DNA of 32,000 nt from an uncultured archaeon (GCA_964354495.1 CAYHAA010000009.1:79884-111883); one strand, 5' to 3'. Shown: positions 1-32,000, counted from the first letter of the stretch. Notes: generated by a model not told the origin, from the sequence alone. Made by a program: numbers and translations.

Positions 1-2
1 AT

Positions 3-491
3 GAGGTTCTCGGGGCGAAGGTAAACCGTGTTCAGGAACTGGCGAGAGTTCTTGCTTCTCCAGAGATCTACGTTGCTCGTTTGAAGGAGAAATCAATGAG
101 GGAAATTGCCAGACTCTTGGTGCAGAGGCAGCCAGTTGTTATAGGTCATCTTGAGCGATCCTCACTCAACGAGTCTCTTGACAGAATTGTTCAGTTCATA
201 GATGCAATGACTCGTGAGGCACCTCAAGACCTGGTGCCAAAGATGAGCGGACTTCCGAATGGTTTCACTCTTGAAACTGAAGATACTGTCTTCATGGAAG
301 ACCTTGAGAAGTTCCTTACAAGAATTCCTCAAGATGGAAAGGCCATCTTTGACGATATCATCGAGAGTGCTGAGCTTGATATCTTTCTCAAGCATTTCCT
401 CTATGTCATAATCCTTGTATCCCAAGGACGTTTATTGTATAATCCTGCCACACGACAATTACAGAGGCCACTTTTTCCCGAGGCAACATAG
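3..491 (+). CDS. 5'-truncated kleisin-like protein (ScpA/Nse4-like SMC accessory subunit)
   Basis: The frame is open from position 3 (EVLGAKVNRVQELARVLASPEIYVARLKEKSM...), so the gene starts before the window. The N-terminal helix resembles the kleisin 'K/R-V-D/N-x-V' helix; the C-terminal FLKHFLYVIILVSQGRLLY resembles the kleisin C-terminal winged helix (F-x2-LL-x-L-x3-G-x-I/V). Recalled pattern, no alignment run. Confidence 0.45.
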   Translation, partial: EVLGAKVNRVQELARVLASPEIYVARLKEKSMREIARLLVQRQPVVIGHLERSSLNESLDRIVQFIDAMTREAPQDLVPKMSGLPNGFTLETEDTVFMEDLEKFLTRIPQDGKAIFDDIIESAELDIFLKHFLYVIILVSQGRLLYNPATRQLQRPLFPEAT

Positions 492-571
492 AAACAATGG
501 CAATCAATAGCTGCAGGGAACAGGTGCTCATTCTTAGGGAGGACCAATGCAGAGGCGGTGTGTTTCGACAT

Positions 572-1921
572 TCACGCAGACACCTCAAGAAGAAGCTCGC
601 TGGGTGCTTCAAGGGAATGGTTGTTTCCATCTGCAAGTCGGGAGTGCAACTTCAGTTTGGCAATAGCTGCAAAGCCCAGAAGTGAAACGACCACTAAGAC
701 AACAGACGCGCCAATGAAGGGAGGACCTGTCGAACCAGCAGTTTCAGCCCATACTCCGCCAATTGCCATTCCCATTACTTGTACAGCCGTAAATACGACA
801 TTAAAAAGAGAAAAGACACGACCGCGGAACCTATCTTCTACGAGCGTCTGCATCAATACACTGAGAGGTATGTTCAGAATCACATCAACTGCACCGATCA
901 TCGCCCAAGCAAGCAGTACGCTCAAGAAATCAAACGCTATGACCAGTGCGAAGACACCAATGCCAGCTAGAAGACCAGCAAACGCAATGAGATACAATGG
1001 TCTCTCGATTTTGCTCTTGCGGCTTAGATAGACAGCCGCTGTAGCCCCTGTGGCAGCGCCAGCACTGAGTATCAATCCTATCTGAGCAGGTCCAAGCCCC
1101 AATGCGCCTTCGAAATATGGCATCAGGAGTGCATTGAGTATTCCAGAGGAACCTGCGAGTAGCACTGCAAACACAAACAGGAATGAGAGAACTGCATTTC
1201 CTATGACATAGCGGCCGCCCTGAACTATCTGGTCCCGTAGTGATTCGTGCTCTACATACTTTCTCCGTGGGCTGAGATCAGTCGATATTCCGCGGAGAGC
1301 AATGGCTGATAGAATGAAGGTCATCGACGTGATGGCAAAGGCAAGGAAATAGTCGGGAGCAAGGAGCGCAATCAGGATACCTCCGAGAGGAGGAACGACT
1401 AGCTGAACAACCTGGAAAGTCATCTGAGATAGAGAGGATGCTGCGACTAGTTCGTCGCCTTCCACCAGATTGGGAATAGATGCGCTCCTTGCTGGAAAGA
1501 ACCATGCATTTGCAGTTGCATGGATAAGCGTCAAGAGATACACCCAATAGATGGGGGGAATGAACGATGGAAAATGGATTGTTACAGGTATCAGTATAAT
1601 TGCAGCAGCTCGAATAATATCTGATGCAATCATGATTCTCTTGCGATTCCAACGATCAACATATACACCAATGAAGCCAGCAAACACGACAACAGGCAAC
1701 ACTTCAACCATGGCGAGTACTGCCATTGCCATGGTAGAACCTGTTAGGTCATAGGCATAGAACAGAAGGGCAAGGGCAGATATTGCAGTGCCAATATTCG
1801 ATACAAGTTGTCCTAGCCAGAGGCGTGAGTAATCAGGATGGCGTAGAGCGGCCCCAAAGCCACTCGGCCGTAGTTCATCTGCAGCACCCTCAGGTTGCTG
1901 GTCAATCAACGATTCTACCAT
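572..1921 (-). CDS. MFS transporter, 12-TM, DHA3/macrolide-efflux-like
   Basis: About 12 hydrophobic segments; motif-A-like GVYVDRWNRKRIMIASDIIR; N-terminal LWLGQLVSNIG; C-half RFRGRVFS. Confidence 0.92.
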   Translation of the reverse strand: MVESLIDQQPEGAADELRPSGFGAALRHPDYSRLWLGQLVSNIGTAISALALLFYAYDLTGSTMAMAVLAMVEVLPVVVFAGFIGVYVDRWNRKRIMIASDIIRAAAIILIPVTIHFPSFIPPIYWVYLLTLIHATANAWFFPARSASIPNLVEGDELVAASSLSQMTFQVVQLVVPPLGGILIALLAPDYFLAFAITSMTFILSAIALRGISTDLSPRRKYVEHESLRDQIVQGGRYVIGNAVLSFLFVFAVLLAGSSGILNALLMPYFEGALGLGPAQIGLILSAGAATGATAAVYLSRKSKIERPLYLIAFAGLLAGIGVFALVIAFDFLSVLLAWAMIGAVDVILNIPLSVLMQTLVEDRFRGRVFSLFNVVFTAVQVMGMAIGGVWAETAGSTGPPFIGASVVLVVVSLLGFAAIAKLKLHSRLADGNNHSLEAPSELLLEVSA

Positions 1922-2184
1922 CCAAGGTGCACCTCTGTCATTTCCTCCGTCGAAAGCAGAGGTTCTCGTAAGGCTCGTCTCTGAAGGGCTGGATCGATTC
2001 TCTGGCGTGTCATTCTAGCACCCCATCCGCGATATGATCGTCAAAGCCAATGCATCAGCAATCTGTACATTGATCGACCGATTTCTCTTGGTCAGAAGAA
2101 TCAATTGAGAATTATCTCGAAGAGTCATGATCATTCACATTCTCCTATGAACTGGTCAGTGGTAATGGTCGTTCTGAGCTGCAA

Positions 2185-2214
2185 TGACCACATCTGTGAC
2201 CACTACGTGACCAC
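2185..2214. repeat. Three phased TGACCAC direct repeats in a non-coding region
   Basis: TGACCAC at 2185, 2197 and 2208 (spacing 12 and 11 bp). Confidence 0.55.
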
Positions 2215-2539
2215 AAGTCAATGGGCTGGTGATCTGAGGTCATCATCATGACCATTCGCTCAGAAGATGCCATTGGCAACTACCTCAGACTTGAGAGGAA
2301 TGCATAGGCAATAGCATCAGTGCTCTGAACTTGGCGAAGAGCCTTGTTCTTTGGGAAGGTTGAGTTGTTGATTGTTGGAGCCATAATAATTCACAGGAAA
2401 TACTGCTCAATATTGGTATATATAGCGAAGCCACTTATGAGGGACACAGGATGAAGTCACAAGATGTGACGACCTCTAGAGCAAGTCACCGGTCCGGCAG
2501 GTCATACTTTATACCTGATTGTACTGAGGAATTCGAAAC

Positions 2540-3043
2540 ATGAACGAGTATGCAGTGCTTGTTAAGCTCCTCACACGAACAGGAACACCCATTGGTGCAA
2601 GCATAGATGACATGCTCGATGCACTCGGTCTCCCTGAGGATGCCGGGAGGCATGTTCTATTCCAAAAGCTGAGTAACCTTCATGAGAGGGTCAGACCACT
2701 GGGTCTTGTTATCAAGCACAATCCAGTATCAGGAGTCTTCTATCTTGACACCTTCAGCGAGGTTACGCTTCCTCAAGATGGTACCACACTGCCAGATAGG
2801 CTTGCGGCAACTCTTCTTATTGTAATGACACTGGCCTACCAAGATGGTGGCTGGGTGAATGTCGAGAGAGTCAGAGAGTTCAGGAAGAAGGCGCTGCAGG
2901 GTGTGATGGTCGATCTTCGAGAACTGCAGAGTCAGGGCTATGTTGATTTGGATCAGGACAAGAAGCGAGTACGCCTTGGAACAAAAGTGCCATTCGAGAT
3001 CGACTACGAGGCATTCTTCAAAAACCTAGCAGAGAGTCAATAA
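2540..3043 (+). CDS. Tandem winged-helix KITE-like protein (ScpB/Nse1/Nse3-like)
   Basis: Two WH-like halves. C-half LAATLLIVMTLAYQDGGWVNVERVREFRKKALQGVMVDLRELQSQGYV follows the ScpB pattern (TLAIIAY...I.EIRG....L.EL...G.I); N-half LHERVRPLGLVIKHNPVSGVFYL and terminal RLGTKVPFEID recall Nse1/Nse3. GAGG 9 nt upstream of the ATG. Confidence 0.55.
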   Translation: MNEYAVLVKLLTRTGTPIGASIDDMLDALGLPEDAGRHVLFQKLSNLHERVRPLGLVIKHNPVSGVFYLDTFSEVTLPQDGTTLPDRLAATLLIVMTLAYQDGGWVNVERVREFRKKALQGVMVDLRELQSQGYVDLDQDKKRVRLGTKVPFEIDYEAFFKNLAESQ

Positions 3044-3114
3044 CTGTTTCAGAAGGACGGTTCCTTCGCTAGTTTTATCAGCAGTCAGATACGACTCATG
3101 ACTGGTCAACAATC

Positions 3115-3474
3115 ATGTCCCACAGACGTTCTCTTCGATTTTCACAGTCTACCTGCCCAGTCTGTGGAGGCAAGGAAGTGGCCCGCGATGACCTCAAGGG
3201 AGACCTTCTTTGCACTAACTGCGGACATATCGTGACCCGTACCGAATCGAGAAGTGTTGGTAAGTTCGATATCGCTCAACACCTCAAGCGAAACGGGAAG
3301 ATGACCTTCCCGAGCTTGATTGAAGTCACTGGAGCCTCTGATGACAAGCTCTTTGGTGTGCTCCAAGGCATGGAGAGCATGGAACTCGTTGAACAGATAA
3401 CAGGACAATACACTCTCACAAAGAAAGGACAGAGATGGTACCGTCAAAGACTGGGACAGGAGTGGGGATACTAA
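3115..3474 (+). CDS. TFIIB-type zinc ribbon fused to a winged-helix domain
   Basis: CPVCGG...DDLKGDLLCTNCGHIV is a TFIIB-like ribbon; C-terminal HLKRNGKMTFPSLIEVTG...LQGMESMELVEQITGQYTLTKKG is a wHTH with the YxLTxKG wing. Confidence 0.75.
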   Translation: MSHRRSLRFSQSTCPVCGGKEVARDDLKGDLLCTNCGHIVTRTESRSVGKFDIAQHLKRNGKMTFPSLIEVTGASDDKLFGVLQGMESMELVEQITGQYTLTKKGQRWYRQRLGQEWGY

Positions 3475-3623
3475 GTCACGAGAGGCATCCCCTGTTCCTT
3501 AGTGGATACTATATTCACATCATTTCTGGAGAGAGTTATTACGCTAAATTTTCCCGGCTGAAATAGATTCATTAGACCTTCAAACTTTGATTGAACGGGA
3601 TTCGGTCCGATGAATACCTAATT

Positions 3624-3882
3624 CTTCAATCTCCCTCCTACCACGCGATTGTGCTGCAAAACAGCACACTTGGATTGCGGATCGAATCCTTTCATCTTCT
3701 ATATCGCAGATTCTCTTTCTATGCTCGACACATCAATGGATAAGTACTCACTTGAAACCCATTTTTCCAAATGCACCTAACTAAATGCTTAATATGCGTT
3801 CGAATACGGTACGCACGGGGCTTGGAACAGAGAGCTTCAAACTCCCCTCCTAACCACGCGAATATTCCTACGTCAGTAGGAA
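3624..3882. repeat. Two imperfect copies of a ~26-nt motif, each followed by a 7-bp hairpin
   Basis: cttcaatctccctcctaccacgcga (3624-3648) vs cttcaaactcccctcctaaccacgcga (3835-3861); hairpins tgtgctg-caaaa-cagcaca (3650-3668) and ttcctac-gtca-gtaggaa (3865-3882). Confidence 0.55.
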
Positions 3883-3933
3883 CCTACTTTCCCTAGATTT
3901 TTCTCTGCGCCAGGCCCTTATCATCTTCTCCAT

Positions 3934-5079
3934 TCACAGCGACTTCTTTGTGATAATCAGGTCTTTGCCATCTATCTTCACTGGCATCGCCGGAGGCAGA
4001 TCCAATAGCCAATCCTCGAGCTCCTCAGGTGTCTTAAAGCGAAGTAGTATACCCAGTCTATCAAGGGGTAATGTCTCATACCGAGTCATGATCTTCTTCA
4101 TCTGGAACATGCGGAATGCTTCAAGTTCAGCCAGCGCTTCTTCAGCAAGCTCCTTTGACTTGTCAAACCAAGGGCTCTCTTTCTCAAACTCCCAGATTTC
4201 TACAAGTCCTTCCACTGAGCCTGTTATGACGTATCTACCATCCGGTGTGACAACCATGGAATGGACATTATCCGTATGGGTCAAATCAGCAACGAGAACA
4301 CCGCCGCGTAGGACCCAGACACGCACCGTTCCATCAGACGAACCGGTGATTACGTGCTGGCCATCAGTCGTTATGTGGATTGTGAGAATGGGCGCATGAT
4401 GACCTGTCATCGTCTTAAGCAGAGTACCTGTTTCGAGGTCCCAGAGGTACACGATACCATCCTGATCGCCTGAGAGAATGTATCGAGAATCAGCAGTCAT
4501 AACCAGAGCAGTCACATGACCCTGATGTCCCTCAAGGAGTCTGAGTAGAACACCAAGTTCAAAGTCCCAAATCCAGACAGCGCCAACATCTCTTGTGCCA
4601 GGTGTCCGTTTGCTTCCAGAGATCAAATATCGCCCATCAGGACTCACCATCAATGAGTAAATCCCACGTCCATGGTCAGAACTACGCAGCATGACTCCTC
4701 TGTCTATATCCCAGTACCTTGCAACACCGTCATCCCCACCAGTGACGATGAATCGCTGATCTGGGCTGACAGCGATTGCTGTGACATGAGCAGAGTTGGG
4801 TGCAAGAGACCGGATCAACTCATGCGTTTCGAGGTCCCAAATCTTGACAGCGAGGTCCTTGTCGGCAATCGAAACAAGACGCTTACCATCTGGCATAACA
4901 ACAAGCCTGTAGACGGGCCCATTATGACCGAGGAACTTATGGAGCTCCTTTCCTGATGCAAAGTCCCACAGGCGTATTGTGGTGTCTTGACCGCCCGAAA
5001 CGATGACTCGACCATCTGGTGTGATTGCCAAGCTCCAGACAGTGAATTCGTGCCCTTCCATTTGACCACTTGGTGTCAT
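3934..5079 (-). CDS. 7-repeat WD40 beta-propeller protein with C-terminal PCI-like winged helix
   Basis: Seven GH...WD-type repeats (e.g. GHEFTVWSLAITPDGRVIVSGGQDTTIRLWD), a helical linker, then RYETLPLDRLGILLRFKTPEELEDWLLDL...VKIDGKDLII. ATG at 5079 preferred over the TTG at 5124. Confidence 0.9.
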   Translation of the reverse strand: MTPSGQMEGHEFTVWSLAITPDGRVIVSGGQDTTIRLWDFASGKELHKFLGHNGPVYRLVVMPDGKRLVSIADKDLAVKIWDLETHELIRSLAPNSAHVTAIAVSPDQRFIVTGGDDGVARYWDIDRGVMLRSSDHGRGIYSLMVSPDGRYLISGSKRTPGTRDVGAVWIWDFELGVLLRLLEGHQGHVTALVMTADSRYILSGDQDGIVYLWDLETGTLLKTMTGHHAPILTIHITTDGQHVITGSSDGTVRVWVLRGGVLVADLTHTDNVHSMVVTPDGRYVITGSVEGLVEIWEFEKESPWFDKSKELAEEALAELEAFRMFQMKKIMTRYETLPLDRLGILLRFKTPEELEDWLLDLPPAMPVKIDGKDLIITKKSL

Positions 5080-5193
5080 CTCGTTGACCAAATTCGGGCA
5101 TCTCCTCATTCCAGTTGTTGGCAACTGATGCAGTGTGATAAATGGAAAAAAAGCTTATGGCATATACCGAGGATACAAGAAAAAGAGAAGGAG

Positions 5194-5212
5194 GGTGGCA
5201 CGAAGTGCCACC
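5194..5212 (-). terminator. Probable terminator hairpin downstream of hppA
   Basis: Perfect 8-bp stem ggtggcac-gaa-gtgccacc; on the minus strand it is followed by the pyrimidine/T-rich ctccttctctttttcttg, and lies 20 nt after the hppA stop. Confidence 0.6.
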
Positions 5213-5232
5213 ACACTAATTTGGCGCTCTGA

Positions 5233-7629
5233 CTAGACAGCTTCAGCTTGGACTTCCTTCTCCATGCCAAAGTCAGCAGGCCTCATACTCTTGCGTAGTG
5301 CCCATATTGTCATGCCGAACAGGATAATGAGAGCAATGACCCCTGCGAGCATCATAGTCAGATTCGTAGCTGCTTGTGTTTCCAGCATCACCAAGAGAGG
5401 TGCAAGAATCAAAGCCAGCAGGTTGACCACTTTGATCATTGGATTGAGCGAGGGACCTGCAGTATCCTTGAGAGGATCACCCACAGTGTCGCCTACGACG
5501 CTACACTTGTGACGTTCTGAGCCTTTACCTCTATTGTGAGCGGGATCCCGGGGCTCACTCTCTATTGACTTCTTCGCATTGTCCCAAGCACCACCAGTGT
5601 TGGACATGTACACTGCAAGTAGCTGCCCAGACACGATGATTCCTCCGAGGAACCCTCCGAGGGCCGCTATGCCAAAGAGAATGCCTACAATGAGAGGTAC
5701 TGACACTGTCAAGGCCGCAAGAGAAACAAGTTCCTTTTGAGCTGCTGTAGTCGAGATGCCGACAGCCTTTCTGTAATCAGGTTTGACAGTACCCTCAAGA
5801 ACGCCGGGTATTCTGAACTGCCTGCGTACCTCCACGACCATCTGCCCAGCTGCACGGCTCACTGCTTTAATGTTCACGGAAGAGAACAGCCATGGCAGTG
5901 CGGCACCAAGAAGAAGCCCAGAGAACACTCGGGGATCATCAAGGAGTAGATGCTCCAATCCTGCCACGACTACAAAGCTATTGAATAGGCTTACTGCAGC
6001 AATGACTGCCGAAGCAATTGCTACGCCCTTCGTGATTGCCTTAGTCGTGTTGCCTACCGCATCGAGCTCAGCCAATACCTTGTCAGACTCATCATCAAAA
6101 TCACCAGGAGATAGCTCAGCGATACCTCCAGCATTATCACTGATTGGACCGTATGAGTCCATGGCGACATTGTTGCCTGTGTGAGATAGCATCCCGATAC
6201 CAATCAGTGCAATACCATAGAGTGTCCAGAGATTACCCTCTATACCGACAACGAAAGCTGGAGCAAAGAGTGCGGCTACTCCGGGCATGAAAAGAACGGT
6301 AGCGATACCGAATGTAGAAACAATCACCACTAGTGCGGCCACAGTTGATTCATACCCTGAGGCGATACCGGATAGGATTAGGGTTGCTGTGCCCGTGTCA
6401 GTGGACTTGACAATCTCCTTGACAGGTGCCTTCCTGAGAGAAGTGAAGTAGCTTGTAATGGGATTGAAAGAAACTGCTAGCATGACACCAACAGCAACTA
6501 GAATTCCGAATCTGATATCTCCCACGTAGACCCATGACAGTAACATGGTCAGAGTAATTGTGAAGGCACTGGATGCCTCATATGAGAGGAACATCGCCTT
6601 CTCGGCATAGACTGCATGCTTCTTGAGCACTCTTGGCCAGAAGGGGACCATTACAGTACCGATCATTGATGAGATTACCCCAACGGCTCTCACGAACAAT
6701 GGAAAGACTACAACAGCGAGTGCTCCACCAGGGAGAAGATTGGCGAAGTATTCGATAGGATCTCCTGGCAGCCCTAGACTGTCAACATACAACACGATAG
6801 CGAGAATCAATGAGGAAACAATTGTAACTTCGTATGACTCAAATATATCTGCAGCCATACCTGCGCAGTCACCCACATTGTCTCCAACGAGGTCTGCAAT
6901 AACTGCAGCATTTCTTGGGTCATCTTCAGGTAGGCCCTGCTCAACTTTGCCTACGAGATCTGCACCGACATCAGCTGCTTTGGTGTAGATTCCACCACCT
7001 ACCCTCATGAAGAGTGCTAGAAGTGTGCCGCCAAGGCCAAAGCCTAGAAGCGCATCCGGTGACGCGATGCCAAAGATGATGAAAATGATAGTGCCACCAA
7101 TCAGACCCAGTCCGTCGGTGAGCATACCCGTAAAAGTACCGCCTCTGTACGCAATCGTCAGAGCACGATTGTACCTGTCTTCTCCCTCACGTGTAGCCTG
7201 TGCAACCCTAATATTGGACTCAACAGCAATACGCATGCCAAGTTGTCCAACCATCAGCGAGAAGCTTGCACCAAGGACAAAGGCCAATGATCGACCAACA
7301 CCGACGATTATGCGGCCTGCCTCTGAGTCGCCGAATAGGACTTCGGTGCCTCTCTCTGGTGTCGTTATGTAAACGGTGAAGAAGAGGAGGAAAGCCAACA
7401 CAAACAGAATCGGAACAATCGTCTTCAACTGTCTGCGCAGATATGATAGTGCCCCTTCCCTGATACCGTTCCAAACTGTCTGCATCTGCTCAGTACCCTT
7501 GTCCTGTACCAGGACACCCTTTCTGAGCCACCAAGCATACACGAGACTCACGATAGATGCTGCAATGACTGTCAGTATCATCAACTGAGCAATCCAGTGC
7601 ATACCCAAGAATGTCTCGAATAATTGCAT
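5233..7629 (-). CDS. hppA: Membrane-bound cation-translocating pyrophosphatase, K+-independent type
   Basis: TKAADVGADLVGKVE, EDDPRN, DNVGDCAG, DSYGPISDNAGGIAE, GGAWDNAKK and GDTVGDPLKDTAGP motifs; GNTTKA determinant; many TM helices. ATG at 7629 has GGTGA 8 nt upstream (alternative ATG 7644). Confidence 0.97.
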   Translation of the reverse strand: MQLFETFLGMHWIAQLMILTVIAASIVSLVYAWWLRKGVLVQDKGTEQMQTVWNGIREGALSYLRRQLKTIVPILFVLAFLLFFTVYITTPERGTEVLFGDSEAGRIIVGVGRSLAFVLGASFSLMVGQLGMRIAVESNIRVAQATREGEDRYNRALTIAYRGGTFTGMLTDGLGLIGGTIIFIIFGIASPDALLGFGLGGTLLALFMRVGGGIYTKAADVGADLVGKVEQGLPEDDPRNAAVIADLVGDNVGDCAGMAADIFESYEVTIVSSLILAIVLYVDSLGLPGDPIEYFANLLPGGALAVVVFPLFVRAVGVISSMIGTVMVPFWPRVLKKHAVYAEKAMFLSYEASSAFTITLTMLLSWVYVGDIRFGILVAVGVMLAVSFNPITSYFTSLRKAPVKEIVKSTDTGTATLILSGIASGYESTVAALVVIVSTFGIATVLFMPGVAALFAPAFVVGIEGNLWTLYGIALIGIGMLSHTGNNVAMDSYGPISDNAGGIAELSPGDFDDESDKVLAELDAVGNTTKAITKGVAIASAVIAAVSLFNSFVVVAGLEHLLLDDPRVFSGLLLGAALPWLFSSVNIKAVSRAAGQMVVEVRRQFRIPGVLEGTVKPDYRKAVGISTTAAQKELVSLAALTVSVPLIVGILFGIAALGGFLGGIIVSGQLLAVYMSNTGGAWDNAKKSIESEPRDPAHNRGKGSERHKCSVVGDTVGDPLKDTAGPSLNPMIKVVNLLALILAPLLVMLETQAATNLTMMLAGVIALIILFGMTIWALRKSMRPADFGMEKEVQAEAV

Positions 7630-8048
7630 TTTGTCTTTCACCATTCCGTTTTTCTTCAGTATACTAGGACTCCAAAACGATAGACTCCTAAACCTAGATT
7701 CCGGTGTGATTGAACAGTTGGGCAAAATATCGCCCTCTTAAGGATATCTTTGAAGGATGGTTATAACAAAGGCTATTCAGAGAAATACTGCTGCTAGCCC
7801 AATCTTTGCTCGTCTTTGTTGCTCATTGACTATGTTGTTTCTCCGTTCATCCCTTCACATTATTCATGATCCCCATGACCAAGGAAATCGGCGATTGCAG
7901 AAGAAGAGAGGATATCGAGAAGCACGATTGAAGCGAAAAGCAATAGAAGACATGATAAGGAAACTCAGCGAATTGAGATTCAACGTATCATATTCATCAT
8001 GTTTACGATAACGTGAAGAACTCAGTTCTGTTAGGGAGTGATTTCCAT

Positions 8049-8159
8049 ATGATACATTGCACTAGATGTAAGAAGAAAATCAGAGGAGAACCAACTTACG
8101 TGGGTCCTTCGCATCGTCCATATTGTAAGAACTGCGCAACCAAGGTCACTGATCAATAA
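8049..8159 (+). CDS. 36-aa CxxC-x18-CxxC zinc-finger microprotein (not in the ORF track)
   Basis: Manual translation MIHCTRCKKKIRGEPTYVGPSHRPYCKNCATKVTDQ*; GGAGTGA ribosome-binding-like motif just upstream of the ATG. Confidence 0.7.
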   Translation: MIHCTRCKKKIRGEPTYVGPSHRPYCKNCATKVTDQ

Positions 8160-8173
8160 GATTCGAAGAAGGA

Positions 8174-8250
8174 TGGTGGACCGGGCGTGATTTGAACACG
8201 CGGCCTCATGGATGCAAACCATGCGATCTGCCGGGCTAATCTACCGGCCC
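8174..8250 (-). tRNA. tRNA-Ala(UGC), intronless, CCA encoded
   Basis: Minus strand GGGCCGGTAGATTAGCCCGGCAGATCGCATGGTTTGCATCCATGAGGCCGCGTGTTCAAATCACGCCCGGTCCACCA folds as a cloverleaf: acceptor GGGCCGG/CCGGTCC with G3:U70 (Ala identity pair), anticodon stem CATGG/CCATG, loop TT-TGC-AT, T-arm GCGTG-TTCAAAT-CACGC. Confidence 0.96.
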
Positions 8251-8281
8251 ACTGCTAGAGAGCTGTCTGGTGATGCGCGTT

Positions 8282-8902
8282 TTAACCCTTACGCTCGGAT
8301 ACGTCCTCGCGCAGGGCATCGACCCATACCGGAGCCCCTTTCAGTTCGGAAGCCTCTTCGGGCGTGAGTTCTTTATACTGAACGAGAGTCATGTCTTCCG
8401 GGAAGATACCGCTGACACCAGCAGGGTCCTCCATCACAAGAGTGAAGGGAAATCGTCCTTGCATTGCGGCTTTCATCTCTTCGAGTATCTTAGATGCTCT
8501 TTCTCTCTCTGCTTTCAACTCTGCAAATCTGCAGGCAGACTCGACGACAGCGCGAACCCGAAACAAGATACCTTCGACATTTGAGATGAAGGCATCAGCT
8601 GAAGGGCCCGGTTCAACATCAATACCCCATTCAGGCAACCGATAGGTGCAGGAGCCAGATCGAACTACTCTAACGTTTAGGAGAGACTCATCATCTACGT
8701 ACAGGCTGAATCGAGAGGGCTTTCTCTGCTCAGCAGAAAAGACATCGTTATGACTGAAACCGCACTTGGGACACCGAACCATGAACATTGCAAGTTCATT
8801 GAAGAATGGAACGCTGTAGAGCATAGAGCGGACCTCGAGTCTGCCTGTGCCACAGGCCGGGCAACTGGATGCTAGTTCGTTTCCTAGTGTCATCTCAACC
8901 AA
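8282..8902 (-). CDS. ZPR1-type zinc finger protein (archaeal single-domain form)
   Basis: CPACG...YSVPFFNELAMFMVRCPKCGFSHNDV; LNVRVVRS; IDVEPGPSADAFISNVEGIL; FTLVMEDPAGVSGI, all characteristic of the ZPR1 domain. Confidence 0.92.
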   Translation of the reverse strand: MVEMTLGNELASSCPACGTGRLEVRSMLYSVPFFNELAMFMVRCPKCGFSHNDVFSAEQRKPSRFSLYVDDESLLNVRVVRSGSCTYRLPEWGIDVEPGPSADAFISNVEGILFRVRAVVESACRFAELKAERERASKILEEMKAAMQGRFPFTLVMEDPAGVSGIFPEDMTLVQYKELTPEEASELKGAPVWVDALREDVSERKG

Positions 8903-9095
8903 GGGACATCACATGACATTTCCTATAAGGGTGACCATATAGCAGTTCGAGGGTTCCGAACATACTTGAGAATACATCACTGTAATCCTCAAAAGCAAGA
9001 GGGTGTTGGCTATCGTAGTGCACGCCAAGCACTATCTGGTAGTCTAAGAGAGATGCTGGAATAGAAGATGACAAGCTAGAGAGAGGTCACACTCC

Positions 9096-10289
9096 ATGGA
9101 GATTAACGGTATCTACATCATTAAGCGGGATACTGGAGTGTGTCTGTACTACAAGGACTTCTCGGGTTCTGCATTTGACCCACAGCTTCTCTCATCCTTT
9201 CTTGTAGCAATGACATCATTCTTTGATGAAGCCACGCGTTCGATTAAGTCGAAAGCACGTGCATTTGAGGGCACCGACTACACTATCCTTGTGGAATTCG
9301 GCGAATGGACACTGGGCGCGATATCAACAAAGGTTGACGACCAGCATGTCAGAGCAAAACTGAGACGAGCTATTGCCAGATTCGAGGAGCAGTTCGCAGT
9401 CCTGAAATTCATCGAACTTGACCTGGCAGTTCATACTCGATTCGAACAGACAGTCATGAGTGAGTTTGTGCGGGAGAACATTGCGCCGGAAACTCTCATG
9501 GCGGTAAGGCCTGAGTGGGAGTACCTTGCCCACAGACCAGATGTCATTTCGTTTCTGAGACTCATCCCGGATATTTGCTCTGTCGAGGATGCTGCATCCT
9601 TCTTGGAGGTCCCAGTTGAGATTGCGCTCAATCTTGCAGCGGAGGCGCTCTGGGAAGGCGTGATAGTCATCACAAACCCTGTGCGACCCGATGATATCTA
9701 CCAGACGACATCACTGACCCCTTCTGAAGAGGCGCTGGAAGGCCTCTCTCCGCAAGCAGCCAAGACTCTTTCAGAGTTAGACGGGGAAACCCCACTGTCC
9801 ATTGCAGCGGAGCGGGTAAGGACAGGAGACCTGAAACGTTTTCTTGAAGAAGTTGCATGGCTTCAGAAGAGAAGCATTGTTGAGCTCGTTTCGCCAACAC
9901 AGGCCGTAGTAGTTAGATACTCTTCAGCACTGCAAGTACTATTGAAGCGACTGTCAGAGATCATTGGCTTTCCGCCAGTCAGGAGAATCTTCTTTGAGGC
10001 TCGCGAGAAATTGGCAAGACTCTATCCATGGCTGGCATTTGTGGGTTTCAAGGACAGCTTAGATATTGATATGAGAAGCTCGCTTCTGTCGGCGACATTG
10101 AAGGGATCCATTGCTCCAGAAACAATAGAGGATGGTTTTAGAGCCTTTATCCAGTTTATTGCTAGAATGGGGAAGGATCTCTTGGGCAAAAGACCACTTA
10201 ACAAGATTATCTTCAACACGAAGAATGAAATCGAACAACGATTTCCGAGCACTGTGTTCCAAATCGAGTGGGAAACGTTTCTTGTCTGA
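9096..10289 (+). CDS. Longin-like domain + two winged-helix-like repeats + C-terminal helical domain
   Basis: N-terminal ~115 aa has the longin beta-beta-alpha-beta-beta-beta-alpha pattern (IYII...GVCLYYKDF...DPQLLSSFLVAMTSFFDE...TILVEFGEWTLGAI...LRRAIARFEEQF); WH-like FLRLIPDICSVEDAASFL...LWEGVI and LSELDGETPLSIAAER...LQKRSIVEL. Confidence 0.65.
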   Translation: MEINGIYIIKRDTGVCLYYKDFSGSAFDPQLLSSFLVAMTSFFDEATRSIKSKARAFEGTDYTILVEFGEWTLGAISTKVDDQHVRAKLRRAIARFEEQFAVLKFIELDLAVHTRFEQTVMSEFVRENIAPETLMAVRPEWEYLAHRPDVISFLRLIPDICSVEDAASFLEVPVEIALNLAAEALWEGVIVITNPVRPDDIYQTTSLTPSEEALEGLSPQAAKTLSELDGETPLSIAAERVRTGDLKRFLEEVAWLQKRSIVELVSPTQAVVVRYSSALQVLLKRLSEIIGFPPVRRIFFEAREKLARLYPWLAFVGFKDSLDIDMRSSLLSATLKGSIAPETIEDGFRAFIQFIARMGKDLLGKRPLNKIIFNTKNEIEQRFPSTVFQIEWETFLV

Positions 10290-10406
10290 GATTCATTGAG
10301 GCGTGAATTGTCTCTTGGCTCGCTAGCAGGCCGACACGCAAATCCCTTAAACGTTGGTTCTTGCATCAGTTGGGCGAGGAGTAGAATAGAAGTGCAAAAA
10401 GCAAGT

Positions 10407-11171
10407 ATGACAGGCACTGTTGCAGCTTTCATTCTTGGTCCAATCATCCTTGCAGTTTTTGTTCTTCTCTCGATGACAGGATATGTTGATGCTCTTCTTG
10501 TTTTGCTATCAATACTGACGCCCCTGACAGCATTCCTGATTGGTACGCTGGGGCTACGCCTCTTTGGAAGAGAATCAGAAATGAGACATGACATGTTTCA
10601 TAGCGTCAATCTCTGGATATCCATTGGTCTAATCATGCTCTCCCTCTCAGAGATTGCAGCAATTCTAGTGAGTCTCACTGCGGGCTCTTTACAGATTGAA
10701 GCAACTATAGGACTAGTTCAGATACCGGGGCTACTGCTCTGGGGCCTTGGGATCTTGCAGTATCTTCGGTCAGTGAACTCATCTCTCGAGTTTGCAGAGA
10801 CTGGAAGACTTTGGACGAGTCTGCTAGTCATCGTGTCACTATCCACCTTGGTGCTTATTGGCATCAATGCCCTCTACATGCCTTGGATTGGAGCTATTGA
10901 GAATGTCGTTCTGTCACCTATCATTGTGGGCCAAGGTATGCTTGCCATTATCACGCTGGGACTTGTCTGGACCTTTAGACATGGAGAGATTGCTAGACCT
11001 TTGGTCTTGGTTTTCTGTGGATTCTTGCTATACCTCGTTCGCACTGTCCACTGGGCATTCACGATAACCACGATTGGTACGCCGCTCAATAGTATTATTG
11101 CTGTGGAAGCATACATCTTCTTTGGTGCAGCATTAGTGCTAGCGCGGAATCTTGGGGCTTCTGTCAAGTGA
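10407..11171 (+). CDS. Uncharacterised polytopic membrane protein (~8 TM)
   Basis: Eight hydrophobic stretches and no soluble domain; ATG at 10407 preferred over the upstream TTG at 10296. Confidence 0.7.
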   Translation: MTGTVAAFILGPIILAVFVLLSMTGYVDALLVLLSILTPLTAFLIGTLGLRLFGRESEMRHDMFHSVNLWISIGLIMLSLSEIAAILVSLTAGSLQIEATIGLVQIPGLLLWGLGILQYLRSVNSSLEFAETGRLWTSLLVIVSLSTLVLIGINALYMPWIGAIENVVLSPIIVGQGMLAIITLGLVWTFRHGEIARPLVLVFCGFLLYLVRTVHWAFTITTIGTPLNSIIAVEAYIFFGAALVLARNLGASVK

Positions 11172-11185
11172 CTCTGACTTCGACC

Positions 11186-13099
11186 TCATCTTGCAGCACC
11201 TGATTCCGAACCCTCGGATTTCACTCCACTGTGCTCCGCTACAACCGTCTTTGCTACTTCTAGTGTTTCTTCGGTTATCTCTTCGAGTCCCTGGTGAGCA
11301 TAATAGGTCTCATAGACTGCCTTGAAAACGCCGTTCAGAGCGAGCAGTTCCTCGATAGTACCCTGCTCGACCAAGGCACCATGGTCAAAGACTAGCACAC
11401 GAGAAGCACTGGCAATTGTTGTGAGACGGTGAGCGATTACAATCGTTGTACGGTCATGAAAGAGCAGCTCCTGCGCATCCTGCACCAAAGACTCACTATA
11501 TGCATCAAGGCGGCTTGTGGCCTCATCGAGAATCAGAATCCTGGAATTAGCAAGCATTGTACGAGCTATTGTGACCATTTGGCGCTGGCCTGCACTCAAA
11601 TTCTTACCACTCTGAATGACACGGGTATTATACCCATTTGCTAGCACCTCGATGAACTCGCTGGCACCAATCATGGTGCACAACTCCATTATCTCAACAT
11701 CAGTAGCATCAGGTTTTCCGTATCTGATGTTCTCCATGACTGTATCATCAAATAGGTAGGGCTCTTGAGGAATGAGTGACATGGCGCGATGAAGTGAATG
11801 CAGCTGGACATCACGGATATTCTGATTTCCGATGAAAATGCCTCCTTCCTTGGGATCATAGAATCGGTTCACAAGCGCTGCAATAGTCGTCTTTCCGGCT
11901 CCGGTATGTCCAACAATAGCTGCAGTTTCGCCAGGATTGATAGAGAAGGTGACGTTCTTGAGAACAGGAGTGTCCTTAACATACTCGAACACGACATTCT
12001 TGAAATGGATGCCATCGCTGTCCGGAAGGAGAGCGACTGCATTTGGAGCATCAGCAATTGCTGGTCTCGATTCCAGAACATCTGTTACTCGATCCATTGC
12101 GGCAAGTGATGATTGAACCTGTGTGGCCATCATACTTAGGCCAAGGAGTGGGAACATGATGCCACGTACCAAGGAGACACCAAGAAATATGTCTCCAAAC
12201 GAGAGTAATGGAAGCACACCAACTGCCAGAGATCCTGCAACGAACAGCATGGCTGCAATGGCGAATTGACCAATCGCCATCATCAATGGCTGCATTGAGG
12301 TCATCAGTATCATGAACCTGAAGCCATATCGGTAGGCCTTCTGGTTCAGTGACATTAGATGTTCTGCGAGCTCATCTTCACGATTGAACGCCTTGGCGAT
12401 ATGGATTCCGCTGAGATTCTCAGCGATCTGACCAGACACCTCTCCGGATGCTCGTTGTGAGGCAAGCATGATTCGCTGTCCTACTGTGCTAAAGAGTACT
12501 GCGATGAACAGTATGCCCGGCACGACAATGAGAGAAGTCAGAGCAAGGTAAGGCGACATCACCCAGAGGAGTATGAATGATGCTCCAAGTGTCAGAAACT
12601 GGCTTGCAAAGTTGATCAGGACTTGGATTCCTATGCTCAGGTTCGTCGCATCACTTGTGACCCGGGAAGTCACATTTCCCGCTTGTTCAGCTTTGTGGTA
12701 GGAGAGGTCAGCCTCGACCAGATGCTCATAAACATCCTCTTGGACACTCTGGACAAGCCCTGCTTGCGCTGCCGCCATAATCCATGTATTCACGCCACTC
12801 ATGATCCAAGATACAATGGAGAGGACCAAGAAGAGAATGGTCAAGAAGAAAAGGGTAGTGAGAGAGCTTTCGAGATAGACGGAGTCGATTCCTGCTCTGA
12901 GAACAAGGGGATTAATCACACCCACAATTGTCGCTGCGAGAGAGAGTATTGCGCCGACAATGACAATACGCTTGAAACTGCCGAGGTACTGCACCATTCG
13001 GCCAAGAAGGACTCGTATCGGACGGCTTCTCTTCTCTTTCTTTCCCACAAGAGCCCGAGGGCCCCCACCTACTCCCATGGGTCCGTGCATGACCATCAT
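11186..13099 (-). CDS. ABC exporter half-transporter (TMD-NBD), consensus catalytic subunit
   Basis: 6-TM domain; Walker A GHTGAGKT, signature LSAGQRQ, Walker B ILILDEAT, switch IAHRL. Confidence 0.95.
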   Translation of the reverse strand: MMVMHGPMGVGGGPRALVGKKEKRSRPIRVLLGRMVQYLGSFKRIVIVGAILSLAATIVGVINPLVLRAGIDSVYLESSLTTLFFLTILFLVLSIVSWIMSGVNTWIMAAAQAGLVQSVQEDVYEHLVEADLSYHKAEQAGNVTSRVTSDATNLSIGIQVLINFASQFLTLGASFILLWVMSPYLALTSLIVVPGILFIAVLFSTVGQRIMLASQRASGEVSGQIAENLSGIHIAKAFNREDELAEHLMSLNQKAYRYGFRFMILMTSMQPLMMAIGQFAIAAMLFVAGSLAVGVLPLLSFGDIFLGVSLVRGIMFPLLGLSMMATQVQSSLAAMDRVTDVLESRPAIADAPNAVALLPDSDGIHFKNVVFEYVKDTPVLKNVTFSINPGETAAIVGHTGAGKTTIAALVNRFYDPKEGGIFIGNQNIRDVQLHSLHRAMSLIPQEPYLFDDTVMENIRYGKPDATDVEIMELCTMIGASEFIEVLANGYNTRVIQSGKNLSAGQRQMVTIARTMLANSRILILDEATSRLDAYSESLVQDAQELLFHDRTTIVIAHRLTTIASASRVLVFDHGALVEQGTIEELLALNGVFKAVYETYYAHQGLEEITEETLEVAKTVVAEHSGVKSEGSESGAAR

Positions 13100-14979
13100 G
13101 CAGCACCTCCTCTCTTGGCAACAGTGGCAAGTAGCTCTTGAGCGCCAGGAAGTCTCTCGAAGACACGACGGTAGTGTTCTGAGTCGCGTAGGAGTTCCTT
13201 GTGGGTGCCAACCGCCACGATGCGACCTCTGTCTAGGATGATCACCATGTCGGACTCGATGAGAGTACGCAGTCTTTGAGTGACTGTGATACTGGTGCGG
13301 CCTCGCATAACCTCGTCGAGAGCCTTTCTCATCAGGTATTCTGTCTGAGCATCAACTGCGCTCACCGAATCATCTAGAAGAAGAATCTTGGGATTCTGAA
13401 TTAATGCGCGGGCTATCGCAAGTCTCTGTCGCTGGCCTCCACTCAGCGTCATCCCGCGCTCCCCAATCATGGTATTGTAACCTTCAGGTAGATTAACTAT
13501 GAATTCATCGGCCTGAGCACGTTTTGCGGCTTCGATAATCTCTTCATCAGATGCATTAGATCGACCAAAAGCTATGTTCTCACGGATGGTCATTCTGAAG
13601 AGAAAGATGTCCTGCTCAACAGAACCCACAGCATCTCTGACGGACTTTGTTGACACACTTCGCAGGTTCACTCCGCCAACTCGAATCTCGCCCTCAGTAG
13701 GATCGTACAGACGTTCCAAGAGTTTCAAGACCGTACTCTTGCCAGCCCCAGGTCCGCCTATGAGTGCAATACGAAACCCGCCCGGAATGACAACAGAGAG
13801 ATTCTTTAGTGCAAAATGAGAATTTCCAATATCTTCTCGGCCATACCTGAAGCTGACATTGTCGAAGACAATATCACCTGTCCATTCTACATCTAGGACT
13901 TCGTGCTCGGGTTCAGACATTGGGTCCTCCCAGTTGAGGAGGTCTACAATTCGTCGGGCATTGACATAGCCGCCCCTCAGCATGAGAAGCATCATCGGAA
14001 ACTGAAAGTTGAGTCCCTGAAGTGACGTGAGAAGGCCAAGAATTGTTATCAGCTGGCCAACGTTCATGATGTCATTGATGACTGCATAACCTGCGTACGC
14101 AAACGCAATGGTTGTCATCCCGGCTAGAATCAGTGCCGGCAGATAGAATGCTGAGAGCTGTCCCTCTTTTGCAGTCAGCATTTCTTGGGCCTTGCTGGCA
14201 TCGCGGAACTTCCTCTTCTCAAACTGCTCTGCGTCAAAAGCTCTGACGACTTCAATACCTTGAAACACACCTTGGGTGATAGAGGACAAGTCTTCCATGT
14301 TCTCCGACCTCTTTCTTCTCACGGGTTCTATCGCGTTGGCGTAGCGGTACGAGAAGAGAAGATAGATTGGAAGTCCGAATAGCATAATCAAAGTGAAGCC
14401 ATAGGTAGGGAACGCGTAGCCTCCAATCTGAAGAGTCAGCATACTGCTGAGGCCGGGCAAGAAGTCCATCTGAATTAGGAAAAGAGTCGATATGGCAAGG
14501 GACGCCAATCCTGCTGCTATGTTCCTCAATGCAGGATTAAGAGAGAAACGGACCCATTGGATATCCTGCATAGCCACGGCTAGAAGGCGTTTGCTGTCAA
14601 ACTCATCATGAAAAGTCATGCTGTAGACCTGAAGAGCCTCGAAGAAATCCTGTCGAGCATCACGTTCCCAGCGCAAGGTCAGTGTCGCCCAGACCCATCC
14701 TCCAACAAAGAAGAGACCCATGTAGGCAGCGCCAAATATCACGATAAGCCACACATAGGTCATGAATTGGGCGGTCAGAAAACCAGTCGTCTGTATCTCT
14801 GTCACAGCAAGACCGATGAAGACTGACGGAAACACTGTCAGCAGGGTGGAAACCATTGTCAGCGTAAGACCCACAGAGGCAACAGCCTTGTTCCTTGTCA
14901 TTCCGCTGAGCATGTATCTCCAAGGAGTCTTCCTTACCGTTTCACCGCCATTGTTTCTAGACATTCTATATGGCTCCAT
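13096..14979 (-). CDS. ABC exporter half-transporter (TMD-NBD), degenerate subunit
   Basis: Walker A GGPGAGKS, signature LSGGQRQ, Walker B LLLDDSVS (Glu to Asp), switch TQRL (His to Gln); ATGA overlap with the downstream partner. Confidence 0.95.
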   Translation of the reverse strand: MEPYRMSRNNGGETVRKTPWRYMLSGMTRNKAVASVGLTLTMVSTLLTVFPSVFIGLAVTEIQTTGFLTAQFMTYVWLIVIFGAAYMGLFFVGGWVWATLTLRWERDARQDFFEALQVYSMTFHDEFDSKRLLAVAMQDIQWVRFSLNPALRNIAAGLASLAISTLFLIQMDFLPGLSSMLTLQIGGYAFPTYGFTLIMLFGLPIYLLFSYRYANAIEPVRRKRSENMEDLSSITQGVFQGIEVVRAFDAEQFEKRKFRDASKAQEMLTAKEGQLSAFYLPALILAGMTTIAFAYAGYAVINDIMNVGQLITILGLLTSLQGLNFQFPMMLLMLRGGYVNARRIVDLLNWEDPMSEPEHEVLDVEWTGDIVFDNVSFRYGREDIGNSHFALKNLSVVIPGGFRIALIGGPGAGKSTVLKLLERLYDPTEGEIRVGGVNLRSVSTKSVRDAVGSVEQDIFLFRMTIRENIAFGRSNASDEEIIEAAKRAQADEFIVNLPEGYNTMIGERGMTLSGGQRQRLAIARALIQNPKILLLDDSVSAVDAQTEYLMRKALDEVMRGRTSITVTQRLRTLIESDMVIILDRGRIVAVGTHKELLRDSEHYRRVFERLPGAQELLATVAKRGGAA

Positions 14980-15508
14980 TCTTTAGTTGCTCAATCAATG
15001 AGGAGATTCTTGCAGTCATCTCTTCCAGATGGCGGAGCAGTTGTTGCTTCTTCTTTGTGTCGAGTGAGTCGAACATAGATTCGAAGGACCCTATGGAGTG
15101 ACTCATCCCATGCAGATGAAAACTGATGCGTTCTTCAGGTTCGAGGAGCTGTTCCCAGAGTTTCGGTCCCAGACGAGTCTTCTCTCCAACTGATTCCCTT
15201 CGATGCTTGAAAATCAGCACCATCTGCTTCTGACCTTCCTTCGTGAGACGGTATGTCTTGCTTCGGCCTTCAGTGGACGCAGCTTCGATAGTGCCCTCTT
15301 CTTCCAAAGAAGATAACAGTGGGTAAATTGTGCCAGGACTCGGGTTCCACTCGCCATCCGTGAGATCATGAAGCCTCTGCATGATGTCAGTCCCCGTCAT
15401 TTCCTGTAGACGCAAGAGACGGGGAATGATATGACGAAGAAGCCCTCTAGGTATTGATTGAGGCACAAGTAGATGATCACATTCTCTATCAGGGGCCTCT
15501 TCGTTCAT
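14966..15508 (-). CDS. PadR-family transcriptional regulator
   Basis: GTDIMQRL...WNPSPGTIYPLLSSLEEEGTI...RSKTYRLTKEG; C-terminal dimerisation helices; overlaps the first ABC gene. Confidence 0.92.
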   Translation of the reverse strand: MNEEAPDRECDHLLVPQSIPRGLLRHIIPRLLRLQEMTGTDIMQRLHDLTDGEWNPSPGTIYPLLSSLEEEGTIEAASTEGRSKTYRLTKEGQKQMVLIFKHRRESVGEKTRLGPKLWEQLLEPEERISFHLHGMSHSIGSFESMFDSLDTKKKQQLLRHLEEMTARISSLIEQLKNGAI

Positions 15509-15527
15509 CGCATATATCGCCTGGAAT

Positions 15528-15564
15528 ATCGTATCCGATAATCGAACGCGATATCGAATGCGAT
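15528..15564. promoter_or_regulatory. Array of three ATCG-N4-CGAT palindromes, candidate PadR operators
   Basis: Sites at 15528-15539, 15541-15552 and 15553-15564, 20-56 nt upstream of the padR ATG; a TTATAT TATA-like box on the minus strand lies at about 15563-15568. Confidence 0.6.
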
Positions 15565-15669
15565 ATAAGGATTACTGAAGGACTCCGCTGTTTTCAGTAT
15601 TGGGGACCAAGGATAAGTTTGATAAGAACCCCCACATCCAGCACTCAGAAAGTTATCGAGGATGCTCAA

Positions 15670-17523
15670 TTGGGTGAGAAAGCCAAGGTCAAGGAAACTG
15701 TAGGTCTGTTCGAAAAGGTATGGCAGTTGCCATCCTTTAGAGCAATCTTGGCCATAATGATATTCGAAACGCTGGTTGTTTCACTCATAGCTACAGGCCT
15801 CAAGATACTTGCGGGCGTCACCACTATGCCTCTATCGACAATGGCGCTGTACATGGCCATTCTCAGCGTACCTACATTCTTTGGCACGGGAATTCTCTAC
15901 CTAGCACTGACCAGCCATGGCTCGCCATTGAATGCTCGAAGAACAGCAGGAATTGTAGTATTCGGAAATGTCCTCTGGTTTACGATGGGACTGGTCGGTG
16001 CAGCCATTGATAGCATCATATCATATCAGTTCTATGAAATCCGGTTCTGGGCAATTGGTGCTAGTCTAGCTTTTCTGATGATTGCATTTCTTGTCAATGC
16101 GCTCAGTGATCATAAGGAGCCTCGTAATTTCGCGGCAGCTGCCGCACCTTTATTATTGTGGATCATTCTGGAGATGCTTTTGGCACCGATGGATGCCGCG
16201 ATGCCAGATTTGCCTAGCCTCTGGTACGTGATGATTCCAGTCATTGTAGCTCTCTCGATATTCGTGGTTCACTACATCTACAGGTCAGTCAGTGTGCCCT
16301 TTGAGAGAGACCTCGGTATCAATGGTCCAGCTCTCCTGCGTGCCTTTGGACACGATTATCTAGCGGGGAACCCGATTCCACTTGATACACTCCTTACCAA
16401 GATATCGACTCCACAGAGCATTCCGATGGAGGCCATTGTATTTCGCGATACTCAAGAGCCGTCCAAATTGATAGCCTGTGGAGTGATCTCATATGTCCAT
16501 CCAGGACCATTCAGAGATGTAGGAAGCAGCGAATTGCCCTCAGTCATAATGGAGCACATCAAAGAGAAGTATAGCGTGCCAGCATTTGTCATGCATGGGA
16601 CATGCACTCACCAGCAGAACCTGACAACCAAGGAGGATATTCCAAAGGTGCTGGATGAGATTGACAGATTGATAGAGAATACGGCAGTGCACAGCACCAT
16701 CTCTGGACCTCATTGGACTGATGGCGAGAAGTTCAAGGTGTGGACATTATTCGCAGGAGAGAATGTACTGACAATCACGACAAGCGCACCAGAGTTCACT
16801 GATGATGTTGCACTCGAGGTGGGATACGATGCTGCGAACATGGTGAAACAACGGCATCCCACGATCAAGAGAGTGGCAATAGTGGATGCTCATAACTGCA
16901 TCAATGATCATGCAGTTTCAGTCGTTGAGGGCGATCCCGAAGCTCGGGAATATGTGGGAGCCATATCCGAAGCTATCTTCTCAACCCTCAATAAATCAAG
17001 GTCCGTCGTGAAAGTGGGCATGTATCAGGTCTGGCCAAAGGACATCAGTCCCAAGGAGGGCATGGGTCCTGGAGGCATCAGTGCGATATCACTTGCCAAT
17101 GGAGACCGCCAGTTCGCTCTGATATCGGTTGACGGGAACAACATGGAGCCGGGATTCAGAGAGAAGACAATCAGTGCGTTGGAAACACAAGGGTATGACG
17201 ATGCAGAGGTCGTCACGTCAGACACTCATGTCGTCAATGCAATATCGCTGTCAAGTAAGGGATATCCACCTGTAGGGAGAAACAAGCCTGATGAAACGTT
17301 GGAACACATCGTCGTAGCCTCAGTGAAAGCCAGAGAGAAGATGCAGACTGTGCAAGTTGGTCTGGGATTCGGAAAGGTGGCTGGTCTTAAAACCTTGGGC
17401 GAAAGAGGGTTCGATGTCTTGACGCAGAATATTATGGAGGCTGCAAGAATCGCGAGGAGAGTGGGAATCCGTGCGGGCGTTGGTTCAGTAATCGCAGCCA
17501 TATTACTTACATTCCTCATGTAG
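15670..17523 (+). CDS. DUF2070-family archaeal membrane protein
   Basis: N-terminal TM bundle, then HPGPFRDVGSS, HGTCTHQQN, DAHN, DGNNM and TSDTH motifs. TTG at 15670 with GAGGA upstream preferred; the track start at 15454 overlaps padR. Confidence 0.85.
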   Translation: MGEKAKVKETVGLFEKVWQLPSFRAILAIMIFETLVVSLIATGLKILAGVTTMPLSTMALYMAILSVPTFFGTGILYLALTSHGSPLNARRTAGIVVFGNVLWFTMGLVGAAIDSIISYQFYEIRFWAIGASLAFLMIAFLVNALSDHKEPRNFAAAAAPLLLWIILEMLLAPMDAAMPDLPSLWYVMIPVIVALSIFVVHYIYRSVSVPFERDLGINGPALLRAFGHDYLAGNPIPLDTLLTKISTPQSIPMEAIVFRDTQEPSKLIACGVISYVHPGPFRDVGSSELPSVIMEHIKEKYSVPAFVMHGTCTHQQNLTTKEDIPKVLDEIDRLIENTAVHSTISGPHWTDGEKFKVWTLFAGENVLTITTSAPEFTDDVALEVGYDAANMVKQRHPTIKRVAIVDAHNCINDHAVSVVEGDPEAREYVGAISEAIFSTLNKSRSVVKVGMYQVWPKDISPKEGMGPGGISAISLANGDRQFALISVDGNNMEPGFREKTISALETQGYDDAEVVTSDTHVVNAISLSSKGYPPVGRNKPDETLEHIVVASVKAREKMQTVQVGLGFGKVAGLKTLGERGFDVLTQNIMEAARIARRVGIRAGVGSVIAAILLTFLM

Positions 17524-17570
17524 CTGATACAATCATGTAGGTTTCGATAGAAGTATATGCGGCAGTTTGG

Positions 17571-18164
17571 ATGGTCCATGAACAAGAGATGGTGTGCTTG
17601 AACAAGAAGCGTGTCCTCGTCGGGATTACAGGCGCTAGTGGAGCTATCTACGGAGTCAGACTGATTAGAGCATTGAAGTCAGCAGGACATGAAGTGCACC
17701 TTGTTGTGAGCAAATGGGGAGCAGAAACGATGAGGTATGAGCTTGGAATGGAGGTCGATTCACTAGCTCGCGAGGTGGACAGGATATACGGGGAAGATGA
17801 GCTGACTGCGGGACCGGCTAGCGGCAGCTTCCATCTTGACGCAGTCGTCGTCATTCCATGTTCGATGAAGACACTTGCCAGCATCGCTCATGGCTATGCT
17901 GAGAACCTCATCAGCAGAGCGGCAGATTGTGCTCTGAAGGAACGACGAAGATTGATACTTGTCCCCAGAGAGACCCCATTGAACCTCATTCATATCAGGA
18001 ACATGGCTTCAGTGACTGAGGCAGGAGCAATTGTGATACCAGCAAGCCCTGCATTTTGGCATAGGCCGAAGAATATCGAAGAACTAGTCGACTCAGTCGT
18101 TGACCGAGTCCTATCTCATCTGGCCTCGCGCAGAGATTCTGCAGCAACATGGACTGGTGAGTGA
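17571..18164 (+). CDS. ubiX: Flavin prenyltransferase UbiX/Pad1
   Basis: GITGASGA, PCSMKTLASIAHG, RAADCALKERRRLILVPRETP, PASPAFWHRP. True start may be ATG 17589 or TTG 17598. Confidence 0.95.
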   Translation: MVHEQEMVCLNKKRVLVGITGASGAIYGVRLIRALKSAGHEVHLVVSKWGAETMRYELGMEVDSLAREVDRIYGEDELTAGPASGSFHLDAVVVIPCSMKTLASIAHGYAENLISRAADCALKERRRLILVPRETPLNLIHIRNMASVTEAGAIVIPASPAFWHRPKNIEELVDSVVDRVLSHLASRRDSAATWTGE

Positions 18165-18177
18165 TCCCGTCCCTCGG

Positions 18178-20034
18178 TCATCCCCAGTGAAGGGGTGTTC
18201 CACAGTGGTCGCAGACTATTGTTTCGCCAGGTAGTGCCCGTTTGGCAAGCCCGGCGCCACACTGTGGGCAGGCAATCTTCTTCGGAGCAGTATCCTCTGA
18301 TTTTGTCTGGATTCTCAGAAGAACTTCACGCAGATTTTCCCGCATCTCGCCCAGCATTAGCTCAAGCTTGGTCTCATTATTGCTGGCAACTGCTATTCTC
18401 AACACTAGATTCTCCTTTGATGCGGAGCCAACTACTACAAACTCATCACCTGCAAGAGCCTTCCCATAGTACCACGCCTCAAGACCAGTCTTGGGATTTG
18501 TCTGCTCATCAACAAACAGAACACTGTGCTGCTCTATCACGTTCTTTACGATTTCAAGCATCTCAACAGGATCGGCGTTTGCGTCGATTTGGTACTCGCA
18601 TGCATGCTGTGTCTGAAGCGACGTTTCCATTAGGAGTTGGAGGTCTTGAAGAGATTTCGTCTGGAGATAGGCATCTCTCACAGCAGACGCATGTGCGAGA
18701 AACACTGACAATATCGATTCTCCGTGTTGACTGCACATGAGATAGACATCAGCGCTCTTTGCAAGTTCTCGGACCTGAACTAGTTCAGTTGGGTTATGGC
18801 ATTTATGACACTCATAGAGTTGCATGTATGTTCCAGAGAGTGTGGCTGGATACGCAGTATTAGACAAGGAACGTTCGCTTCCATGTCCATTCCGACACTC
18901 TACCTTGAGTTCAGTCGTGATGTCTTTTATCTTCGAATCACGAATTGTAATAGGAGCTGAGCACTTTGTACACTTGAGGCTCTCTTCAATCGATGATTTC
19001 CTATCTAAATCAGGCTCTCTACTCTCAAGATGCTTGTAGAGATCAGCTTTGAGACTCTTGTGCATTGTTCCGTGCAATGAACACACAAGATCGAGCTCAA
19101 CATTGCTACCACTCACTTTCTTTCCCACGATTTCTGTAAGTAAGTCGCAGTCATCGCATTTCATTATCCCGCCAACAATAGCATCAATAGCTTCTTCATC
19201 GAGATCAGTGGGTTGGTTCATCTCAACAGAGTGGCCATTCGGGCAGCTGCATTTCAGTCTGTACTTGCCTTTGTCAATCTCAATACTCCGTATCGATAGT
19301 CTGCTTGCACATTGTGTACAGTTGAGCATCGATCGGACAACAGTGCCTTCAGACATGGCCTCTGCTATTTTCTCCAGCATCCACGCATGCTTTGCAGGCA
19401 TCTCTTTCTTTGTCCTACCGTGAGCGGGACAGGATACCTCTACTCTCGCTGTATCACCCTTGGTGGCTGTACCCAAGACCTGGCAGGGTAGTCCACATTG
19501 CTCACAGTGTATCAGTCGTTTGAAGATGGTCTTGAGAATTGAGGGGTCAGCATCAGTTGGTGCAAATCGTGTCTCCTTGTGACCATTCGGACAGCGATAC
19601 TTGAACTCCATTATCCCGTTCTTCTCTTCTATCGTCTGAGTTGAAAAGACCTGCCTGCATCGTGGGCAGCTCAATGAGTCAAGAATCGACTTGGCACTAT
19701 TCACGGTTCCTTTGAGACCAGCAATGGCGCTATGATAGAAGGATGGTATTCTTTTCTTCTGAGGACCATGCACAGGACAGAGGAACACATACTCAACTTC
19801 GTTTCTGCCAAGGTCTGTATGCACCAGAGACATTGTGGAACCACACTCGACGCAGGTAAAGAGTCCTTTGAAGATCTCAGGCGCCATACTATCTGCTTGA
19901 TACCGTCCAATGTCTCTCTTCCCCTTGTGGCCCCTGAGACATTGGCAATAGAGTCTAACTGTGCCGCCGCGCATCTCGCCGGCCAGAATGTAGAAGGGTT
20001 CCTTACATTTCTTGCAGACGAACACATCAATCAA
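18178..20034 (-). CDS. Eight-module zinc-repeat protein with platform-like domain and C-terminal zinc ribbon
   Basis: Eight C-x2-C-x21-C units alternating ...CxxGH and ...CxxHG; alpha/beta region after residue ~470; terminal CPQC...CDHC. Confidence 0.85.
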   Translation of the reverse strand: MIDVFVCKKCKEPFYILAGEMRGGTVRLYCQCLRGHKGKRDIGRYQADSMAPEIFKGLFTCVECGSTMSLVHTDLGRNEVEYVFLCPVHGPQKKRIPSFYHSAIAGLKGTVNSAKSILDSLSCPRCRQVFSTQTIEEKNGIMEFKYRCPNGHKETRFAPTDADPSILKTIFKRLIHCEQCGLPCQVLGTATKGDTARVEVSCPAHGRTKKEMPAKHAWMLEKIAEAMSEGTVVRSMLNCTQCASRLSIRSIEIDKGKYRLKCSCPNGHSVEMNQPTDLDEEAIDAIVGGIMKCDDCDLLTEIVGKKVSGSNVELDLVCSLHGTMHKSLKADLYKHLESREPDLDRKSSIEESLKCTKCSAPITIRDSKIKDITTELKVECRNGHGSERSLSNTAYPATLSGTYMQLYECHKCHNPTELVQVRELAKSADVYLMCSQHGESILSVFLAHASAVRDAYLQTKSLQDLQLLMETSLQTQHACEYQIDANADPVEMLEIVKNVIEQHSVLFVDEQTNPKTGLEAWYYGKALAGDEFVVVGSASKENLVLRIAVASNNETKLELMLGEMRENLREVLLRIQTKSEDTAPKKIACPQCGAGLAKRALPGETIVCDHCGTPLHWG

Positions 20035-20110
20035 CTACCTAGGCAGAACAGGCATTCAGTCCTCTAGGCAATTGGCCTTCCTAATATGTACTCCGCATAC
20101 TGAAGCAGAC

Positions 20111-22387
20111 TCATTGGAGATACAAAGCAATAGTCAGTGTGTGCGTGCAATACCTGCACCGGATTGGCTGACGCTGGCCCAGCTCATCGACCTGTTCTGT
20201 GTCAAGAGGTGCGCCGCATCGGAGGCAGACCCATGAATCCATGGTATCAGCTAGTTCGTCAATTGTAGTAGGAAGCATCGAAATGTCCTCACCAAGAGCC
20301 TCGACCTTAACAACAGCATGACGACCATTTTCAGGACCTGTGATCATAAGAATGACCGCAATCTTGCGTTTTGTATATTTTCCTTCCGCATAGCCGCGAA
20401 TGGTTCCGATGAACTCTCCAGCAATTACGTGCTCTTCTGTATCCACCACATGGAAGTTCTTTGTTGGCAATATCTTCTCAGCTTTCGTGAACAGCACTTT
20501 GGCATTCCAATCAAGGGTCTGCTCCTGCTGAGTCTTTTCAAGACCTGATAAGACAAGGTCGAATTCCGCGGAAGTCTTCTTTGAAGGTGTAAGCAGGTCA
20601 CAGACAGATCGGATGAGATAGGGCTCCACGCTCAACGTATGAAGTTGGTCAAGGAAATCAATGTACGAAACAGTAGCAACAACCTTTCCCTGAACGCAGT
20701 CCTTCGTCGGATAGAAACTGAATTGTGGGCTTCTGAATCCGCCAACTTCAATCCTAGATATCGTCTTCACATTTTCACCTGCAAGTTCCATGCAGTCTTG
20801 AGGAAATGCAACAATGCTCACGGTAACATTCGTGATTACATAGCCGCTGTTGTTGGCAACCTTCACCTTGTAGTCAAACTTACCGCCAACAATTTCGCAG
20901 CCTCGCATCACCTTGACACCAATGTCCGGAGTCTCAATCGATTCTACTTCAGCCTCTAGAGTCTTAGGTGGTTGAATCTCGGGCACTTCGACAGGAGGCT
21001 TTGCTTTATCAGCTTGTATCTCCTCATAGGCTTTCTGCATGGCTTTTGCGTGATCAGGTGGAATGTCAAAGACGTACTTGCCATGAATCGGGCATAGCTG
21101 CACTACTCTATCCTCACGGCCCCCAGGCTCGACATAGACCAAATCGAGCTGCTCATAACACTCTGGGCATTGAAAGAAGCGCTTGTAGAGGTCGACAAGG
21201 GTCTCAAGCTCAAGCTCAGGCTTGAACAGCCTCTTGCTTCTATGACCATTTCTGCACTCAACATCGAATTCAACAAGCCCGCGATGCTCTTCGACATCTC
21301 TGAGGGTCAATGGCATACTGCATTTCTCACAACTGAGGCTTCGTACCATTGATGGTAGCCTATCGATAGTATGTTCATGATCAACTATCACATTGTAGAT
21401 AGAAGGTGTCGCTTCGCGTTGCATCACACCATGAATCGGACAGACAATCTGAAAGCTAATCTTCTTTGCACTCTTCCGCTTGCTTAGTATATGCGTCAGA
21501 TGCCCACATTCATCGCAAGTGAGCATGGCAGTCGTGATTCGATTGGTGACAGCCTCGCTCCACGTCAATGGCAGCACTCTGTCGGTCACCTGCTTGCTCC
21601 CAGGACAGATGCACTTCAACCTGTAACCGGACTTCTCATCCTCAATACTACGGATAGCCAATGACTGTCTGCAACCCTGAGCCGTCAAGGTGGCTCGAAG
21701 AACAGCATCTTCAGGTATCTCTGAAACTGCTTCTCGAAGAGGATCGACCAAAGAGACAGGAATATCCTTCTTTGTGACACCATGAATGGGGCAAGCCACA
21801 TGAACTCGGGTGATACTCCCTCTTGGTTCGACGTCAGATATATGGCCGGGAAGGCCACAACAATCGCAATGTACCACCCTCTGCAGAATCCTCTTCAGAA
21901 GCACGGATTCCAGATTAGAGGGCAGGAACAGTATTGCCTTGTGTCCATTAGCACATCTGGCATCAATCTCCATGATGCCGCGCCTTTCTTCTATACCACT
22001 GATTGCAAACACTAGTCCGCATTGGGAACATCTGAATGAATCGATGATCGCCCTGGGACTATCGACCTCTGCAGCCACTAGCTGGATGGTTGAGAGAAAT
22101 TCACGCGGAAATTCACGTTTCTGAATTCCATGTCTAGGACAGATGAAGACACCCTCGGTCTTACTTCCCTGTACCAAGGTCTCGACGAGAGTCATGTTCG
22201 AGCCACAGTCTGTGCAGACGAACATCTTCTTGAAAATCACTGAGCCGACATCTTGAATCTGGTGCTCGGCCAGACGCCTTGCGCTCTTGTGCCCATTTAG
22301 ACACTGTGTTTCCAGAGTCAAAATATGGTCCCGCATCTCAGCATTCCGGATCAGCAGAGGCTCCTGGCATTTCTTGCATGAGAACAT
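20111..22387 (-). CDS. Eight-module zinc-repeat protein with Pro/Glu linker, appendage-like (beta-sandwich + platform) domain and C-terminal zinc ribbon
   Basis: Same eight units as the neighbour (unit 5 degenerate); linker KAKPPVEVPEIQPPK; Ig-like KFDYKVKVANNSGYVITNVTV; DLLTPSKKTSAEF junction; terminal CLRC...CRYC. Confidence 0.85.
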   Translation of the reverse strand: MFSCKKCQEPLLIRNAEMRDHILTLETQCLNGHKSARRLAEHQIQDVGSVIFKKMFVCTDCGSNMTLVETLVQGSKTEGVFICPRHGIQKREFPREFLSTIQLVAAEVDSPRAIIDSFRCSQCGLVFAISGIEERRGIMEIDARCANGHKAILFLPSNLESVLLKRILQRVVHCDCCGLPGHISDVEPRGSITRVHVACPIHGVTKKDIPVSLVDPLREAVSEIPEDAVLRATLTAQGCRQSLAIRSIEDEKSGYRLKCICPGSKQVTDRVLPLTWSEAVTNRITTAMLTCDECGHLTHILSKRKSAKKISFQIVCPIHGVMQREATPSIYNVIVDHEHTIDRLPSMVRSLSCEKCSMPLTLRDVEEHRGLVEFDVECRNGHRSKRLFKPELELETLVDLYKRFFQCPECYEQLDLVYVEPGGREDRVVQLCPIHGKYVFDIPPDHAKAMQKAYEEIQADKAKPPVEVPEIQPPKTLEAEVESIETPDIGVKVMRGCEIVGGKFDYKVKVANNSGYVITNVTVSIVAFPQDCMELAGENVKTISRIEVGGFRSPQFSFYPTKDCVQGKVVATVSYIDFLDQLHTLSVEPYLIRSVCDLLTPSKKTSAEFDLVLSGLEKTQQEQTLDWNAKVLFTKAEKILPTKNFHVVDTEEHVIAGEFIGTIRGYAEGKYTKRKIAVILMITGPENGRHAVVKVEALGEDISMLPTTIDELADTMDSWVCLRCGAPLDTEQVDELGQRQPIRCRYCTHTLTIALYLQ

Positions 22388-22539
22388 GGTGACGCACCCT
22401 AAGATGAGGCTAGTATGGCTACAGCATGGAGTTTCTCAATGATTCTTAAGTGAATTGCAGATGAGCATTTCTCCAAATCTAGGGTGTCGCTTCACTTGGA
22501 GGCCATTCACGTTCTTCTCATTTCGCAATCCGGCCAGCT

Positions 22540-23814
22540 TCAGTGGCTGCCCGGCGAATCTGCATTCTCTAGGATTTTGTCTGCGGACTTTTTCAGTTTT
22601 GACCTGTAACCTCGAGTGGTGTAGACACGCACAGGTTTCATTATTCTAGAGAAGCTCCTTGCCATCGGACTCAGGTCAGTCAGTCTCCAAAACTCATAAC
22701 CGCTTGATCCACGTTCAAAAAGGGCAATCTCATCAAGATTGAATTTTCCCGGGTAGAAGGTGACTGAGGGGCGGTCAGGAAAATCAATGTACACGTTGCG
22801 TGGGTCAATATCAGCATCCTCGGCTATTTCGCTCTCAATGGAAAACAAGCCATCGGGAGTTGAGAGCTTGGTCAGGAAACTTGGGTCTGAAATCGCACGT
22901 GTGCTGACCATCTTTATCAGATAACGCTTGAGGTAGTCGGAAAATATTCGATTGGCGGCCACTAGAGCCTCAGGTTCATCGGGAGTGACGTTTAGAAGCC
23001 TATTCAGAAATGTAAGGTCATCGAACTGGAAGAATCTTTCAGTTTCATCCACGGGCGAAGGAAAGAGAAGCGATCCTGCCTCGTCAAGGACTCGTAGAAG
23101 CATCAATTCTGCAGCACGCACGGTCTTATGGAAGTATACAGCATCAAACATGTTGACTGCGGCAGATAGGTATGATTCCAGTGTATAGAGAGAGCCACGC
23201 TCTATTGCTATCTTGTTCTTTGCAATGCGAGTTGCATCGAACAGCTTGTGATACTCTAGTTGGGCGTAGTCGACACCTGCAAAGTAGGAGTCGCGCTCAA
23301 GGTCATCGATGAGTTCAGGGTTGATTGGGCAGGTTCTGATGTTCAGTTTCACACCCTTTATTGGTACTCCATGTTCAAGAACATCCTGGATCTCTGAGCA
23401 TGAATAACCGTGTTTCTCGATGATGTTTCCCGCCTCAGTATTATCAAGAATCGCTTTTGTAAGTCTGAGAGAGCCAAAACCCCGTACTGTGAGGTACTCC
23501 TCCATGACATTCGCCCACGGACCATTTGCAAGCATCAATAGACACGCTGCTAGCCGGCCCTTCTGAATCTCCTCGCCAGTGCCTCCCAAGTACTCCAGGA
23601 AGATTCTCGTCATATTGATGAAACCCAGTGTTCTGCCGAAGAGTCCAATATCAGCACCAGGATAGACCAACGAGAGCCCCGCGGGCTCCTTGATATAGCG
23701 AAGTCGCTGAAACAGCCTAGTATCTATGAGTTCCTTCTCAACTGATGAGAGTCCTACATATCCGTGAATTGGATCCTTGATCTGAAGGACTGATGGAAAG
23801 TCCGTTATTGGCAT
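22540..23814 (-). CDS. HD-superfamily dNTPase/SAMHD1-like fold with degenerate active site
   Basis: Family scaffold present (IKDPIHGYV, IDTRLFQRLRYIKE, VYPGA, LERDSY, YFHKTVRAAELML) but the metal ligands are replaced. ATG 23814 preferred over 23841. Confidence 0.85.
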   Translation of the reverse strand: MPITDFPSVLQIKDPIHGYVGLSSVEKELIDTRLFQRLRYIKEPAGLSLVYPGADIGLFGRTLGFINMTRIFLEYLGGTGEEIQKGRLAACLLMLANGPWANVMEEYLTVRGFGSLRLTKAILDNTEAGNIIEKHGYSCSEIQDVLEHGVPIKGVKLNIRTCPINPELIDDLERDSYFAGVDYAQLEYHKLFDATRIAKNKIAIERGSLYTLESYLSAAVNMFDAVYFHKTVRAAELMLLRVLDEAGSLLFPSPVDETERFFQFDDLTFLNRLLNVTPDEPEALVAANRIFSDYLKRYLIKMVSTRAISDPSFLTKLSTPDGLFSIESEIAEDADIDPRNVYIDFPDRPSVTFYPGKFNLDEIALFERGSSGYEFWRLTDLSPMARSFSRIMKPVRVYTTRGYRSKLKKSADKILENADSPGSH

Positions 23815-23954
23815 TTGAAACTCAACCGAATGACTATTCAACTAAAGGGTATAAAAGTGACTGAAATACCTAACCATCGTTGCTCGTAGGAGAATCTTAT
23901 TCAAGGATGGCTTTCGATCCGTTCCATGCAATATATCCCTAGAGAGGCAAAGCC

Positions 23955-25769
23955 ATGCGAAAAGATGTAGTGGCCGCAATCATCATCATTACCCTTCTTT
24001 CAGTCTCAATAAGGACATACGCTGTTTCATCTGAGCAGACTCCAGTCAACTCCACAAAGAGTGCTGCAGAAGACCTAGAAAGAGTCTACGGAATTGACTA
24101 CTCAAGATCAATCTTTGCCCAAGTTTCACAGAGCTCGTTCCGTGACTACATCATCAAACTAACAGAGAATGGTTCCAGATGGATTACTAGTCCAAGCTCG
24201 GCGAGCGAAGCCAATATCGCCGCTAGAAATTGGATTGCCAATGAACTCACAAGTGTGTCGAACGCAAGGATACAGGTCGAGATCCTAGGTGAGTACGACT
24301 CTGTACTTGGGCGTCTGCCTGGGTACTTTCCAGTAGATTGCCCTGCCATCCTCGTAGGCGGGCACTTCGATAGCGTTTCAGTGTCGCCTGGAGCGAATGA
24401 TGACGGAACAGGAGTGGCAGCGATGCTTGAACTTGCACGAGTGCTTTCTCAGTACAACTGGCCGCTCGATCTCTACTTTGGAGCATGGAACGCAGAAGAA
24501 ATCGGACTAATAGGATCCGGCGAAGTCGCGAGTATCTTGAACGAGAGGGATGTTGACCTCCTAGTCCACTACAATGTTGACATGCTGCTCGTGCCAAATC
24601 CATACAGTCCTACTGTTCTTATGGCATATCCAATAGGCTCGTATCAAGATGGAGAGTATTGGGCAGACTTGCCGATGAGTATGAGCAGCAATTATGGCCA
24701 GGATAGAATTGAACCAGTTTCATCAAGCGATTTCACAGGATGGTATTCCTCGGATCATTGGTCATTCATCCAGGAAGGATATGTGAGGTCTCTATTTGCC
24801 CATGAGAGCGGAATTGCTTACGACACAGCATATCACAAAGCTGGAGATATTTGGAGCAATCCTCTCTATGACTATGGTACTGCAATTGAGGCCGTAAAAT
24901 CAATTGGAGCAAGCATCGCACTCATAATGAGTAGGGCGTACCAACAATCAGTCCTTGGTAGTGAAAGATTCAATCTAGAGTCAGAATCTACCAAGAATAT
25001 CTCTATCGTCATCAGCGGAGCAACTACACTCAATCTCACAAGTCGCTGGTGGGGAGGCCCAATCACAGTGTCGTTGTATGGACCAGATGATGAGCTAGTG
25101 AATCAAGTCGTGAAGAACCACGCTTCACCATGGGCGGCTTCAGTGCTCATGCAGCAAGCCGTAACAATGCCAGGAGTCTATGAGGTGCGGGTACTGAATC
25201 ATGGAATCTCAACCACCGGATATGAGCTCTTCTGGGAGTTCGACCCGGATATCGATGGTAACGGTGTGCCTGATAGTCAGGAATTCTGGTTTGATGTGAT
25301 GTACTTCTCCGCAGACAGTGATTCAGACGCCCTAAGCGATGCACAAGAGATGATTCTAGGGACATCCCGAATTGATGATGACTCGGACTCTGATGGGATG
25401 CCAGATGGATGGGAAGTCAGTAATGGTTTCAATCCAATGGATCCAGGTGACGCGGCAGCAGATGACGACGGAGACACATTGACCAATCTATCAGAGTTTC
25501 TCTTCGGATGTAGCCCTCATCTTGTGGATTCGGACTCGGACCAGATGCCAGACAACTATGAAGTTGAGCATGACCTAGATCCGACAGTCAATGATGCCTT
25601 GGAGGACCCAGACAATGATCTTGTCTCGAATCTTGATGAGTATTTTGCAGGCACAGACCCCCAGTATGCTGAACTACGGCTTGAGAGAATGATTCTACCA
25701 GTGGTTGCGACAGCAGGAGCAGTATTAGTGTCCGCAGGTGTCATATTTCTCTGGCACAAGAGACGATAG
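23955..25769 (+). CDS. Secreted, membrane-anchored M28-family Zn metallopeptidase with Ca-binding DxDxDG repeats
   Basis: Signal peptide; GGHFDS, GANDDGTG, NAEEIG, NVDM, SDH and YH ligands; beta-sandwich region; six DxDxD(G)xx(D/N)xxE repeats; C-terminal TM followed by HKRR. Confidence 0.92.
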   Translation: MRKDVVAAIIIITLLSVSIRTYAVSSEQTPVNSTKSAAEDLERVYGIDYSRSIFAQVSQSSFRDYIIKLTENGSRWITSPSSASEANIAARNWIANELTSVSNARIQVEILGEYDSVLGRLPGYFPVDCPAILVGGHFDSVSVSPGANDDGTGVAAMLELARVLSQYNWPLDLYFGAWNAEEIGLIGSGEVASILNERDVDLLVHYNVDMLLVPNPYSPTVLMAYPIGSYQDGEYWADLPMSMSSNYGQDRIEPVSSSDFTGWYSSDHWSFIQEGYVRSLFAHESGIAYDTAYHKAGDIWSNPLYDYGTAIEAVKSIGASIALIMSRAYQQSVLGSERFNLESESTKNISIVISGATTLNLTSRWWGGPITVSLYGPDDELVNQVVKNHASPWAASVLMQQAVTMPGVYEVRVLNHGISTTGYELFWEFDPDIDGNGVPDSQEFWFDVMYFSADSDSDALSDAQEMILGTSRIDDDSDSDGMPDGWEVSNGFNPMDPGDAAADDDGDTLTNLSEFLFGCSPHLVDSDSDQMPDNYEVEHDLDPTVNDALEDPDNDLVSNLDEYFAGTDPQYAELRLERMILPVVATAGAVLVSAGVIFLWHKRR

Positions 25770-25841
25770 TTGATACTGGTACACTCAATAAACATTCAAA
25801 ACAGTGTGATGCCTTGCCAGATGTGGGACCGGTGCTCTGGA

Positions 25842-26921
25842 GTGACAACAATCCGGAAAAAACCTCTTCGATTAGTAGAAATTCAAGAGAGTGTGCTTCC
25901 TGAAGATGAATGGATAATCGGCATTTCCGTTCTCGACTATTTCAACGGTGTTGGTTACTCCATGCCGCGCAGTCAAAGAATCGAGCAGGAGCCAGGCGAT
26001 GACGGGGATTCCCCGCCAGGTAGGAGAAAGTCCTCCGAGGTCGTAGCAGACTCGAATTCGGAAGACTGGTCGAAGACTGCAGGACTTGAAGCTGAACCAG
26101 ATGATGCTCTTTTGGCATCCAGTGAAAGCAATGAGAAAGGAGCACAAATTGATCATCCTCATAGCTCGACTCCTATTGATAGTGCGCTAAACGACGAGGA
26201 TTCTATGAACTTGTATGCGTTCATTCCAGGAATCTTCTATTGCTCAGCTCAAGAAACATCAGTAGATGCAGTCTTGATTGAAGTGACTCAGAGTGAGAGG
26301 TTTGGAATGACACTATCCAGCTTCCGTCCCGAGGATGTTCGGACTCTTGACATCAGTAAGGGATTCATACTCGATGAAACAGGTAAGGGAAAGTCCGTCC
26401 AAACGACTGTTGACACACTAGGAAGCTTTCATTCTGAGGATTTTCTCAAGGACTCTGGTCTGACCACTGAAGAAATGATCTACTCGAAGGAGATTGAACT
26501 GGCACGGCGTCTATCAGGACATATGCCTCTCGCCGAGCTCAGGAAAGCCTACGCATCCAGTTCATTCCTCCAGGCCAGACTCATGAAACTCTTGGAGGAT
26601 ATCGATTTCTTTGGGTTGGCGCCGCGACGACGCATCTATGTGAGAAATGAGAAACACCCCTATGGCAGGGTAATCGAAGTCAGTTATCGCGGGCTCGATC
26701 GGACACTCTATCTTGGAGGTGAATCCGGAATCTCATGCCCAGATGAGACTGATTTAGAGGGTCGACTGAATTGCCTTGTTTTCACGAAGCACATAGGCGC
26801 AGGAACTGAAACGACCGTAGAAGAGGCAATTATCGAGATGCTTCACCTTGTCAAAACCGGTCTCAAGAAGCAAACATCTAAGGAAGCGGTGTTGGACAAG
26901 CTATCACAGGAGGGTGCCTGA
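25842..26921 (+). CDS. Hypothetical protein with ~80-aa acidic low-complexity insert
   Basis: Long ORF; GTG at 25842 has GGTG 7 nt upstream (track start TTG 25770); its stop overlaps the next ATG (TGATG). No family recognised. Confidence 0.7.
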   Translation: MTTIRKKPLRLVEIQESVLPEDEWIIGISVLDYFNGVGYSMPRSQRIEQEPGDDGDSPPGRRKSSEVVADSNSEDWSKTAGLEAEPDDALLASSESNEKGAQIDHPHSSTPIDSALNDEDSMNLYAFIPGIFYCSAQETSVDAVLIEVTQSERFGMTLSSFRPEDVRTLDISKGFILDETGKGKSVQTTVDTLGSFHSEDFLKDSGLTTEEMIYSKEIELARRLSGHMPLAELRKAYASSSFLQARLMKLLEDIDFFGLAPRRRIYVRNEKHPYGRVIEVSYRGLDRTLYLGGESGISCPDETDLEGRLNCLVFTKHIGAGTETTVEEAIIEMLHLVKTGLKKQTSKEAVLDKLSQEGA

Positions 26922-28444
26922 TGAAAGAACTGACGGAGATTGCTAGGTCTGCTGTCAACAGCCTCCATCAGAACCAGGTCTTCGAAGTAATCTCTGAGTT
27001 CCAGAAGAAGGATGCTATTGAGATTCGTGATGAATTAGGGATTTCAGGCCACTCCAAGATGATTGCCAAGCCATTTGACCTCCTTGAATCCGTGAAAAGG
27101 CACATCCTTGCCAGGGCATTCCACGACAACGACCAAGTCAAGTTTCTAATGTCAGTGCCAGTCTGGGCAGGATTCAAACCGAACATTGACTATCTTGAAA
27201 CAGAAGAGCAGGCAATTCTTGCTGGCAAACGTAGTGCACTCGCCATGCTCTGGATTATGATACTACCAAGGCTCTCCGCATATCCCACAATCCTTCCCAG
27301 TGAAATCGAGAATCAAGGATTAGAAAAACTAGTGGAAAGTCTGCTGTTGTCGGACGAGTCACGTGCTATGCTCAACAGGGTCATATCGCTGGAACTGATC
27401 AATAGAGGATTTATTGAGGAGTACTTCGAGATCTCAGGGCTTGACAGTGGCTATGTAATCGACGATTCAATGAGGAAGAGTAGACTTCGGGCATTAATCG
27501 CACTGATAGTGATGAAGGCATGCGATTGCCCATTCGATCTTGATAAGATCTTCAACCTCCCAGAACATAGACTCATTGAGGAGACCACACTCTATATCAT
27601 TACAATGCAGACAAGAGCATCTCTTGCCTACCAGATTTCGGGAGGCGGCTCAAGCAGTCCATTTGACTGGCCTCTGGTAGGTACCGCCAGAGTGTTTGAG
27701 AGACTAATGTCAACAGTTGATGTACTACGCAGGACTGCATCCAAAATGACGACTTGCTCTCTATTCTCCTCAGTAAATCAAGGAAAAGAGCAAGTATGGA
27801 CCGAGAGGGAATTCGCATCGTTTCTGGTGAGAGAGATAGCTGATTATTGCAACGGGGTACTTAGGACTAGTTCAAGCAATGGCAAGAACGAAGAACTTGA
27901 CGCGTTCATCGACATTCTGACGGGCGAGAATATTGAAATCGCAGCAAGGGTCATGGAATCTGAAGATAGGCCACTGCAGCTCTACGAGGAATTATCGGAC
28001 TGCAAGAAGAGAGCGCGTTTTGGTGAAAAGGCTCGGATCTCACCTGAGAGGCGTTTTCGAATTGTCCTCTCCAACCTGAGACGGCGCCTTGAAGAGGCCC
28101 AGTCAAATCCCCTAGCAGCAGATGATCTTGAGGAAGAGATATTCAGCGCGTTTGATGCAATAATGGAGCTCGTCGAAAAACACACTGATTCACTGGGTGC
28201 GCAGGTGGACAAATTCACTGAGGAACTATGCTTTGAGACCTCATTCCATATCCTTGAGATACTGAAACTTGGTAGATCGCTCGGCGACTTGCCATGGGTT
28301 TGCCGATATTTCGCTGAAGAGGCAACAAGAATCAGTATCTCTCGTGGAGACTTGGACAGCCTTGAAGAAAGACATAGATTGAAACGTATTGTATCTGCGT
28401 TCACAGGGGGTGTGGTCTACCTTGTTCTTCAGGCACAGAAGTGA
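26921..28444 (+). CDS. Hypothetical, predominantly helical protein
   Basis: 507-aa ORF translationally coupled to the previous gene; no motif recognised. Confidence 0.75.
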   Translation: MKELTEIARSAVNSLHQNQVFEVISEFQKKDAIEIRDELGISGHSKMIAKPFDLLESVKRHILARAFHDNDQVKFLMSVPVWAGFKPNIDYLETEEQAILAGKRSALAMLWIMILPRLSAYPTILPSEIENQGLEKLVESLLLSDESRAMLNRVISLELINRGFIEEYFEISGLDSGYVIDDSMRKSRLRALIALIVMKACDCPFDLDKIFNLPEHRLIEETTLYIITMQTRASLAYQISGGGSSSPFDWPLVGTARVFERLMSTVDVLRRTASKMTTCSLFSSVNQGKEQVWTEREFASFLVREIADYCNGVLRTSSSNGKNEELDAFIDILTGENIEIAARVMESEDRPLQLYEELSDCKKRARFGEKARISPERRFRIVLSNLRRRLEEAQSNPLAADDLEEEIFSAFDAIMELVEKHTDSLGAQVDKFTEELCFETSFHILEILKLGRSLGDLPWVCRYFAEEATRISISRGDLDSLEERHRLKRIVSAFTGGVVYLVLQAQK

Positions 28445-28519
28445 ATACTCTCGATGTGAGTATGAGTCAGAAATGCCCCGCAGAAAGGATGCACGGGGAC
28501 TGCCATTGCTATCAGAAAC

Positions 28520-29434
28520 CTAAGTGAAGGTCTTCATGATTATATCCCAACGATGCTGAATGAAGTCTTCGATCTCTTTGATCTTCTTGTCATCACGAGT
28601 TGGCTTGTATAGGTGGGAATATCGCCCCTGCATTTTCAAGAACTCATCAATTGGCTTTCGCTTTGCCGGGTCCTGGAACCTCTTGCTCTCTTTCCCGAGG
28701 ATGAACTCTTCCCCGATGCGCTCCCATTGGATCCAATAGCCTGTTTCAACAGCGAGCTTGCCAATCTCAGCACCCTGTTCGACTGGGTAATTCCAAGCCT
28801 GTGGACAGGGGAGAAAGATGTGTCCGAATCTCGGACCTGTGTATTGACGAGCTTTCAGGACCTTCTCATAGAGGTCACGTGGATAGGCCGTATTCGCAGT
28901 GAATTGATAGACAGGCTCGTGAGCTGCAACAATGAGGTCGAGCAACTTCTCTGGCTCAGTCTTCCCATGCCATGTCGTCGAAGTCTGGGCGTGCAGTGGA
29001 GTCGCACTAGATCGCTGAGTGCCTGTGTTGCTATACACTTGGTTGTTGTAGCAGATATAGAGGAAATCAGTTCTTCGTTCAAATGCACCACTTAATGCCT
29101 GTATACCAATGTCGAATGTTCCGCCGTCACCAGCCCATACCATGACCAGTGTGTGATTGTTGCCCTTCGCCTTCAGTGCAGCCTTGACGCCAGATGCAGT
29201 AGCAGCAGCAGCCATGAAGGCAGTGTTCAAGACGGGCACATCAAGACCGCTCTTCGGCCAGAGGGACTGCACGACACTTGTACAGCAGGCAGGGACGACC
29301 TGTATTAGATCACCTTCCAAAGCCTTGTACGTGTGTCTAAGTGCAACCATATCCTGGCATCCTGCACACGCAGCATTTCCCTTCAGCACATACTCTCTGA
29401 GTGGCATATCTCGCGTAGCTACCATTTCTCTCAC
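28520..29434 (-). CDS. porB: Pyruvate/2-oxoacid:ferredoxin oxidoreductase beta subunit (TPP-binding)
   Basis: GNAACAGC, ACCTSV, GDGGTFDIG...NNQVYSNTGTQRS, PCPQAW. Substrate (pyruvate vs branched-chain) cannot be fixed from motifs. Confidence 0.93.
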   Translation of the reverse strand: MREMVATRDMPLREYVLKGNAACAGCQDMVALRHTYKALEGDLIQVVPACCTSVVQSLWPKSGLDVPVLNTAFMAAAATASGVKAALKAKGNNHTLVMVWAGDGGTFDIGIQALSGAFERRTDFLYICYNNQVYSNTGTQRSSATPLHAQTSTTWHGKTEPEKLLDLIVAAHEPVYQFTANTAYPRDLYEKVLKARQYTGPRFGHIFLPCPQAWNYPVEQGAEIGKLAVETGYWIQWERIGEEFILGKESKRFQDPAKRKPIDEFLKMQGRYSHLYKPTRDDKKIKEIEDFIQHRWDIIMKTFT

Positions 29435-30609
29435 TCCATCAAATCATGCCAGGTCTCCTCGGGACCCAGTTCGCCAGTTTCCACAGCGTTGTACGTATCC
29501 AGAATCATTTCTTTGATATCGGTGACCGTCACGTCGCGACCACCAAGACCACCAATGTAGCTCTTGACCATCGGGCGATGCTTTGTATTGTACATCGACG
29601 AACGAATATCGTTTGCCACAGGACCTCCGAAGCCGTATGAAACACCACGGTCAAAGCTGGCAAAAGCGTCGATATGACTGCCAAGGTCTCGTATGCGTTC
29701 AACAGGAAACGGCCGTATCATTCTGACTCGTGCGTTGCCAACCTTGTAGCCCTCTTCACGAAGTTCCTTGACTGCATCAATTGCCTCTGCAGCCACAGAG
29801 CCTTGAGATGTGAATACGACACGAGCATCATCACATTTGTAACAGTCAATCGGTCCTCCGAAGTGTTTACCGAAGAGCTTCTTGTATTTCTTTTCGACCT
29901 CCTCATAGACCTTGATGGCATTCCGTGTTCCCTCGTGCATCATGTATCTGAATTCCTGATAGTATTCAGGAAACACGATATTACCATGGGACACGGGATT
30001 TGCCGGGTCCATGACCCAGTGAGGGGGTGAATACGGAGGCAGAAACTTGTCGACTTCCTCGGGTTCCAAGTAATCGAATGTTGACAATGTATGACTCAAC
30101 ACAAAGCCATCGGAGTTCACCATCACTGGCATCATTACTCGCTCATCTTCAGCGAGCTTGAAGGACTGAATGATCGTATGATAGACCTCGTCGACACTGG
30201 ACACATAGAACTGAATCCAACCTGTGTCACGCTTTGAGATTGAGTCGTCATGGGTCACATGGATATTCCAGCTCGGAGAAACTGATCTGTTGATGTTGTT
30301 GATCACTATAGGCAGTCTTGCCGCGGCAGCCCAGTGAAGCCCCTCATCCATCAGAAGAAGTCCGTTTGATGAGGTTGCAGTGAACGCGCGGGCACCTGTT
30401 GAACTAGCTCCGATACAAGCAAAGATTGCAGAATGCTCTGACTCTACCCGGATGAACTGCCCTTTGTAGATGCCTTCCTCATTTAGGTATGCAACCTGCT
30501 CTGGCACCGTTGTTGCGGGTGTAATTGGATACGCTGCTACGACCTCGACGCGAGCAGAAACGACTGACCGCGCTGCTGCGTAGTTCGCACTCATGAGCTC
30601 TGTCTTCAT
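29431..30609 (-). CDS. porA: Pyruvate/2-oxoacid:ferredoxin oxidoreductase alpha subunit
   Basis: AAYPITPAT, VESEHSA, ARAFTATSSNGL, RPFP, GLGGRD; ATGA overlap with beta. Confidence 0.95.
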   Translation of the reverse strand: MKTELMSANYAAARSVVSARVEVVAAYPITPATTVPEQVAYLNEEGIYKGQFIRVESEHSAIFACIGASSTGARAFTATSSNGLLLMDEGLHWAAAARLPIVINNINRSVSPSWNIHVTHDDSISKRDTGWIQFYVSSVDEVYHTIIQSFKLAEDERVMMPVMVNSDGFVLSHTLSTFDYLEPEEVDKFLPPYSPPHWVMDPANPVSHGNIVFPEYYQEFRYMMHEGTRNAIKVYEEVEKKYKKLFGKHFGGPIDCYKCDDARVVFTSQGSVAAEAIDAVKELREEGYKVGNARVRMIRPFPVERIRDLGSHIDAFASFDRGVSYGFGGPVANDIRSSMYNTKHRPMVKSYIGGLGGRDVTVTDIKEMILDTYNAVETGELGPEETWHDLME

Positions 30610-30884
30610 ATGTCGCTGGTCCTCCTCTTCCGCTCATCTGTGCGCACCATCTCTATACACTGTTTGGGACATACTTGGGCGCAGATACCACAGCCCTTGC
30701 AGTAGTTGTAGTCCGTGTGAGGAGTTCCATCCTCATCAACACTTATGACAGCCTCAGGGCAGTACAGCCAACAGGTCCGGCACTTGTTGCACTCAGCATA
30801 GTTGACCACCGGGTCGAAAGTGCGCCAGCTGCCGGTCTCGCCCGTAGCCCCGATCGTGGGCTTGGAGTAAGACGTCTTTGGCAT
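30606..30884 (-). CDS. porD: Pyruvate/2-oxoacid:ferredoxin oxidoreductase delta subunit (2x[4Fe-4S])
   Basis: TGSWRTFDP, CNKCRTCWLYCP, YNYCKGCGICAQVCP. ATG 30884 (alternative TTG 30926); the track's N-terminal extension looks non-coding. Confidence 0.93.
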   Translation of the reverse strand: MPKTSYSKPTIGATGETGSWRTFDPVVNYAECNKCRTCWLYCPEAVISVDEDGTPHTDYNYCKGCGICAQVCPKQCIEMVRTDERKRRTSDI

Positions 30885-31086
30885 GTCTTTCCTGCTCTTG
30901 GGCTCAGTATTTACTTCGTTTACCAACCAGAAACACGTCCGCAGCGAGCCATCTAGCTCGCAGGCCCGAGAAGCGCAATTAAGCGTTATGATGTGGGTTG
31001 TGAATTGAGGCTGAACTGCTCCATGCGCTTTGCTTATCTGAATGAAGAGAGTCATCCAACATGACTGCTACAGAGAGGCGAGAATC

Positions 31087-31890
31087 ATGGAATTTACGAT
31101 TACTCTTGTTCAGATGATGTGCAAGGAGGGAGACAGGAAGTTCAATTTCGAACGTGCTGAAGAGCTATTGAAGGACTACACAGAACTTGGAGGAACACAG
31201 TTCATAGTCCTGCCAGAACTATTCGCCATTGGCTTCAGATACGCCGACTATGAACAGCAGGGTCCAGGAATTCCAGGGCCGACGAGTGAGTTCATCGGCA
31301 GATTGGCCGAGAAGCATAATTCATACGTCTTTGGAACAGATATTGAAAGAGGAGAAAGAAGGCACTACAACACCCTCATCGCAGCCAGACCCTCTGGCAA
31401 AGTCACGGCAATCTACCGAAAGATTCACCCTTTTCAGAACGAACGCAGCGTCTTTGATGGAGGTAACACGATAGTTCTGATGGAGTGCGGGGACATCAAG
31501 GTCGGCGTTCAGATCTGTTATGACATCCGATTTCCAGAGTTGTCGCGCAGACTCGCGCTGGAGGGAGCGGAAATTCTGATTGTTCCAGGAGCATTTCCTG
31601 ACCCCCGGAGCGCTCATTGGAACACTCTCATTCAGGCAAGGGCAATCGAGAACCAGCTCTATGTCGCAGCAGCAAACAGGGTCGGCTTCGGATTCGATAG
31701 GAAGACATACTTTGGTCATAGCCAGGTCGTTGACCCTTCAGGCCTGGTCATGACAAGACGCAACTCCGAATGCCGGATTATCCAAGTGACAGGAGATACT
31801 CAGATGATCAAGTCTGTCCGGGAGCAGATAACCTGCTATGCGGATAGGTCCCCCACGGGTTATGACAAGGTTGAGTGGTTTCGAGAGTAG
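31087..31890 (+). CDS. Carbon-nitrogen hydrolase (nitrilase/omega-amidase family)
   Basis: Glu-Lys-Cys triad in LPELF, YRKIHPF and ICYDIRFPE; ARAIENQ; ATG 31087 preferred. Confidence 0.93.
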   Translation: MEFTITLVQMMCKEGDRKFNFERAEELLKDYTELGGTQFIVLPELFAIGFRYADYEQQGPGIPGPTSEFIGRLAEKHNSYVFGTDIERGERRHYNTLIAARPSGKVTAIYRKIHPFQNERSVFDGGNTIVLMECGDIKVGVQICYDIRFPELSRRLALEGAEILIVPGAFPDPRSAHWNTLIQARAIENQLYVAAANRVGFGFDRKTYFGHSQVVDPSGLVMTRRNSECRIIQVTGDTQMIKSVREQITCYADRSPTGYDKVEWFRE

Positions 31891-31943
31891 CACAAGCGTT
31901 AAGTGAGAACCCATCGCTGCGTAGGATATCAGAGGAGTAACAA

Positions 31944-32000
31944 GTGGAAGAGCCGGACCACATCAAGAAGACCGTGCGAGACTGGTTCTCGAGAGAGGGT
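31944..32000 (+). CDS. 5' fragment of a gene running off the window
   Basis: GAGGAG 6 nt upstream of a GTG; open frame VEEPDHIKKTVRDWFSREG to the window edge. Product unknown. Confidence 0.5.
   Translation, partial: MEEPDHIKKTVRDWFSREG

Follow-up and report, generated by a model that had tools for sequence, protein, structure and literature searches.

Appendage domains are protein-interaction hubs that are known in archaea, Asgard lineages included (10.1101/2024.02.06.579148; PMC10307638). As described in the main texts of these sources, the archaeal appendage-like proteins carry IG and TBP lobes, with one Methanobacteriales example also having a zinc ribbon; their genes lie near those of ESCRT, the fusion partners being steadiness-box, Vps28_C, or GOLD domains, and the Asgard versions have been proposed as interaction hubs. 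For the C-terminal tail of the larger protein considered here, the closest known systems are the eukaryotic ears of AP-2 alpha and beta2, AP-4 beta, COPI beta and gamma, and the BBS9 GAE-platform. Its N-terminal body invites comparison with classical zinc ribbons (TFIIS/TFIIB/RPB9/L33 type), with Pfam Zn_ribbon_recom (PF13408), and with eukaryotic C2H2 arrays, whose tandem zinc modules also have Cys and His ligands, in beta-beta-alpha fingers of the form C-x2-4-C-x12-H-x3-5-H that recur roughly every 28 aa. Both parts, zinc ribbon and appendage domain, are already known; a strictly periodic eight-ribbon body ending in an adaptin-type ear appears to be in none of the databases or literature searched. 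No paper describing the array was found, and the main texts of the two sources above make no mention of an eight-module A/B zinc-ribbon array (10.1101/2024.02.06.579148; PMC10307638).

Two proteins with such a body are encoded in the window, a 32,000-nt stretch of DNA from an uncultured archaeon, the source lineage being Thorarchaeota (Asgard); all features given here are on the minus strand. The larger, L (20111..22387, 758 aa), begins with the array (residues 1-466; 20990..22387), in which a motif regular expression and a unit HMM delimit eight modules. There follow an acidic, Pro-rich hinge (467-492; 20912..20989), an appendage or “ear” (493-715; 20243..20911) with a beta-sandwich lobe (493-600) and a platform lobe (601-715), and a terminal CxxC-x19-CxxC ribbon (716-758; 20114..20242) whose four cysteines are all invariant. 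The smaller, S (18178..20034, 618 aa when read from a TTG), has by the same methods an array of four A+B units with eight intact modules (1-470; 18625..20034), then a domain equivalent to the platform lobe of the appendage without the sandwich (471-580; 18295..18624), and a terminal CxxC-x15-CxxC ribbon, also with invariant cysteines (581-618; 18181..18294). The two proteins are ~35% identical across the array. L has at least 120 orthologues at 55-97% identity, nearly all of the named ones from Thorarchaeota, and S has at least 110 at 44-94%.

The sequence C-x2-C-x21-C-x2-(GH|HG) is found seven times in L (at residues 4, 58, 120, 174, 291, 353, and 407) and eight times in S (7, 61, 123, 177, 239, 293, 355, and 409). 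The initial annotation had counted 16 modules with a 21-residue spacing and strictly alternating GH and HG endings: the alternation is borne out by the regular expression, and the count comes to 15 intact modules plus one, module 5 of L, that is degenerate, as had been recorded. The two subtypes differ in their ligand sets, C-x2-C...C-x3-H in A and C-x2-C...C-x2-H in B. Because the step from A to B is 54 aa and that from B to A is 62 aa, the repeating unit is 116 aa long, and not the ~118 aa first given; the proposal that an A+B pair is repeated four times stands, with four matches to the unit HMM in each protein (in L at residues 2-117, 118-233, 235-350, and 351-466, E 1e-31 to 1e-36). By chance the motif would be expected 0.0002-0.0005 times per protein, with a maximum of one (20,000 residue shuffles each). 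Elsewhere in this genome the strict motif was not found, and a search of the genome with the unit profile gave eight matches (E 1e-31 to 6e-39), all within L and S.

Conservation is strict at the ligands and extends well beyond them, each module position being its own orthologous lineage. Of the 1368 modules in 222 relatives, 1363 have a spacer of exactly 21 residues. In 30 orthologues of each protein, the ligand columns of L are invariant or at least 90% conserved; in S all 24 cysteines are invariant, as are six of the eight histidines, with the remaining two at least 90% conserved. Module 5 of L (residues 236-290; 21518..21682), examined by motif inspection and orthologue alignment, has AQGC and CPGSK in place of the motifs, with the first Cys and the GH gone, just as the initial annotation had it; Cys 239, 259, and 261 are still there. 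This degeneration is family-wide in L (consensus SxxC...KCxCPG): the 30 orthologues all keep P262, at least 90% of them keep C239 and C261, and the column identity of the module (0.62) is similar to that of the others.

The array had been put forward as belonging to no described repeat family, and neither the unit nor the array scores as high as the cut-off of any Pfam or NCBIfam model; PDB sequences likewise gave no significant match to either. The best sub-threshold matches are to RPB9/RPC10, bL33, and aIF2-beta (E 0.1-0.6), and an atlas feature search with one unit returned only generic ribbon clusters (LysW-like, IBR, DUF5679), all below 0.9. Against a gathering cut-off of 25.3 bits for PF13408, S scores 23.2 and L 11.8; many S orthologues have a precomputed PF13408 match on one module. 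The L and S modules share with PF13408 and the classical ribbons two knuckles, a beta-hairpin, a third strand, and four ligands, but differ in their Cys3His ligand set, fixed 21-residue spacer, and added helix, and in the pairing of two subtypes into a 116-aa unit arrayed four times, where known ribbons are single or double. They are not C2H2 fingers, having a spacer of 21 residues, a period of 54/62 aa, and a beta-rich structure. Many C2H2 arrays did appear among the unit HMM matches, over stretches of 20-30 residues around CPxHG; these were rejected as spurious local matches, and only two of the 148 sequences retrieved carry any C2H2 pattern.

In an AlphaFold model of S (618 aa; pLDDT 88.9, pTM 0.70), the array consists of eight zinc-ribbon-plus-helix modules, each running from a first knuckle through a beta-hairpin to a second knuckle, and on into a third strand and one or two helices, in agreement with the beta-strand and amphipathic helix that had been expected after every module. 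All eight are predicted to have the two metal knuckles and three-stranded antiparallel sheet of a zinc ribbon, and each would bind one zinc. Independent ESM models superpose on the AlphaFold model over 519 aa at 2.8 A for the S family and 469 aa at 4.3 A for the L family. A wide VIA-align comparison with the whole S model returned top-50 rows all confined to residues 450-580, so the array was hardly probed by it. Beta-propeller matches to the whole model, from Foldseek against the PDB, have a TM of ~0.1 and an rmsd above 20 A and were discarded as artefacts of 3Di repeats.

The main functional clue, missing from the initial annotation, is the C-terminal adaptin-type appendage. In its predicted structure the L tail forms two lobes packed together, a beta-sandwich on the N-terminal side and an alpha/beta platform on the C-terminal side, in a model of moderate confidence (pLDDT 73, pTM 0.39); none of the Pfam appendage families Alpha_adaptinC2, B2-adapt-app_C, and COP-gamma_platf matches either protein with an E of 10 or less. 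The ear is the best conserved part of L, and the hinge, with a pI of 4.3 and pLDDT below 50 in the model, is the least (column identity 0.46). Unlike eukaryotic adaptors, L and S have as their trunk a zinc-ribbon array and not an Adaptin_N alpha-solenoid: neither protein has a Pfam match to Adaptin_N or HEAT, the N-terminal 466 aa being zinc ribbons, and shape matches to beta-adaptins reach a TM of about 0.25 at most. L also differs from eukaryotic ears in having an additional C4 ribbon after the appendage, and neither mu or sigma partners nor clathrin motifs are known. This architecture is therefore analogous, and not homologous, to the plan of adaptor large subunits; it would represent a second route to a protein with trunk, hinge, and ear, among the archaea closest to eukaryotes.

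No enzyme family was detected in L or S, and on balance we favor, with some reserve, the view that they are cytoplasmic, non-enzymatic scaffolds in which a rigid zinc-stabilised trunk presents a protein-docking ear. The zinc sites would hold the small modules firmly together, making the array stiff and its geometry constant; its eight faces, each conserved in its own right, might bind partners, or the array might simply fix a distance. In L this trunk would be joined by a flexible, acidic hinge to an appendage of adaptin/COPI type, which, like the ears of eukaryotes, presumably recruits proteins by way of short peptide motifs; S would present the platform lobe only, and both finish in a putative C4 ribbon. 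The proteins might serve the sorting of membrane or cargo, sorting of a ubiquitin-like kind, or an unrelated process. Partners, if found, would reveal docking targets of archaeal “ears”, with a bearing on the origin of vesicle coats.

Against this reading stand the moderate confidence of the ear model, the lack of a Pfam appendage match, and two features of the genomic context: no conserved neighbour from trafficking systems, and genera that gave no match to the unit. Directly upstream of L or S in every inspected thorarchaeotal locus is a SAMHD1/dGTPase-like gene (22540..23841 in the window), identified by Pfam HD_assoc_2 only and without a recognisable HD motif. This degenerate HD-family gene is the sole conserved neighbour; no trafficking, ESCRT, or ubiquitin gene is conserved beside L or S. 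It is present in all 61 genomes of the family, and arrays in 46. Phyletic coupling of the two was accordingly rejected, and since the HD gene is retained where arrays were not found, the link may be one of inherited gene order only. The HD_assoc_2 gene is best regarded as context, its partnership with L and S being one of position. Two genera of the same family have no match to the unit (searched genomes 87-99% complete), and the array genes are dispensable. In CP070658, a 152-aa ORF between the HD gene and S was considered as a remnant of L and rejected (E 9.3).

This neighbour enters into one alternative, that the eight ribbons read or clamp DNA or RNA, possibly with the SAMHD1-like protein. 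Many zinc ribbons of transcription, translation, and recombination proteins do act in this way; the automatic names in the source annotation are those of RPC12/RpoP, Elf1, and topoisomerase zinc ribbons; the B modules come near the Zn_ribbon_recom cut-off; and the upstream gene belongs to a nucleotide-metabolism family. This reading is nevertheless unlikely, given a roughly neutral array (the family medians of its pI being 7.0 in L and 7.5 in S) with acidic tails (pI about 5), no nucleic-acid-binding family at threshold, a tail with a protein-docking fold, and an HD gene that persists in genomes where arrays were not found.

It is rather doubtful that L and S work in the manner of ESCRT-0 as multivalent receptors, whether of modified cargo or of the ubiquitin-like modifiers themselves, with the ribbons binding ubiquitin or its relatives as NZF and UBZ do and the ear recruiting downstream machinery. 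Neither protein has a steadiness box, Vps28_C, UEV, or ESCRT gene fused or adjacent to it, the point at which both part from the published archaeal appendage proteins, and no ubiquitin-binding family is reached at threshold. The evidence on the other side is circumstantial: a sub-threshold zf_UBZ match in the terminal ribbon of L (22.1 vs 25.6 bits), winged-helix/PCI-like fusions in single-unit relatives, and an SPFH/Band_7 gene beside a unit protein in two of six inspected neighbourhoods, a link missing in the other four. In one respect there is a precedent, in that Asgard ESCRT-I/II-like proteins with several zinc ribbons plus appendage domains have been described and proposed as ESCRT-0 analogues (10.1101/2024.02.06.579148).

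A more specific version of the scaffold reading, about which we are similarly skeptical, makes L and S archaeal sorting-adaptor subunits: the trunk-hinge-ear plan would have been reached by a separate route, with the zinc array replacing the alpha-solenoid and taking cargo or ubiquitin-like tags and the ear recruiting ESCRT or SPFH-type factors. If true, it would mean that one lineage, among the prokaryotes most closely related to eukaryotes, had experimented with adaptor design on its own. A role as metal store or buffer, or as redox sensor, in which each chain would use its nine Cys-rich sites to take up zinc (or iron) or to detect oxidation, is very improbable: there are 33 cysteines in L and 32 in S, and the C-P-x-H-G knuckle is similar to the rubredoxin-type C-P-x-C-G knuckle, but the exact spacing, the conservation of module positions as separate lineages beyond their ligands, and the attached conserved docking domain all argue against it, and a Cys3His site is typical of structural zinc.

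Whatever process the scaffolds serve, the growth of the array can be followed in some detail. A and B modules are homologues that align in register (hhalign 96.2%, E 2.7e-9). In the unit tree, corresponding units of the two genes pair with high support (L1+S1 95/95, L2+S2 99/97, L3+S3 100/99, L4+S4 100/96), and within the arrays units 2 and 4 (96/84) and 1 and 3 (80/61) group together. The comparison strongly supports a history within Thorarchaeota that would have run from one to two to four units, followed by whole-gene duplication at one conserved locus. That the duplication followed the amplification had been proposed in the initial annotation, and the tree and the conserved locus both support an array older than the duplication. 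L and S would be a clean case of repeat growth through successive doublings.

The precursor also proposed there was a lone CxxC...CPxHG module from radical-SAM proteins of archaea; a search of this genome did not turn one up, the strict motif being confined to L and S. By sequence comparison, the demonstrable precursor is instead the two-ribbon A+B unit of stand-alone Asgard proteins, which the HMM search that had been suggested turned up singly. An exhaustive version of this search gave 273 matches; among the best 150 there are 65 representatives with a near full-length unit, 58 of them outside the L/S family, and the named holders of single units are Helarchaeota, Promethearchaeota, and Ranarchaeia. 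Examples such as NVM30078.1, MDD1777612.1, and MHA1713381.1 match the profile end to end and have six invariant cysteines, like L and S; with spacers mostly of 21-22 residues, these are true sequence relatives of the L/S unit. A 162-aa Promethearchaeota cluster superposes on residues 1-108 of the model at 2.5 A. The single-unit proteins differ from L and S in having one unit, occasionally two or three, and not four, after which most continue with a linker rich in proline and then either small C4 ribbons or domains of winged-helix/PCI-like type; the tail of NVM30078.1 is made up of sandwich, platform, and ribbon, and aligns with that of L. All are annotated as hypothetical or generic zinc-ribbon proteins. 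There is strong support, then, for treating the 116-aa A+B unit as an Asgard-specific domain, and as such it would be a new one, defined here and with neither a Pfam nor an NCBIfam entry.

A scan for bacterial-type promoters and terminators gave nothing exceeding shuffles, and no clear archaeal TATA box was seen by eye in the two intergenic regions. No RNA run is listed among the sequencing runs that contain this sequence; one DNA-type run contains 0.20 of its words. The start of S is probably not the TTG but a GTG at 20025, which would give a protein of 615 aa beginning MFVCKKC and matching its orthologues.

The zinc-ribbon modules lie in two adjoining genes on the reverse strand, one of 758 aa (L; 20111-22387) and one of 618 aa as counted from a TTG start (S; 18178-20034). 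For S, sequence comparison makes a GTG start at 20025 likelier: orthologues begin MF(T/V)CKKC, the TTG start (20025-20034) adds three residues, LID, missing from them, and the GTG start gives a protein beginning MFVCKKC, whose 615 aa are the commonest length among full-length S orthologues. A regular-expression search of the translations for C-x2-C-x21-C-x2-(GH|HG) finds seven matches in L and eight in S, with GH (A) and HG (B) modules strictly alternating; shuffled residues would yield 0.0002-0.0005 motifs per protein, which excludes a chance origin. The initial annotation counted 16 modules. Fifteen are intact; L module 5 is degenerate and, as had been noted, has lost ligands (the first Cys, on the AQGC side, and the GH), retaining Cys 239, 259, and 261. 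In both proteins each B module starts 54 aa after the A module before it, and the next A module 62 aa after that, for a unit of 116 aa in four copies per protein; the A+B pair is therefore the repeat, as proposed, at slightly less than the ~118 aa claimed. Both proteins end in a CxxC...CxxC ribbon.

There are more than 100 relatives each for L and S, the named ones nearly all from Thorarchaeota. The spacer of exactly 21 residues, previously described for these two proteins, recurs in 1363 of 1368 modules from 222 retrieved family members, throughout which the 54/62 module spacing is also kept. Among 30 S orthologues, all 24 module Cys are invariant, and each of the 8 His is either invariant or conserved in at least 90%; ligand conservation in L is similar, and the degeneration of module 5 is common to the whole L family. 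Conservation varies along L: measured as column identity within the L family, it is highest in the sandwich of the appendage ("ear"), at 0.90, followed by the ribbon (0.83), the platform of the appendage (0.82), and the array (0.69), and is lowest in the hinge (0.46). In an AlphaFold2 model of S made with 30 orthologues (pLDDT 88.9, pTM 0.70), each module is predicted to have two knuckles separated by a hairpin and followed by a third strand and helices. Independent ESM-Atlas models superpose on it over 519 residues at 2.8 Å (S family) and 469 residues at 4.3 Å (L family), an agreement between predictions that argues for fixed inter-module geometry, as opposed to beads on a string.

The two module types are themselves homologous, aligning in register over 46 columns (hhalign probability 96.2%, E 2.7e-9), yet the evolutionary unit is the A+B pair. 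A profile built from 55 units and searched against 1.84 billion representative proteins gave 273 matches overall, with Thorarchaeota L and S matched four times apiece. Among the best 150 of the 273, 65 representatives match nearly end to end, 58 of them outside the L/S family. Most relatives outside this family are 125-390 aa long and have one unit, with six invariant Cys and spacers mostly of 21-22 residues; named holders are Helarchaeota, Promethearchaeota, and Ranarchaeia. One single-unit cluster (P0395) is labelled Candidatus Deferrimicrobium, a bacterium; its every relative is Asgard, and the label is probably a binning error from a mis-binned contig. Residues 1-108 of S can be superposed at 2.5 Å on an ESM-Atlas cluster made up of 162-aa proteins from Promethearchaeota. 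Downstream of the unit, single-unit relatives have Pro-rich linkers and small C4 ribbons, sometimes winged-helix or PCI-like domains; in NVM30078.1 (Helarchaeota) the unit is followed by a sandwich-platform-ribbon tail alignable with that of L. Many profile matches are confined to positions ~65-95 and repeated five to ten times per protein; these look like local similarity of Cys/His-rich repeat proteins to the CPxHG knuckle, not relatives of the unit. Two Helarchaeota proteins of 511-584 aa (P0267, P0386) have units with other sequence in between. Elsewhere, two distinct unit-bearing genes (P0230 and P0242; L021:6024-7573) form a tandem pair with an 18-bp gap, and the gene after them encodes a >2790-aa protein without a Pfam record.

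In a maximum likelihood tree that combines 55 Thorarchaeota units with 42 single units, the former cluster by position: L1 with S1 (95/95), L2 with S2 (99/97), L3 with S3 (100/99), and L4 with S4 (100/96), with deeper groupings of units 2 and 4 (96/84) and units 1 and 3 (80/61). The single-unit proteins branch on the opposite side, and nearest to the arrays are units of the Ranarchaeia proteins P0227 and P0374 (MHA1713381.1, MHA1838897.1), which have two and a half units, then repeated winged-helix-like segments. Ungapped identities agree: 32-44% for seven of eight same-position L and S module pairs (23% for module 8), vs. about 20-30% between positions. The order of events was therefore that one unit became two, the two-unit block was doubled to four, and the gene was then duplicated. 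That last duplication was local. The gene order HD_assoc_2, L and/or S, then convergent UbiX, DUF2070, PadR, and ABC genes recurs in other genomes, with HD-L in JAWAQK01, HD-L and S located elsewhere in CP070761, and HD, a 152-aa ORF, then S in CP070658. Module amplification followed by tandem gene duplication, as first suggested, is borne out by both tree and gene order.

All eight units of the window's own genome are within L and S. Among 61 genomes of the family, L and S occur together in two genera, that of the window included; a single genus carries the S type alone and most other genera with a match the L type alone, in each case directly after the HD gene. Two genera gave no unit match in genomes 87-99% complete. 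Across 201 genomes sampled from the phylum, 5 of 27 families yielded units, and four-unit arrays turned up in the window's order alone.

As had been supposed, the array belongs to no described repeat family in the resources searched. Neither L nor S reaches the gathering threshold of any Pfam model; closest are zf_UBZ, on the terminal ribbon of L (22.1 vs. 25.6 bits), and Zn_ribbon_recom, on a B module of S (23.2 vs. 25.3). NCBIfam gives nothing for either protein, and against all PDB sequences the unit profile finds only matches at E 0.1 or worse (RPB9/RPC10, bL33, and aIF2-beta ribbons). In the 58 single-unit relatives, Pfam matches are restricted to extra C-terminal ribbons or PCI domains. 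Full-text literature searches returned no paper on such arrays, which the main texts of two papers on appendage-like domains in archaea and Asgard (10.1101/2024.02.06.579148; PMC10307638) do not mention. Zinc ribbons and appendages are known parts, and appendages have been reported earlier in Asgard. New, in that no database or paper searched contains them, are a defined Asgard domain (the double-ribbon unit of 116 aa), its fourfold array, and the combination with an ear. Adaptor large subunits have a trunk-hinge-ear plan similar in working to the one proposed below for these proteins, but since their defining Adaptin_N solenoid is absent, Pfam appendage families are absent from L and S at E up to 10, and beta-adaptins match the array-protein models in shape only at TM about 0.25, neither protein is a member of that family.

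L and S show no sign of an enzyme family, a signal peptide, or a membrane segment. On our best reading, the zinc-stabilized array would be a trunk presenting the ear via a flexible hinge; the ear, by the known role of such domains, would serve as a protein-docking hub, and the eight position-specific, individually conserved modules could provide extra binding faces or a spacer setting distance. The module arrays are confirmed as observed, and their earlier interpretation is partly supported. A nucleic-acid-binding array seems unlikely: with near-neutral arrays (median pI across the family, 7.0 for L and 7.5 for S) and acidic tails, L and S make poor candidates for proteins dedicated to binding DNA or RNA. 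A receptor for ubiquitin-like modifiers or cargo, of ESCRT-0 type, would be a special case of the trunk-and-ear scaffold, and we consider it slightly less probable again. A metal store or redox sensor is very improbable.

The SAMHD1/dGTPase-like gene conserved upstream of the arrays (22540-23841, reverse strand), in which Pfam finds HD_assoc_2 alone, encodes a protein whose H...HD ligand motifs are, as judged by eye, replaced (e.g., LLMLANGPW vs. LLHDIGHGPF of relatives). Each of the 61 family genomes has an orthologue, even where no array was detected, and the two may thus be neighbours through inherited gene order, with no functional link. A paralogue of ~31% identity lies elsewhere in the genome (G000:C6:94654-95958). 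Of the six contexts of unit proteins that were inspected, two have an adjoining SPFH/Band_7 gene, directly upstream of the relocated S in CP070761 (L004:4787-5662) and 18 bp upstream of P0235, a single unit plus winged-helix (L019:5523-6791); the other four lack it. The two contexts that have it are unrelated to each other, and a link to function is a lead only. In the window, 10 kb from the arrays, is another zinc-ribbon protein, of ZPR1 type (8282-8902, reverse strand) with Zn_ribbon_ZPR1 and ZPR1 jelly-roll domains and eukaryotic relatives; four ORFs of 291-507 aa (9096-11171 and 25770-28444, forward strand) are without a Pfam match at E ≤0.001; and a 396-aa WD40 beta-propeller protein (3934-5124, reverse strand) has strong matches to eukaryotic WDR families.
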